Below are positions 1-64,000 of a stretch of DNA of 64,000 nucleotides, piece after piece (position 1 is the first letter of the stretch; each line of letters starts with the position of its first letter). Made by a program: the position numbers and the translations under genes. Location: the NCBI GenBank assembly GCA_965198115.1, contig OZ240241.1, positions 4,608,001-4,672,000 on the forward strand, in the 5' to 3' direction. The notes below the pieces were generated by a model. It searched no databases, was not told where the DNA came from, and saw nothing but the letters and a program-made list of their open reading frames with translations. This stretch comes from Candidatus Latescibacterota bacterium (GTDB taxonomy: Bacteria > Latescibacterota > UBA2968).

Positions 1-14
1 ATTGACCTGAGCTC
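1..14 (+). mobile_element. Right end of an IS256-family element (same IS as 2005-3378), remainder outside the window
   Basis: ATTGACCTGAGCTC is identical to the last 14 bp of the IS copies ending at 3378 and 20200. Confidence 0.85.
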
Positions 15-15
15 C

Positions 16-264
16 AGTCTTGCCGGGATGAGCGTGAAGGATATTCAGCTCGTACTCAGATCAGTCGAGCAGGAGGATCTCGCACTTGCGCTGCGCGCAG
101 CCGGGGAGGATACGAAAGAGGCCGTGTTTTCCGCGATGTCCGAGCGAGCGGTTTCCGCACTCAAGGAGGACATGGAATTCCAGGGGCCCACCCGAATGAG
201 CGAGGCGGAGGAAGCCCAGATCCGGATCAGCCAGGTCATTCGCGAGCTGGAGGCGAACGGCTAG
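16..264 (+). pseudogene. FliG C-terminal domain-containing protein, 5' part cut off by IS256
   Basis: DIQLVLRSVE..DLALALR..MSERA..LKEDME..GP.R..E.EEAQ..I...IR.LE..G matches FliG_C; the frame is open up to the IS end. Confidence 0.8.
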
Positions 265-364
265 GTGACGGTCGCGAGAGGCCCTGCTGGTGATTACATC
301 TGAAAGCGAAAAGGCCTTGCACCTGTCTGGATGCAAGGCCTTCGGTTCCGTCGGCGACCACCTG

Positions 365-805
365 TCATGCGACCCTGTTTTCCACGGACCGTCTCAAGGG
401 TTCTGTGATCGCGTATTTAATGAAGAGACCATAGTACAGAGTGATGGCAGCCGTCGCCAAGCCCGGGAGGAGGGAATCGTAATCATCGAGATTATTCCCG
501 ATGTTGATCAGGCCGATGATCGTGCCGATCACACCGGCGCTGACAAACGAACTGCCGAGACCACGTAGCGCGCGCGCCGCTTCATCCGCTGTCGCCGAAT
601 CCAGATTGTGTCCCCCGAAACCTTTCCCGATAGAACCCCAAATTGTACCGATCGAATAGCTGATCATGGCCAGGAGCAGACCTCCGGCCACCGTAATCAG
701 GAAAGAAGGTGTGTCGATGAACGCGTGCAGCTGTCCGCCACTCAGCATGCCCATCAACATCAGAACACAGAACAAGAGAAGCGCAACAATCGATCGAACA
801 CACAC
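365..805 (-). CDS. Short MotA/TolQ/ExbB-like membrane protein (146 aa)
   Basis: FIDTPSFLITVAGG (MotA TM2), GVIGTIIGLI (TM3), GLATAAITLYYG (TM4); AGGAGG RBS upstream of GTG. Confidence 0.75.
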   Translation of the reverse strand: MCVRSIVALLLFCVLMLMGMLSGGQLHAFIDTPSFLITVAGGLLLAMISYSIGTIWGSIGKGFGGHNLDSATADEAARALRGLGSSFVSAGVIGTIIGLINIGNNLDDYDSLLPGLATAAITLYYGLFIKYAITEPLRRSVENRVA

Positions 806-974
806 GAGATACCTCCTGTCGTTCGGTGCAGCAGGCCTGAGCTCCTGGTTGAAGCCGCTAGCCGACCACGACTGTCACATCGCCTCAGGATAGCACCAAC
901 CGCCTCGCCCGGCAACCTCGAGCGGTTCAATTCCGTTTGCCACGTAACCTCCATGACGCAACATCTTACCGACC

Positions 975-1772
975 ATGAGAACACTCTCCAAAACCGAGAT
1001 CCGATTCTTCAAGACTAACGGCTATCTCGTCCTCCGCGACGTCCTGGACAAGGCGTTGTGCACAGAAGCGTGTGACCGGCTGTGGGATGATCCTCCGCCA
1101 ACGCTCAAAAAGGACGATCCCGATACGTGGGTAGGGCCGATCAAGGAAGAGGAAGAGTCGCCCGACGGTTCGAACCTCAAGCGCAATTTTCGCTGGCAGT
1201 ATCGCAAGATCGGGGACGAACCGTTCATGGTCGAGCTGCTCCCGGGTGCGATGAACGAAATCGCGCACCAGCTCCTCGGCCGCGATCGATTCCGCCTCAT
1301 CGAACGCGTGCGAGGCATCTACTGCATCCTTCCCTACGGTCCCGAGGTCGAACGAAAACCTCTTGGCACCCACGTCGACGGGCACCCCTTCAGTTTCGGT
1401 TGCGTGGCTTACATCGACGACGTCCCTCCCGACGGCGGCGGCTTCACCGTCTGGCCCCGCAGCCACCGCACCTTCTGGCGCGACTTTCACTCCCGCTACC
1501 GCGCCGAGTACGGTCCCCGCTACAAGGAACACGCCGAAATCATCGGTGCCGACCACATCTACGACCAAACCTACGGCAAGGCCGGCGACGTCGTCCTCTG
1601 GCACCATCGCATCGGCCACGCGGCATCCCACAACCACAGCCGCCAGATCCGAAAAGCGGTCTTGTGCGATTACACACTCAAAGACGTCGACGTACTTGAG
1701 GAGGAGCCGCCGGGGGAGGATATGTGGGTCGATTGGAGCGAGGAAGTTAGGGAGGTCGGAGATTGGGAGTAG
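975..1772 (+). CDS. Phytanoyl-CoA dioxygenase (PhyH) family Fe/2OG oxygenase
   Basis: FKTNGYLVL, HVD, GGFTVWPRSH, GDVVLWH..IGH..N..R motifs. Confidence 0.9.
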   Translation: MRTLSKTEIRFFKTNGYLVLRDVLDKALCTEACDRLWDDPPPTLKKDDPDTWVGPIKEEEESPDGSNLKRNFRWQYRKIGDEPFMVELLPGAMNEIAHQLLGRDRFRLIERVRGIYCILPYGPEVERKPLGTHVDGHPFSFGCVAYIDDVPPDGGGFTVWPRSHRTFWRDFHSRYRAEYGPRYKEHAEIIGADHIYDQTYGKAGDVVLWHHRIGHAASHNHSRQIRKAVLCDYTLKDVDVLEEEPPGEDMWVDWSEEVREVGDWE

Positions 1773-1791
1773 CGTAGCCCGATTTGGATTC

Positions 1792-1932
1792 AAAATTGCT
1801 AATTCGCAATTACTAATTTTTAATCTTGTCCTTACCCAATCGTGAGGACTGCAAATCTCAGTAGTTGCTCACCCCAACCAAAGTTGCTAATTCGCAATTA
1901 CCATTTTGAATCTTGTCAATCGTGAGGATGCC
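1792..1932. repeat. Imperfect direct repeat pair with 7-bp periodic AATTnnn units
   Basis: TTGCTAATTCGCAATTAC..AATCTTGTC..CAATCGTGAGGA at about 1796-1847 and 1884-1928. Confidence 0.8.
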
Positions 1933-2004
1933 GTTGAAACAGATTTTCCAAGAATCCGACATAGCTGATCACATTCATCAAGTAGAGATACATCGAGAGA
2001 CACC

Positions 2005-3378
2005 GAGCTATAATCAAAAGGTGTGGAAAAAGAGAAAGGGCGACCCTACCCTTCCCGTGAGATAGTTGATTCACACAAAACCGGGTGAGAGGCCCGGTTG
2101 GGAAGGAGGATCGCCGTGAAGGAACATACGCATAGAGCCCCATTGAAGTCCATGCCGACGTGGGAGACGGTTGACGATTGGATCCGTGAAGAGATCCAGG
2201 GCCGGTTCCAGTCCATTCTGGAGGAGGAGGCGACCGCGTTCTTGGGCCGGTCGTGGTATGAGCGCCGAGCCGAGGTCGATAGCTCCAGGGGCTACAGGAA
2301 CGGCTACGGCAAGCCCCGGCGTCTCTCGACGAGCTGCGGAACGATCAAGGTCCGGCGTCCCCGGGTTCGTGGTCTGGAAGAGCGGTTTGAAAGCCGCATC
2401 CTCCCCCTGTTCGCCCGGAGAACCAGGGCCATTGGAGATCTGCTTCCCGACCTTTATCTCCACGGTCTCTCCCAGGGCGACTTCGAGTTGTCTTTGCGTG
2501 CGCTGCTCGGTGATGGCGCGCCGCTTTCGCCGACCTCGATCGCTCGTCTTCGAGGGAAGTGGGAGGTCGACTTCCAGGACTGGAAAGAAAGGCGTCTGGA
2601 TAATCGCGAACTGGTCTACGCCTGGGCTGATGGCATCTACGTCAAAGCCGGGCTCGAGCGCGAGAAGGCGTGTCTGCTGGTCGTGATCGGCGCGATGAGC
2701 GACGGCAGCAAGGAGATCCTGGCGATAGAACCCGGTTATCGAGAGTCTACAGAATCCTGGCTCACGGTGCTCCGGGATCTCCGGGATCGCGGGCTCGAAC
2801 ATCCTGTCCTGATCGCCGCGGACGGGAATATGGGCATCTGGGCGGCCGTTGATCAGGTCTGGCCAGAGAGCCGGCAACAACGGTGCTGGAACCACAAGAT
2901 CCTCAACGTGCTCGACAAGGTCGCCAAGCGTGCACAGGCTGAAGCCCGCGCACTGCTCGTCCAGATCCCCTATGCCGGCACGAAAAAGGAGGCCGAGAAG
3001 CTCCGGAAACGCTTTGCCGCACGGTATCGCTCACAGTTCCCTGCCGCCGTGGAGACGCTCGAAAGAGACTGGGATCGGATGGTCACGTTCTACGACTTCC
3101 CGAAGGAACACTGGAAACACCTGAGAACCACGAACGTCGTCGAGAGCCCCTTTGCTTCCGTTCGGCTTCGCACAAACGCCGCCAGGCGATTCAAGAAAGT
3201 CAGGAACGCCACGGCTCTCATCTGGCGTACGCTCAAGGTCGCAGAGAGCCGATTCAGGAAACTCACCGCGCCACACTTGCTACAACAAGTCTACGATCAG
3301 AAACACTCAACCGGACCGCAGGTCGAAGCCGGGAAGATGGCCGCCTGATTTCTTTTACACACCTATTGACCTGAGCTC
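2005..3378 (+). mobile_element. IS256-family insertion sequence, complete (1374 bp)
   Basis: Imperfect TIRs GAGCTATAATCAAAAGGTGTGG / GAGCTCAGGTCAATAGGTGTGT; 8-bp TSD GAGACACC at 1997-2004 and 3379-3386. Confidence 0.95.
2098..3348 (+). CDS. IS256-family (Mutator-type) DDE transposase; true start probably GTG at 2116
   Basis: YRNGY, WADGIY, ADG, QRCWNH, RTTNVVES motifs; GGAGGA RBS precedes 2116. Confidence 0.95.
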   Translation: MGRRIAVKEHTHRAPLKSMPTWETVDDWIREEIQGRFQSILEEEATAFLGRSWYERRAEVDSSRGYRNGYGKPRRLSTSCGTIKVRRPRVRGLEERFESRILPLFARRTRAIGDLLPDLYLHGLSQGDFELSLRALLGDGAPLSPTSIARLRGKWEVDFQDWKERRLDNRELVYAWADGIYVKAGLEREKACLLVVIGAMSDGSKEILAIEPGYRESTESWLTVLRDLRDRGLEHPVLIAADGNMGIWAAVDQVWPESRQQRCWNHKILNVLDKVAKRAQAEARALLVQIPYAGTKKEAEKLRKRFAARYRSQFPAAVETLERDWDRMVTFYDFPKEHWKHLRTTNVVESPFASVRLRTNAARRFKKVRNATALIWRTLKVAESRFRKLTAPHLLQQVYDQKHSTGPQVEAGKMAA

Positions 3379-3744
3379 GAGACACCAGCTTCGCTTCGTC
3401 GATCAGCGACAGCCAGGCTCCTGACTCTCGGAGTTCTTTAAGGCAGATGCTCAGTTTATGAATGAAGTCTTTCCGGCTTTCGGCGGCTCTCGCCTCCTCG
3501 TAATTCGCCAGTGGTGACGTTCCACATCGGACGAGTTGGCCTGCGATCTGCCGCCCGAAACGAGAGTCGGTAAGATCATCGATCAGGGTACCTATTCTGG
3601 CCGCAGACTTCAGTAACCGCTCTGATAGTTCCTCTGGTGTCATACAGTCTCCTATTTATTGAGGTTCCACTGTTGCGGCTACCACGGGCAAAACCCTTGC
3701 CAGCAATTTCCTAATACGGTGATTCCCTAATTTCATAATCCTCA

Positions 3745-4947
3745 ATGTCCCTCGCTTCTCCCGAACCTTCCCCAGCCCAACTCCCAGCTACATCACCCCC
3801 AGTCACCACCAGAGCCCTGATCCTGGGCACCCTCTGTGTCATCTTCATGGCGTGGGGCGGGCACTGGACGCGCCACATCGGCCATACCACGAAGATGGCG
3901 CAGGACCACCTGCCGTGGGGCGTGGTCGTTCCCTTCTTCATCATTGCGGCGATCCTCAACAAAGTCATTCACAAGGTGCGACCGCAGTCGGTGCTCACGT
4001 CGACGGAGTTGCTCGTCATCTTCGGCATGGCCAACATCGGCTCGGCGTTGCCCAGCTATTTCATGGCGCACCTCATCTCCAACATTGCCGCGCCGTATTA
4101 CTATCCCACGCCCGAAAACGGCTGGGCTATCGATCTCCTCCCGAACATGGTCAAGTGGGCAGTCGTCACGGACCGACAGGCCGTGCGCTGGTTTTTCGAA
4201 GGCCTGCCGCTTGGTGCTTCGATTCCGTGGGGCGCGTGGGCGGTGCCTCTATTCTGGCGAATGTCCCTCGTGGCGAGCGTCGCCTGCTTCTGTTACTGCA
4301 CCGTCGCCATCCTCAGAAAACAGTGGGTCGAACACGAGCGGCTCGCCTTTCCGCTCATGGCCTTGCCCCTTCACACAACTCGACCGAAGGAGTCGGAGGA
4401 AGAAGGCTTTTGGACGATCGGATTCCTGAACCGCCCGCTCTTCTGGGTCGGCGCAGCGATCGGATCGTTCGCGATCCTGTGGAACATCATCGGCGGCTAC
4501 TTCGTTCCGCTGTTCCCGGAGATCCCGCGTGATGCGGGCGTCATCCAATTCGGCACGCACTTTCCTCCCGTTCAGACGCGGATCTATCCGCTCCTCATCG
4601 GCTCGGTCTACTTCATCGACCTCGACGTGTCGCTGACCATCTGGGTCTTCCGGCTCCTGATCACACTCGAGATGGGGTTCCTCAACCGACTCGGTGTCGA
4701 CCTCGGACCGACACACGGGGCTGGGAACACCTTGTTTGAAAACTGGAACGACCTGGGTGCCCTGTTCCTAATCATTCCCTGGAGCCTGTGGATGGCTCGT
4801 GAACATTTGGGGGCCGTCTTCAGAAAAGCGATCCACGGCGACACGCGCGTCGACGACAGCCGGGAACTGCTGCCTTACAGAGGTGCCTTCTTCGGCTGGG
4901 TCGGCAGCGCCCTGTTCATCATTGCGTGGTGTGACGCCTTGCGATAA
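3745..4947 (+). pseudogene. DUF6785-like polytopic membrane protein, 3'-truncated by an inserted element
   Basis: Multiple TM segments, W..W..PL..W and LRKQWVEHERLAFPL motifs; the stop codon is supplied by the element starting at 4930. Confidence 0.7.
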
Positions 4948-5746
4948 TTCTCCGCCCAGCTTAAGCTATTCGCAGAATAGGCAGAATCGTTTCAATACGG
5001 TTAACAGTGGAGACCGTTCCCTAATTGAGTTGAGGGTCGCCTAAGATCTGGCGGCCATGCGACATAGTGCCATAGGAGTACTTACAAGGCGCAACTGCCA
5101 AAAGCGGTTGTCGGACCTACGCCTGATGTCCCTTTCGCGAACGCGTTTGGCACATTCCGGGGGATCGGGACGCGAAACGCTCTCGACCTCCGACGGGTCC
5201 ACGATTGGCAACACCGCCAGGGAGACGGCCGATTTTCTACCCCGCTTCGCCATTTTCAGGCCATTCCGTCGAACCCAAGTTGTCGACTAGCCCAAGTTCT
5301 TGATTTTGAACGCGTTTAAGCGAAAAAGGCACCGAAAAACCCCCTCCTCGTCGACAACGGCCGCCGGAACGCGACCGGACTTGAAATTAGGACGGATTAG
5401 CAAAAGAAACGGTCCACTACAGGTGTCCAAAAGAGAGCTGACCGTTTCCACCCCCCCTACCCCCCTGGTGCGGGCCTCGGGCCAGCGACGCGCCCAGGGC
5501 CAACACCGCGCAACCCCCCTATGCCCACTGGGACCTGGCCTGGCCACGTCTTGAGCCCAATCGGTCGAAACGCGCTATTTTCGCGGTTCGAGAGCCTATT
5601 TCTCGCGCGTGTGGGAAAATGAAAAGGGCGCGGTCTACATCGGAACGCCCAGAGAGTTCATCCTCCCTTATCTCCGGTCGTCAGTTCTTGGTGCGTGAGA
5701 ATGCGAATAGCGTAATCTGGGCGGGAATCTATCGTAAGCCGTAACA
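4930..5746. mobile_element. Non-autonomous TGT...ACA element (817 bp) with 45-bp TIRs
   Basis: 4930-4974 versus reverse complement of 5702-5746: 36/45 identical without gaps; GTGG on both flanks; no transposase. Confidence 0.8.
5041..5253 (-). pseudogene. N-terminal fragment of a phage terminase small subunit-like protein
   Basis: MAKRGRKSAVSLAV...RPDPPE resembles P27-type TerS N-termini; the resemblance ends at about 5155. Confidence 0.55.
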
Positions 5747-5797
5747 GTGGTCAAGTCCAATCCTGAGATGCTCTCTTGGATGTCGAGTGCTCCAGGC

Positions 5798-6910
5798 GGT
5801 CAAGTCCCACACTCAGTTGAAAATTCATCGGGCTCCATAGATTGCTCATGCTCTCTGCCGAGCATGCTGATTGTTGTCGAGATTCAGATCGTTTTTCAAT
5901 GCTTGTCTGAGTAGCGGGAGGTGTTTGTATCCGCTCACGCGTCTCAGGCGGGGGTTCGATGTCGAGGAGTGCGGCCGCGACCCATCTGTGTCTTTGGGGG
6001 GAGTTGTTCCAGCGTTTGACTTTCCGCGTCAGGTCGCCGGTCATGCTGTTGAGCGCCTCGATGCAGTTGGTGGTTCGGAAGCTTCGCTTCAAGAACGGGA
6101 GCATACCCAATCGATGGAGGGTCAGCGTTTCAGCTTCAGTTCGAACTTGAGCGCTTCGAGCGCGGCTTTTGCCTCCTCATATGTGTGGCAGTCGTAGGCT
6201 TTTTGAAGCTTCCGTCGGACTCTGGGACGTTCTCTCTCCGGGAGATAGTTGACGACGACGTTCTCGCGCTTGTGCCACTGACAGCGATGCACGCGAACAT
6301 ATCCCTTCAGGGCTTTCGTGACGGCACTGCGGAGTCCCTTTGAGCCATCCAGCACAACGAGGAGGCCCTGGTCGTAGCACAGGCCTCTCCGGATGAGACC
6401 CTGGATCAGCTGCCGGCAGATCCGTTCGTTCTCTGTTGCTGATTCGACGAAGCCCAGAGGGATCTTCTGGCCGTCCATCGTGACGCCCAGAGCAATCACA
6501 ATCTCTTCGTCGGCAAAGCTCTTTCCGTCGATGAACAGGGCGACCAGATCGTAGTCGTCGATCGGTCGTTCCTGGAACAGCTTCAGCTTCTTGTGCGGTG
6601 GCTTTGATGAACCGTCGCGAGACGGAGGATGCCGAGATTCCGAACGCTTCGGGTACCGATTCTGCACAAGCTCTGTAGTTGCGGCAGGAGATTCCCTTGA
6701 GAACACGAAGCAACAGCTTCTCATCCATCGCTCTGGGCCTCTGCATTCCCCGGTATGCGGCCAGGGCAACCTCCGTATCGGACTCGACGTCCCGCACACG
6801 AGGGATATCTACCGGCAGCTTCTGGTCCAGCAGATACACGGACCCTTTCTGCCTTCCCCACCGTCGATACGCCTGGTCTGACCCCTTGCGAGCATACCGA
6901 ACGCCTGCGA
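5798..6910 (-). mobile_element. Degraded IS256-family element (distinct subgroup) with frameshifted transposase
   Basis: ALFIDGK, VVLDGSKGL, RCQWHKREN, RTTNCIE spread over three frames; end GGTCAAGTCCCACACTCAGTTGAAA. Confidence 0.85.
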
Positions 6911-7419
6911 ACCTAGAACGCCGGCGAACCTACCAGGGGCCGAGCGTCGTCGGGCGTGGCAATCGACGCGGATTGCAATCTTGTCTGAGGCTGGCCGGGA
7001 CCAGATGTGCCGGATCGGGGAATCCTACTCGCTGGGGCGCTGGACGCTCACGGCCGGGCAGTCTGGCCGACGCGGTCTTGAACGATCTGGCCTCGGGCGT
7101 GCTGCCCGGCGGATCGACGGTTCCACCAATTTAATTATATAATTTGTTGATAAATAAGCTTCTCGATCCCGACCCAGGGCCAGCACATTTTCTGTTTACA
7201 CAGGAAAGGCGTTCCCCTCATTTTTATCGCCATTCTTGAACGGAATGAACGGGACCAGGCAGTCCGCTTATTCATAGTCCTACTAGATTCCAAGATGTTT
7301 AATAATGTGTTTAACTGTCTGTTTGTAAATTACTTGTGGTATATTGGCATCCCTGTGAAGTCTTGTATATTCCAGGACTGAAAGGGTGATCAGTGGTGTG
7401 ATCATAAGAGGGTGACCAA

Positions 7420-8265
7420 GTGGCTCGACACGGCAAGAAACTCACCGCCGCCTTCGTCCGCACCGTCCAGCAGCCGGGTATCTTTTGCGACGAGCATGGA
7501 CTGATTCTACGCGTCAAGCCCTCCGGATACAAGCAGTGGATCCAACGGCTCTTCATCCACGGCAAGCGCCGCGAACTGGGCCTGGGTCCGGTTCGGTTGG
7601 TGACGTTGTCTCAAGCCCGGGAGGCCGCCCTGGCCAACCGCAGACTGGCCCGAGCAGGCGGCGATCCCATGGCGTCCAGGCACCAGTCCGTACCGACGTT
7701 CGAGCAGGCCGCCGCCAAGGTGATCGCAATGCACCGACCGAACTGGAAGAGTGCCAAGCACGCCGCCCAGTGGACAGGGACCCTACGGGACTATGTATAC
7801 CCCAAGATTGGCCAGAAGCGGGTGGATTGGATCAGCTCGGCCGATGTCATGGCCGTCCTGCTGCCGATCTGGAACGAAAAGCACCAGACGGCCCGGCGGG
7901 TGCGGCAACGGATCGGGACGGTAATGAAGTGGGCGATCGCCCAAGGCTACCGGCTGGACAATCCGGCCGGCGTTGCCCAAACCTGGCGGCATCCAACGGC
8001 ACCACCGGGCGTTGCCCTATGAAGAGGTGGCCGAAGCGATCCGAACGGTACGGCAATCCGAGACGGCGGTTGCGGTCAAGCTCGGCTTCGAGTTTCTGGT
8101 TCTGACGGCGAGCCGGTCCGGGGAGGTGCGCGGGGCCCGCTGGGAGGAGATCGATCGAGAAGTCGGAGAGTGGAGGATTCCGGCGGAACGGATGAAGCAC
8201 AAGCGGGAGCACCGGGTGCCATTGTCATCCCGGGCGCAGGAGATTCTGGCCGAGGCGAAACAAAT
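7420..8265 (+). pseudogene. P4-like tyrosine integrase, frameshifted and C-terminally truncated
   Basis: Arm-binding domain GLILRVKPSG.KQWIQR..GKRRELGLG, LVLTASRSGEVRGARW, MKHKREHRVPLS; no HxxR or catalytic Tyr. Confidence 0.9.
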
Positions 8266-8348
8266 ATGCGAGCCGCGCCGGTCAGAGTTTTGGCACTGGC
8301 AGGCACCATGCACAGCAGAGCCAGCAAAGCAAACAAAGCAATTCTCAT
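8263..8348 (-). pseudogene. 5' stub of a secreted protein, possibly thermonuclease family
   Basis: MRIALFALLALLCMVPASA signal peptide followed by KTLTGAARI, cut at the integrase junction. Confidence 0.4.
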
Positions 8349-8391
8349 AATGGGAATCTTCTCAGAGAAACGCACTGAGTCACGGCGAGAC

Positions 8392-8655
8392 CTACTTGTC
8401 CTTCAGTTGCTCCCAGGTCTTCGGTCGCCATTCTCGCGCCAACCGCTGGGCTTCGGCGACTTGTGAAGCAGTCATAATCTCTGCCAGTTTGTCTCTCAAT
8501 AAACGGGAGTCGTCCATCGCCTCACCTGTAGGTCGTGAGGCTGCCAAGTTAACCAACTTGCTGGCTTGGATGTAGTCCGGGGCACGCTCTCTCGCTGATG
8601 TACATGACACCGAGGTTGAATTGGGAATCAGCGTTCCCTTGCTTGGCATCGACCG
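8392..8655 (-). pseudogene. Sel1-repeat protein, C-terminal fragment
   Basis: QGNADSQFNLGVMY, then after a frameshift NLAAS...MTASQVAEAQRLAREWRPK. Confidence 0.8.
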
Positions 8656-9162
8656 CAAGCGGTTGCCCAAGCGGGTCTATCAGGGAGCCGTGGGGAAGCA
8701 ACTCCGTTACTTTGCCCTGAAACTGCCCATCGCTGCCAATGCCAATTCCGCCACGTTCGCCTACGTTGATCCGGGCAAAGATACCGATGCTGAACTGCGC
8801 TCCTGGGGCGACTCGCATGAGTGGCTTTGGAGGGCTTTGAGGTTGAAGGGTATCGAGGTTCAGGTCGTCGTAATCGGAGCGGATCACAAAGCAATGCGGG
8901 CCGAGGGGGTGAGCAGAGCAGTCAGCGAGCAAATGGACCGTGCCGGAACGACCCTGCCGTGAAGGCGGAAATACATTCCATCGAGGAAGCGGTTTTGTCC
9001 TTAGACACGGACATCATAGCGAAGTACGGCGGGTTGCAGGGAGTCTCAGAGCGGTTGAGTTGTTTGAAGAACCTTCCCAAGACAAGCGGCTCAGTGGGAG
9101 CCACAATTGACGGCTACGCGACGTGGGTTTCTGACCGCGTGAGGGCGGAGGAAACAGTCTAG
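8640..9162 (+). pseudogene. Hypothetical protein fragment, frameshifted
   Basis: Protein-like frames 8621-8962 and about 8950-9162 join across a shift; no family recognised. Confidence 0.4.
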
Positions 9163-9740
9163 GAGCCTGTCGGGTTACACCCGGAAGCTCGTTGAGATTA
9201 AGTCCAGCTGAGTTTTTTCCTTGAGCCGAGTTCCTCTTCGGGATCAGGTAGCCAATGAGAGTCGATAGAGTTTCAGAAGGTTGTGTGTGAGACAGATCAG
9301 GTTCCATTCTCTGATGACTTTGTGGATTCGGCGGAATGAGAATCGGGTGAAGTTCCGAACGGATTTGATCTGTCCAAACACGGGTTCGATGATCTGTTTT
9401 CTTTTCCAGTAGGTGCAGCGACCTTTCTGTGTGAGAAGCTTTCTCGCCATTCTGTCTTTCGTCGTTGCGCCCTTGGGATCCGTCCCCTGGGGCAGGTCGC
9501 GATGGGCGTTCCATGTTTCTGTTTTGTCGTCGCCACATAGAGAGGTCGGCGCCATCTGATTGAACCTGATCGACCTGACTTTGGTTGAAGTATCCGGAGT
9601 CGGCAGTGAGGTGCTTGGGTGTCGTGCCGCCCATATTCGCTCTGATCTGGTTGACCATAGGTGTCATCTGGTTCTTGTCATTAGCTTTTTGGGTGACGTC
9701 GGCAGCAACGACAATCTGGGCCTTGTCATCCACAGCAGCT
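9160..9740 (-). mobile_element. IS1182-family transposase 3' remnant with right end
   Basis: QIVVAADVTQ..ND, LTADSGY, RKQIIEPVFGQIK..F.RF, EWNLICLTHNLLKL; end CTAGGAGCCTGTCGG. Confidence 0.85.
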
Positions 9741-9744
9741 TGGC

Positions 9745-10085
9745 AGTTCGAGGAGGGACTGGAGGAAACCCTGACCCTCCACCGGCTGGGTATGCTCCCA
9801 TTCCTGAAGCGAAAGCTTCCGTACCACCAATTGCATCGAGGCGCTCAACAGCATGACCGGCAACCTGATACGGAAGGCCAACCGCTGGACCAACTCTCCT
9901 CAGCGACACAGATGGGTCGCGGCCGCACTCCTCGACATCGAACCCCGCCTGAGACGCGTGAGCGGATACAAACACCTTCCGCTACTCAGGCAAGCACTGA
10001 AACACGACCTGAAGCTCGGCAACGATCAAAACGCTCAGCAGAGAGCATGAGCAAACCACGGAGCCCGACGAGTTTCAACTGACAA
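9745..10085 (+). mobile_element. IS256-family 3' remnant, paralog of 5798-6910
   Basis: EEGLEETLTLHRLG, RWVAAALLDIEPRLRRVSGYKHLP. Confidence 0.8.
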
Positions 10086-10100
10086 TGTGCCAAACATGCA

Positions 10101-10801
10101 GCTCATGTCGCAGCAGGCCCACTCGATCTTGGATCTCTGGTAGGGACTGAGAGCCTCTGTGAAGAACCGATCGATCGTTTTACGCGCCCTGCCGCGGCCA
10201 ACCCACACCACGCAGGAGCGGTCCAGATCGTAAACGAGCGTGGCGTACCTGTGACGCTTGGCGTAGGAGATCTCGTCGATCCCGATGGTTTTGAGCCCTC
10301 GGATACGATGACCTTCACGAAGCCGCGTGATGGATCGGTGAAGGAGATCCGACAGCGTCGAGGCAGAGATGCGCAGCAACTCGGACGCCGCCTTCTGCGT
10401 CATGGTCTGGCAGTAGCGCAGCATGGCATACTCGAAGCGATACGTCACCCGAGAGAACCGCTCCGCCCACGGAATCTCCTCGACCACACGACCGTGGGTA
10501 GGACACCGAATCTCCCGAGGATGGTAGAGAAGCCAGACCCTCCACCCGCACACCGGAATGTCACGCCACCGACGCGGATGGGGCATTGTGCGGACGATTT
10601 TACCTCGACGGCCGCACTCCGGACAACAACAACCATTCTTATGTGGCTTTACGGCGATGACGAAGCAGCTTCTCCCCTCAAACCACCAGCTGACAACACG
10701 GAACCCCTTGAATCTCAGCAGTTTCGATAGTAATCTGCTCCCGGTCATAGGTCGCACCCCCTTCGCTTTGATTGTCCTACACACACAACCAAGCGTAGGG
10801 A
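10101..10801 (-). mobile_element. Truncated ISL3-family element (5' half of transposase)
   Basis: Near-identical to 37449-38869 and 58921-60347; CPECG zinc finger, GIDEISY; stops at WACCDMS. Confidence 0.9.
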
Positions 10802-12178
10802 GAGGTCGAGTCAAGAGGTGTGTAAATAGATCAGGCGGCCAGCTTCTTCCCGGAGTCGATTGTGGTCATAGTTTGGTTGTGCTGTGCATAAACAACGTGT
10901 AACAGATGGGGTGCATTGAGTCGCCGGAAGCGTTTCTCGGCGACCATCAGTGTTCGCCAGATGAGAGCGCTTGCCGAGACGACCTTCTTGTAGCGTTTGG
11001 CGGCGTTGGTTCGTAACCGCACGGATGCAAAGGGGCTCTCGACGATGTTGGTCGTTCTCAGGTGGCGCCAGTGTTCTTCTGGGAAATCGAAGAAGGTGAG
11101 CATCCTATCCCAATCCCGTTCGAGTGTTGCCACCGCCTTCGGGAACTCGTTGCGATATCGTGCGACGAACTGCTTGCGCAGCTTCTCCGCATCCTGACGC
11201 GTGCTGGCATAGGGAATCTGGACGAGCAGTGCACGAGCTTGAGGCTGCTGACGTTTGTGGATCTGGTCCGGGACGTTGAGAATCTTGTGGTTCCAGCACC
11301 GCTGCTGACGGGTGTGCGGCCAGACCTGATCGACGGCAGACCAGATGCCCATATTGCCATCGGCCGCCATCAGAATGGGGTGATCCAAGCCGCGATCCCG
11401 TAGGTCTCTAAGGACAGCCAGCCAGGACTCGGTCGACTCGCGATACCCAGGCACCAGGCCCAGAACCTCTTTGCGGCCGTCACTCATGGCGCCGATCACG
11501 ACAAGCAGACACGCCTTATCTTTCTCAAGTCCGGCTTTGACGTAGATCCCATCGGCCCAGGCATACACGAGCTCACGATCGTCCAGGCGTCGTTCCTGCC
11601 AGGTCTGGTAATCAACCTCCCATTGACCGCGGAGGCGAGCAATCGACGAGGGGGAGAGCGGAGCCCCATCACCGAGAAGCCCTCGCAGGGCCAACTCGAA
11701 GTCGCCCTGAGACAGACCGTGGAGATAGAGCTCCGGGAGCAGTTCCCCCACCTCTCTCGTGCGCCGAGCGAACAACGGCAGAATCCTGCTCTCGAAGCGC
11801 TCCTCCAAACCGCGAACACGGGGCCGCTTGATCTGGATCGTGCCGCAAGAGGTCGACAATCGCCGCAGCTTCCCATAGCCGTTGCGATAACCGGATCTTG
11901 CATCTACGGCTTCTTTGCGCTCATACCACCCGCGTCCGAGGAACTGGGTCACTTCCTCCTCAACGATGGACTGAATGCGAACCTCGATTTCCTTACGCAA
12001 CCACCCCTCAAGGGTTTCCCACGTCGGCATGGACAACGAGGGGGACTTCGACTTATGTTTTCCCACGGCGATCCTCCTTCCCACCGGGCCTGTGAACCCG
12101 GTATTTCGTGGATATTGTTATCTCACGGGAAGTGTAGGGTCGCCTTTTCTATTTTTCCACACCTATTGATTGTAGCTC
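10802..12178 (-). mobile_element. IS256-family element related to but distinct from 2005-3378
   Basis: TIRs GAGCTACAATCAATAGGTGTGG / GAGGTCGAGTCAAGAGGTGTGT; flanks do not form a TSD. Confidence 0.92.
10831..12084 (-). CDS. IS256-family transposase
   Basis: 417-aa ORF with the same motifs as 2098-3348. Confidence 0.95.
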   Translation of the reverse strand: MGRRIAVGKHKSKSPSLSMPTWETLEGWLRKEIEVRIQSIVEEEVTQFLGRGWYERKEAVDARSGYRNGYGKLRRLSTSCGTIQIKRPRVRGLEERFESRILPLFARRTREVGELLPELYLHGLSQGDFELALRGLLGDGAPLSPSSIARLRGQWEVDYQTWQERRLDDRELVYAWADGIYVKAGLEKDKACLLVVIGAMSDGRKEVLGLVPGYRESTESWLAVLRDLRDRGLDHPILMAADGNMGIWSAVDQVWPHTRQQRCWNHKILNVPDQIHKRQQPQARALLVQIPYASTRQDAEKLRKQFVARYRNEFPKAVATLERDWDRMLTFFDFPEEHWRHLRTTNIVESPFASVRLRTNAAKRYKKVVSASALIWRTLMVAEKRFRRLNAPHLLHVVYAQHNQTMTTIDSGKKLAA

Positions 12179-12179
12179 T

Positions 12180-13592
12180 ATCTCTCGAATCGGTCTGCAC
12201 TCTTCGCCTTCCAACGGCCGCGGCATCGATGATCGCGGCAACCCGATCGATTCGCTCGTCATCGAAAACTGCAGCTTCTACAACCTGACAGCCGACATTC
12301 TGCGCGACGGCGGTGGCGGTATCATCAACTATGCCGACGTGAATCACAACACGTTCGTCAACATTGGCCAGCACGGCCTGAACTTCGGCGAAGTGATTAC
12401 TGCCCACGTTACGAACAACCTGTTCATGAACGTCGGCTACCTCGGCTCGACTACCGCCAACGAAGAGTTGGATCCCGATGAGGACGGTCGCGTGATCATC
12501 GCCGATTCGCTCGGTATCGACATCACCGCCGACCAGGTTCTGAACGTCCGCAATAACAATTTTTACATCGACCCTACGATCGAAGCGAGCCAACCGGACT
12601 CCGTCCTCAGTGCGACCGAACTGGGCAAGTATAGCCTGCACGCCGCCGTGTTGGTCGAAGCTTCCGGAACAGACGCGACGAACATCTCCGAAGCCATCAC
12701 CTTCGTGAACGGGCCGGCGGATCCGACCAGTCTGATGCTGGCGTATTTCATGGATCCGGCTACCGCTCCAAGTTGGGACAACACTGGAGCACCTTACGAC
12801 TTCCTCTACACGGGGGGTGGATCCGCCACTGCCTCCACGGGAATGCAGCCCCTCGGCGATCTCAGCTGGCATATGCTCGAAATCGTTGACAGCGACCGCA
12901 CGACACCGCTCGTCGACGCGGATGACGGTGCAATTTCGTTGCCAGAGGGAGACGAAGGTCCCGCGGGCGTCGACCTCGACACCGCCAGCGGCAACCAGAG
13001 CAAACACATCACGGATAGCGTTCCCGCCGTGGGCGACCAGGTCACGGTGGACATCTTCGTGACCGAGGGCGCGTCCGGCCAGACCGGCTATCAGGCGACA
13101 TTGACGTGGGACCCGACGGCACTTTCGCTCACGTCGTATGCGTCCACCGACGTTTTCACTGGCGGCCTCAACCTCCCCGTGGAGACTGAGGGATCCTACA
13201 CCGCTGGCGTCGCTATCCTGGGTGGAGCGGCAAGCGCCGATGCAGGAAGCATCGGCCTGGCAACCTTCACGGTGCTCGACGGATTCAGCGAAGCCACCGT
13301 GGTGACGCTCACGGTCGTTTCGCTCGAAACCCTCGGATCGGCTAATGTGCTCGACATCGGCCCCGGCGCCGCCTACGTCGTCATCGGCAGTGTCGGTGAG
13401 ACGCCCGCGGTTGTGAAATCTGCGGACCTCGACGACACACCGGGTGTCGGTTTCGGCGACTTCATCATCTTCGCGGGTGGCTTCAACACGGCTGCCGGCG
13501 ATGAGGGTTTTGACGATCGGCTGGACCTGGATGGGGACGGCACGGTAGGATTCGGTGACTTTCTCCTCTTTGCGGCCGCATTCTCAGCGTAG
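12180..13592 (+). pseudogene. Secreted/surface protein (beta-helix-like, cohesin-like and EF-hand/dockerin-like tail), 5'-truncated by IS256
   Basis: Frame is open from the IS end (NGRGIDDRGNPIDSLVIENCSFYN); acidic composition; C-terminal DLDDTPGVGFGDF..F / DLDGDGTVGFGDF..FA..F. Confidence 0.75.
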
Positions 13593-13607
13593 ATCGTCTC
13601 GAATCAC

Positions 13608-13648
13608 AAAGAAGCCCCCGATCGGTCCGTTCCGGTCGGGGGCTTTTC
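13608..13648 (+). terminator. Rho-independent terminator
   Basis: AAGCCCCCGA...TCGGGGGCTTTT after the stop codon. Confidence 0.85.
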
Positions 13649-13760
13649 AATTGAACAGTCGTCTGCCAGAATTCAATGCCCGAACGTTAGATTGGGTCAC
13701 CCCTGGAATGAGGGCTCATCTTGCCCACATATCCCTGTTTTTAAAAAGGTTAATCGATTC

Positions 13761-13789
13761 TTGATCGATCGCCTGACCGTCATTATATT
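13761..13789 (+). promoter_or_regulatory. Putative sigma70 promoter of parE-parC
   Basis: TTGATC-17 bp-TATATT about 120 bp upstream of the parE ATG. Confidence 0.4.
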
Positions 13790-13908
13790 ATAGGTCCCCT
13801 CGGTTGACCCCTCTTCCGAGGCCCATCTCTCCCTCACGCGCCCCCCGCGTGCGTGAATTTCTCCCTATCTTCTACTCATTCGGATTCATCCATCACGTAA
13901 GGTGATCT

Positions 13909-15810
13909 ATGCCCGCCACGGCCAAACCCCGGTCCTCCGGTCAGCTCGACCTCATATCCAAACCCAAGAACGGATCGGCAAACGGAAAGACCCGTAAATC
14001 GAACGGGCGATCCAAACAGTCGGCACCCGGCGTCTACGACGAGAGCAAAGTCAAGACGCTTAGCTCGCTTGAGCACATCCGGCTTCGCACCGGCATGTAC
14101 ATCGGCCGTCTCGGCGACGGCACCGACTTCGACGACGGCATCTACATCCTCCTCAAGGAAGTCGTCGACAACGCCGTCGACGAATTCATCATGGGGCACG
14201 GCAAAAAGATCGACGTCAAAATCGGCGCCGATGGGCGTGTCAGCGTACGCGACTACGGGCGTGGTATTCCCCTCGGTAAAGTCATCGAATGCGTCTCTGT
14301 CATCAACACCGGCGCCAAATACAACGACGACGTCTTCCAGTTCAGCGTCGGCCTCAACGGCGTCGGCACCAAGGCCGTCAACGCCCTCAGCATCGACTTC
14401 AAGGTCATCGCCTATCGTGACGGAAAGTACTCCGAGGCCGTCTTCTCCCAGGGTCAACTCGTCAGCAAGAAGCAGGGCAAAGCTCAGAAGCCGAACGGGA
14501 CGCACGTCGAATTTCTGCCCGACGAAGAGATTTTTGGAGAATTCGAGTTCAACGAGGAGTACGTCGAGCGTCGTATGTGGAACTACGCCTGCCTCAACAG
14601 CGGGCTGACGCTCAACTTCAACAAGAAAAAATTCGTCACCCGAGCGGGCTTGCTCGAGTTCCTCAACCGCGAAGTCGGTGACGACGTCATCTACGTGCCC
14701 TGCTACCACAAGAGCCAATACATCGAGTTCGCCTTCACCCACGCCGCAACCTACGGAGAAACCTACTACAGCTTCGTCAACGGCCAGCATACGGCCGACG
14801 GCGGCACCCACCAGAGCGCGTTCCGCGAGGGTGTGCTCAAGGGCGTCAACGAATTCTTCAAGAAAAACTACGGCGGTGCCGATGTGCGCGAGTCCATCAC
14901 CGGCGCGGTGGCCGTCAAGCTCAAGGAACCAGTTTTCGAATCACAAACGAAGAACAAGCTCGGCAACACTGACGTTCGAGCCTGGATCGTCGCAGAGACA
15001 CGCTCGGCCGTCGTCGACTGGCTTCACAAAAACGGGGCCATCGCCAAAAAGCTCGAAGCAAAGGTCATCCACAACGAAAAGCTTCGGAAGGAACTCAATG
15101 CTGTAAAGAAGGAAGCCAAAGAAGCCGCCAAGAAAATCGCCATCAAGATTCCGCACTTCAAAGACTGCAAGCATCACCTGGGCCACAAAAAGTACGGAGA
15201 GGATTCGACCATCTTCATCACAGAGGGACCGTCAGCGGCGGGATCGATGGTCTCGGCGCGCGACGTCCTCACACAGGCCATCTTCGGACTCAAAGGCGTG
15301 CCCATGAACCTGCACGGCAAGACCCGTGCGGCCATTTACAAGAACGTCGAAATGTTCAATCTCATGTCCGCGCTCGGTATCGAAGACAGCGTCGACAACC
15401 TCCGATTCAACAGAGTCATCATCGCCACCGACGCCGACCACGACGGCTTCCACATTCGTATCCTGCTCCTCACCTTCTTCCTTTCTTTCTTCGAAGAACT
15501 CGTCCAGCGCGGCCACGTCTACATCCTCGAAACTCCGCTCTTCCGGGTCCGGAACAACAAGGAAACTCGTTACTGTTACACGCCGAAGGAGCGAGTCGCC
15601 GCCATTGAAGAGATTCGAAGTCCCGAAGTCACGCGATTCAAAGGACTCGGCGAGATCTCCCCTAAGGAATTCGGCCAGTTCATCGGCGAAGACATGCGCG
15701 CCGTCAAAGTCAACCTGCGCAGCCTCAAAGAAGTACCTGATATGCTCGAATTCTACATGGGACGGAATACCCCGGAGCGAAAAGACTACATCATAGAAAA
15801 CCTCATTTAG
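13909..15810 (+). CDS. parE: DNA topoisomerase IV subunit B
   Basis: EHIRLRTGMYIG, EVVDNAVDE, DYGRGIP, SVGLNGVG, TOPRIM DADHDG, TRFKGLGEI; 633 aa. Confidence 0.92.
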   Translation: MPATAKPRSSGQLDLISKPKNGSANGKTRKSNGRSKQSAPGVYDESKVKTLSSLEHIRLRTGMYIGRLGDGTDFDDGIYILLKEVVDNAVDEFIMGHGKKIDVKIGADGRVSVRDYGRGIPLGKVIECVSVINTGAKYNDDVFQFSVGLNGVGTKAVNALSIDFKVIAYRDGKYSEAVFSQGQLVSKKQGKAQKPNGTHVEFLPDEEIFGEFEFNEEYVERRMWNYACLNSGLTLNFNKKKFVTRAGLLEFLNREVGDDVIYVPCYHKSQYIEFAFTHAATYGETYYSFVNGQHTADGGTHQSAFREGVLKGVNEFFKKNYGGADVRESITGAVAVKLKEPVFESQTKNKLGNTDVRAWIVAETRSAVVDWLHKNGAIAKKLEAKVIHNEKLRKELNAVKKEAKEAAKKIAIKIPHFKDCKHHLGHKKYGEDSTIFITEGPSAAGSMVSARDVLTQAIFGLKGVPMNLHGKTRAAIYKNVEMFNLMSALGIEDSVDNLRFNRVIIATDADHDGFHIRILLLTFFLSFFEELVQRGHVYILETPLFRVRNNKETRYCYTPKERVAAIEEIRSPEVTRFKGLGEISPKEFGQFIGEDMRAVKVNLRSLKEVPDMLEFYMGRNTPERKDYIIENLI

Positions 15811-15817
15811 GACTGAA

Positions 15818-15890
15818 CGGGAGATCGGGAGAGGGGCGAGCGGGAGACACGGTTTTTCGCCCGCTCTCCCGCTCGCCCCGTCCCCCGCTC
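15818..15890. repeat. Inverted short GC-rich tandem repeats between parE and parC
   Basis: GGGAGA/GGGCGAGCGGGAGA units facing TCTCCCGCTCGCCCC units, able to form a hairpin. Confidence 0.65.
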
Positions 15891-15925
15891 AGCTTTAGGT
15901 CAGGTAACAGGGAGTCAATCAATCG

Positions 15926-17821
15926 ATGCCATACGTAGATAAACTCTACGACCAAAACTATTTGGAATATGCCAGCTACGTCATCAAAGACCGCGCCATC
16001 CCCGATGTCGATGACGGGCTGAAACCGGTCCAACGACGCATCCTGCACTCGCTCGCCGAGGTCGACGACGGCAAGTTCCACAAAGTCGCCAACGTCGTCG
16101 GCAACACGATGAAGTATCACCCCCACGGCGACCAGTCGATCGAAGGCGCCCTCATCGTCCTCGCGCAGAAGGACTATCTCATCGAGAAGCAGGGCAACTT
16201 CGGCAACATCCTCACGGGAGACGAAGCCAGCGCCGCCCGCTACATCGAATGCCGGCTGACCGACCTTGCCCACGACGTCCTCCTCAATAAGGCGATCACC
16301 GAGTACATCGACACCTACGACAGTCGGAACAAAGAACCCGTCGTTTTCCCGGCCAAGGTCCCTCTGCTTCTGATCCTCGGAACCGAGGGCATCGCCGTAG
16401 GCATGTCGACGCGCATCCTGCCGCACAACTTCTGCGAAGTCCTCGAAGCGCAGATCGCCTATCTCAAGCGCAGAAAGTTCAAGCTCTACCCGGATTTCGC
16501 CACAGGCGGCCAGATCGACGTGTCCGAATACAACGACGGAAACGGCAGGGTCCTCGTCCGCGCGGTCCTCGACACGAAAGATCCCAAGCGGATCGTCGTT
16601 CGCGAATTGCCGCACGGCTACACGTCCGAGAGCCTGATCACCTCGATCGAAGATGCCTCGAAAAAGGGCAAGCTCAAAATCAGCTCGATCGCCGACTACA
16701 CGACCGAGGACGCCGAAGTAGACATCCACCTCGCCCGTGGCGTTCAATCGAAAGACACGGTCGACGCCCTGTTCGCATTCACCGGGTGCGAGAACGCCAT
16801 CACGGCCAGCATGCTGGCGATCAAAGACGATCGTCCGCACATCATGAACGTCACCGAGGTCGTCAGACACTGCACCGATCGACTTCTCGACGTCCTTAAA
16901 GCGGAATTGAAGCTCGAGGAACGTGAGCTCAGCGCCAGACACCACGCCAGAACCCTCGAACAGATCTTCATCGAAAACCGGATCTACAAGGAAATCGAAG
17001 AGCAGGAAACCGCGGAGGACGTGAACCAGGCGGTTCTGGATGGATTGAAGCCATTCGCGGGTAAGATCAAGCGCGAAATCACCGACGAGGACATCACAAC
17101 GCTCCTGCGGATTCCCATCCGACGCATCTCTCTCTACGACATCAACAAAGCGCACGAGGAGATGGTTGAAATCCGGAAGCGTCTGCGACAGGTCCGAAAG
17201 CACCTGAAGGCGCTCAAGGACTACGCTGTCAGCTATTTGGAAGGCATTCTCAAGAAATACTGCAAGCAGTTCCCGCGTAAGACCGAAGTCGTCAGCCTCG
17301 AACAGGTCGACGTCCGTGAGGCCGCACAGCGCAACCTGACACTCAAATACGACGCCCGGCGGGGATATCTCGGCTACGACGTCAACGGTGCCGCCCAATT
17401 CGACGTCAGCCCCTACGACCGTGTCCTCGTCATCCGTAAATCAGGCACGTGGTCGGTCCAGGATGCGCCCGACAAAGTCTTCGTCGACAAAGGCATGCTC
17501 TATTGCGGCTTCGTCGATCCCGAACGCATCTACTCGCTCCTTTACGCGGACGAAAAGGGCAACCCTTGCCTCAAGCGGTTCCAGATCGACAAGTTCATCC
17601 TCAACAGAGGCTACGACCTCGTCCCATCCGGCTGCAAACCCATCCGCCTCACGACCGAGCGTGATGTGAGCGTCGTCGTCGACTACAAGCCCAAGCCACG
17701 GGTCCGCGTCATCCAGGAAGAATTTGACGTTGAAGAATTCCTCGTGAAGGGCAACAGGGCCAAGGGCGTCCGTCTCGCCAACCGCGAAGTCCGCAACGGC
17801 AAATTCGCAGCGCAGGAGTAG
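15926..17821 (+). CDS. parC: DNA topoisomerase IV subunit A
   Basis: RAIPDVDDGLKPVQRR, YHPHGD, QGNFG, catalytic AARY; short C-terminal domain, no GyrA-box seen. Confidence 0.92.
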   Translation: MPYVDKLYDQNYLEYASYVIKDRAIPDVDDGLKPVQRRILHSLAEVDDGKFHKVANVVGNTMKYHPHGDQSIEGALIVLAQKDYLIEKQGNFGNILTGDEASAARYIECRLTDLAHDVLLNKAITEYIDTYDSRNKEPVVFPAKVPLLLILGTEGIAVGMSTRILPHNFCEVLEAQIAYLKRRKFKLYPDFATGGQIDVSEYNDGNGRVLVRAVLDTKDPKRIVVRELPHGYTSESLITSIEDASKKGKLKISSIADYTTEDAEVDIHLARGVQSKDTVDALFAFTGCENAITASMLAIKDDRPHIMNVTEVVRHCTDRLLDVLKAELKLEERELSARHHARTLEQIFIENRIYKEIEEQETAEDVNQAVLDGLKPFAGKIKREITDEDITTLLRIPIRRISLYDINKAHEEMVEIRKRLRQVRKHLKALKDYAVSYLEGILKKYCKQFPRKTEVVSLEQVDVREAAQRNLTLKYDARRGYLGYDVNGAAQFDVSPYDRVLVIRKSGTWSVQDAPDKVFVDKGMLYCGFVDPERIYSLLYADEKGNPCLKRFQIDKFILNRGYDLVPSGCKPIRLTTERDVSVVVDYKPKPRVRVIQEEFDVEEFLVKGNRAKGVRLANREVRNGKFAAQE

Positions 17822-17845
17822 GGTCACGGCATGCCGTGACCCTAC
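17818..17845. repeat. REP-like perfect 28-bp palindrome
   Basis: GTAGGGTCACGGCATGCCGTGACCCTAC; second copy at 35463. Confidence 0.85.
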
Positions 17846-17857
17846 GAGCACACACCC

Positions 17858-17894
17858 AAAGGCGCCGGCCGTTTCGACCGGCGTTTTTGTTTTT
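17858..17894 (+). terminator. Rho-independent terminator after parC
   Basis: GCGCCGG...CCGGCGT followed by TTTTGTTTTT. Confidence 0.8.
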
Positions 17895-18591
17895 CCCTCT
17901 TTCCCTCCCTCCGTATACTACCGCTCGCTTCGAGTTCTTCGTGCCTTCACGTCTTAGTGTCTTCGCGTTTCAGATTCCCCTGGAGGTCATCGTGCGCGTC
18001 ATCGTCGTCGGTTGCGAATACACGGGCGTCACCACGCTCATCAAGGGCATCTTCGCCTGGGGCTTGGAACGTGGGATCCACCACCATCTGGACGACCACT
18101 TCACCATCCCCGACGCCTACCATCTCTCCGCCGAAGAGCAGCAGGGCATGCTCGACATGCTGCCCGGCATCAAAGAACGATTCCAACGCTTCCAGATCGC
18201 CTACCACGTCCGTCTGATCAACAAATACAAACACATCCTGATGGTGGCTTCTACCTGGAAGAGATGGTTTACGGTCCCCGCTACTACTACCCCGGCAAGA
18301 ACGCCAGAAGAGTGGGCGAACGATCCGTACCCGCCATCGACCATCACGAGTGCGAACCCGACCTCCCAAGGGACGCGATCGTCGCCCACCTCCACGCCCG
18401 ACCGGACGTCATTCGCGCTCGCATGGAATCAGATCCGCATCCGCATCAACTCGTGCCCTCGGAGGACGTCGAAGCAGTGCTCGAAGAATTCGCCCAGGAA
18501 GTTCAGTCATGACCTCCGGCAAAGCCGGAGGCTTGAAAACTTGTGAACCGCTCAAAGCGGTTGGAAACCAAGCGCCACCTAAAGGTGGCGA

Positions 18592-20404
18592 TTACCTGAA
18601 AATGTTGAGCTGGTCGAGACGCCGGTCCTCCCGCTCCTGGTTCTGGATATACTCCCGAACCGTCTGTTCATCCTTGCCAACGGTGGAGACCCAGTAGCCT
18701 CTTGCCCAGAAATGCTGCCCGGTGAAGTTCGACCTGCGTCCCAGATAGTTCCGAGCAATGTGAATCGCACTCTTTCCTTTGATGAACCCTACCGTCTGAG
18801 CTACTGAGTGCTTCGGCGGGATCGAAAGAGCTATAATCAAAAGGTGTGGAAAAAGAGAAAGGGCGACCCTACCCTTCCCGTGAGATAGTTGATTCACACA
18901 AAACCGGGTGAGAGGCCCGGTTGGGAAGGAGGATCGCCATGAAGGAACATACGCATAGAGCCCCATTGAAGTCCATGCCGACGTGGGAGACGGTTGACGA
19001 TTGGATCCGTGAAGAGATCCAGGGCCGGTTCCAGTCCATTCTGGAGGAGGAGGCGACCGCGTTCTTGGGCCGGTCGTGGTATGAGCGCCGAGCCGAGGTC
19101 GATAGCTCCAGGGGCTACAGGAACGGCTACGGCAAGCCCCGGCGTCTCTCGACGAGCTGCGGAACGATCAAGGTCCGGCGTCCCCGGGTTCGTGGTCTGG
19201 AAGAGCGGTTTGAAAGCCGCATCCTCCCCCTGTTCGCCCGGAGAACCAGGGCCATTGGAGATCTGCTTCCCGACCTTTATCTCCACGGTCTCTCCCAGGG
19301 CGACTTCGAGTTGTCTTTGCGTGCGCTGCTCGGTGATGGCGCGCCGCTTTCGCCGACCTCGATCGCTCGTCTTCGAGGGAAGTGGGAGGTCGACTTCCAG
19401 GACTGGAAAGAAAGGCGTCTGGATAATCGCGAACTGGTCTACGCCTGGGCTGATGGCATCTACGTCAAAGCCGGGCTCGAGCGCGAGAAGGCGTGTCTGC
19501 TGGTCGTGATCGGCGCGATGAGCGACGGCAGCAAGGAGATCCTGGCGATAGAACCCGGTTATCGAGAGTCTACAGAATCCTGGCTCACGGTGCTCCGGGA
19601 TCTCCGGGATCGCGGGCTCGAACATCCTGTCCTGATCGCCGCGGACGGGAATATGGGCATCTGGGCGGCCGTTGATCAGGTCTGGCCAGAGAGCCGGCAA
19701 CAACGGTGCTGGAACCACAAGATCCTCAACGTGCTCGACAAGGTCGCCAAGCGTGCACAGGCTGAAGCCCGCGCACTGCTCGTCCAGATCCCCTATGCCG
19801 GCACGAAAAAGGAGGCCGAGAAGCTCCGGAAACGCTTTGCCGCACGGTATCGCTCACAGTTCCCTGCCGCCGTGGAGACGCTCGAAAGAGACTGGGATCG
19901 GATGGTCACGTTCTACGACTTCCGAAGGAACACTGGAAACACCTGAGAACCACGAACGTCGTCGAGAGCCCCTTTGCTTCCGTTCGGCTTCGCACAAACG
20001 CCGCCAGGCGATTCAAGAAAGTCAGGAACGCCACGGCTCTCATCTGGCGTACGCTCAAGGTCGCAGAGAGCCGATTCAGGAAACTCACCGCGCCACACTT
20101 GCTACAACAAGTCTACGATCAGAAACACTCAACCGAACCGCAGGTCGAAGCCGGGAAGATGGCCGCCTGATTTCTTTTACACACCTATTGACCTGAGCTC
20201 GATCGAAATCAGCATGTGCACATGGTCGGATCGCAGGTGACCCTCTTCCACACGGCATTCCTTCTGTGCGGCCAGATCCCGAATCACCTCGCCCAGATAG
20301 CGACGAATTTCACCATACAACACTTTTCTACGATACTTCCGAACCCAAACAACGTCATACTTGCACTCCCAAACCGTGTGACGTAGACTCCTTACGTTGT
20401 TCAT
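18592..20404 (-). pseudogene. tnpA: Y1 HUH transposase split by IS256
   Basis: KYRRKVL..DHVHMLISI | PPKHSVAQTVGFIKGKS..FWARGYWVSTVG..YIQNQ. Confidence 0.92.
18828..20200 (+). mobile_element. IS256 copy (1373 bp), transposase frameshifted at about 19921
   Basis: Near-identical to 2005-3378; 8-bp TSD GATCGAAA at 18820-18827 and 20201-20208; one C missing in TTCCCGAAG. Confidence 0.95.
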
Positions 20405-20792
20405 TAGAGAGCCTTCCTTCCGTGTGCTTTGAGCGGTCCACGGCAAGGGAGGCTCTTACATATTTCTGGAACTGTCAAACTCTGGGAGTCTCCCCGGCAG
20501 AGCCGGGGGCTTACCAAGGTTTAGTTATGTTCCCTCAAGGGCAAATTCGATATCGACACGTCAGACCTGTCTCCCGAGCAACTCCTGGACGAATACCTCA
20601 GGTTATCGATTCCTCACCTGAACCCTGTGGATGGCAATACCCGCCTGTTGACCTCATAGCAACCAACGCGAAGACACGAAGAGAAGTGGTGGCTGTCATC
20701 TGTCTTCTGTCCTCGATCATCTGGGTTCGCGGTCACTTCGACTGCGCTCAGTGCAGGCTCGACCGCTCCCACCGGTTCTCTCTTCAACAGCT

Positions 20793-21917
20793 ATGAAAAT
20801 CACCCACATCGGCTCTGCTTTACTCTCCCCCTTCCCCTGGGTACTCGTCAAGGTCCGCACTGACACAGGTTTGATCGGTATCGGCGAAGCCTACCACGGC
20901 GCTGGAGTCCATCAGATTGCCGTCGACGATCGTCTCACTCGATCGCTCATCGGGCAGGATCCACGTAGCGTCGACAAGCTCTTTCACGACATGATGAGTT
21001 CGATGTCGGCGTCAGGTTTTTATCAGGGCGCGGTCATGAGCGCCATCAGCGGGATCGAAATGGCGTTGTGGGACATCACCGGGCAGAGCTTCGGATGCCC
21101 CATCTGGCAGCTGCTAGGGGGAAAGTTCCGAGATCGGATCCGCGTCTACAACGATTGTCACGAGGGTGAGGAAGACACGCCCGATGGATGGGTCGCAACC
21201 GCGAAAGCCGTCGAGACACGAGGGTTCGACGCCATCAAGTTCGACATCGACCCGCAGCCCTCGCGGCGCGACAATTACAACCGAAACATCAGCAACGAGG
21301 ACATCGATCACTTCGTTTCAGTGGTAGCCGCAGTCCGTGAAGCACTCGATCCGAACACGGATCTGCTCATCGACGCCCACTGGTTCTATGCGCCACCCGA
21401 TATTCTCAAGGTCGCCAAGGCCTTCGAATCGCTGAACCTGCTGTGGCTGGAAGATCCGATTCCACCTGAGAACATCGAAGCGATGGCCAAAGTCACGCGG
21501 TCGACCACAACGCCGATCTGTACAGGTGAAAACTTCTACACCCGTCACGGATTCCGCGATCTGATTCAGCAGCAGGCCGCCGACATCATCTCGCCCGACC
21601 TCGCAAAAGCTGGCGGTCTGCTCGAAGGCCGCCGTATCGCCGACCTCGCAGACATGTACTACATCCCGTTCTCGCCCCACAACATCTGCGGCCCGACCGG
21701 AACCGTCGCTGCCAGCCACGTATGTGCCGCTGTCCCCAACTTCCAGGTGCTCGAGTTCCATCACCTTGATAATGATCTCTGGTCCAACCTCACCGTTGGC
21801 GAGGATCTCATACGGGGCGGCCATCTTGCCGTTCCCACAGGGCCCGGGCTCGGCGTGACACTCGATGAGGGCATCGCCAGGGAAGCGAGCGTCGAAGATC
21901 TCGGATTCTTCGACTAA
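20793..21917 (+). CDS. Mandelate racemase/muconate lactonizing enzyme family (acid-sugar dehydratase-like)
   Basis: AISGIEMALWDI.G, KFD, IDAH, WLEDP, TGEN, FSPHN. Confidence 0.92.
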   Translation: MKITHIGSALLSPFPWVLVKVRTDTGLIGIGEAYHGAGVHQIAVDDRLTRSLIGQDPRSVDKLFHDMMSSMSASGFYQGAVMSAISGIEMALWDITGQSFGCPIWQLLGGKFRDRIRVYNDCHEGEEDTPDGWVATAKAVETRGFDAIKFDIDPQPSRRDNYNRNISNEDIDHFVSVVAAVREALDPNTDLLIDAHWFYAPPDILKVAKAFESLNLLWLEDPIPPENIEAMAKVTRSTTTPICTGENFYTRHGFRDLIQQQAADIISPDLAKAGGLLEGRRIADLADMYYIPFSPHNICGPTGTVAASHVCAAVPNFQVLEFHHLDNDLWSNLTVGEDLIRGGHLAVPTGPGLGVTLDEGIAREASVEDLGFFD

Positions 21918-21954
21918 GGCGTAGACGCGGCGTGAAGATGGGATTACGAATCCG

Positions 21955-22485
21955 ATGATCGGCATCACCGCAAGGGATCGGAAGGTGCAACGAGTTGGAT
22001 GGTCATCCTGCCTGCTCGCGTTTGTTGTGCTGGTCAGCGCTTGCGCTGACCAGCCGGAAACGATTCACCCCGTCATCGAACGGATGCCTCGCCTACAGCT
22101 GCTCAAGCGGGTCGGTGAGCTTGTCGAGCCGCTCCTGGACGGAGAAACCGTGGCGGAAGGAGACGTCATTCAGATCGTCTACGTCTCGCCCGGCCCCGGA
22201 TACGGCGCGATTTTCTCCATTGACGGGAGGGACAGCCTGTTGCTACACCGAGCGGAGAAAGGTGTCTCGTTCAAGCTTCGATCAGGGTCTTCGGACACAC
22301 TCAGATCCGCGTATCAACTCGACGACGCGCCTGGTTTCGAACGATTCTACCTCATCACCTCGGAGCAGCCCTTTCACGTTCGTCCCCTCCTCAAGCAGGC
22401 CCTGCAGGCCACACCCGGGTTGCCAAAACTCTCGAAACGTTACCGACTCGACACGTCAACGCTGAAGAAGCAACAGGCACCGTGA
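21955..22485 (+). CDS. Putative lipoprotein, DUF4384/ActD-like
   Basis: LVSAC lipobox; GDVIQI.Y, IFSIDG, YQLDDAPGFERFYLITS.QPF. Confidence 0.55.
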   Translation: MIGITARDRKVQRVGWSSCLLAFVVLVSACADQPETIHPVIERMPRLQLLKRVGELVEPLLDGETVAEGDVIQIVYVSPGPGYGAIFSIDGRDSLLLHRAEKGVSFKLRSGSSDTLRSAYQLDDAPGFERFYLITSEQPFHVRPLLKQALQATPGLPKLSKRYRLDTSTLKKQQAP

Positions 22486-22497
22486 CAGAGGCCAAGA

Positions 22498-23340
22498 ATG
22501 AAGAAATTGCGGGTCGCCAGCTGCCAGTTCCCCGTCACCCACGACATTGCACGCAATGCGCAGTACGTTCGACGCTACATGGGAAAGACGCACGAGACGG
22601 GTGCGCACTTACTGCATACCTCTGAGGCGTGTCTGTCTGGTTACGGGGGCGCCGACTTCGACGGCTTCGACTGGGAACGGCTGCGTGCTGAGACAATGCG
22701 ATTGCGCGAGTTGGCATCTGAACTCGATCTCTGGCTCGTGCTCGGATCGTCCCACTACCTAAGTGAAAGGACTCCACCCACAAACTGCCTCTACTTGATC
22801 GATCCGCGCGGTCGAATCGTTGACCGCTACGACAAGTGCATGTGTACCACTGGAGATCAGCGCGTCTACAGCGCCGGGAACCGTCTCGTCACGAAGACGA
22901 TCAACGGGATTCGCGTCGGCCTCGCCATCTGTTACGACGTCTGCTATCCCCAGATCTACACCGCTTATCGCCTCAAGGGCGTCCAGCTGATGCTCCACTC
23001 TTTCTACAACGCTGGCCACGACGGCCCGAGCTGTCTCGACGTCCTGAACGGGCGCCAGGTCCCCACGCGATGCGCCGACAACCTGATGTGGGCCGTCGCC
23101 AACAACTCGTCACGGCCCTACTCTCACTGGGGCAGCTTCGTCGCGCGTCCCGACGCCACCATCGCTCAGTCGCTGAAGATCAACACCGCCGGCATGCTCG
23201 TACACGACTTCCCAGACGGCCTGTCCGACCGCGGCTGGATTCATAACCGCATTCCGATGAAACTCGCGTCCAACGAGAAGCTCTACTTCGGCAAACCCAG
23301 TCGGCACGTCCGGCAGAGAAACGGGAAGTCGGAACCGTGA
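22498..23340 (+). CDS. Carbon-nitrogen hydrolase (nitrilase superfamily)
   Basis: E (SEACLSGY), K (YDK), C (ICYD) catalytic triad. Confidence 0.9.
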   Translation: MKKLRVASCQFPVTHDIARNAQYVRRYMGKTHETGAHLLHTSEACLSGYGGADFDGFDWERLRAETMRLRELASELDLWLVLGSSHYLSERTPPTNCLYLIDPRGRIVDRYDKCMCTTGDQRVYSAGNRLVTKTINGIRVGLAICYDVCYPQIYTAYRLKGVQLMLHSFYNAGHDGPSCLDVLNGRQVPTRCADNLMWAVANNSSRPYSHWGSFVARPDATIAQSLKINTAGMLVHDFPDGLSDRGWIHNRIPMKLASNEKLYFGKPSRHVRQRNGKSEP

Positions 23341-23392
23341 GTTTCCCGCGTCTTTCGATTCTCCCACCCCCCGACCCCATCCAGACCCTCCC

Positions 23393-25588
23393 GTGACCCG
23401 CAAGCGCGACGCAACCGACGTCACGATCCGTGCGGTAAAGGGCGACGTTCGAATCCGTCGCTACGAGCACGGTTATCCCCACATCCAGGCCGATGCGGAA
23501 ATCGACCAGTTCTACGGCCTCGGTTACGCCCACGGACGCGACAGGCAGATGCAGATGAGCCTGCTCCGCATCGTGGGGCAGGGCCGTCTCTCCGAATGCC
23601 TGCGAGCGGATCCGGCCCTCGTCGAGCTGGACAAGCGAACGCGCTGGTTGAACCTCGGGGGCGAGGCCGCTGAGGAAGCGGCCACCATGTCGGGCGACTT
23701 TCAGGATACCCTCGAGATTTATTGTCGAGGCGTCAACGACGCCTTCGCGTCAACGGGACGTCCATTCGAGTTCAAGCTGGCCGGCTACCGACCCGAACCG
23801 TGGACACCCGCGGACACGCTCCTGATCACGAAGGTCATGGGCTTCGTCGGGCTCACTCAGGCCCAGGGCGAGGCGGAAAAGTTCATCGTCGAGCTCATCC
23901 AGAAGGGCGTGGATGCCGAGCGGATTCAGGAGTTATTCCCGGAAATCACAGAGAATCTGTCGCCTGACTACGTGGATCTCCTCAGAAAAGTGCGGTTGGC
24001 GCGACCCACGATCGATCCCACCATCCTGTGGGAAGTTTTGCCCGCTTTCTCCGCGAGCAACAACTGGGCGATCCGGCCCGAGCGATCGGCATCCGGTGCC
24101 CCCATCCTCTGCGGCGATCCCCATCTCGCCATGCAATTGCCCGTCATCTGGTACCCCGTCGTCCTGACAGACGGAGTCGACTACCTCTCGGGTGCCACGA
24201 TCGCCGGACTACCCGTCATCGCCATAGGCCGATCGCGTAGCCTCGCGTGGTCGGCCACCTACGGGACTTCGGACGTGAGCGATTTCATTGTGGAGGACGT
24301 GAAGGGGGGCAGATACCGTCGAGGAACCGAATGGATCGATTTCGAGGTCCGGGAGGAGGTACTGCAACCGCGCGGGAAAGCCCCCATCACGTTCACGGTC
24401 TACGAAACCGATCACGGGCCGCTGGAAGGAACACCCGAGGAGGACGGCTACTACCTGAGCTACGCGTGGGCTTCTCGGAAACGGGGTGGCACGGCAGCGG
24501 AGTCGCTTCAACAGTTCGTCAACCTCAAGCGGTCCACCGACGTTCACGGCGCCATCGATGCCTTCGCGGGAATGACATTCGCCTCGTTCAATTGGGTATT
24601 CGCAGACCGAAGCGGCAACATCGGCTACCAGCTGGGAGGACTCGTGCCCCAGCGACCCGCGGGCAGTTCGGGATTGATCCCTCTCCTTGGATGGGAAGCA
24701 TCGTGGAACGGATTTGTCGACCCTGCCCAATACCCGCGGTGCATCAATCCCGACGGCGGCATTATGGTCACCGCAAACAATGATCTGAATCATCTGGGGC
24801 AGGTGGCCCCGATGACGTTGCCCATGTCGTCCTACCGGGCAGACCGCATCGTCGAATTGATCGGCAATAGCTCCTCGTTGACACCGGAAAACATGAAAAA
24901 AATCCACTATGATCGATGCTCGCTTCAGGCAGCAAGATTCCGATCCCTCATCGAGCCTCATTTACCCGACAACGACATCGGTCGTGCGCTGCGTGAATGG
25001 GACGAACGTTACGATTCCGACTCGGTCGCAGCAACCGCCTTCGAACGCATCTACAAGGAATTGATCCGGACCGTTTTCGGCGACGGGGGCCTCGGCAGAA
25101 ACGTCATCGATCATCTCCTCACCGAGACCTCGCTCTATAGCACGCTCCATCGAAATTTCGATCGTGTCCTTCTCAGCGATGCATCGCCCTGGTTTCGCGA
25201 TCGAGCGCCCGACGAACTCTATGCGCAAGCCGTGTCACGGGCCCTTTCAGCAGCCATCCCTCCTCACAGTCAGGACGCACGGACGACTCTCTACAACATC
25301 TTCTGGGCGGGGAAGCTCCCCAGATTCTTGGGATTCGACGTCGAAATCGAACACCTCGGGAGCCGCGCAACGGTGTCCCAGTCGCAGAAATTCGGTCTTG
25401 CCGGCCGCACGTCCTCCGTCGGGGCCGGAATACGGATGATCGCCGATCTGGGCGACGACCTTCTTCACATCACGACCGCGGGCGGTGCATCGGATCGACG
25501 CTCGAGTCCGTACTACCTCGACGGGATCGACGATTGGCTCGCTGGACGTTACGTCATCCTGTCACCCGATCCGCCCGAGGATTCGTGA
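23393..25588 (+). CDS. Penicillin acylase family Ntn-hydrolase
   Basis: GYPHIQA, GYAHGRDR..QM, SNNW nucleophile, DPHL. Confidence 0.92.
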   Translation: MTRKRDATDVTIRAVKGDVRIRRYEHGYPHIQADAEIDQFYGLGYAHGRDRQMQMSLLRIVGQGRLSECLRADPALVELDKRTRWLNLGGEAAEEAATMSGDFQDTLEIYCRGVNDAFASTGRPFEFKLAGYRPEPWTPADTLLITKVMGFVGLTQAQGEAEKFIVELIQKGVDAERIQELFPEITENLSPDYVDLLRKVRLARPTIDPTILWEVLPAFSASNNWAIRPERSASGAPILCGDPHLAMQLPVIWYPVVLTDGVDYLSGATIAGLPVIAIGRSRSLAWSATYGTSDVSDFIVEDVKGGRYRRGTEWIDFEVREEVLQPRGKAPITFTVYETDHGPLEGTPEEDGYYLSYAWASRKRGGTAAESLQQFVNLKRSTDVHGAIDAFAGMTFASFNWVFADRSGNIGYQLGGLVPQRPAGSSGLIPLLGWEASWNGFVDPAQYPRCINPDGGIMVTANNDLNHLGQVAPMTLPMSSYRADRIVELIGNSSSLTPENMKKIHYDRCSLQAARFRSLIEPHLPDNDIGRALREWDERYDSDSVAATAFERIYKELIRTVFGDGGLGRNVIDHLLTETSLYSTLHRNFDRVLLSDASPWFRDRAPDELYAQAVSRALSAAIPPHSQDARTTLYNIFWAGKLPRFLGFDVEIEHLGSRATVSQSQKFGLAGRTSSVGAGIRMIADLGDDLLHITTAGGASDRRSSPYYLDGIDDWLAGRYVILSPDPPEDS

Positions 25589-26535
25589 TCGTGGCCAGAG
25601 GCGACCCCATCCTGTGGCGACGCATCGACGTCCCCGCTGCCCTCCGCGCTTCGGAAACCGTCGATGGCCGATCGATCGGTTACGGCGGTGACATCCGGAT
25701 CGGAAGCCTGCGGGAGAGAGGGTCCGTCGACTTTCTGGTGTATCGATCGTTGAACGATGGACACAATGGCGGGGGGATGAAGCCGAGTTTCCTCGGAGCG
25801 TTCGACGTTGACGGGAACATCCTCTGGCAGCAAGGAGAAAGCGGCACACAGCCCTCTCGTCCGGGTCCGGTCACGCTCTACGACGTCAATAGCGACGGAC
25901 GCGATGAGGTCATCTGCTTCTTCAAAGACACATCGAAGGACGCCGACCCGACGTCGCTTGCCGATGTCGTCGTCCAAGTTCGAGACGGATCCTCGGGTGA
26001 CGTCATCCATCAAGCCGCACCCCCATCGATCACATCGTGTGCGGGCGAGGGCGCGAACTGGGTCCATCAACGCCTGCTGATCGCGAATCTGCGGGGACTC
26101 GATCGCCCGGCCGACCTCGTCGTCAAGCTAGGCAATCGCGTCGTCGCACTCGACGACCGGTTCGAAACGCTCTGGACACACACATCTCCGTGGACGGAAT
26201 ACGGTCATTGCCCGGCTTACATTCCCTCTATCGGCGACTTGGATGGAGACGGCCGCGACGAGGTCAACGGAGGTTACTTCATCCTCGATCACGACGGCAG
26301 CGTCCTGTGGGAACAGGACCTCGCCCCCAACATGGACTCGGTCGCCGTCACGACGTGGGATGATGGCCGGATGCGCGCCATTTGCTCCGGTGGAGGTCAC
26401 GTCCTCGACGAAACAGGCGATTTCGTTCTGTCGCTCGGCGTGGAGGTCGTCCCCCACGGCCAGGAAGTACGGGTTGCACGATTCGACCTGGATGATCCCG
26501 CACCTCAGATGGTCAGACCGCGCGCGCGACCGTAG
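25585..26535 (+). pseudogene. FG-GAP/rhamnogalacturonan lyase-like beta-propeller protein, apparently C-truncated
   Basis: YDVNSDGRDEV and GDLDGDGRDEV calcium-binding motifs; ends at a junction with a convergent gene. Confidence 0.6.
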
Positions 26536-27230
26536 CAGCGAGGGACGCAACGACGTTGATGACGGATCGATACCCACCTTGTGAAACGTGTGGGTGTAGA
26601 CACTGGCGACGGCGAACAGGACGACCACACCGATCGCACCGAGATGTAGCGTGGGATCTTCAACCAGAACGGGGACGACGATATCGTACGCCCTCAGGAA
26701 ACGCCTCCGATCAAGGGGAAATAGAGCAACAACAGAATGGCCCCTCGTGCGATCGCACTTTTCCCGCGCCCGGATTGAGAGGCGATGTCGTTCATGACAT
26801 AGGCGATTCCCATGGCTGCGGCGTGGAGGGTGAGGACCGCCCCGATCGCGAGTAGCTGCAAACCGGCCGTGTTCATCAGGCCCACTGCGCACGCGTAGGC
26901 TACGGATACGGATACGGATACGGATACGGATACGGATACGGAAGCTACGTAGATCCATCCGACCACGATCCGGGACACGGCAGCGGTTCGGATCGTGACG
27001 GGAAGCAGGCGCAGCCTCGTATCCCGGCTCCATAGCCGGTAGCCCGAGTGATTCACGAGCACCATGGCTCCCGACGCGCAGAGAAACATCACGTGCGCGA
27101 TGTTCGTCGCCTTCTCGCGGGTAGTTGCCACCGCAAAGATGAACACGAAAAGCGCAATGAGACTCGCGACCACCACGAGGATCGCCCTCATCTCCCGCCT
27201 GAGATCCCACCCGAGCAGGCGAAGCATCAA
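26515..27230 (-). pseudogene. Membrane protein, paralog of 27303-28660, frameshifted and truncated
   Basis: MLRLLGWDLRRE..NH.G.R....D.RLRLLP shared with its neighbour; frameshift at about 26700 into LRAYDIVVP. Confidence 0.7.
26901..26942. repeat. (TACGGA)7 perfect tandem repeat
   Basis: Seven exact hexamers encoding (Ser-Val)7 on the minus strand. Confidence 0.97.
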
Positions 27231-27302
27231 GTGGCCCTCCTCCGGGGCACGTGCACGATCCGAGACCATGGTTGTGTCTTGAATGTTTTCCTCAACGTAG
27301 GA

Positions 27303-28660
27303 TCATCCTGTCAAGTAGCTTCGTCGGTTGACATAGCTTCGAATGCTGAGGTTCCGAAAGAGGATCGCCAATCCGAACGTGAGGATGAAGACAATGACAG
27401 GCATCCCTTCGAAGAAGCTCCGATTGAGGGAACTCACTGCTATCATCCCGAAGATGAGAACGATTGCTGGAGGCACGCTCACCCCCGGGCTCCACACCTC
27501 GACAAAGACCTGGAAACGCGCAGAAGGAGCGAGTAGTCCTCGGTCAAGGATGAACAGGAACGCCGATTGAAGGATCCAGATCACACCAGCAACCCCGAGG
27601 ACGAATGCTGCCAGCTCCGCGTTTCCGGTCACACTTCCCCAGACGATCCAGAATCCCGCGTGAGGCAACCAGAGGGTCGCAACGACGATGGAGCGATATC
27701 GAGCGAGCGTGGTCAGATCGACGGGTAAGATCGAGTACTGGCATCGCTTCGGCTCCTCACCATCCACGATGGCTTGAAAGATGGCCCCCATAACCGTCGT
27801 CGCGATGATGAGACCGATCACGCTGGCGATCTGCTTGGGGGAAGTGAAATCCCACGGCTGGTCGGACCTCGATTGCATCCAGAAGCACAAGCCTGCGTGA
27901 CAGACGATCTGTAGCAGATAGGACCCCCTGTAGGCACGTAGATGGGTGCGGAGCAGATACCGAAGGGGGGACACGGCATGTCCGATGGCTTTGGCGGAAG
28001 ATGTGCGGAGCAGGTTTGCTTGAGGTGCCACCCACACCTCGTAGCGAACGTGCGTCTGGATGCCAACAACCGCGAGCAGGGTGGCAATACCCACCACACC
28101 CAAGAAGATCACGGGATCGCCTGTCATGGCGGGTACGATCGAATGATACACCTTCAGAAAGATGGCGGCGAACGGGGGCCCGTAGACCACGAACAGGATG
28201 ACAAAAGGCGCGACGATCCCCCCTTTGCCACCCCAGATCATAACCGTGTCGCTCAACGTGTAACCGAGCGCGAGGACAGCCGCGTGGAGCACGAACACAG
28301 CTGCAGTGGAGCTGATCGCCTCCAGTGGATCCACCCGACCCGACAGAGACGCCACGATGACGTAGACAGCCGCAAGAATCGCCAGGTAACTCCATCCCAC
28401 GAAAATGCGTGAGACCCCCGCGGCTCGCGCGGAGATCGGAAGGAGCCGTAATCGGGAATCCTTCCCGGCCGATCGGAATCCGGCGTGATTCATCAGGACG
28501 GTCATCATCGAGAACGTCAGGTGCATTGTCCAGGCCAGGCGAAGTCCTTTTTCCGTAGCGACGACGAAATACAAAAAGGCGAGCATCGCTGAGGAGCCAG
28601 CCGCGAAACGAACAGGCCGATCGCCTCTCGCCGAAGATCCCACGCAAGTAGGCGGAGCAT
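27303..28660 (-). CDS. ABC transporter permease-like membrane protein (frameshift near 28600)
   Basis: Probable start ATG 28660 MLRLLAWDLRRE overlapping the ATPase stop; many TM segments. Confidence 0.7.
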
Positions 28661-29553
28661 CAGACGGTCTCCGCCACAGATGGCGCACTGCTATTCGACG
28701 TCATCACCTCGATCGCGATTTCATTCAGCGACATGGGCGAAACCTGCACATCGACCGCACCCAACTCGGACAGGTGCGACGCGGTCACGTCTCCATCCGA
28801 GCTGACGAGTTCGTGTCTCCCTCTCTCCTCCCGTTGACGCACGACGGCCGGGATCTCACCAACTGAGCCCTGCTGATGAAACGAAAACCGCCGCCATTTT
28901 TCCCGAAGGGTCTCGGTATCGGCCTCGAGGGAGATCCGCCCCCCGTTCAGGAAGATGAGGTGATCCGCCAGCCGCTCCAGGTCGGACAGTACGTGTGTTG
29001 AGTAGAACACCGTCTTCTCCCCCTCGCTGACCAGATCTCGCAGAATGTCGATCACCTCGGTTCGGACCACTGGGTCCAGTCCGGCCGTCGGCTCATCCAG
29101 CAACAGCAATTGGGGCTCGTAGGCCATCGCCGCGACCAAGGAGAGCTTGACGCGATTCCCGGATGACAGTTCTCTCACGCGTTGATCGAGATCCAAGTTG
29201 AGCCGATCCGCCAGCTCACCGACCAGCGCATCGGACCACGTCGGATAGAAACCGGATAAAAACCTCAGGTTGACCCGCCCCGTCCAGGGGTCGTGGAACG
29301 GTTGCTGATCTCCGACGAAACCGACCCCATGCTTCCACTCGGGACGGTTGAGATCGTTGGGCACGCCGTCGAACCGGACCTCTCCCGACTCTGCTCTGAG
29401 CAGGCCCATCATACAATACATCGTAGTGGTCTTTCCCGCGCCGTTGGGACCGATGAATCCGGTCGCACATCCAGACTCGACCACGAGTTCGATCGGACCC
29501 AGATCGAAACGCGGGAAACTCTTCTTCAGCCCAATCAACTCGAATGCCGGCAT
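28660..29553 (-). CDS. ABC transporter ATP-binding protein (YtrB-like)
   Basis: GPNGAGKTT, LSSG, LLLLDEP, STH; AGGAGG RBS. Confidence 0.95.
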   Translation of the reverse strand: MPAFELIGLKKSFPRFDLGPIELVVESGCATGFIGPNGAGKTTTMYCMMGLLRAESGEVRFDGVPNDLNRPEWKHGVGFVGDQQPFHDPWTGRVNLRFLSGFYPTWSDALVGELADRLNLDLDQRVRELSSGNRVKLSLVAAMAYEPQLLLLDEPTAGLDPVVRTEVIDILRDLVSEGEKTVFYSTHVLSDLERLADHLIFLNGGRISLEADTETLREKWRRFSFHQQGSVGEIPAVVRQREERGRHELVSSDGDVTASHLSELGAVDVQVSPMSLNEIAIEVMTSNSSAPSVAETV

Positions 29554-29581
29554 TGCTGACTCCTCCTGGGGTTGCGCTTCG

Positions 29582-29980
29582 TCAATTGACGGGCGACGAC
29601 TGCCTCGCATCGCCCAGAATCTCTGTGAAAGCACGTCGAATGGCCGTTCCTGACAGGCCTTCGGCTACCGCCGTCTGCACGATGGGTCCCAACCCTTCCT
29701 TCAACCGGTCGAGCGCGATACGATGGCGATCCGGAGCAGAAACGGCACTGACATAGAAACCCTTCCCTCGTCTGGATCGAATCACGCCTTCGTGCTCGAG
29801 CGTTCCATAGGCACGCTGGACCGTAATCACACTGACTTTGGATTCTCTCGCGAGTGAACGAATCGAAGGAAGCAGCTCCCCCTCCGACAAGGTTCCCGCG
29901 AGAATGGCTGCCCTGATCTGGCGCACGATCTGCGCCTGAAGGGGTTCGGCCGAAAGTTCTGAAAGATGCAGGATCATCAA
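29582..29980 (-). CDS. GntR family regulator, YtrA subfamily
   Basis: LPSIRSLA....VS.ITVQRAY..LE..G.I..RRGKGFYV; short C-terminus; precedes an ABC ATPase. Confidence 0.93.
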   Translation of the reverse strand: MMILHLSELSAEPLQAQIVRQIRAAILAGTLSEGELLPSIRSLARESKVSVITVQRAYGTLEHEGVIRSRRGKGFYVSAVSAPDRHRIALDRLKEGLGPIVQTAVAEGLSGTAIRRAFTEILGDARQSSPVN

Positions 29981-29985
29981 GCCTC

Positions 29986-30018
29986 ACTTACTGTATATAA
30001 TATATATATACAGTAAGT
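29986..30018. promoter_or_regulatory. YtrA-type palindromic operator
   Basis: ACTTACTGTATATAATATATATATACAGTAAGT directly upstream of the GntR gene. Confidence 0.85.
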
Positions 30019-30149
30019 CCCCTTACGTCAACTCGAAAAAAGCTCCCCAATCGCCGTTTGTCACGCGGCGCGCTGGCGTGCGAGACACTTTCGTATCATC
30101 TTAGCCGGCGCTGAAGTCGGCCCTCATCACCCTGTTCTGGGATCGCGGA

Positions 30150-31410
30150 ATGAGCAAAATCAGGCTGGCCATCGTCGGCTGCGGCGGGATGGGACATCGG
30201 CACCTTTACGGTCTGGGAGAGCTTCGCCGTCAAGGTCTCTCTTCCTTCGAGCTCGTCGCCGCGTGCGATCCCAACCGGGGCTGCCGAGTCGCTCGCTGAT
30301 GAGGCCGCCGATCTCTTTGACACCCGGCCAACTGTCGTCACCAATCTCGATGAACTGGCGGAGGCAGGCGTCGAAGCGATCGATGCCCCCACTCTACCTC
30401 GTGTTCACCACGACGTCACTATCGGCACGCTCGAGCGTGGCTGGCACTGCATGGTCGAAAAACCGGTTGACCTGACTGTTCGTGCGTGTAACCTGATCGC
30501 CGCAGCCGCCAAGGACTCTCCACAGGTCCTCAGCGTCGCAGAAAACTACCGCCGCGATCCGATGAACCGTCTTGCACGTGCACTTCTCGACGCTGGCGTG
30601 ATCGGCGACCCCCGCCTCCTCATCCATCATTCGATGGGCGGCAACGGAAACCGAATGCTCATCTCGGTCTGGCGCCATCAAAAGAATCAGAGCGGCCTGC
30701 TCCTCGATGTCGGTGTCCATTTCACGGACATGATGGAATACCTGCTCGGCCCCATCACGACCGTCTATGCCCAGACGCGTCTGCACGAAAAGGTGAGAAT
30801 CAACCCTGCCGCACGCGGGGATGCGTCGGCCTCGAACCCGGCCGGGGTCTACGGGAAATGGCAAAAGGAAATGCCCGGGGAGTTCGAAGCCACAGCGGAA
30901 GACGCGGCCTATGCCACGCTCGAATTCGCCAACGGAGTGGCTGGCCAGTATATCGAAGACCACGCCATCCGTGGCGAGGGGAGCTGGCTCCGCCAGATTC
31001 AGGGCGCGGCTGGATCGATGAATTTGCCACCGGATCGTCGCGGCGCTCCATTGTCGCTCAACATCGAGGGCAAGGAGATCGACGGCGAGAGCGTTCTCGA
31101 CCTTGTCCCCGACTTCCGACTCGACGAAGCTACAGCCAGGCTTTTCGGCGGCGAGAGACTCGGTCACTACGACTTCGAGTTTCCCGAAATCGACCGCAAA
31201 GTCATCGCAACGGAATACGCCGACTTCGGCAACGCCATCCTCGAGGGCCGCGAACCCGAGGTGGGTATCGCACAGGGCACACGATCCGTCGCCGTCTCCT
31301 ACGCACTCATGGAATCGGGCCAGTCCGGACAGATCGTTCAGGTCGACGACGTCATCGCAGAACGCGTCGACGCCTACCAAGCCGAAATCAACGCCGATCT
31401 GCGGATTTAG
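30150..31410 (+). CDS. Gfo/Idh/MocA oxidoreductase (frameshifts near 30280 and 30385)
   Basis: IRLAIVGCGGMG..H at 30150, EKP, LLDVGVHF.D. Confidence 0.85.
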
Positions 31411-31484
31411 TCTCGTGTTTATCTTGGTTCGCCTCTGTTTTTCTTCCGTGTGTTCCGTGGTCCCGTTCTTTTCTTGAGGTAAAA

Positions 31485-32369
31485 ATGAGAAGAGAAGTGC
31501 GATGGGAACGCATGTTCCCCGATGAGCTGGAAGCCGCGTTCGAAGAATTCCCAGCGGCGTATCTCGCATACGGTCTGTGTGAGCCGCACGGCCCACAGAA
31601 CGCGCTCGGCAATGACGGCATCCGTTCACACGAAACGCTCATCCTCGTCGCCAAAGAGCACGGGGGCATTGTGTGTCCGCCCTACTACTGGCACTGTCAT
31701 GAAATCGGCGGCTATGCGATGTGGGGAGAGCGCGTGATCGAGAACAAAAGAACCTGGCTGACCGCGATCCCTCCGTGGCACTTTCTGAAAAGCATCTGCT
31801 ACCACATTCGCGCGATGGATGCGCTCGGCTTCAAAGCGACCGTCCTCTTTTCGGGCCATTCCGGACCGCATCGCCAGGACGTACCGATCGTGCTCGATAT
31901 TCTGCAGCATCACGTCGATACGCAGCTATCGCTCTTCATCAGCAGTGGAACTGACCAGGACCATTTCGGAGACGATCTTGGAACAGGCGGTCACGCCGGC
32001 AGGGGTGAAACATCCCAGCTTTGGGCCGTCGCTCCTGATTGCGTCGATCTTTCTCGCATTCCCGACCAGGAGGCGCCGGGACCTCACTTCGCGATGGGCG
32101 GTCATGCTGCGCTGGCCAGTCGACGAGCCGGTGAACGAATGACGGTTGATGTCTCCGACCGCATCGCGTCCAAAGCGCGTGAAGGCGTCGAGGCCTACGA
32201 GAAGAAGCGAGCAACCATCCTGACTTACGGCGATGTCGAAACGATCTGGGCCGAAGAGATCCGGCCGAAGCTTGGGGATTTCGCTTCGCTTCAAGAGCCC
32301 GAGGATGCGCCTGCTGACGATTCGCAGTGGCGTGCGAATTGGTCGGTGCCGGATTTGACAGGGTTGTGA
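31485..32369 (+). CDS. Creatininase family amidohydrolase
   Basis: G.CEPHG, SGH, GHAG..ETS motifs; GAGG RBS. Confidence 0.85.
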   Translation: MRREVRWERMFPDELEAAFEEFPAAYLAYGLCEPHGPQNALGNDGIRSHETLILVAKEHGGIVCPPYYWHCHEIGGYAMWGERVIENKRTWLTAIPPWHFLKSICYHIRAMDALGFKATVLFSGHSGPHRQDVPIVLDILQHHVDTQLSLFISSGTDQDHFGDDLGTGGHAGRGETSQLWAVAPDCVDLSRIPDQEAPGPHFAMGGHAALASRRAGERMTVDVSDRIASKAREGVEAYEKKRATILTYGDVETIWAEEIRPKLGDFASLQEPEDAPADDSQWRANWSVPDLTGL

Positions 32370-32493
32370 AAGGCTCCCTACCGAAACATAGTCCCCGTGC
32401 CTGTCCTGAGCGGAGTCGACGGGCTCCGCACGGGGACACTGTGACTCCATATAATCACCTTTCCTGACAACTGACTTCTGACGACTGCCTTCC

Positions 32494-34230
32494 ATGAAAC
32501 CCAACATCATCTTCATCCTCACCGACGATCAAGGCTATGGGGAACTCGGTTGCCACGGCAATACCGTGATCCGGACGCCCCATCTCGACCGTCTGCACGG
32601 TGAAAGTGTTCGCCTCACGAATTATCACGTCGGCCCGACGTGTGCGCCGACGCGTGCTGGTCTCATGACCGGCCACTTCCACAACAGCACGGGCGTCTGG
32701 CACACCATCGGTGGACGGTCACTCCTCCGTCAGGACGAATACAGCATCGCCGACGCCTTCTCCGATGCGGGCTACCGCACCGGGCTCTTCGGCAAGTGGC
32801 ATCTGGGCGACAACTACCCCTACCGCCCTCAAGATCGCGGCTTCCACGACACCTCTACACACGGCGGCGGCGGTGTCGGCAATACGCCCGACTACTGGGG
32901 CAACAACTACAACGACGATCACTACGCCGTGAACGGCGACTCGACCCCTTTTGAAGGGTACTGCACTGACATCTGGTTCAACGAGGGTCTGAAGTTCATC
33001 GAACGGAACAAAGACCGTCCGTTTCTCTGTTTCATCACCACCAACGCCCCTCACGGCCCCTTCATCGTCGACGACAGCTACAGCCGCCAGTATGACGGGC
33101 AAGTTCCCACGGAAAGCCGCGCCAACTTTTTCGGCATGATCACCTGCATCGACGAGAACGTCGGGGCATTACGACGTCGGATCGACGAGCTCGGCATCGC
33201 CAGCAATACGATCCTCATTTTCGGGACGGATAACGGAACCGCACACGGATGCACCACCGGCGAGGGCCAGTTCATCGAGAACGGATACAACGCGGAGATG
33301 CGCGGTATCAAGGGATCGGAATACGAAGGCGGCCACCGCGTTCCCCTGTTCATCCACTGGCCAGCTGGAGGCTTGACGGAAGGTCGCGACGTATCAGAGC
33401 TGACGGCGAACGTCGATATGATGCCGTCGCTGCTGGATCTGTGTGGTATCGCAACCGATCGCGAGTTCGACGGTGTCAGCATCGCGTCCCTCATGAAGGG
33501 CGACGCTGGCGAATGGCCGGACCGGACACTCGTTACCGACTCCCAGCGTATCACCACACCGGAGAAATGGCGCAAGAGTTCGACGATGACGCAGCTGTGG
33601 CGCCTTGTCAACGGTGAAGAGCTCTACGACATCCAGGCCGATCCCGGCCAGACAACCGATGTGTCAGCCGCCCATCCCGATGTCGTGGCGAGGTTGCGTG
33701 AGGATTACGATCGCTGGTGGGACAAAGTGTCTCAGCAGTTCGACGGCACCGTCCCGATCCCGATCGGCCACGAGGACGAGCCATCGATGCGACTGAACGC
33801 CCACGACTGGCGAAACCCCGAAGCCGAGTGTGCCTGGAACCAGGCACAGGTTCGAGCAGGACACGCGTGCAATGGCTACTGGGAAATCGACGTCGCGGTC
33901 GGGGGAACGTATCGCTTCGAACTGCGACGATGGCCCCGCGAAGAAAATCGACCCATCGTCGCCGGGATCGACGGCGATCTGAAGGGCTACGGCGAGATCA
34001 AGGAAGGCTATGGTGGAGGCGTCGCCCTTGCAGTCACCAGGGCGCGGATCCGGGTCAGCGATTTCGAAGACGAAGCCGACGTCACGTCGGACGACAACGG
34101 CATCGTCTTCACTGCCGAACTGAATCCCGGCGAGACCAACATCCAGACCTGGTTCGACCTCGAGGACGGCTCGTCCGTCGGCGCCTACTACATCTACATC
34201 GACCGGATAACAGCGACCAGGTCGCCTTAA
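32494..34230 (+). CDS. Arylsulfatase (formylglycine-dependent)
   Basis: PNIIFILTDDQG, CAPTRAGLMTG, GKWHLG. Confidence 0.95.
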   Translation: MKPNIIFILTDDQGYGELGCHGNTVIRTPHLDRLHGESVRLTNYHVGPTCAPTRAGLMTGHFHNSTGVWHTIGGRSLLRQDEYSIADAFSDAGYRTGLFGKWHLGDNYPYRPQDRGFHDTSTHGGGGVGNTPDYWGNNYNDDHYAVNGDSTPFEGYCTDIWFNEGLKFIERNKDRPFLCFITTNAPHGPFIVDDSYSRQYDGQVPTESRANFFGMITCIDENVGALRRRIDELGIASNTILIFGTDNGTAHGCTTGEGQFIENGYNAEMRGIKGSEYEGGHRVPLFIHWPAGGLTEGRDVSELTANVDMMPSLLDLCGIATDREFDGVSIASLMKGDAGEWPDRTLVTDSQRITTPEKWRKSSTMTQLWRLVNGEELYDIQADPGQTTDVSAAHPDVVARLREDYDRWWDKVSQQFDGTVPIPIGHEDEPSMRLNAHDWRNPEAECAWNQAQVRAGHACNGYWEIDVAVGGTYRFELRRWPREENRPIVAGIDGDLKGYGEIKEGYGGGVALAVTRARIRVSDFEDEADVTSDDNGIVFTAELNPGETNIQTWFDLEDGSSVGAYYIYIDRITATRSP

Positions 34231-34248
34231 GAGAGAGAGGAAGAGTAC

Positions 34249-34340
34249 TGTCATCCCGGCAATTCTCAGGCCGGGATCCATTTTCGCTTCGGTCTTTCAA
34301 TGAAAGATGGACCCCGGCCAAAAAGCGTACCGGGGTGACA
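34249..34340. repeat. Palindromic interspersed repeat (TGTCATCCCGG...CCGGGGTGACA)
   Basis: Two internal hairpins; related copy at 42706-42802. Confidence 0.8.
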
Positions 34341-34394
34341 ATGCGTAGTCGCAGTCGCTCACGTTGCTCATTGGTTGTAGCCTGATAGGAAGAG

Positions 34395-35429
34395 ATGCTC
34401 CCTATTCGCTTCGCCATCATCGGCGCGGGAATGATCAGCCAGCTCCACGCTCGCGTTATTCAGGACCTCGCTGACGCGGAGCTCGTCGCCGTTTGCTCAC
34501 GAGACCACGGGCGAGCGAAGTCCATCACCGACGCCTTCGCTGGAGATCCGACCACCGATCTCGACGCGCTGTTCGCACGCGACGATATTGACGCCGTTTC
34601 CGTCTGCACCGCCAGCGGCGAACACGCCGCGTTCGGTATACCCGCGGCCGAGGCGGGCAAACACGTCCTGGTCGAGAAACCCATCGAGATCCATCTCGAC
34701 CGGGCTGATGCACTCATCGATGCCTGCGATCGGAACGGGGTCAAGCTGGGTGTGATCTTCCAGCTTCGCTTCCTCGACGATTCCGTTGAAGTCAGACAGG
34801 CGATCGACCGCGGTTTTCTCGGTAACCCCGTGATGGCCGACTGCTACATGAAATTCTACCGTCCACAGGAGTACTACAGCGACTCTCGATGGAAGGGTAC
34901 TCAGGCCCTCGACGGTGGAGGCGCTTTGATCAACCAGGGCATCCATGGCCTTGATCTCTTGCTCCATCTCGCCGGTGACATCGCGTCCGTTCAGGCTTAC
35001 ACCGACGTAAGGGCCCACGAGAACATAGAAGTCGAAGACACGTGCGTTGCCGCGGTCAAATACACGAACGGAGCACTCGGCGTCATCCAGGCGACCACTT
35101 CAATCCACCCTGACTTTCAGCAGCGCATCGAGCTCCACGGGTCGGAAGGTACGATCATCCTGGAAGGCACGGAAGATGTCTGGATCAATCATTGGGAAAC
35201 ATTCAAGGATGGGGCTCGACAGATCGAAGAACGGGCTCCGGTCGAGCACTCCGCCGCCGCGGTTCTCGAAGAGGGCGGAAAGGGCCACGTCCGCCAGATT
35301 CTGGACTTCGTCAATGCCATTCGCGATGATCGGGAGCCCCTCGTCAACGGGGCGGAAGGAAGACGATCACTAGCCGTTGTCCGAGCCATCTACGAATCTG
35401 CGGCGCAAGGGAAGGAAGTCACGTTGTAG
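34395..35429 (+). CDS. Gfo/Idh/MocA oxidoreductase
   Basis: IIGAGMI, GKHVLVEKP, GGGALINQGIH..D. Confidence 0.95.
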   Translation: MLPIRFAIIGAGMISQLHARVIQDLADAELVAVCSRDHGRAKSITDAFAGDPTTDLDALFARDDIDAVSVCTASGEHAAFGIPAAEAGKHVLVEKPIEIHLDRADALIDACDRNGVKLGVIFQLRFLDDSVEVRQAIDRGFLGNPVMADCYMKFYRPQEYYSDSRWKGTQALDGGGALINQGIHGLDLLLHLAGDIASVQAYTDVRAHENIEVEDTCVAAVKYTNGALGVIQATTSIHPDFQQRIELHGSEGTIILEGTEDVWINHWETFKDGARQIEERAPVEHSAAAVLEEGGKGHVRQILDFVNAIRDDREPLVNGAEGRRSLAVVRAIYESAAQGKEVTL

Positions 35430-35462
35430 GAGACGAAGACACGTAGTCGCTGAAATCACCGA

Positions 35463-35490
35463 GTAGGGCCACGGCATGCCGTGGCCCTAC
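35463..35490. repeat. REP-like perfect 28-bp palindrome
   Basis: GTAGGGCCACGGCATGCCGTGGCCCTAC. Confidence 0.85.
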
Positions 35491-35518
35491 GATGGCGCAT
35501 CACACACGAGGAGAAAAC

Positions 35519-36064
35519 ATGGTCGTTGTTTTCGAAGATTCATTCACAGACAGCCTCGGCGAGGGTTGGTCGTGGATCCGTGAGCACGAGGGCTTTTGGC
35601 GTATTGCAGATGGCGGCGGGCTGGAAATCCGCGTCGAGCCAGGCGTGAAGGACACGGTTCTGAACGCTCTGCTACGCTCGGCACCACCCCGTCCGTATAC
35701 CGTTGAAATGACGATCACGAATCATACGCACCCGACGACGCAGTATGAGCAGGCAGGGATCACCCTCTACAACAATGGGGAACCGGTGTTTAAGGAGGTC
35801 AAGGAGATGATCGACGGAGACCTTTACATCATCCCGGGCAAAAAACCGATGCCCGCCGATTCCGTGCGCCTCCGTTTAAAGGTGTCATCAGAAGGATGGG
35901 AAGCCCAGTTTCGTCCTGGTGGAGCGACCGATTTCGAAACAGCCGCCGCGGGCGAACTTGCACCGGAGCAGAACGATCAGATCAGCGTGCAATGCTACAA
36001 CGGCCCTGAGGAGGGCGAACATTGGATTCGCTTTGAGGACTTTCAGATTACCTCGGGAGACTGA
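35519..36064 (+). CDS. Beta-sandwich (DUF1349/ConA-like) hypothetical protein
   Basis: F.D.F...L..GWSWIRE, QYEQAGI, W.RFEDF; GAGGAG RBS. Confidence 0.65.
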   Translation: MVVVFEDSFTDSLGEGWSWIREHEGFWRIADGGGLEIRVEPGVKDTVLNALLRSAPPRPYTVEMTITNHTHPTTQYEQAGITLYNNGEPVFKEVKEMIDGDLYIIPGKKPMPADSVRLRLKVSSEGWEAQFRPGGATDFETAAAGELAPEQNDQISVQCYNGPEEGEHWIRFEDFQITSGD

Positions 36065-36066
36065 AG

Positions 36067-37434
36067 ATGATCGATGTTGGGACCAAACGTCAGCTGCTTC
36101 TGGACGATCTCTTTTTCGACTCGATGGACGGCGTTGAGCTCGTCGCGCACGAACCGACAAGGCGCGAAGTATCCGTCGAAAGCGATCGATCGTGGGAGTC
36201 GGGAGGAGTTCACTACTCGAGCGTCGTTCAGGACGGTGATCGATTCCGGATGTGGTATCGCGCGGATACGGGTGGCGATCCGAACAGTGCGATCGATTCG
36301 GAGTCCTGGATCTGCTATGCGGAGAGCACGGATGGGATCGCGTGGGAAAAGCCAAACCTCGGCATCGTGAAGTCCGTGGAGAACGGGAAAAACAACATTC
36401 TGTTTCCTGATAAAGCCTCCGGCATCAACCCGTGCGTCATCCTCGATCCATCCGCATCGGACCACGAGCGCTACAAGATGATCACACGCGGTTCCGGACC
36501 CGCCCACGTTCTCGGCTACACCTCCGCCGACGGAATCGAGTGGCAACCGATAGCAGAGAATCCACTGCTATCCGAACCAGGTCCGTTCGACAGTCACAAC
36601 GTGCTCGTCTACGACGACGAAGCGGATCGATATGTCGTTTTCTGCCGTGGGGTCGACACAAATCGGCGGGGAAATTTCAAGGACGGTATCCGCGCCATCC
36701 GTCGCGCCGAGTCCAAGGACTTCCACGCGTGGTCCGACATGAAAATCGTCGTGACCGCCGATGAGAACGACCCGACCGATCTACACCTCTACACCAACGC
36801 GGCCTACCGTTATACACGGGCTCAACGCGCCTGGATGATGTTCCCGATGATCTTGTATGTCGATCGCGAGGGGGACGCCAACAGTTATCCCGGGCTCTCG
36901 GATGCCCAATTCGTCGTCAGCCGCGACGGTGTCACCTGGGACCGTCGATTCAGACGTCCGTTCCTCTCACCCGGGCGGGATGTGCGAGACTGGGTCGACC
37001 GCAACCCGATCGTCGGCATCGGAATGCTCCAAACGGCACCCGACGAACTCTCCCTCTACTACTCCGAGCTTCTGCGGTGCGATGACTGTCGCTTCAGCCG
37101 GTGCACGATCCGAACAGATGGGTTTGTGTCCGCACGGGGCCCCTACGACCGGTGGGGTGAATTCACGTCACCACCACTCGAGACAGCCGGACAGGGCCTC
37201 GAAGTCAACTACAAGACGACGGGGGGCGGCGTCATGGACGTCAAAATCCAGGACGCCAACGGTAACCCTCTCCCCGGTTTCTCATTCGAGGACTGCGACA
37301 CCCTTTTCGGCGACCTCATCGACGCGACCGTGACGTGGAACGGCAAAAACCGTTTCAGCCCTTCAGGCAAGGCCACCAGACTTCACATCCGACTCAGAGA
37401 CGCCGACCTCTTCGCCTTCCGCTTTATCCCTTGA
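36067..37434 (+). CDS. Five-bladed beta-propeller glycoside hydrolase-like protein
   Basis: FRMWY, YAESTDGIAWEKP.LG, S.DGI.W, SRDGVTW Asp-box-like repeats, R.DGFVS. Confidence 0.75.
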   Translation: MIDVGTKRQLLLDDLFFDSMDGVELVAHEPTRREVSVESDRSWESGGVHYSSVVQDGDRFRMWYRADTGGDPNSAIDSESWICYAESTDGIAWEKPNLGIVKSVENGKNNILFPDKASGINPCVILDPSASDHERYKMITRGSGPAHVLGYTSADGIEWQPIAENPLLSEPGPFDSHNVLVYDDEADRYVVFCRGVDTNRRGNFKDGIRAIRRAESKDFHAWSDMKIVVTADENDPTDLHLYTNAAYRYTRAQRAWMMFPMILYVDREGDANSYPGLSDAQFVVSRDGVTWDRRFRRPFLSPGRDVRDWVDRNPIVGIGMLQTAPDELSLYYSELLRCDDCRFSRCTIRTDGFVSARGPYDRWGEFTSPPLETAGQGLEVNYKTTGGGVMDVKIQDANGNPLPGFSFEDCDTLFGDLIDATVTWNGKNRFSPSGKATRLHIRLRDADLFAFRFIP

Positions 37435-37448
37435 TCACCTCACGGAGG

Positions 37449-38869
37449 GGCTATATCCGGATCTCTCAACGAGCTGAAGTGGGTGAAGGTGCCGTGGTTC
37501 CTGGCATGGGGGCGCGGTTAGCGTGTGCGGAACCTCTTCGGAATCTGCTCAGGGATGTTTATGTCTCCGACGGTAAGGAAGATCATATCGTTGAATGCGT
37601 CGAGTGTGCGGAATCCGCTGGCTCGGTTCTTGACGATTTGGACGATTCGGTTGAGGCCTTCGGCGATGGCGTTGGTAAGACGCGTGTTCACGAATGCGAG
37701 GACGCCGAAGAAGTGCTGTCGCAGGGTCCTGACGAACTTTCGCAGGGGTTCAAGTCGACTTCTGAGTGCGGACGTCGTCCAGCATTTCAGGAAGCGTTCG
37801 GCAGCCCAGGGCGCTTTGTATTCCCAGAACTGCTCGAACTCGTCCTTGAGTCTCCAGGCTCTATAGATTCGGTAGTTCGCCTTCTCCAGTGCTTTGAGTG
37901 TCCGAGTATCCCCTCTGGAGCGTGTCGCTGAGTGCCGGTAGAGGAGCCATCGGAGGCCCTTCATGGCTTTGCGCTCATCCGGGGCAGCTTTACGCCACTG
38001 GTCCTTACGGACCTCGTCAACGGCGACATTGAGAGCCTTGACGATGTGAAAGCGATCGAGGACCAGCTTGGCATTCGGACAGTGTTCCTGGATGGCTCCG
38101 ATGTAAGCTTCGCTCATGTCGCAGCAGGCCCCACTCGATCTTGGATCTCTGGTAGGGACTGAGAGCCTCTGTGAAGAACCGATCGATCGTTTTACGCGCC
38201 CTGCCGCGGCCAACCCACACCACGCAGGAGCGGTCCAGATCGTAAACGAGCGTGGCGTACCTGTGACGCTTGGCGTAGGAGATCTCGTCGATCCCGATGG
38301 TTTTGAGCCCTCGGATACGATGACCTTCACGAAGCCGCGTGATGGATCGGTGAAGGAGATCCGACAGCGTCGAGGCAGAGATGCGCAGTAACTCGGACGC
38401 CGCCTTCTGCGTCATGGTCTGGCAGTAGCGCAGCATGGCATACTCGAAGCGATACGTCACCCGAGAGAACCGCTCCGCCCACGGAATCTCCTCGACCACA
38501 CGACCGTGGGTAGGACACCGAATCTCCCGAGGATGGTAGAGAAGCCAGACCCTCCACCCGCACACCGGAATGTCACGCCACCGACGCGGATGGGGCATTG
38601 TGCGGACGATTTTACCTCGACGGCCGCACTCCGGACAACAACAACCATTCTTATGGGGCTTTACGGCGATGACGAAGCAGCTTCTCCCCTCAAACCACCA
38701 GCTGACAACACGGAACCCCTTGAATCTCAGCAGTTCCGATAGTAATCTGCTCCCGGTCATAGGTCGCACCCCCTTCGCTTTGATTGTCCTACACACACAA
38801 CCAAGCGTAGGGAACGATCTATGACCTTGTCATTCTATAGTTTCACCGTTGAGAAACCCGGATAGAGCC
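37449..38869 (-). mobile_element. ISL3-family element (1421 bp), transposase frameshifted at about 38130
   Basis: TIRs GGCTCTATCCGG..CTCAACG / GGCTATATCCGG..CTCAACG; 8-bp TSD CACGGAGG; DRFHIV, TNAIAEGLN. Confidence 0.95.
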
Positions 38870-38995
38870 CACGGAGGTGCCCCGCTCATCCCGAGTGCCG
38901 GACTCAGGAAAGCGTTCTACCAGGTCGTTGCCGGATGCTCTTTGATCCGGTGTTCGAGGGACGCACGGGGACTATCCATCCAGCGCTCCGAACCC

Positions 38996-40360
38996 ATGCC
39001 GCATTCGATCCCCCTAACCATTCCAGATACCATCTCCCGCTTCGACGAGAGATCTCACCTCCGAACGGTTGACCCGACAGTGCCTCGATCGCATCGCTGA
39101 ATCCCAGAACCTCCTGAATGCCTTCGCTCTCGTGACAGAGGATCTCGCGATCGCAAGCGCCCGTGCTGCAGATGAGCGAAGGGCGAAGGGAGAATCCCTC
39201 GGTCCGCTCGACGGCATTCCCATCGGGGTCAAGGATCTGTTCGACCTCGAAGGCGTGCCTACGGCCGGCGGATGCCGCGCATACGCGAAAGATGTTGCAG
39301 CGAAGGACTCGAATGTCTGCGCGCGTCTGAAGGCAGCCGGCGCCGTCATCGTCGGTAAGACCACGACCCCCGAGTTGGCGTGCGGCTTCGAAACGATGTC
39401 CGACCTTCACGGAGTCACAACGAATCCGTGGGGGCCGAATCTCTCACCCCGAGGATCATCGGGCGGTTCGGCCGTCGCCGTTGCAGCCGGTCTGGCGATA
39501 GGGGCAATCGGAACGGATACGGGTGGGTCGGTACGGGGTCCAGCAGCTTGGTGTGGGTGGTGGGGTATGTGCCGTCATTCGGACTCATCGGACGTTCGGG
39601 CGTGCACCACTTCTCGACATCGCTCGACCACGTCGGGTTCTACGGTCGCTGTGTCGACGATGTTGCCTTCCAGTTCGATGCACTGGTAGGAAGAGATCCA
39701 GAGGATCCAGCCAGCCAGGACCCTCCGGACGCGTCGCTGTTGGAAAGGGTCCGGCCCGATGTCTCAGACCTCAGAATCGGTGTCATACGATCGGTAACAG
39801 AGTCTGCCGACAAGGAGGTCCGTCCATCCTTCGAACTGTCCTTATCCCATCTCGAGGCGCTTGGCGCACGCCTCAGCGACATCGAGCCCTTCGAAGGCAT
39901 CGAGCTCGAGCATCCGATCGTAAATGCCGAATATGCGTCGAAGCACGGCGACCGGGTGAAACGGACACCAGAACTATTCGGGGCAAGGGTCCGACGACAC
40001 CTGGAACGTGGGCTCGAGGTCCCTGAATCGGTTTATCGAGAAGGTCTCGAACACCGCGCCTCTTTGCAGACAGAGGTCGAGCGCCGGATCGATGGCATGG
40101 ACGCAGTCGTCTGCCCGACAAGCCTCACGCTACCGAAACCACACGGAGAAGACGATCGGGCCAAGCAAGACGCCAACGTGACGATCCCCTTCAACATCGC
40201 CCGTCTCTCGATAATCGCCATTCCTAACGGCCTGTCTGACGGCCTGCCCACCTCACTGATGATCGGGGCCCGCAACGGACGGGACGAAGTCGTATTGGCC
40301 GTCGCCCGTGCGCTTCAAGGTGTAACTGACCATCACTTGAACTTGCCCCCGATGCTTTGA
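38996..40360 (+). CDS. Amidase signature family protein (frameshifts near 39040 and 39560)
   Basis: GIPIGVKD, GSSGGSA.AVA, GTDTGGSVR.PA. Confidence 0.88.
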
Positions 40361-40366
40361 AAGCCC

Positions 40367-40806
40367 ATGCCTTCAACAGCCGTCAAAGCACTTGGAGAAA
40401 TTGCGCTACGGGTCAACGACCTTCCTGGAATGCGAGCGTTTTATTCGGAGACGTTCGGCCTCGAACTGATGGGCGATCATTCTGAGCACCACGCCTTCTT
40501 CAAGATCGCAGAGGGCTACGCAGAGCACACCGCCGTCCTCGCGCTGTTCCATCGTGACGTGGAGGTCAGCGCAGAACGCACGACGGTCGATCACATCGCG
40601 TTTACGATCGACCTGACTGACTACGAAACGGAAAAGGAGAGATTGGAGTCACTCGGTCTGGAGGTCCCGGACAGCCGAGCACGCTTGGGTTCAATGGCGA
40701 TCGCTTTACGTAGACGACCCCGAAGGCAATACCGTGGAGCTCGTCTGTTTCGATCCAAACATCGAAAAGGGTAATGCCTTCCAACAGGACGATGCCCAAA
40801 CAGTAA
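40367..40806 (+). CDS. VOC/glyoxalase family protein (frameshift near 40665)
   Basis: GEIALRV.DL..M..FY, DHIAF, then SLYVDDPEGNTVEL in the shifted frame. Confidence 0.85.
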
Positions 40807-40835
40807 CGCCCCCACACAGACGAGTGCGGGGGCGT
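40806..40835. terminator. Hairpin between convergent genes
   Basis: ACGCCCCC...GGGGGCGT; no clear T-tract. Confidence 0.5.
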
Positions 40836-40859
40836 ACTACATTGCTTGATCGGTGACGA

Positions 40860-41627
40860 TCAATGCGCTTCGACAGGGACGCCCTCCAACAGTCCTTTCT
40901 CGTACATATCGTTCCACGAATCCAGGAAGACCTTGTTCCACTGCTCCGTCAGCGGATGCTCGAGCATGTCACGATAGACCGTCCACATCGTCACCAGCTC
41001 ATCCGCGCCGTCCCGGAAAGCGGCGTGAGCAGTTTCCACCGATCGAACCAGCGCCGCCATCACGAACGGGCGATGGGCCCAACCCTTGAACATCTGCGCG
41101 CATTCTCGAATCAGCTGGGTCGGATCGCCACCCACCTGCTTCACCGGATCGCAGAAGGGCAGGATGTGATCGACGCCGGCCTGAGCCACCGCGGCCGCCT
41201 GCGTCAACGAAAAGACCGTCGTGCAGAACGTCTCGACCCCTTCGTCCTTCAGGATCGCGAAGGCTCTCAGCCCGTTCGCCGAACACGGGATCTTCAGAAT
41301 GATCTGATCGGAGAGGTCCGTGAACACCTTTCCAACAGCACGCAGCTCGTCGATTGTGTGTCCATCGATCTCCACCACGATCGGCTTGTCCGTCATTTCC
41401 AGATACTTTTCAACGACCTTGATCGCGGATCCGTGATTCTGGGCATATTCGTTGTGAACCACCGTGTTCAAAACGATACCCGCAATACCCATGGGCATCC
41501 AATCCTTCAAGTCGTTCGGGTCGCCGGCAAGCCAGATCGTCGGCCCTCTCCCTTCGCTGCGGGTGGCTGGCACGCGTCCTATCACGGCGGCCGAGCCGTT
41601 CGATTTCGTGATTCGTTCAGTTGCCAT
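40860..41627 (-). CDS. Transaldolase/fructose-6-phosphate aldolase family, divergent
   Basis: IILKIP (Schiff-base Lys), T.VFS..QA...A.AG, GAD..T, HPLT. Confidence 0.85.
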   Translation of the reverse strand: MATERITKSNGSAAVIGRVPATRSEGRGPTIWLAGDPNDLKDWMPMGIAGIVLNTVVHNEYAQNHGSAIKVVEKYLEMTDKPIVVEIDGHTIDELRAVGKVFTDLSDQIILKIPCSANGLRAFAILKDEGVETFCTTVFSLTQAAAVAQAGVDHILPFCDPVKQVGGDPTQLIRECAQMFKGWAHRPFVMAALVRSVETAHAAFRDGADELVTMWTVYRDMLEHPLTEQWNKVFLDSWNDMYEKGLLEGVPVEAH

Positions 41628-41803
41628 ATCTGTTTCCTCCTGGATCGTCAGGTTGCGTACATACTAATACCGCACCCGATATTCTCAAGGAGAAAATGCA
41701 CGACGGCAGAGAAAGACACCCCATTACTTGGCTGGCAACGTGGAACTCTGGAGCGAACAAGAAACCGACAAGCCATCGAGCTCCGCTTCCTATCTTAGTC
41801 ATC

Positions 41804-42520
41804 GTGACCGACCTTGACCAGGTATCCCGATTCATCGACAACTACGACGTCATCCTGCTCGATCAGGGCCGAACCTTCATGTTTGACCTCGATCGCTTCG
41901 CGCCCGATGAGGACTTCGGAGCCGTCTACACCCGTCTCGGGGGGAGGGATCTGACCTCCAGAGTCGTGCAGGACATCGTGTGTCGAACCCTCGAGCGGCT
42001 GAAATCCGCATATGTCGATCCAGAACGCTACGATGACGTCCCAACCGCGGAGGAAGCTGTTGCCTTGACGGCCCCCGATCTGGCACGTGCCGAGCGCAGA
42101 CGGTTGGCCGACATCGTGGGCGTTCAGGAAGTCGGAACAATCTCCGACGAACACGTCGCGATCATCCGCAATCTGGCCGAAACGCATCGACTCGGCATCG
42201 TGTCCAATGTCTGGGGACCTTCGCGCTTCTTCGAGGACAACCTGGCACAACGGGGCATCCTCGATTGCTTCGACGTTCGCATTTGGTCGTCCGATCACCG
42301 CTGCGTCAAACCCAGCCACCGACTTTTCAAGCATGCTCTGAAACTGTTCAACGTGCCGCCGGACAGAATCGTCTACGTGGGGGACGATCCGGAACGGGAC
42401 GTCCCGCCCAGCAAAGCCATGGGTATGGGCGCCGTGTGGATCGACAACGGCACGCGCGACCAACCATCCACCATTCCGGACTTCGTCATATCCGATCTGA
42501 GCGAGCTGCCAGATGCCTGA
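41804..42520 (+). CDS. HAD-like hydrolase
   Basis: ILLD, GIVSN, KP, YVGDD..RD....KAMGM. Confidence 0.85.
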   Translation: MTDLDQVSRFIDNYDVILLDQGRTFMFDLDRFAPDEDFGAVYTRLGGRDLTSRVVQDIVCRTLERLKSAYVDPERYDDVPTAEEAVALTAPDLARAERRRLADIVGVQEVGTISDEHVAIIRNLAETHRLGIVSNVWGPSRFFEDNLAQRGILDCFDVRIWSSDHRCVKPSHRLFKHALKLFNVPPDRIVYVGDDPERDVPPSKAMGMGAVWIDNGTRDQPSTIPDFVISDLSELPDA

Positions 42521-42705
42521 AAGTCACGACGTCGACAGATGTTGAAGGATCGAGATACGTCGTGACCAGCACATATGTGGTACAGGGAGGGACCTGCTAG
42601 CATAGAGCACTCTCTAGCGAGATCGTTGCATTCAGCATTCTCAATCACGATCCTTAGCCCTGGTAGTGAGGAGACAACACCGAATGTCAGCCAGAGCGGA
42701 AACAT

Positions 42706-42802
42706 TGTCACCCCGGTTCAGTACTTAACCGGGGCTCATTTTGACTTTCGGGAAGGACAGGGTAGAAAATGGATCCCGGCTCAGAGGACTACCGGGATGA
42801 CA
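42706..42802. repeat. Palindromic interspersed repeat, same family as 34249
   Basis: TGTCACCCCGG...ATGGATCCCGG...CCGGGATGACA. Confidence 0.8.
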
Positions 42803-42829
42803 GGCGTTTGAGGCAAGGAATCCTATCTG

Positions 42830-43654
42830 GTGCGTTCAAATTCCCAATCACTGGAGATCAAGAGTCTCCGCCAGGAATACGACGAAGAGGGCTACGTCAT
42901 CGCCCGTGGCGCAATCGATGTGGGATTGGCGGCAGAAATGATGGACCACGTTCACTGGCTGGGGAAGAAGCACCCTGATATCCGGCCGGAAAGCCTGCAT
43001 CACAACCTGCTGGCGCACGATCCTTTCGTGTGGCGTCTGACCGGTGACGATCGACTCCTCGACATCGCAGAGCAGTTCATCGGTCCGAACATCGCCCTCT
43101 TCGCAGCCCACTACATCGCCAAACCACCCTACGATGGAAAGGCCGTCCAATGGCACCAGGACGGGTCCTACTGGCCCCTCGAGCCCATGGAAGTCACGAC
43201 TCTTTGGGTCGCAGGCACACCTTCAACCGTCGAGAACGGCTGCATGCGAGTCCTCCCGGGCACACAGAACAAGAAACTCCTCAAACGCCGCGAGATGATC
43301 GAGCTGGATAAGAATAAATTCGTGCTCGGCGTCGGCATCCGCCCTCAGGACATCGATGATTCCGACGCCTTCGACCTCGAACTCGACGCGGGTGACATCT
43401 CCATCCACAACCCCCGGATCATCCACGGCTCGAACGCGAACACCTCCGATACGTGGCGTGTCGGGTTGACCCTTCGATACATCCCAACCACCACGTGGGA
43501 CAAAGATCCGGACCGTCAGAACCTGCTCCTCCGCGGCGAGGCCGTTCCGGAAGTGGACAACACCTATACCGAGCGACCTGAATTCATCCCCGGTAAACAC
43601 ATGCCTTTCGCAGGTTGTGAACACTGGAACGTCCCTGCCCCACCCCAGACTTGA
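42830..43654 (+). CDS. PhyH family dioxygenase
   Basis: WHQDGSYW, ENGCMRVLPG, HGS..N...R. Confidence 0.93.
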   Translation: MRSNSQSLEIKSLRQEYDEEGYVIARGAIDVGLAAEMMDHVHWLGKKHPDIRPESLHHNLLAHDPFVWRLTGDDRLLDIAEQFIGPNIALFAAHYIAKPPYDGKAVQWHQDGSYWPLEPMEVTTLWVAGTPSTVENGCMRVLPGTQNKKLLKRREMIELDKNKFVLGVGIRPQDIDDSDAFDLELDAGDISIHNPRIIHGSNANTSDTWRVGLTLRYIPTTTWDKDPDRQNLLLRGEAVPEVDNTYTERPEFIPGKHMPFAGCEHWNVPAPPQT

Positions 43655-43778
43655 TCCGTGGCTCCCCAGCCAATCCCCGAATAGGGCCCCGATCCTGCCT
43701 TACGCACCTCTCCGTGTCCTCAGTGGCCGTCTTTGACTCTCGTGCACTCCCTCTCGTGTCATCAGAAGGAGCATAGAA

Positions 43779-44057
43779 ATGTACCGCAACATCCGAACCC
43801 TCTTTAACTTCGAGCCCGTCGCGACCGAGGAAGAAATAGAAGCCGCCGCACTGCAGTACGTTCGCAAGGTCAGCGGATTCACAAAGCCATCGCAGGCGAA
43901 CGATTCCGCTTTCAACGATGCGATCGAAGCCATCGCCGCGGTCACGCGTGACCTGGTGGGCAGTCTCACCACCTCAACTCCGCCGAAGGATCGCGAAGAA
44001 GAGGCCGCCAAGGCAAAGGCACGCACCGCCAAGCGCTACGCAAAATTGGCTTCGTGA
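43779..44057 (+). CDS. DUF2277 family protein
   Basis: RNIRTLFNFEP.AT.EEI.AAALQYVRKVSG. Confidence 0.9.
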   Translation: MYRNIRTLFNFEPVATEEEIEAAALQYVRKVSGFTKPSQANDSAFNDAIEAIAAVTRDLVGSLTTSTPPKDREEEAAKAKARTAKRYAKLAS

Positions 44058-44060
44058 TAA

Positions 44061-44767
44061 TTGCCTGAAGACTTTCTCGAGGTCCACCTCGACACATCGT
44101 GGGTATGCGATGCGTCCGGCAACCTTCTCTCTCCTCTAACGAGCCAGCGAAGCGTCACAGGAGGCCTGCACCCCCGTATGTTCTGACCTGGTCTGACGAT
44201 CGCTGGATCCACCGCTTCAGACCTGATGTGCCTACCTCGATTCGAGAGAGCGTGTCCGAACTGGTAAAGAAACACTGGCCGTTCGCAGATCCGACCTCTC
44301 CCATCCCCTTTTCGCTCACGCGGAGCCATCTGAGCCCCGTTCAGGCGAATCTTTCAAAGATCGTTTCGGGCCCGGCCTATCACATACCGGAGTCAGCGGG
44401 ATCGCCCTCGAATGTCGTGATTCTCTCGCACGACAATGTCCAGAAGCTCTGTGCGGATACCTACCCGACCGTACACGAGGACGTGGATGACGAATACCCC
44501 TGCGTGGCCAAAGTGGTCGACGGCAAGGCCGTCAGCATGTGCACGACTGTCCGCCGATCTCCGCGCGCAGCGGAAGCGGGTGTCGAAACCCTCGACGCTT
44601 ACCGGGGTAACGGCTTCGCCCGGGATGTCACGAACGCGTGGGCGAAAACCATCCTGGCCGAAGGAAGAACTGCCCTCTACAGCACCTTTTGGGATAATCA
44701 GGCATCACAACGCGTGGCGGAGAAGCTTGGCGCCGTCCAGTACGCTTCCGACTTTCGCCTATCCTGA
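44061..44767 (+). CDS. GNAT family N-acetyltransferase (frameshift near 44130)
   Basis: AEAGVET...YRG.G.A, YST..DN.AS.RVAEKLG. Confidence 0.85.
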
Positions 44768-44921
44768 CCCAAATACAAGGCATCCCTCCCACTTGGTGCG
44801 CGTCGCCTCAACTTCCATTATCTTGTGCCTCACGTGAAATGGATTGAGCGGGATCCACGCAGAATGCCAGCCCGGGCGGCTGCGCGTGGCAGCGCTCGGA
44901 TCAATACTGATGGAGGGAATT

Positions 44922-45983
44922 ATGGCAGACGAAATTGGATTTGGAGTGCTCGGGTTGGGAATGGGAAAGGGTCACTGCCGTTCGGTGACCGAAGCGGCCG
45001 GCGCAAAACTCGTGGCGGCCTGTGAGACCGACGCCGAGCGGCTCGATCCCATCGTCGAAGAATACGGCTGCAAGGGCTACACCAGCTACGACGAAATGCT
45101 CCAGGACGACGAGATACAGGCCGTCAACGTCACAGTTGAGTCGGGCAAGCACGCCGAGATGGCCATCAAAGCCGCCGAAGCCGGCAAGCACATCATCCTC
45201 GAGAAGCCCGCCGACATCACGACCGACAAAGTCGACAAACTGATCGCCACGGTCAGAGATTGCAAAGTCAAAGTCGGATGCATCTTCCAGGCCAGAACCG
45301 ACGACCTCAACATCGCCATCAAGGAAGTCATCGACACCAAACGGATCGGGAAACTGATCGGTGTCCACGGACATCTCCCGTGGTTTCGGGCCCAGAGCTA
45401 CTACGAAGGCCCACACGGATCGTGGAAGGGCACGTGGGACCTAGATGGCGGCGGCTCGCTCATGAATCAGGGCGTCCACACCGTCGACCTCATTCAATGG
45501 CTCGGCGGCGGCGTAGCCTCCGTGATGGGGATGTATGGCGTGTTCGGCCACGACATCGAAGCCGAAGACCAAACGGTCGCGCTTCTGAAATTCAAGAACG
45601 GCGCGCTCGGCACCATCTACACAACGACCTGCTGCTATCCCGGATACGATCAGCTCATCACCATCTATGGCTCCGAAGGCTCTCTCATGAAAGATGCCTC
45701 CAAGCTCATCGGCTGGCGCATGCGGGGCGAGAACGAAGATGCCGAGGAGCAGGAAATGATGGCAAAGTTCGGCCCCCAGGATGAAAAGGCGGTGAGCGTC
45801 TCGGCTGACCCGACCGCCGTCAAACCCAAGGGCCATACCCTCATCATCCAGGACCTCGTCGAAGCGATTCGCGACGACCGCGATCCATTGATTCAGCTCG
45901 AATCGGCACGCGCACCAGTCGCCGTCATCAACGCCATCTTCGAATCCAGTCGCACGGGACGCGAGGTTAAAGTCGAAGGGTAA
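44922..45983 (+). CDS. Gfo/Idh/MocA oxidoreductase
   Basis: GVLGLGMG, GKHIILEKP, GGGSLMNQGVH..D. Confidence 0.95.
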   Translation: MADEIGFGVLGLGMGKGHCRSVTEAAGAKLVAACETDAERLDPIVEEYGCKGYTSYDEMLQDDEIQAVNVTVESGKHAEMAIKAAEAGKHIILEKPADITTDKVDKLIATVRDCKVKVGCIFQARTDDLNIAIKEVIDTKRIGKLIGVHGHLPWFRAQSYYEGPHGSWKGTWDLDGGGSLMNQGVHTVDLIQWLGGGVASVMGMYGVFGHDIEAEDQTVALLKFKNGALGTIYTTTCCYPGYDQLITIYGSEGSLMKDASKLIGWRMRGENEDAEEQEMMAKFGPQDEKAVSVSADPTAVKPKGHTLIIQDLVEAIRDDRDPLIQLESARAPVAVINAIFESSRTGREVKVEG

Positions 45984-46106
45984 CGGCACGCGCGAACTTT
46001 GCAAGCATCGAGGGCCTCGATCGATCGATCGGGGCCCTTGTTCTACCCTACGCGAGTGACCGCCTTTCCTGACAACTGACCGCTGACGATTGGTAACTTT
46101 TTCGAC

Positions 46107-47078
46107 ATGCCGACCTACACCTGGGAACGCATCACCGACCATGCCGGATTCGCCCCTCGGGACGGCGCGGGCGCCCTCGTCTTCGCCGGAAAGATGTGGC
46201 TCATAGGGGGATGGAATCCAGACGACAAGGATCACTTCCCCCGCATCTGCACGAACGACATCTGGTGTTCGGAGGACGAGAGCGATTGGACGTGCGTCAA
46301 ACCGAACACCTTTGGGACCGACGCGTTCGATCGTGAGACAGATTGGGAGGGACGTCACACCGCGGGCTATGTGGTCCACGACAACCGAATGTGGATCGTC
46401 GGAGGGGATGCGAATCAGGGGCATTATCAAAACGACGTCTGGTCGTCCAGAGACGGCATCACCTGGACCCGTGAACTCGATCCCGTCCCTTGGGGACCTC
46501 GTGGGCTCCACTACACAGTCGCACACGAGGGCCAGATCTGGGTCCTCGGCGGCCAGACAGTACCTCAGTTCGCCCCTGCGATCGAGGCGTTCTACGCCGA
46601 CATCTGGCAGTCACCCGACGGGATCAACTGGCAGGAAATCGAACGGAACGAACCCGCGTGGACACCGAGGGGTATGATCGGCGGATCCGCCGTCAAAGAC
46701 GGCTGAATCTGGCTCGGAGGCGGCACCTACGACACGCCCCGGCGACCCGATCGCCGATTCTACAGCGAAGTCTGGAGTTCGGCCAACGGTGTCGATTGGC
46801 GACGTCACGTGGAAGAGGCCCCGTGGCACCCACGTCAGTATCACGAAGTCGCCGTCTACGATGACCGGCTGTGGGTCCTGGAAGGGTATCACAAAGAGAG
46901 TGGCAACCGAAACGACGTCTGGCACTCTGGGAACGGCGTCGACTGGCAAGAGGTTTCGGACACGCCCTGGGCGCCACGACACGCGGCGAGCGTCTTCGTG
47001 TTCGACGACGTCCTCTGGATGGTCACCGGCAACAACATGGAAAGCGATGTCTGGCGCCTGACCCGATCCGGTGGATAA
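46107..47078 (+). pseudogene. Kelch-repeat beta-propeller protein with in-frame TGA at 46704-46706
   Basis: Repeats W..GG....DVW.S.DG..W....PW.PR; both ORF halves are in the same frame. Confidence 0.85.
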
Positions 47079-47230
47079 TGCCGCTCACCTTCTGACCATC
47101 TTCCCAACCCGGCAACGCTTTCCTCTTCGCCCCCCCAGAACTATCTTTGGACCTCAAGTCTTGGTGACACCAAAGTATCCCCCTCACTGCCCCCAGTGGC
47201 GCAGTTGGTTTTTCAAGAGAAAGCTCAAGC

Positions 47231-48082
47231 ATGGACCAACGCTGTCTCGACCACCAGTTGACCGAAGAGGAAGCCGCCCAATTCAAGCAGAACGGGCACT
47301 TCATGATCGAAAACGTGCTCGAGTCCGACCACGTCGCCCGACTCGTCGAGATCGTCGACCGCGTCGATAAAGAGGAACGCGCTCGCTTGGGGCACGATGC
47401 ACTCGAGCGCATCAACCACTACGACTTTATTGGGAAGGATGACGCGTTCCTCGAGCTGCTCGACTGGTATAAGACCTTCCCCAAGATCTGGGGCATCTTG
47501 GGGTGGCATGTCCAGCTCTACCACACGCACATGACCTACACGCCGCCCGAGCCCGAGGGGTCGTCCCTCGAAAAAGACGGTCTGGGTCTCGGCTGGCATC
47601 AGGATAGCGGACAGATCAACCAGGACTTCGAGAACGATCCACGACCGATGGTATCTCTGAAGATCGGTTTCTTCCTCACCGACACATCCATCCCGGGTCG
47701 TGGAAACTTTTTTGTTGCCCCTGGGAGTCAACTGCGCAACGAATTCCCCGGGGAGGATCGCAAGCAGCCTGTCGATGGCGCAACACCGGTACTCGCCCCG
47801 GCGGGTTCGGCCGTCTTCTTCGATCGACGGATCTGGCATTCGGCCAGCTCAAACTACTGGACTCAGCCACGTCGTGTTCTCTTTTTCGGCTACTCGTATC
47901 GATGGCTCCGCCCACGCGACGACATGACGGTCGACCATTACCTCGACCGCTGCGATCCCATCCAACAGCAACTCCTTGGTGTCACGCATTCCGGCGGTCG
48001 AGGTTACACATCGCCCCAGCCGGACGATGTTCCACTCAGAGCCTGGCTCGAGGAGCATGTAGGCGAAGAAGCTACGGCATAA
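47231..48082 (+). CDS. PhyH family dioxygenase
   Basis: WHQDSG, FFDRRIWHS. Confidence 0.93.
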   Translation: MDQRCLDHQLTEEEAAQFKQNGHFMIENVLESDHVARLVEIVDRVDKEERARLGHDALERINHYDFIGKDDAFLELLDWYKTFPKIWGILGWHVQLYHTHMTYTPPEPEGSSLEKDGLGLGWHQDSGQINQDFENDPRPMVSLKIGFFLTDTSIPGRGNFFVAPGSQLRNEFPGEDRKQPVDGATPVLAPAGSAVFFDRRIWHSASSNYWTQPRRVLFFGYSYRWLRPRDDMTVDHYLDRCDPIQQQLLGVTHSGGRGYTSPQPDDVPLRAWLEEHVGEEATA

Positions 48083-48166
48083 AGCTGCAGAGGAGCAGGG
48101 GGCAGGGAGCCGGGGAGCGTGTCGTGTCGTTTCGTCCCGCTCCTGCTTAAAAGAGGGATGCAAGCA

Positions 48167-49021
48167 ATGGATGAACGTTGTCTGGACCACTTGCTGACGG
48201 AAGAAGAAGAAATTCGCTTCAAGCGGGACGGATACTTCACGATCGAGGACGTGCTGCCTGGCGAACTGATCGACGAGCTGATTCCCGTGGTCGACCGTGT
48301 CGACGGCGAGTACCGCAAGGAAACCGATGCGGGCCCGAACGATCGCACGAACCTGCTCGACTTTATCGGACGCGACGAAGCTTACGTTCAGTTAATCGAC
48401 TGGTACAAGACCTTTCCGAAAGTATGGGGTCTGATGGGCTGGCACATCCAGCTCTACCACACGCATCAGATCGTCACGCCGAGAGAACCCGAAGGGAAAA
48501 CGTTCGAGAAAGATGGACCGGGCGTCGGGTTTCACCAGGACAGTGGCCGCCTCAACACCGATATGGAAACCGAACCTCGCCCCATGGTTTCCCTCAAGTG
48601 CGCCTTCGTCCTCAGCGACACCTCTGAACCCGGGCGAGGAAACTTCACGTGCATCCCTGGAAGCCAGTTGTGGAACAGCTTTCCCGGAGACGACCGAAAA
48701 GCGATTCCCGACGGTGGAGCCCAGATCTGCGCGCCTAGAGGATCGGCCATCTTCTTCGACCGTCGCATCTGGCACTCAGGCAGCGCGAACTACTACGACG
48801 ATCCTCGCCGCGTCCTCTTCTACGGCTACTCCTACCGCTGGCTAAGACCCCGCGATGACATGACGGTAGACCACTACCTCGACCGATGCGATCCCATCCA
48901 GCAGCAGCTTCTCGGGGTGAGTCACACGGGTGGGCACGGCTACACATCGCCCAAACCCGAAGACGTCCCCCTCAAAGCCTGGATCGAAGAACATCTCGGC
49001 GAGGAAGCGGTTGTAGCATAG
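48167..49021 (+). CDS. PhyH family dioxygenase, tandem paralog of 47231
   Basis: FHQDSG, FFDRRIWHS; shares YSYRWLRPRDDMTVDHYLDRCDPIQQQLLGV exactly. Confidence 0.93.
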   Translation: MDERCLDHLLTEEEEIRFKRDGYFTIEDVLPGELIDELIPVVDRVDGEYRKETDAGPNDRTNLLDFIGRDEAYVQLIDWYKTFPKVWGLMGWHIQLYHTHQIVTPREPEGKTFEKDGPGVGFHQDSGRLNTDMETEPRPMVSLKCAFVLSDTSEPGRGNFTCIPGSQLWNSFPGDDRKAIPDGGAQICAPRGSAIFFDRRIWHSGSANYYDDPRRVLFYGYSYRWLRPRDDMTVDHYLDRCDPIQQQLLGVSHTGGHGYTSPKPEDVPLKAWIEEHLGEEAVVA

Positions 49022-49055
49022 ATCCTACTCTTTATGGCACGGAGATAGTTGACGC

Positions 49056-49876
49056 GTGATCAAGCTGTGTTACATCACGGGCGAGATGTCCGATGACCTC
49101 GACGAGGCACTCAGGCTGGGTGTCGAAGCCGGAGTAGACACTGTTCAGCTACGAAAGGGGTTATTCGGGAAAAACATCGATCAGCTCGAAGACGACGACA
49201 TCCCGCGGGTAAAGGATGTGATGGCCAAGTATGGTGTTCGTGTCGGGATGCTCCTGCCGCCCTTCGCGAAATGCGACATCGAAGACACGGAGACGGTCTC
49301 TCTGCAACACGACATCTTCGTTCGCACGGTGGAAATCGCACACGCCCTCGATACGGACCTGGTCCGAGCGTTTCCGTTTCAGTCCGAAACGGGCGAACGT
49401 TGGAAACCGCCTCCTCTCGAACACTACCTGGATCGCATCGTAGAAAACCTGATACCCTCCGTCAGACACGCCGAAGCCGAAGGCATCACGATGTGTATGG
49501 AAGTCAACGGAGGAACGATCGGTGTCACCGAAGAACACACACGGCAAGTCATCGACGCGTTGGGGTCGAGAGCGGTCAATGCCATCTGGGAGATCGACTC
49601 CGGCTCACACCTGGGGTTGCCACCGACTCGAGGATACCAGCACTTGAAAGGCCTGATCCGCGACGTCCACGTCAAGGTGAATACAAAGGGTGAACTCGAT
49701 CCCATCTGGGACACCGGGGAGACACACGCGGACGTGGTTCGGTGCCTCGCTGAGGTGACTACGACGGAATGATGACCATCGAGCATTGGTTCAACCAAGA
49801 AGGCACCCTCAAAGGTCTCCGTCAGCTGGGTGACGTCTTGTCTCAAGCCCAGGTATTGGCTGCCTCAGATTCCTAA
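49056..49876 (+). CDS. Sugar phosphate isomerase/epimerase (xylose isomerase-like TIM barrel), frameshift near 49750
   Basis: E, HVK and TIEHW metal-site motifs; paralog of the next gene. Confidence 0.8.
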
Positions 49877-49907
49877 ATGACTCGGTGGTCCACGTAAGGA
49901 GCAAAGT

Positions 49908-50693
49908 GTGATACCCGCATACATTACGAGTGAAATGTCCGATGACTTCGAAGAAGCCCTTCGTCTGGGTGCTGAAGCAGGCATCACGACCGTCCACCTT
50001 CGCAAGGGCTTGTTCGGAAAGGACATCGAGCAGGTGGGGCAGGAAGAGATCGACCGCGTTCAAACAACGCTCGCCAAGTTCGGAATGAACATTGGCGTGC
50101 TGATGCCCCCTTTCGGAAAGTGCGACATCACCAACGCGGAGATCGTCAAAGAGCACCACGAGATATTCGCTCGGATGGTTGACATCGCTCAAGCCTTCAA
50201 CACGCGGCTCATCCGCTGCTTCCCTTTCACCGGTGTCGAGCCAGAGGAATTCGATAGCCAACTCAACCGAATCGCGGACAACCTACGCCCGGCAGTGGAA
50301 CGCGCCGAGGATGCAGGGGTCCTGATGCGCTTCGAAGTCGTCGATAACACAAGCGGTCGAACCGCCGCGCACACGCGCCGTGTCGTGGATGCGCTCGACT
50401 CGAACGCGGTCGCCGCGATATGGGAATTGATGACCGGCTCCAATGCGGGCGAAACACCGTCGCAGGGCTATCCTCATCTGCGGGGTTTGATTCGAGACAT
50501 TCATATCAAGCCGAACGCCAGCGGCACGATGGACCCACTCGTCAACACGAGCGAGTCCCTTTCCGACGTCATTTCCTCACTTTCCGATGACGGTTACGCC
50601 GGCATGCTCACCATCGAGCATTGGCACGGCACGGAGGGCACCCTCGATGGGCTCCAAATCCTGAGTGAAGCCTTGGAGCAAGTCCAGGTCTGA
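49908..50693 (+). CDS. Sugar phosphate isomerase/epimerase family
   Basis: LIRCFPF, DIHIK, GY.GMLTIEHW. Confidence 0.85.
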   Translation: MIPAYITSEMSDDFEEALRLGAEAGITTVHLRKGLFGKDIEQVGQEEIDRVQTTLAKFGMNIGVLMPPFGKCDITNAEIVKEHHEIFARMVDIAQAFNTRLIRCFPFTGVEPEEFDSQLNRIADNLRPAVERAEDAGVLMRFEVVDNTSGRTAAHTRRVVDALDSNAVAAIWELMTGSNAGETPSQGYPHLRGLIRDIHIKPNASGTMDPLVNTSESLSDVISSLSDDGYAGMLTIEHWHGTEGTLDGLQILSEALEQVQV

Positions 50694-50696
50694 ACC

Positions 50697-51194
50697 ATGC
50701 CCACGGTCGAACTCCTGGAAGCCTACGCCGACGCCTTCAACCGTCACGACATCGACGCGATCATGAACGCGATGACAACAAACACGGTCTTCATCCCATC
50801 CAGCGACACGCGGATCGGAAGTCACGACGCCGTGCGTGACACCTTCTCGGACATCTTCGCTTCCTACCCGGACGCCAAATGGTCTGATGCCGTTCATTCT
50901 GTCAGCGGAAACCGGGGAATCTCCGAGTGGATGATGACGGGCACCGATGTGGACGACGGTTCCACCATCGAGGTGCGCGGGTGCGACATCTTCACCTTTG
51001 AGGGTGACCTGATCGCCGTCAAAGACTCCTACCTCAAGTCCCCCGAACCCTCCACCACCTACCCGGGTTCACACCAAGTTTCTTCCCGACTCAGGCCTCG
51101 TTCCGAGGGGTATCCACGCCCTCAGTGTCCTCAGTGGCTGATCTGCCTTTATGATACTCGCCTGCAACGCGATGATGCGAGATCCCGCCAATAG
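50697..51194 (+). CDS. SnoaL-like/NTF2 family protein (tail after KDSYLK may be read-through)
   Basis: DAFNRHDIDAIM, G.SEW...GT, VRGCDIFTF....I..KDSY.K. Confidence 0.85.
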   Translation: MPTVELLEAYADAFNRHDIDAIMNAMTTNTVFIPSSDTRIGSHDAVRDTFSDIFASYPDAKWSDAVHSVSGNRGISEWMMTGTDVDDGSTIEVRGCDIFTFEGDLIAVKDSYLKSPEPSTTYPGSHQVSSRLRPRSEGYPRPQCPQWLICLYDTRLQRDDARSRQ

Positions 51195-52026
51195 GGAGCG
51201 GTGGCTCCCGGTCGAGACATTGATCGACCAGGTGAACGATCTCGGCTTTGACGCCATCGACTTCCAACTCGAACGAGGGTTTGCATCACACGATACGGCC
51301 TATCTGGAATCGATCAGGAGGAAGTGCGAGGACTTCGATCTTCCGATCGGCTTCTTCGGGGTCGGCGGCGGCTTCGTCGGTACGAAAGTAAATGACGAGG
51401 GACATCCCGTCGGCATCCCACTCGGCACCGAAGAGATGGACCATCGCATAGAGGAGGCGAAATCTGCAATCGAAGCGTGCACGATCGTCGGAGTGCCCTT
51501 GATTCGATTGTTCGCCGGCGGAATTCCGGAAAGGAGCGAGGACCGAGACCAGCTATGGCAGGATCAGATCGACGCCGTAAGGACACTCTGCGACTACGGG
51601 AGCACACGCGGGGTCAAGGTCGGACTCCACAATCACCCACCCGCTATCGCTCCGACCGGCGACGACATTCTCAGGTGGATCGCGGACGTCGATCACGAAT
51701 ACCTGACCCACATCCTCGACACGGGGCAATGGTATGGGTCGCCGGGGACGAACCTTGACGGCAATACGATTCCCGGCGTCGACTTCTACGGTTTCATGGA
51801 GCAAACAGTCGCACACACAACCTATGTCCGCACGAAGATCTACAAGATCGACTCCGGCGTAGAAGAGTGGTTGGACTATCCCCGCATTGCGAAGATCATC
51901 CTCGATGCCGGCTATGATGGTGTCATCTCCATCGTCTTCGAAGATCGCAATAACAGCTGTGACTATCTGGAATGCTGGAAACTTGGCGCCGCCCACCTAC
52001 GCAAGTGCTTCGACCTCACGTCCTGA
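51151..52026 (+). CDS. Sugar phosphate isomerase/epimerase family
   Basis: LIRLFAG, GLHNH, LDTGQW, LDYPRI...GYDG.ISI.FE. Confidence 0.85.
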   Translation: MILACNAMMRDPANRERWLPVETLIDQVNDLGFDAIDFQLERGFASHDTAYLESIRRKCEDFDLPIGFFGVGGGFVGTKVNDEGHPVGIPLGTEEMDHRIEEAKSAIEACTIVGVPLIRLFAGGIPERSEDRDQLWQDQIDAVRTLCDYGSTRGVKVGLHNHPPAIAPTGDDILRWIADVDHEYLTHILDTGQWYGSPGTNLDGNTIPGVDFYGFMEQTVAHTTYVRTKIYKIDSGVEEWLDYPRIAKIILDAGYDGVISIVFEDRNNSCDYLECWKLGAAHLRKCFDLTS

Positions 52027-52070
52027 TCACTCCCACGCCGATCCGGCTGATCCTGTAACTGGAAATCGCC

Positions 52071-53522
52071 ATGGCACCAGCGGAATCACGCCCGAACATT
52101 CTCCTGTTCATCACTGACGGTCAGCAAGCACGCACGCTTTCGCCCAACAGCGACTGTCTCACACCGACGATCGATGCCCTCATACAACGCGGGGTGCACC
52201 TCACGGGCGTCCACACTCCCCTCCCCACTTGCTCCCCTGCTCGCGCGAGTCTGATGACGGGGCTCCTGCCGCACAACCACGGTGTCCTCGAGGTCGAGCA
52301 CGGCGTCGACGACGATCAGTGCGTCCTCCGCGATCAGCATCCGCATTGGGCGCAGCGGCTGTCGGAATCGGGCTACGCCACAGCCTATTTCGGCAAGTGG
52401 CACGTCGAGCGTACGAATGAGCTCGATCGGTTCGGCTGGGACACGTTCGAAGCAAAGGGCCGGGCGACCCACGCGAACGCGTCGCAGAAGGGCCTGAATG
52501 TCGATGATACCCTGGACCCATCAACCGTCTATCTGTACCAGGGTCTGGACGGCTACAACGACACGCTTAAATACGCGGTAACCGACGCGCCGCCGGAGGA
52601 GCGCCAGATCGGTCATCCAGCGAACCTGGCTTGTGAATGGCTGAAGGATGCCCCCACTGACCAGCCCTGGTGCTGCGTGGCCAGCCATTACGAACCGAAC
52701 GAAGCCCTCATCGTCGGCCGCGAAGCTTACGAGCAGTATGACGTTGGGTCGATCGCGCTACCCGAGAACCTGCACGACGAGATGGGCGACAAACCTGCCA
52801 TCTATCGTCGTGACCAGCAAATCTGGAAAGACTTCACCGAAGAGCAATGGCGGGAGACCCTGGCGTGCTACTACGGGCGCATCACGGAGCTGGATGCACA
52901 GATCGCTCGCATCCTCGATGTGCTCGATGCAACGGACCAACTCGACAACACGATCGTTATCTTCACGTCGGACCACGGACGCTACGTCGGTGGCCACGGG
53001 CTCGAAGCCCATAACTTCGGCGCCTTCGAAGAGATCTACGCCATCCCGATGGTCGTTGCCGGTCCCGGGCTCGCCGCAGGCGTTGCAACCGATGCACGAG
53101 TTGGATTCCACGACCTCTGCCCTACGGTCCTCGAACTCGTGGGTCTAGAGCCGTTTGATGCGCCCGACTCCAAGTCCTTCGCCGATCTGCTGCGGGATCC
53201 GACTCAGGCTGCACAGAACCACCGCGAAGGATACGCCGAATACCACGGCACCCGATTCCGCCTAACCCAGCGGATTCTCTGGCAGGATGAATGGAAGTTC
53301 GTCTTCAACGGCTTCGATTTCGATGAACTCTATAACCTGCACGACGATCCATGGGAGATGACCAATCTCGCCTCGCTCCCTGAACAGGCAGGCCGGGTGA
53401 GTCGGATGATGACGGGAATCTGGCGCCGCATGCACGAAACCGGGGATACGACGATCCTGAACACGCACTATCACTCGATGCGATTTGCCGCTGTCGGTCC
53501 GAACCTCGGATCTGTTGACTAG
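52071..53522 (+). CDS. Sulfatase (formylglycine-dependent)
   Basis: RPNILLFITD, CSPARASLMTG, GKWH, FTSDHG, ELYNL..DP.E..NL. Confidence 0.95.
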   Translation: MAPAESRPNILLFITDGQQARTLSPNSDCLTPTIDALIQRGVHLTGVHTPLPTCSPARASLMTGLLPHNHGVLEVEHGVDDDQCVLRDQHPHWAQRLSESGYATAYFGKWHVERTNELDRFGWDTFEAKGRATHANASQKGLNVDDTLDPSTVYLYQGLDGYNDTLKYAVTDAPPEERQIGHPANLACEWLKDAPTDQPWCCVASHYEPNEALIVGREAYEQYDVGSIALPENLHDEMGDKPAIYRRDQQIWKDFTEEQWRETLACYYGRITELDAQIARILDVLDATDQLDNTIVIFTSDHGRYVGGHGLEAHNFGAFEEIYAIPMVVAGPGLAAGVATDARVGFHDLCPTVLELVGLEPFDAPDSKSFADLLRDPTQAAQNHREGYAEYHGTRFRLTQRILWQDEWKFVFNGFDFDELYNLHDDPWEMTNLASLPEQAGRVSRMMTGIWRRMHETGDTTILNTHYHSMRFAAVGPNLGSVD

Positions 53523-53712
53523 TGGGCTGTTACGAAAGTAGTACTGGACTTTTGCTGCCAGACTGAGCGGCGTCAGTTCGAGCGTAGTCGAGAACACGCC
53601 CGTTACGAATCGCGAATAGGGACCTCTCGACGGAGTTCATCCTGAGCCTGACGAAGGGCTCGAAGTGACCCTGCTCTTCTGATTTTAAAGGGCGATTAAC
53701 GTAACAGCCCAC
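53522..53712. mobile_element. IS630-type MITE (191 bp)
   Basis: Perfect 13-bp TIR GTGGGCTGTTACG/CGTAACAGCCCAC flanked by TA within CTAG; non-coding. Confidence 0.8.
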
Positions 53713-54253
53713 TAGTGTCACGTCCCGCGTATAAGCTTCAAAAGTTTATGGACTTTCTCGAGGATTGAATCTGCCGTGGCGGTCCAGACGAAGGGTGTAG
53801 AATTCTCGTTGTAGTGATCAGTGAATTTCTTGATGCAGGCGATCAGGTCCTTGACGCTTCTGAAGGTGCCTCGTCGAATGGCTCTTTGGGTGATGATACC
53901 GAACCAGATCTCTACCTGGTTCAGCCAGGAGGCATATGTTGGTGTGTAGTGCACGTGATATCGTTTCCGTGAGGCGAGCCAACGCTTGACGTTCGGGTGC
54001 TTGTGCGTGCCGTAATTATCGACGACCAGATGGATGTCGAGATCCTTTGGGACGTTCTTGTCGATGTGCTTGAGGAACTGAAGGAACTCTTTGTTGCGGT
54101 GTCTGGGCTTGCACTGAGTCAGAACTTTGCCGGATGCGATGTTGAGCGCTGCAAAGAGGGTGGTCGTGCCGTTCCGGATATAGCTGTGAGTGACGCCCTC
54201 GACGTATCCGAGACCCAAAGGAAGAATCGGTTGTGTCCGTTCGAGTGCTTGAA

Positions 54254-55627
54254 GAGTTCAGGTCAATAGGTGTGTAAAAGAAATCAGGCGGCCATCTTCC
54301 CGGTTTCGACCTGCGGTCCGGTTGAGTGTTTCTGATCGTAGACTTGTTGTAGCAAGTGTGGCGCGGTGAGTTTCCTGAATCGGCTCTCTGCGACCTTGAG
54401 CGTACGCCAGATGAGAGCCGTGGCGTTCCTGACTTTCTTGAATCGCCTGGCGGCGTTTGTGCGAAGCCGAACGGAAGCAAAGGGGCTCTCGACGACGTTC
54501 GTGGTTCTCAGGTGTTTCCAGTGTTCCTTCGGGAAGTCGTAGAACGTGACCATCCGATCCCAGTCTCTTTCGAGCGTCTCCACGGCGGCAGGGAACTGTG
54601 AGCGATACCGTGCGGCAAAGCGTTTCCGGAGCTTCTCGGCCTCCTTTTTCGTGCCGGCATAGGGGATCTGGACGAGCAGTGCGCGGGCTTCAGCCTGTGC
54701 ACGCTTGGCGACCTTGTCGAGCACGTTGAGGATCTTGTGGTTCCAGCACCGTTGTTGCCGGCTCTCTGGCCAGACCTGATCAACGGCCGCCCAGATGCCC
54801 ATATTCCCGTCCGCGGCGATCAGGACAGGATGTTCGAGCCCGCGATCCCGGAGATCCCGGAGCACCGTGAGCCAGGATTCTGTAGACTCTCGATAACCGG
54901 GTTCTATCGCCAGGATCTCCTTGCTGCCGTCGCTCATCGCGCCGATCACGACCAGCAGACACGCCTTCTCGCGCTCGAGCCCGGCTTTGACGTAGATGCC
55001 ATCAGCCCAGGCGTAGACCAGTTCGCGATTATCCAGACGCCTTTCTTTCCAGTCCTGGAAGTCGACCTCCCACTTCCCTCGAAGACGAGCGATCGAGGTC
55101 GGCGAAAGCGGCGCGCCATCACCGAGCAGCGCACGCAAAGACAACTCGAAGTCGCCCTGGGAGAGACCGTGGAGATAAAGGTCGGGAAGCAGATCTCCAA
55201 TGGCCCTGGTTCTCCGGGCGAACAGGGGGAGGATGCGGCTTTCAAACCGCTCTTCCAGACCACGAACCCGGGGACGCCGGACCTTGATCGTTCCGCAGCT
55301 CGTCGAGAGACGCCGGGGCTTGCCGTAGCCGTTCCTGTAGCCCCTGGAGCTATCGACCTCGGCTCGGCGCTCATACCACGACCGGCCCAAGAACGCGGTC
55401 GCCTCCTCCTCCAGAATGGACTGGAACCGGCCCTGGATCTCTTCACGGATCCAATCGTCAACCGTCTCCCACGTCGGCATGGACTTCAATGGGGCTCTAT
55501 GCGTATGTTCCTTCACGGCGATCCTCCTTCCCAACCGGGCCTCTCACCCGGTTTTGTGTGAATCAACTATCTCACGGGAAGGGTAGGGTCGCCCTTTCTC
55601 TTTTTCCACACCTTTTGATTATAGCTC
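54254..55627 (-). mobile_element. IS256 copy (1374 bp)
   Basis: Near-identical to 2005-3378; 9-bp TSD GTGCTTGAA at 54245-54253 and 55628-55636. Confidence 0.95.
54284..55534 (-). CDS. IS256-family transposase
   Basis: Differs from 2098-3348 by one residue near the C-terminus. Confidence 0.95.
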   Translation of the reverse strand: MGRRIAVKEHTHRAPLKSMPTWETVDDWIREEIQGRFQSILEEEATAFLGRSWYERRAEVDSSRGYRNGYGKPRRLSTSCGTIKVRRPRVRGLEERFESRILPLFARRTRAIGDLLPDLYLHGLSQGDFELSLRALLGDGAPLSPTSIARLRGKWEVDFQDWKERRLDNRELVYAWADGIYVKAGLEREKACLLVVIGAMSDGSKEILAIEPGYRESTESWLTVLRDLRDRGLEHPVLIAADGNMGIWAAVDQVWPESRQQRCWNHKILNVLDKVAKRAQAEARALLVQIPYAGTKKEAEKLRKRFAARYRSQFPAAVETLERDWDRMVTFYDFPKEHWKHLRTTNVVESPFASVRLRTNAARRFKKVRNATALIWRTLKVAESRFRKLTAPHLLQQVYDQKHSTGPQVETGKMAA

Positions 55628-56265
55628 GTGCTTGAATCTGGCTCTTCTCGTCTACACAGAGCACCATCGCGTTGTCCGGTGGGTTCAGGTATAGACCGAC
55701 GATATCCCTGACTTTCTCGACGAAGAAGGGATCGTTCGACAGTTTGAAGTGCTTCTGTCGATGCGGTTGCAGGCCAAAAGCTTTCCATACACGTTGAACC
55801 GAGGACTTGGAGAGCCCCGTCTCGTCGGCCATCGAACGACAGGTCCAGTGGGTGGCACCCTTCGGTTGCTTCTTGAGCGTCTTGTAGATGAGGGAGGAGA
55901 TCTCTTCGTCGCTGACCGACCGTGGCCCTCCAGGACGCAATTCGTCATACAGTCCCATCAAGCCTTGCTCGCAGAAGCGACGACGCCACTTGCCGACAGA
56001 CGCTCCGGACAACCCGACTCGTTCCGCGATCTCCTGATTGGTCAGACCGCAATCGCTCATCAAGACGATCTTCGCGCGACGCACCAAAGCGTGAGACATG
56101 CTACGCGAACGAGACAATGACTCGAGTTGATCGTGGACCTCATCACTGATGTTCAGTGGCTGTAACGGACGACCTCTAGCCATCGGTTCCTCCCAAGAAT
56201 GAGTGCTTGAGGAACCATACGACAGAATCGAATATTTTTCTAGTTATTCCCGGGACGTGACACTA

Positions 56266-57431
56266 GTGTCACGTCCCGCGTATAAGCTTCAAAAGTTTAT
56301 GGACTTTCTCGAGGATTGAATCTGCCGTGGCGGTCCAGACGAAGGGTGTAGAATTCTCGTTGTAGTGATCAGTGAATTTCTTGATGCAGGCGATCAGGTC
56401 CTTGACGCTTCTGAAGGTGCCTCGTCGAATGGCTCTTTGGGTGATGATACCGAACCAGATCTCTACCTGGTTCAGCCAGGAGGCATATGTTGGTGTGTAG
56501 TGCACGTGATATCGTTTCCGTGAGGCGAGCCAACGCTTGACGTTCGGGTGCTTGTGCGTGCCGTAATTATCGACGACCAGATGGATGTCGAGATCCTTTG
56601 GGACGTTCTTGTCGATGTGCTTGAGGAACTGAAGGAACTCTTTGTTGCGGTGTCTGGGCTTGCACTGAGTCAGAACTTTGCCGGATGCGATGTTGAGCGC
56701 TGCAAAGAGGGTGGTCGTGCCGTTCCGGATATAGCTGTGAGTGACGCCCTCGACGTATCCGAGACCCAAAGGAAGAATCGGTTGTGTCCGTTCGAGTGCT
56801 TGAATCTGGCTCTTCTCGTCTACACAGAGCACCATCGCGTTGTCCGGTGGGTTCAGGTATAGACCGACGATATCCCTGACTTTCTCGACGAAGAAGGGAT
56901 CGTTCGACAGTTTGAAGTGCTTCTGTCGATGCGGTTGCAGTCCAAAAGCTTTCCATACACGTTGAACCGAGGACTTGGAGAGCCCCGTCTCGTCGGCCAT
57001 CGAACGACAGGTCCAGTGGGTGGCACCCTTCGGTTGCTTCTTGAGCGTCTTGTAGATGAGGGAGGAGATCTCTTCGTCGCTGACCGACCGTGGCCCTCCA
57101 GGACGCAATTCGTCATACAGTCCCATCAAGCCTTGCTCGCAGAAGCGACGACGCCACTTGCCGACAGACGCTCCGGACAACCCGACTCGTTCCGCGATCT
57201 CCTGATTGGTCAGACCGCAATCGCTCATCAAGACGATCTTCGCGCGACGCACCAAAGCGTGAGACATGCTACGCGAACGAGACAATGACTCGAGTTGATC
57301 GTGGACCTCATCACTGATGTTCAGTGGCTGTAACGGACGACCTCTAGCCATCGGTTCCTCCCAAGAATGAGTGCTTGAGGAACCATACGACAGAATCGAA
57401 TATTTTTCTAGTTATTCCTGGGACGTGACAC
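56266..57431 (-). mobile_element. IS630-family element, intact tandem copy
   Basis: TIRs GTGTCACGTCCC; shares the TA at 56264-56265 with the previous copy. Confidence 0.95.
56269..57351 (-). CDS. IS630-family transposase
   Basis: HTH, VLCVDEKSQIQAL, VVDNYGTHK, SWLNQVEIWF. Confidence 0.96.
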   Translation of the reverse strand: MARGRPLQPLNISDEVHDQLESLSRSRSMSHALVRRAKIVLMSDCGLTNQEIAERVGLSGASVGKWRRRFCEQGLMGLYDELRPGGPRSVSDEEISSLIYKTLKKQPKGATHWTCRSMADETGLSKSSVQRVWKAFGLQPHRQKHFKLSNDPFFVEKVRDIVGLYLNPPDNAMVLCVDEKSQIQALERTQPILPLGLGYVEGVTHSYIRNGTTTLFAALNIASGKVLTQCKPRHRNKEFLQFLKHIDKNVPKDLDIHLVVDNYGTHKHPNVKRWLASRKRYHVHYTPTYASWLNQVEIWFGIITQRAIRRGTFRSVKDLIACIKKFTDHYNENSTPFVWTATADSILEKVHKLLKLIRGT

Positions 57432-57454
57432 TAGATTCCTCACAGGAACGCACA

Positions 57455-58900
57455 ATGAGTCGACGTCGCATTTTAACGATCGCAACGCTCGCTGCTCTCC
57501 TGCCAGATCCTGCACCGGCTCAAGAACAGGATCTGGTCGAAGGTCAGACACTCTACGATCAGGCCTGCGCCAAGTGTCACGGCGCCGACCTTCAGGGCGG
57601 CAAGGCTCAGAGTTTGATCGACGGTGTCTGGCAGTTCGGATCCTCGAGCAGTGACATTCGACGCAACATCAAACACGGGATCGCGCACCCGGGGATGCCC
57701 GCGTTCGACGGCGCACTGACCGACGACCAAATGCGCTCGATCGTGGCCTACATCGAACAGAAAGAGGAAGAAGCCGGCGTCGATCCCCCGCCCATCCCTT
57801 CGATCCTTCAGTCCATCAACTATCTGCACATCGACGTGGAGATCTTCGCAGAAGGACTCGAGATCCCGTGGGGCATCGACTTTCCGACTGCCAACACGGC
57901 CTTGATCACCGAGCGCCCTGGCCGTCTTCGAGTCGTTCGTGACGGAACGTTGATGGCCGAGCCAGTAAACGGGATTCCCGAAGTTGTGGCCGAAAGTCAG
58001 GGCGGCCTGATGGATGTTGCCATCGATTCGGGCCACGACCAGAACGGTTGGATCTACCTGTCCTACAGCCACAAGCTCGAAGGTATCCCCGAGGGCAAGC
58101 GGCGCGAGCTCGCGATGACCCGCATCGTACGTGGGAGAATCCAGAACAACACGTGGGTTGACCAGCAAGTCTTTTTCGAAGCGCCCCACGAAACCTATCT
58201 GACAACCCGCCATCATTATGGTTGCCGCATCGTGTTCGACCCGGACGGCTACCTATTCTTCGCCATCGGCGACCGCGGTCGTTCCAGCCAGGCCCAGGAA
58301 CTGACCCGACCTAACGGAAAGATTCACCGAATCCATCGCGATGGGCGGGTCCCCGATGACAACCCATTCACGAAGACTGACGAAGCCTTGCCCAGCATCT
58401 ACTCCTACGGACATCGGAATCCGCAAGGTCTCGCCATTCACCCCGAAACAGGCAAACTGTGGATCACCGAGCACGGACCGATGGGTGGCGATGAGCTGAA
58501 CCTCATCGAAGCCGGCCTCAACTACGGCTGGCCCGAGGTTTCATACGGTCTCAACTACGACGGGACGATCGTCACCGAACACGTGTCCTTGCCTGGCATG
58601 GAACAGCCAAACTGGTTCTGGCGACCCTCCATTGCGGTGTGCGGACTGGATTTCGTGAATGGGAGTCTTTTCAAGAGCTGGGAAAACCGTCTTCTCGTCG
58701 GCGCGCTCAAGTACGAAGAAGTCCAACTGCTGACGATCCACGACAATCGAGTCCTCCACTACGAAACCGTCCTCAAGAACGCCGGACGTGTCCGCGACGT
58801 CCAAACAGGCCCCGACGGCGCCATCTACATCGTCCTCAACAGACCTGGCACGGTTCTGAGGCTCACCCCGGGCGAGGGCCCGATGCCTCTCGACGAATAA
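57455..58900 (+). CDS. PQQ-dependent sugar dehydrogenase (GSDH type) with N-terminal cytochrome c
   Basis: Signal peptide, CAKCH heme motif, GL..PW, HYG.RI.F, YGHRNPQG, EHGP.GGDELN, GRVRDV. Confidence 0.93.
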   Translation: MSRRRILTIATLAALLPDPAPAQEQDLVEGQTLYDQACAKCHGADLQGGKAQSLIDGVWQFGSSSSDIRRNIKHGIAHPGMPAFDGALTDDQMRSIVAYIEQKEEEAGVDPPPIPSILQSINYLHIDVEIFAEGLEIPWGIDFPTANTALITERPGRLRVVRDGTLMAEPVNGIPEVVAESQGGLMDVAIDSGHDQNGWIYLSYSHKLEGIPEGKRRELAMTRIVRGRIQNNTWVDQQVFFEAPHETYLTTRHHYGCRIVFDPDGYLFFAIGDRGRSSQAQELTRPNGKIHRIHRDGRVPDDNPFTKTDEALPSIYSYGHRNPQGLAIHPETGKLWITEHGPMGGDELNLIEAGLNYGWPEVSYGLNYDGTIVTEHVSLPGMEQPNWFWRPSIAVCGLDFVNGSLFKSWENRLLVGALKYEEVQLLTIHDNRVLHYETVLKNAGRVRDVQTGPDGAIYIVLNRPGTVLRLTPGEGPMPLDE

Positions 58901-58920
58901 ATTCCGGTGTACACAAAAAA

Positions 58921-60347
58921 GGCTCTATCCGGGTTTCTCAACGGTGAAACTATAGAATGACAAGGTCATAGATCGTTCCCTACGCTTGGTTGTGTGTGTA
59001 GGACAATCAAAGCGAAGGGGGTGCGACCTATGACCGGGAGCAGATTACTATCGAAACTGCTGAGATTCAAGGGGTTCCGTGTTGTCAGCTGGTGGTTTGA
59101 GGGGAGAAGCTGCTTCGTCATCGCCGTAAAGCCACATAAGAATGGTTGTTGTTGTCCGGAGTGCGGCCGTCGAGGTAAAATCGTCCGCACAATGCCCCAT
59201 CCGCGTCGGTGGCGTGACATTCCGGTGTGCGGGTGGAGGGTCTGGCTTCTCTACCATCCTCGGGAGATTCGGTGTCCTACCCACGGTCGTGTGGTCGAGG
59301 AGATTCCGTGGGCGGAGCGGTTCTCTCGGGTGACGTATCGCTTCGAGTATGCCATGCTGCGCTACTGCCAGACCATGACGCAGAAGGCGGCGTCCGAGTT
59401 GCTGCGCATCTCTGCCTCGACGCTGTCGGATCTCCTTCACCGATCCATCACGCGGCTTCGTGAAGGTCATCGTATCCGAGGGCTCAAAACCATCGGGATC
59501 GACGAGATCTCCTACGCCAAGCGTCACAGGTACGCCACGCTCGTTTACGATCTGGACCGCTCCTGCGTGGTGTGGGTTGGCCGCGGCAGGGCGCGTAAAA
59601 CGATCGATCGGTTCTTCACAGAGGCTCTCAGTCCCTACCAGAGATCCAAGATCGAGTGGGCCTGCTGCGACATGAGCGAAGCTTGAAGCTTACATCGGAG
59701 CCATCCAGGAACACTGTCCGAATGCCAAGCTGGTCCTCGATCGCTTTCACATCGTCAAGGCTCTCAATGCCGCCGTTGACGAGGTCCGTAAGGACCAGTG
59801 GCGTAAAGCTGCCCCGGATGAGCGCAAAGCCATGAAGGGTCTCCGATGGCTCCTCTACCGGCACTCAGCGACACGCTCCAGAGGGGATACTCGGACACTC
59901 AAAGCACTGGAGAAGGCGAACTACCGAATCTATAGAGCCTGGAGACTCAAGGACGAGTTCGAGCAGTTCTGGGAATACAAAGCGCCCTGGGCTGCCGAAC
60001 GCTTCCTGAAATGCTGGACGACGTCCGCACTCAGAAGTCGACTTGAACCCCTGCGAAAGTTCGTCAGGACCCTGCGACAGCACTTCTTCGGCGTCCTCGC
60101 ATTCGTGAACACGCGTCTTACCAACGCCATCGCCGAAGGCCTCAACCGAATCGTCCAAATCGTCAAGAACCGAGCCAGCGGATTCCGCACACTCGACGCA
60201 TTCAACGATATGATCTTCCTTACCGTCGGAGACATAAACATCCCTGAGCAGATTCCGAAGAGGTTCCGCACACGCTAACCGCGCCCCGATGCCAGGAACC
60301 ACGGCACCTTCACCCACTTCAGCTCGTTGAGAGATCCGGATATAGCC
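58921..60347 (+). mobile_element. ISL3-family element (1427 bp), transposase broken by a 7-bp duplication
   Basis: Same TIRs as 37449; TSD CACAAAAAA; GAAGCTT duplicated at 59678-59691. Confidence 0.95.
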
Positions 60348-60411
60348 CACAAAAAAGGCTCCGCCATCCCGGCGAAGCCGTCTCTACGCTTGTCTTGTCA
60401 ATGGTCACCGG

Positions 60412-61409
60412 TCAGTGGTCATTCCCACCGCCGACTGCCGACCGCTCACGGGTTCTCTCTCTCTCTTCCAACGGCGTCCAGCCCTTACCCGGGCGATCGA
60501 TCTTCACCTTGTCCCACTGTTCCCGCAACTTCGCGAACTCGTCGGCATCCGTCAGTTCTTTTCCTGGCTCCTTGGGATCCCGAATCACGAAATAGGCTTC
60601 CCCAGGGAAACACGCCATCGTTACAGGATCCCGTTCCGGCGTATAGTCTGACGGCACCTCTCCGACGTTGCTCGGGACACTCGCATCCTGATACCGGAGA
60701 TCCATACTCCACCGAACAACCTCCGTGTTGTTCTCGAAGGATGCGTGCGGCGTCATGGCGGTCATGAACAGAACCGACCCCGCTGCCATTTCAACGGGCA
60801 TCGCCCCCTGGGGCACCTCCTCAGGTGCAATCTCCAGAAAGCCGGCGTGACCGCCTGTATAGTGCTGAATGATCCCTTTGTCCTGAACTTTAGGAATCAC
60901 CCACAGACAGCCGTTTTCGAGCGTGGAATCCACCAGCGGGACCCAACAGGTCACCATTTTATGTTCGTAGCAATGGGACAAGGAATAGCCAGCGTCCTGG
61001 TGCACGGGACCTCCCCCCGCAGGTACCCGGGCACCTTGGGCCGAATCCTGTAGATCGATGTCGCGACGATGTCGGGGCCGATGATGTCTTCGATGCAATC
61101 GATCAGAGGGCGATGTCGGAGTGCCTTCAGGATACCTGGACCGTGAAATCGTCCCGACGAGATCGTCATAAGCACCTCGTGGGCCGCATCGGGGTCGTGT
61201 CGATGAATCTTCGTAAGCCGCGTCTCGAACGACTCATCCCCGAAGTCCCGATCCAGCTTCCCCTCTCCCATCAGCTCATCGCACTTCTCCTGAATCGCCC
61301 CCGTCAAACCGTCCCGCAGAGGCTCCAGGTCCTTGTCTGAGTAGACCCCGTCTTTGACGAGGTACCCGAGTGTGTTGAATTGTTCTATCTCTTCCGTTGT
61401 CAGACCCAT
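60412..61409 (-). CDS. PhyH family dioxygenase (frameshift near 61000)
   Basis: FNTLGYLV, HQDAGY, ENGCLWVIP, PHAS..N...VRWSMDLRY. Confidence 0.88.
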
Positions 61410-61846
61410 TCGATGTGACTCCACGTTCGCCGGCTTGTGTCATCTATTCGCACTAAGTAAAAGATACCGTCAAACTGTGCGGAAGCCTGCCCCGAACGAA
61501 TGTGAGGGGAAGTGTCGGGCCTCGAAAGACACCAGGCAAGTCTGTTCTGACGCTTCACCGAATCGGGTTTCCCCCCACTTATACGTGTCGCGACAGGCGC
61601 CGGTAGGCTCTCACCTCCACGGATTTCTGTTCCAACTGCGGCGTACCCTCCCAACATCCGTGCCAACCCAGGGTTTGACCGCCTCCGTCGGATCGGCGCC
61701 CTGGGCTAAGTTCTGCCGCCCCTACAGGGCGGAAAGCTTCGCATTGACATCGTGACATCAGGCAGCCGGACGAACCTCGATCTCTTCCCCGAATCGGTCT
61801 CCGAATCCACGGACACTCCCCATTTCGTGTTCATCCGTGTTCAGGC

Positions 61847-61871
61847 GCCTGCCCTGAGCGCAGTCGAAGGG
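61847..61871. repeat. Interspersed repeat CCTGCCCTGAGCGCAGTCGAAGGG family
   Basis: Related copies at 20736 (reverse), 32400 and 53640. Confidence 0.7.
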
Positions 61872-61960
61872 TGGTTCCCCCGCCTCTACGCCCTTTCGCA
61901 GATTCTCCTGGTTCGTTATCCTGCGGGAGCAACGATCCCACCTCACACACGAGACCATCT

Positions 61961-62803
61961 ATGACCGAAGACGAAAAATACCTCTTCGACATCAACGGCT
62001 ACATCGTCGTGCGCGATGTTCTCTCCGATGAGGAAGTTGCGAAGGCCAACGAAGCCATCGATCACCACGCCGACAAGATCCGCGAACGTGTCGGCGACCT
62101 TTCCCTCTCACGCGACTCGAAGACACTAAAGGGCATCACGGGCCGGGGCGATCTGGGTGGTCTGCTGGCCTGGGAGAAGCCCTGGCGAGACCCTTTCCGC
62201 GCGATGATCGCGCATCCACGTATCGTGCCCTACCTGCACGAGATTCTAGGGCCCGGCTTTCGGATGGACCACAACGCCGGATTGATCACGATGCGAGAGG
62301 GCGCCGAGGGCCACACGTTCCACGGCTCGTCAGGCCCCGGTTTCGACCCTCACCAATACTACATCTTCAAAAATGGACGAATGCACAACGGCCTGACGGT
62401 CGCGTCCTGGCAGCTGGCCGACACGAACCCCGGAGACGGCGGCTTCTGCCTGATCCCGGGCAGTCACAAAGGTAACTTCACCTGTCCGGAGGCAATACGG
62501 AAATACGAGATCCATCGGGAATTCATCAAACAGATCACGGCCAAGGCGGGCGACGTCGTCATCTTCACCGAAGCCACGACGCACGGGACGCTCCCGTGGA
62601 AAGCCAAGCATCAGCGTCGCTCGCTCCTCTTCCGGTTTTCCCCCAACTGTCTGGCCTACGCCAAAAGCTACCTCCCCTGGCCAGAAGGAATGCTCGACGA
62701 TCTGACGCCCGAACAACAGGCCATTCTCGAACCGCCCTATCACACACGTCTGGACCGCCCGATGCTGGACGATGCGGGCAAACTGCCTACGTCAGGAGCC
62801 TGA
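61961..62803 (+). CDS. PhyH family dioxygenase with HGS in place of HxD
   Basis: YLFDINGYIV, FHGS, GGFCLIPGSHK, FTEATTHGTLPW, RR. Confidence 0.9.
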   Translation: MTEDEKYLFDINGYIVVRDVLSDEEVAKANEAIDHHADKIRERVGDLSLSRDSKTLKGITGRGDLGGLLAWEKPWRDPFRAMIAHPRIVPYLHEILGPGFRMDHNAGLITMREGAEGHTFHGSSGPGFDPHQYYIFKNGRMHNGLTVASWQLADTNPGDGGFCLIPGSHKGNFTCPEAIRKYEIHREFIKQITAKAGDVVIFTEATTHGTLPWKAKHQRRSLLFRFSPNCLAYAKSYLPWPEGMLDDLTPEQQAILEPPYHTRLDRPMLDDAGKLPTSGA

Positions 62804-62804
62804 C

Positions 62805-64000
62805 ATGAGCACACCCGACCTCTCCCTCCCGATCGTCGCACGCCTCTACCGCTACCGCAACATCCAGAGCGTGTTCCCCTTGCCCGACTGGGGCACCCTC
62901 GCCCAGTGGAAGCGCAAACGACAGCAGATTCGACAGCACCTATGGCTCACCACGGGGCTGAACGATCGCACGACTGCGTTCAGGGCAAAGGGACGCGTCA
63001 TCAAGACGTTCGAGCACCAGGGGATCGACATCGAGAACATCCGTGTCGAGACGTTGCCCGGACTCTATGTCATGGGCAACCTCTACCGTCCGAAGAACCC
63101 GAGTGGCAAACTCCCCCTTGTGCTGCATCCCCACGGCCACGGGATGCATTCGAGAACAGAGCCACTCGGTCACGGATCGGTCCCTCACCGCGCAATGAAC
63201 CACGCGTTCCACGGATTCGCGGCCTTTGCCTGGTCGATGATCGCCCACGCGAACGACGCCATGCAGATTGCCCATCGCGCGCTCCTCACCGGCAATGAGA
63301 AACGCGTCTGCAACCTTCTCGGGCTGAGCGTGTTCGGCCTCCAGACGAATAACAGTATGAAAGTGCTCGACTATCTCCTCACTCGAAGGGACATCGATGC
63401 CCGTCGGGTCGGTTGCACGGGCGAGTCCGGTGGAGCCACGCAGACCTATTTTCTCGCAGCGCTCGACGATCGTATCAAAGTCGCCGCCCCGGCGGTGATG
63501 CTCTCTGGCCATTTCCAGGGTGGCTGTGTCTGCGAAAACACACCGTTGCTCCACCTCGACTACAGCACCGTCGACTACGCTGCCCTGATTGCGCCTCGCC
63601 CTCTGTTCCTGACCGGCTGTACCGGCGACTGGACGCACCACATGAAGGAACGAGAACTGAAGAGTCTCCAAGAACTCTATGCGCTTTACGGGAAGGATGA
63701 GCTGATCGACGGTTTCTACCAGGACGAGGCCCATAACTATGATCGGCGGTCTCGTGAGCACGTACTGGCGTGGATGACACGCCATCTCGTCGATCCGTCG
63801 TTCTCTCGACGCCGCGTACCCGAATCGAAGAAACCCATTCCGACACGCGAGCAGCTTCTCGTTCACGACACGCCGGTTCCGCCCGTTTCAAACGCAGTCA
63901 CATCGCAAAAAGCCCTGATCGAAATGTGGCGAGATCTTCACCTGCGACCCGATCGAGAGCACAACATCACCGATATCCTCGGTCTCACGATGCCGACAAA
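62805..64000 (+). CDS. Alpha/beta hydrolase, acetyl xylan esterase-like (runs off the window)
   Basis: ETLPGLYV.GNLYRP, HPHGH, nucleophile GESGGATQT, GGCVCEN. Confidence 0.88.
   Translation, partial: MSTPDLSLPIVARLYRYRNIQSVFPLPDWGTLAQWKRKRQQIRQHLWLTTGLNDRTTAFRAKGRVIKTFEHQGIDIENIRVETLPGLYVMGNLYRPKNPSGKLPLVLHPHGHGMHSRTEPLGHGSVPHRAMNHAFHGFAAFAWSMIAHANDAMQIAHRALLTGNEKRVCNLLGLSVFGLQTNNSMKVLDYLLTRRDIDARRVGCTGESGGATQTYFLAALDDRIKVAAPAVMLSGHFQGGCVCENTPLLHLDYSTVDYAALIAPRPLFLTGCTGDWTHHMKERELKSLQELYALYGKDELIDGFYQDEAHNYDRRSREHVLAWMTRHLVDPSFSRRRVPESKKPIPTREQLLVHDTPVPPVSNAVTSQKALIEMWRDLHLRPDREHNITDILGLTMPT

Follow-up and report, generated by a model that had tools for sequence, protein, structure and literature searches.

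The window, a stretch of 64,000 nucleotides from the genome of a Candidatus Latescibacterota bacterium, contains a short element that carries no gene and is present in about 19 copies in one chromosome (8.43 Mb, single contig), 18 of them with both ends. With moderate confidence we regard it as a transposon that spread by transposition, with Mu-like ends on which a transposase supplied in trans would have acted, and with a cargo of predicted packaging signals as passenger. The coordinates of its parts and of the features to which they were compared are given in Table 1.

Table 1. Features of the element and its neighbourhood (positions in the window) and two related features elsewhere in the genome (last two lines, chromosomal positions)
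Feature	Position	Strand	Remarks
Element, whole	4930-5746 (817 bp)		gene-less, without transposase
Left end	4930..4974	+	TGT-N5, then predicted transposase sites with 22-bp period (CTTGCGATAA / CTTAAGCTAT)
Right end	5702..5746	-	anatomy as left end (CTTACGATAG / ATTACGCTAT)
terS 5' stub	5158..5253	-	phrog_12559 family; likeness over codons 1-32 to 35
IHF-like 13-mer	5293..5305	-	between unit B and terS stub
Cos-like unit B	5375..5465	-	G-tract, spacer, ACC(G/T)GT core, T-tract; hypervariable, mosaic among copies
G-tract	5445-5464		
Cos-like unit A	5595..5675	-	core TAGACCGCGCCC at 5626-5637
DUF6785 gene	3745..4929	+	insertion target, outside the element; PF20581, profile 1-372 of 498
IS256/Mutator-family remnant	5798..6910	-	adjoins the element, outside it
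Truncated Mu-type transposase	1434299-1435678		
Predicted cos of resident prophage	663,740-663,765		

The 45-bp inverted ends are identical at 36 of 45 positions, the value already given in the initial annotation of the window, and the best inverted match of 45 nt in 12 shuffles of a 4-kb region was 28–31. Both ends begin with TGT-N5, followed by CTTRCGATA and a degenerate repeat of this motif 22 bp further in, and the insertion truncates the DUF6785-like gene, the ORF of which stops within the left end; these points had likewise been described correctly. A profile of the ends has 39 matches in this genome, 20 left and 19 right ends, all belonging to copies of the element, which answers the question whether there are further copies. 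The paired copies are 751–823 bp long in 17 cases and 3,598 bp, through IS insertions, in one; identity among copies is 89.0–99.7%, they interrupt host genes, and in this genome all carry the same cargo. The initial view of a non-autonomous, multi-copy TG..CA element is thus borne out by 18 paired copies without transposase, and in its inverted ends, lack of a transposase, dispersed copies and target duplication of fixed length the element is a MITE.

A perfect 7-bp target duplication flanks 12 of the 18 paired copies. One further pair has a 6/7 duplication, two form a composite with a shared outer duplication (see below) and three, among them the window copy, have none. To the left of the window copy stands the 7-mer TGCGTGG, of which the right flank has GTGG alone in common. 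GTGG had been proposed as a possible 4-bp duplication; this was rejected in view of the 7 bp of the family (12 of 18 pairs), and GTGG is, to judge from the flanks, probably a rearranged junction, because the right flank does not continue DUF6785.

The cargo includes the beginning of a terS gene. Its frame, from MAKRGRK (ATG at 5253) to RPDPP (ending at 5158), was located where it had been drawn before, as was the G-tract. An exhaustive search with the stub peptide gave nine matches at E ≤0.001. Six of them are 69–74% identical over residues 1–35 (E about 1e-7 in 1.84 billion); the remaining three are two near-copies of the stub and one unrelated protein of 2,019 aa. Three of the six extend to the core of TerS (a match to phrog_12559 at E 1e-15 to 1e-17 over positions 1–79 of the 140 in the profile) and are themselves truncated. 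In the opposite direction, a profile of 122 TerS of the phrog_12559 type placed 15 element copies and one relative lacking the ends at the top of 183,541 six-frame segments (E 6e-4 to 5e-3; next 1.1). Judged by these matches the peptide is a real TerS stub of 35 codons, and none of the three outcomes that the initial annotation had named as fatal to its view (no TerS match, ends found nowhere else, unrelated cargo in other copies) was observed.

Likeness to TerS stops near codon 32; the tail beyond scores like shuffled sequence (419 of 1,186 scored shuffles were equal or better), and a degenerate terS beyond this codon was rejected for this reason. In the window copy the frame is shifted further on by a 5-bp deletion, and six of the 18 copies have a broken 58-codon stub frame. 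With PHROG alone, the frameshifted peptide of the window gave E 0.11 to an unknown family and that of an intact copy E 0.26 to terS; a word-index search with the stub and scans of the collections with the long stub gave no match. Among ENA contigs (P0144–P0156) there is a TerS subfamily whose members are truncated near profile position 79 and vary in their tails; two of them lie on contigs of equal length, a hint of a sister repeated element.

Upstream of the stub a cos region had been suspected. The cos likeness of the cargo held up, the assumption of a single unit did not, there being a second one at about 5595–5675 (unit A). The core of unit A, TAGACCGCGCCC, is the 12-mer across the end-to-start junction of the PAJU2 record (NC_011373); PAJU2 has a TerS of the same family as the stub, and that the junction is the cut site we infer from the ends of the record. 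This core occurs 15 times in the genome, 14 times within element copies; it is exact in 14 of 19 copies and mutated in five. Moreover, 5631–5648 of unit A agrees in 17 of 18 positions with the predicted cos of a resident HK97-type prophage (42.8 kb, intact-looking, at tRNA-Pro). This predicted cos lies between an HNH-like ORF (recognized by eye; no Pfam match) with a hicB-containing insert on one side and terS on the other. The insert, at 663.1–663.7 kb, separates the HNH-like ORF from the cos and comprises hicB and a probable hicA partner.

Both units are present in all 19 copies having the right arm, so that about 38 are dispersed in the chromosome. The best match of a unit B profile beyond the element family (E 0.005) is this predicted cos of the prophage, which immediately precedes the single phrog_9 terL of the genome. 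In the reciprocal search with the 120-bp HNH-terS interval of the prophage, element copies account for 32 of 34 non-self matches, with two units per copy, and with a profile from five outside phage sequences they take 19 of the top 21 places and the prophage site the 22nd, at single E-values that are weak (0.57–18). In its likeness to known packaging starts and its position upstream of terS the cargo resembles cos regions of the HK97/D3 type. The 13-mer between unit B and the stub agrees with the IHF consensus, exactly in the window copy and with one mismatch in 16 other copies. In HK97 the TerS site is 15–29 bp from the cut (PMC11331095), and units of this size could therefore be complete. 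On the reading of the cargo as passenger, the units are probably still substrates of a terminase.

Parts of the element are also present in 20 run rows from 10 studies; contigs of seven runs were examined. Run X3 contains the left junction of the window copy (DUF6785/element) and a 737-nt contig of another haplotype, and run X4, from another study, a contig of 733 nt in which the two ends enclose a middle unlike that of the copies here. The copy number varies between samples. Low depth in X1 over the variant block of the window copy and runs with a small share were left out as evidence, and the contigs of X20, being RNA, are no indicator of transcription.

Diversity among the copies is about 0.01 in the left arm and 0.20–0.23 at unit B. 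Among 17 copies there are at least 15 recombination intervals (Rm 15), spread along the whole element, and unit B accounts for 12 of the 16 incompatible site pairs at close range; X3, X4 and X6 hold additional variants of it with other flanks. Scrambling by the assembly is unlikely to be behind this mosaic because a control IS is uniform (66 copies at 99.7%) and other haplotypes are found in X3 and X4. Cutting and religation by a terminase was rejected as well: the core would then stay joined to its flanks on either side, and the recombination spans the element. Recombination with related sites may have reshuffled unit B. Relatives without ends lie at 8.39–8.40 Mb, three of unit B (74–85% identity) and one of the stub region (97%), beside ParA and Rep-like genes, the Rep call being weak (low-recognition Atlas search). 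An 82-codon ORF separates unit B and terS there, and the ATG of the element could derive from a deletion between two TGGCGAAGCG repeats. The two predicted HK97/D3-type cos sites and the truncated terS probably came together as a single piece, taken from a satellite or phage that uses cos. A truncated copy with the right end and both units is found at 5.972–5.982 Mb among integrases and terS-like genes (phrog_1889 and phrog_2538); this locus is a probable satellite remnant, and its junction is also present in X3.

With Mu-type ends and predicted packaging signals of an unrelated type of virus, the element was likely spread by the enzyme of one virus and might be packaged by that of another. For the spread, transposition alone would suffice, with the cargo as passenger. 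Unlikely in our judgement is a selected partnership, in which the element would owe its copies to Mu-type transposition, and the terminase of an HK97-type helper would cut at cos and package the element plus host DNA, or cointegrates, which would thus pass from cell to cell; the diversity of unit B would track the helpers. It would agree with the two units in every right-arm copy, the exact unit A core in 14 of 19, the peak of diversity and of incompatible pairs at unit B, the resident intact-looking prophage with a similar cos interval and the different middle of the X4 copy; also, there is a known case of a PICI in which two cos sites function (PMC6092414). Against it stand the five mutated cores and the six broken stub frames, the spacings of copies in the same orientation, which are mostly above 100 kb (shorter only 10.6 and 31.2 kb), and the absence of the element from 40 related genomes. 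A bolder version, in which an 800-bp transposable packaging signal is scattered by a Mu-like transposase and packaged together with neighbouring chromosome by an unrelated HK97-type terminase, its cos alleles being swapped to track helpers, is if anything more doubtful; were it true, the chromosome would become a natural cosmid library.

A Mu-like transposable phage is the likely source of the ends of the transposon. In a second genome of the class (G068) there is a Mu-like prophage, about 41 kb long, that carries genes for a repressor, DUF3102, transposase, AAA ATPase, Portal_Mu and Mu F, and its left end matches the element ends in register. This left end was set independently, two copies diverging at the same base. 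It reads TATTGCCG CTTGCGATAA TTTTTCGCCAAA ATCGCGATAA as compared with TGTGACGC CTTGCGATAA TTCTCCGCCCAG CTTAAGCTAT in the element, with 18/22 identity over the first site and the 22-bp period common to both. Over 16.8 million positions of this genome its first 45 nucleotides reach at least 28/45 at 12, and 11 of these are element ends in register; the right end of the window copy (28/45) is among these 12 best. The right end of the G068 prophage, which was located by similarity, matches more weakly, the best match outside the element being 28/45. A left-end-like match at G068:C1:32704 lies inside a coding sequence and was taken as chance. It should be noted that this homology to a transposable-phage end with repeated sites was not recovered by the profile of the element ends (R1; 150 of 465 candidates scored), which among 131 other genomes gave eight weak matches (E 0.03–0.08), and that the motif pattern alone is not enriched (4 matches vs 4 and 7 in the control). 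In the prophage (end of contig C2 and C1 1–33,336; one full and one partial copy) the early and late operons are divergent and there is a terminase ATPase of the gpA type. Its left end is TA; such ends are known among transposable prophages (PMC8705779).

The duplication is 5 bp long in Mu and 6 bp in B3 (PMC8705779), and the 7 bp of the element agree with neither. No target duplication of the G068 prophage was recovered from its copies, and the 7 bp are therefore not tied to its transposase family. The element behaves like a mini-Mu MITE, and it is by the length of its duplication that it falls outside classical Mu and B3.

The transposase of a Mu-like phage likely copied the element round the chromosome in trans. 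At 1,426,120 and 1,436,674 there are two identical direct copies with one outer 7-bp duplication, TCTGTAG, and the 11.3-kb composite that they form encloses, together with DUF3102, a transposase gene of the Mu type (phrog_310, E 4e-27). Its product is 41% identical to the transposase of the G068 prophage, which is its best relative among 81 genomes. A cointegrate flanked by direct copies is described for mini-Mu (PMC3145075), and an inverted end fragment abuts in this cointegrate-like setting; the layout suggests replicative transposition, and homologous recombination could yield the same. In this transposase a TGA follows codon 460, as against a family length of about 538 aa, and an IS also cuts the gene; no MuB partner or Mu-like head genes are left, and the helper enzyme therefore looks lost and the mobility of the element may be past. 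Scans of sequence collections for the transposase gave no match. The composite also has, at about 1.427–1.431 Mb and adjoining an ECF-like sigma gene, a gene for a protein of 1,069 aa that unites the beta and beta-prime domains of RNA polymerase in a single chain.

Initially the ends had been assigned to a Tn7/Tn5053/IS21/Mu type, of which the Mu-like part stands with the G068 match. A MITE of the IS21 or Tn7/Tn5053 type that carries this cargo and is moved by the transposase of an ordinary IS is improbable. TGT ends with internal repeats would fit, 7-bp duplications occur in the IS21 family, and the genome has 25 IstA-profile and 22 IstB-profile matches, but the IS21-like and rve-element ends inspected have different repeats, for which reason these residents were rejected as partners; the end profile matches nothing else in this genome than element ends, and the positive match is to a Mu-like prophage. 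Tn7 and Tn5053 duplicate 5 bp, not 7. A 2.2-kb unit with an IS21 transposase is present in two 99.95% identical copies (7128712–7130902 and 5888421–5890611), one end of which resembles a tRNA 3' fragment, as an att site does, and not a TIR.

It had also been suggested that the element is an internal-deletion relic of a larger transposable satellite (with Mu-type ends, Rep, cos and full terS). The satellite-like remnants at 8.39–8.40 Mb do share the cargo, and longer truncated TerS of the same subfamily occur in other assemblies, but there is no long form among the 18 pairs, and scans of GTDB, JGI and IMG/VR with the end pattern (0, 2, 2, 0 matches, those four by chance) gave no further copy, so that this origin, too, has little probability. 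A long autonomous partner with the same ends, which the suggestion called for, was found neither in this genome nor in the scanned collections; related ends are those of the G068 prophage. With blastn against phages and plasmids the element gave short chance matches only, an Rfam search gave none, and the unit B motif is absent from IMG/VR in a motif scan. Very improbable is a decoy array beneficial to the host, in which the roughly 38 dispersed cos-like units with their variable unit B would titrate terminase or trigger lethal cuts on infection: copies disrupt host genes, are absent from relatives and differ in number between samples.

No paper on such an element was found in the open-access literature. 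Engineered mini-Mu(LR) (PMC3145075) is like it in consisting of ends only, in depending on a trans transposase and in forming cointegrates with direct copies; the element differs in being natural, in its 7-bp instead of 5-bp duplication, in near-symmetric 45-bp ends and in cos-like sites, for which Mu-type headful packaging has no use. Bacterial MITEs and hitcher elements (PMC11389934) share the lack of a transposase, inverted ends, multiple copies and a target duplication, whereas here the likely helper is a transposable phage and not an IS, and what is carried is a further mobility signal that belongs to a different class. Two-cos PICIs such as EcCICFT073 (PMC6092414) and the minimal PICMI satellites (PMC11389934) have in common with the element two cos-like sites resembling those of a resident phage and dependence on a helper. 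Yet the element, with the cargo of a two-cos PICI, is not a PICI: it has no integrase, Rep, primase or regulator, inserts at random with target duplication and not at att sites, and its cos sites are predicted. From the HNH-cos-terS packaging start of HK97, D3 and PAJU2 (PMC11331095) it has the G-tract, spacer, GACC core and T-tract upstream of a phrog_12559 terS; it differs in two tandem units, a terS cut at about codon 32–35, the lack of HNH and terL, and a distance from core to ATG of about 170 bp vs about 50.

Even as a relic with a passenger the element would be a natural mini-Mu; it points to a family of transposable phages whose target duplications may be 7 bp long, and it provides about 19 alleles of two cos-like sites. 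Cos phages are usually poor transducers. If the sites work, such phages would gain many chromosomal packaging starts, and the element would be a new minimal hitchhiker depending on two unrelated phage classes. The surroundings of the window copy (2098–12084) are densely nested IS256/Mutator-family, ISL3-like and integrase fragments, and the genome, with 8.4 Mb, is far bigger than those of most relatives (about 4–6.5 Mb). The window copy (at 4,612,930) and its neighbour (at 4,581,736) have the same orientation and lie 31.2 kb apart, which is 73% of the length of the resident prophage.
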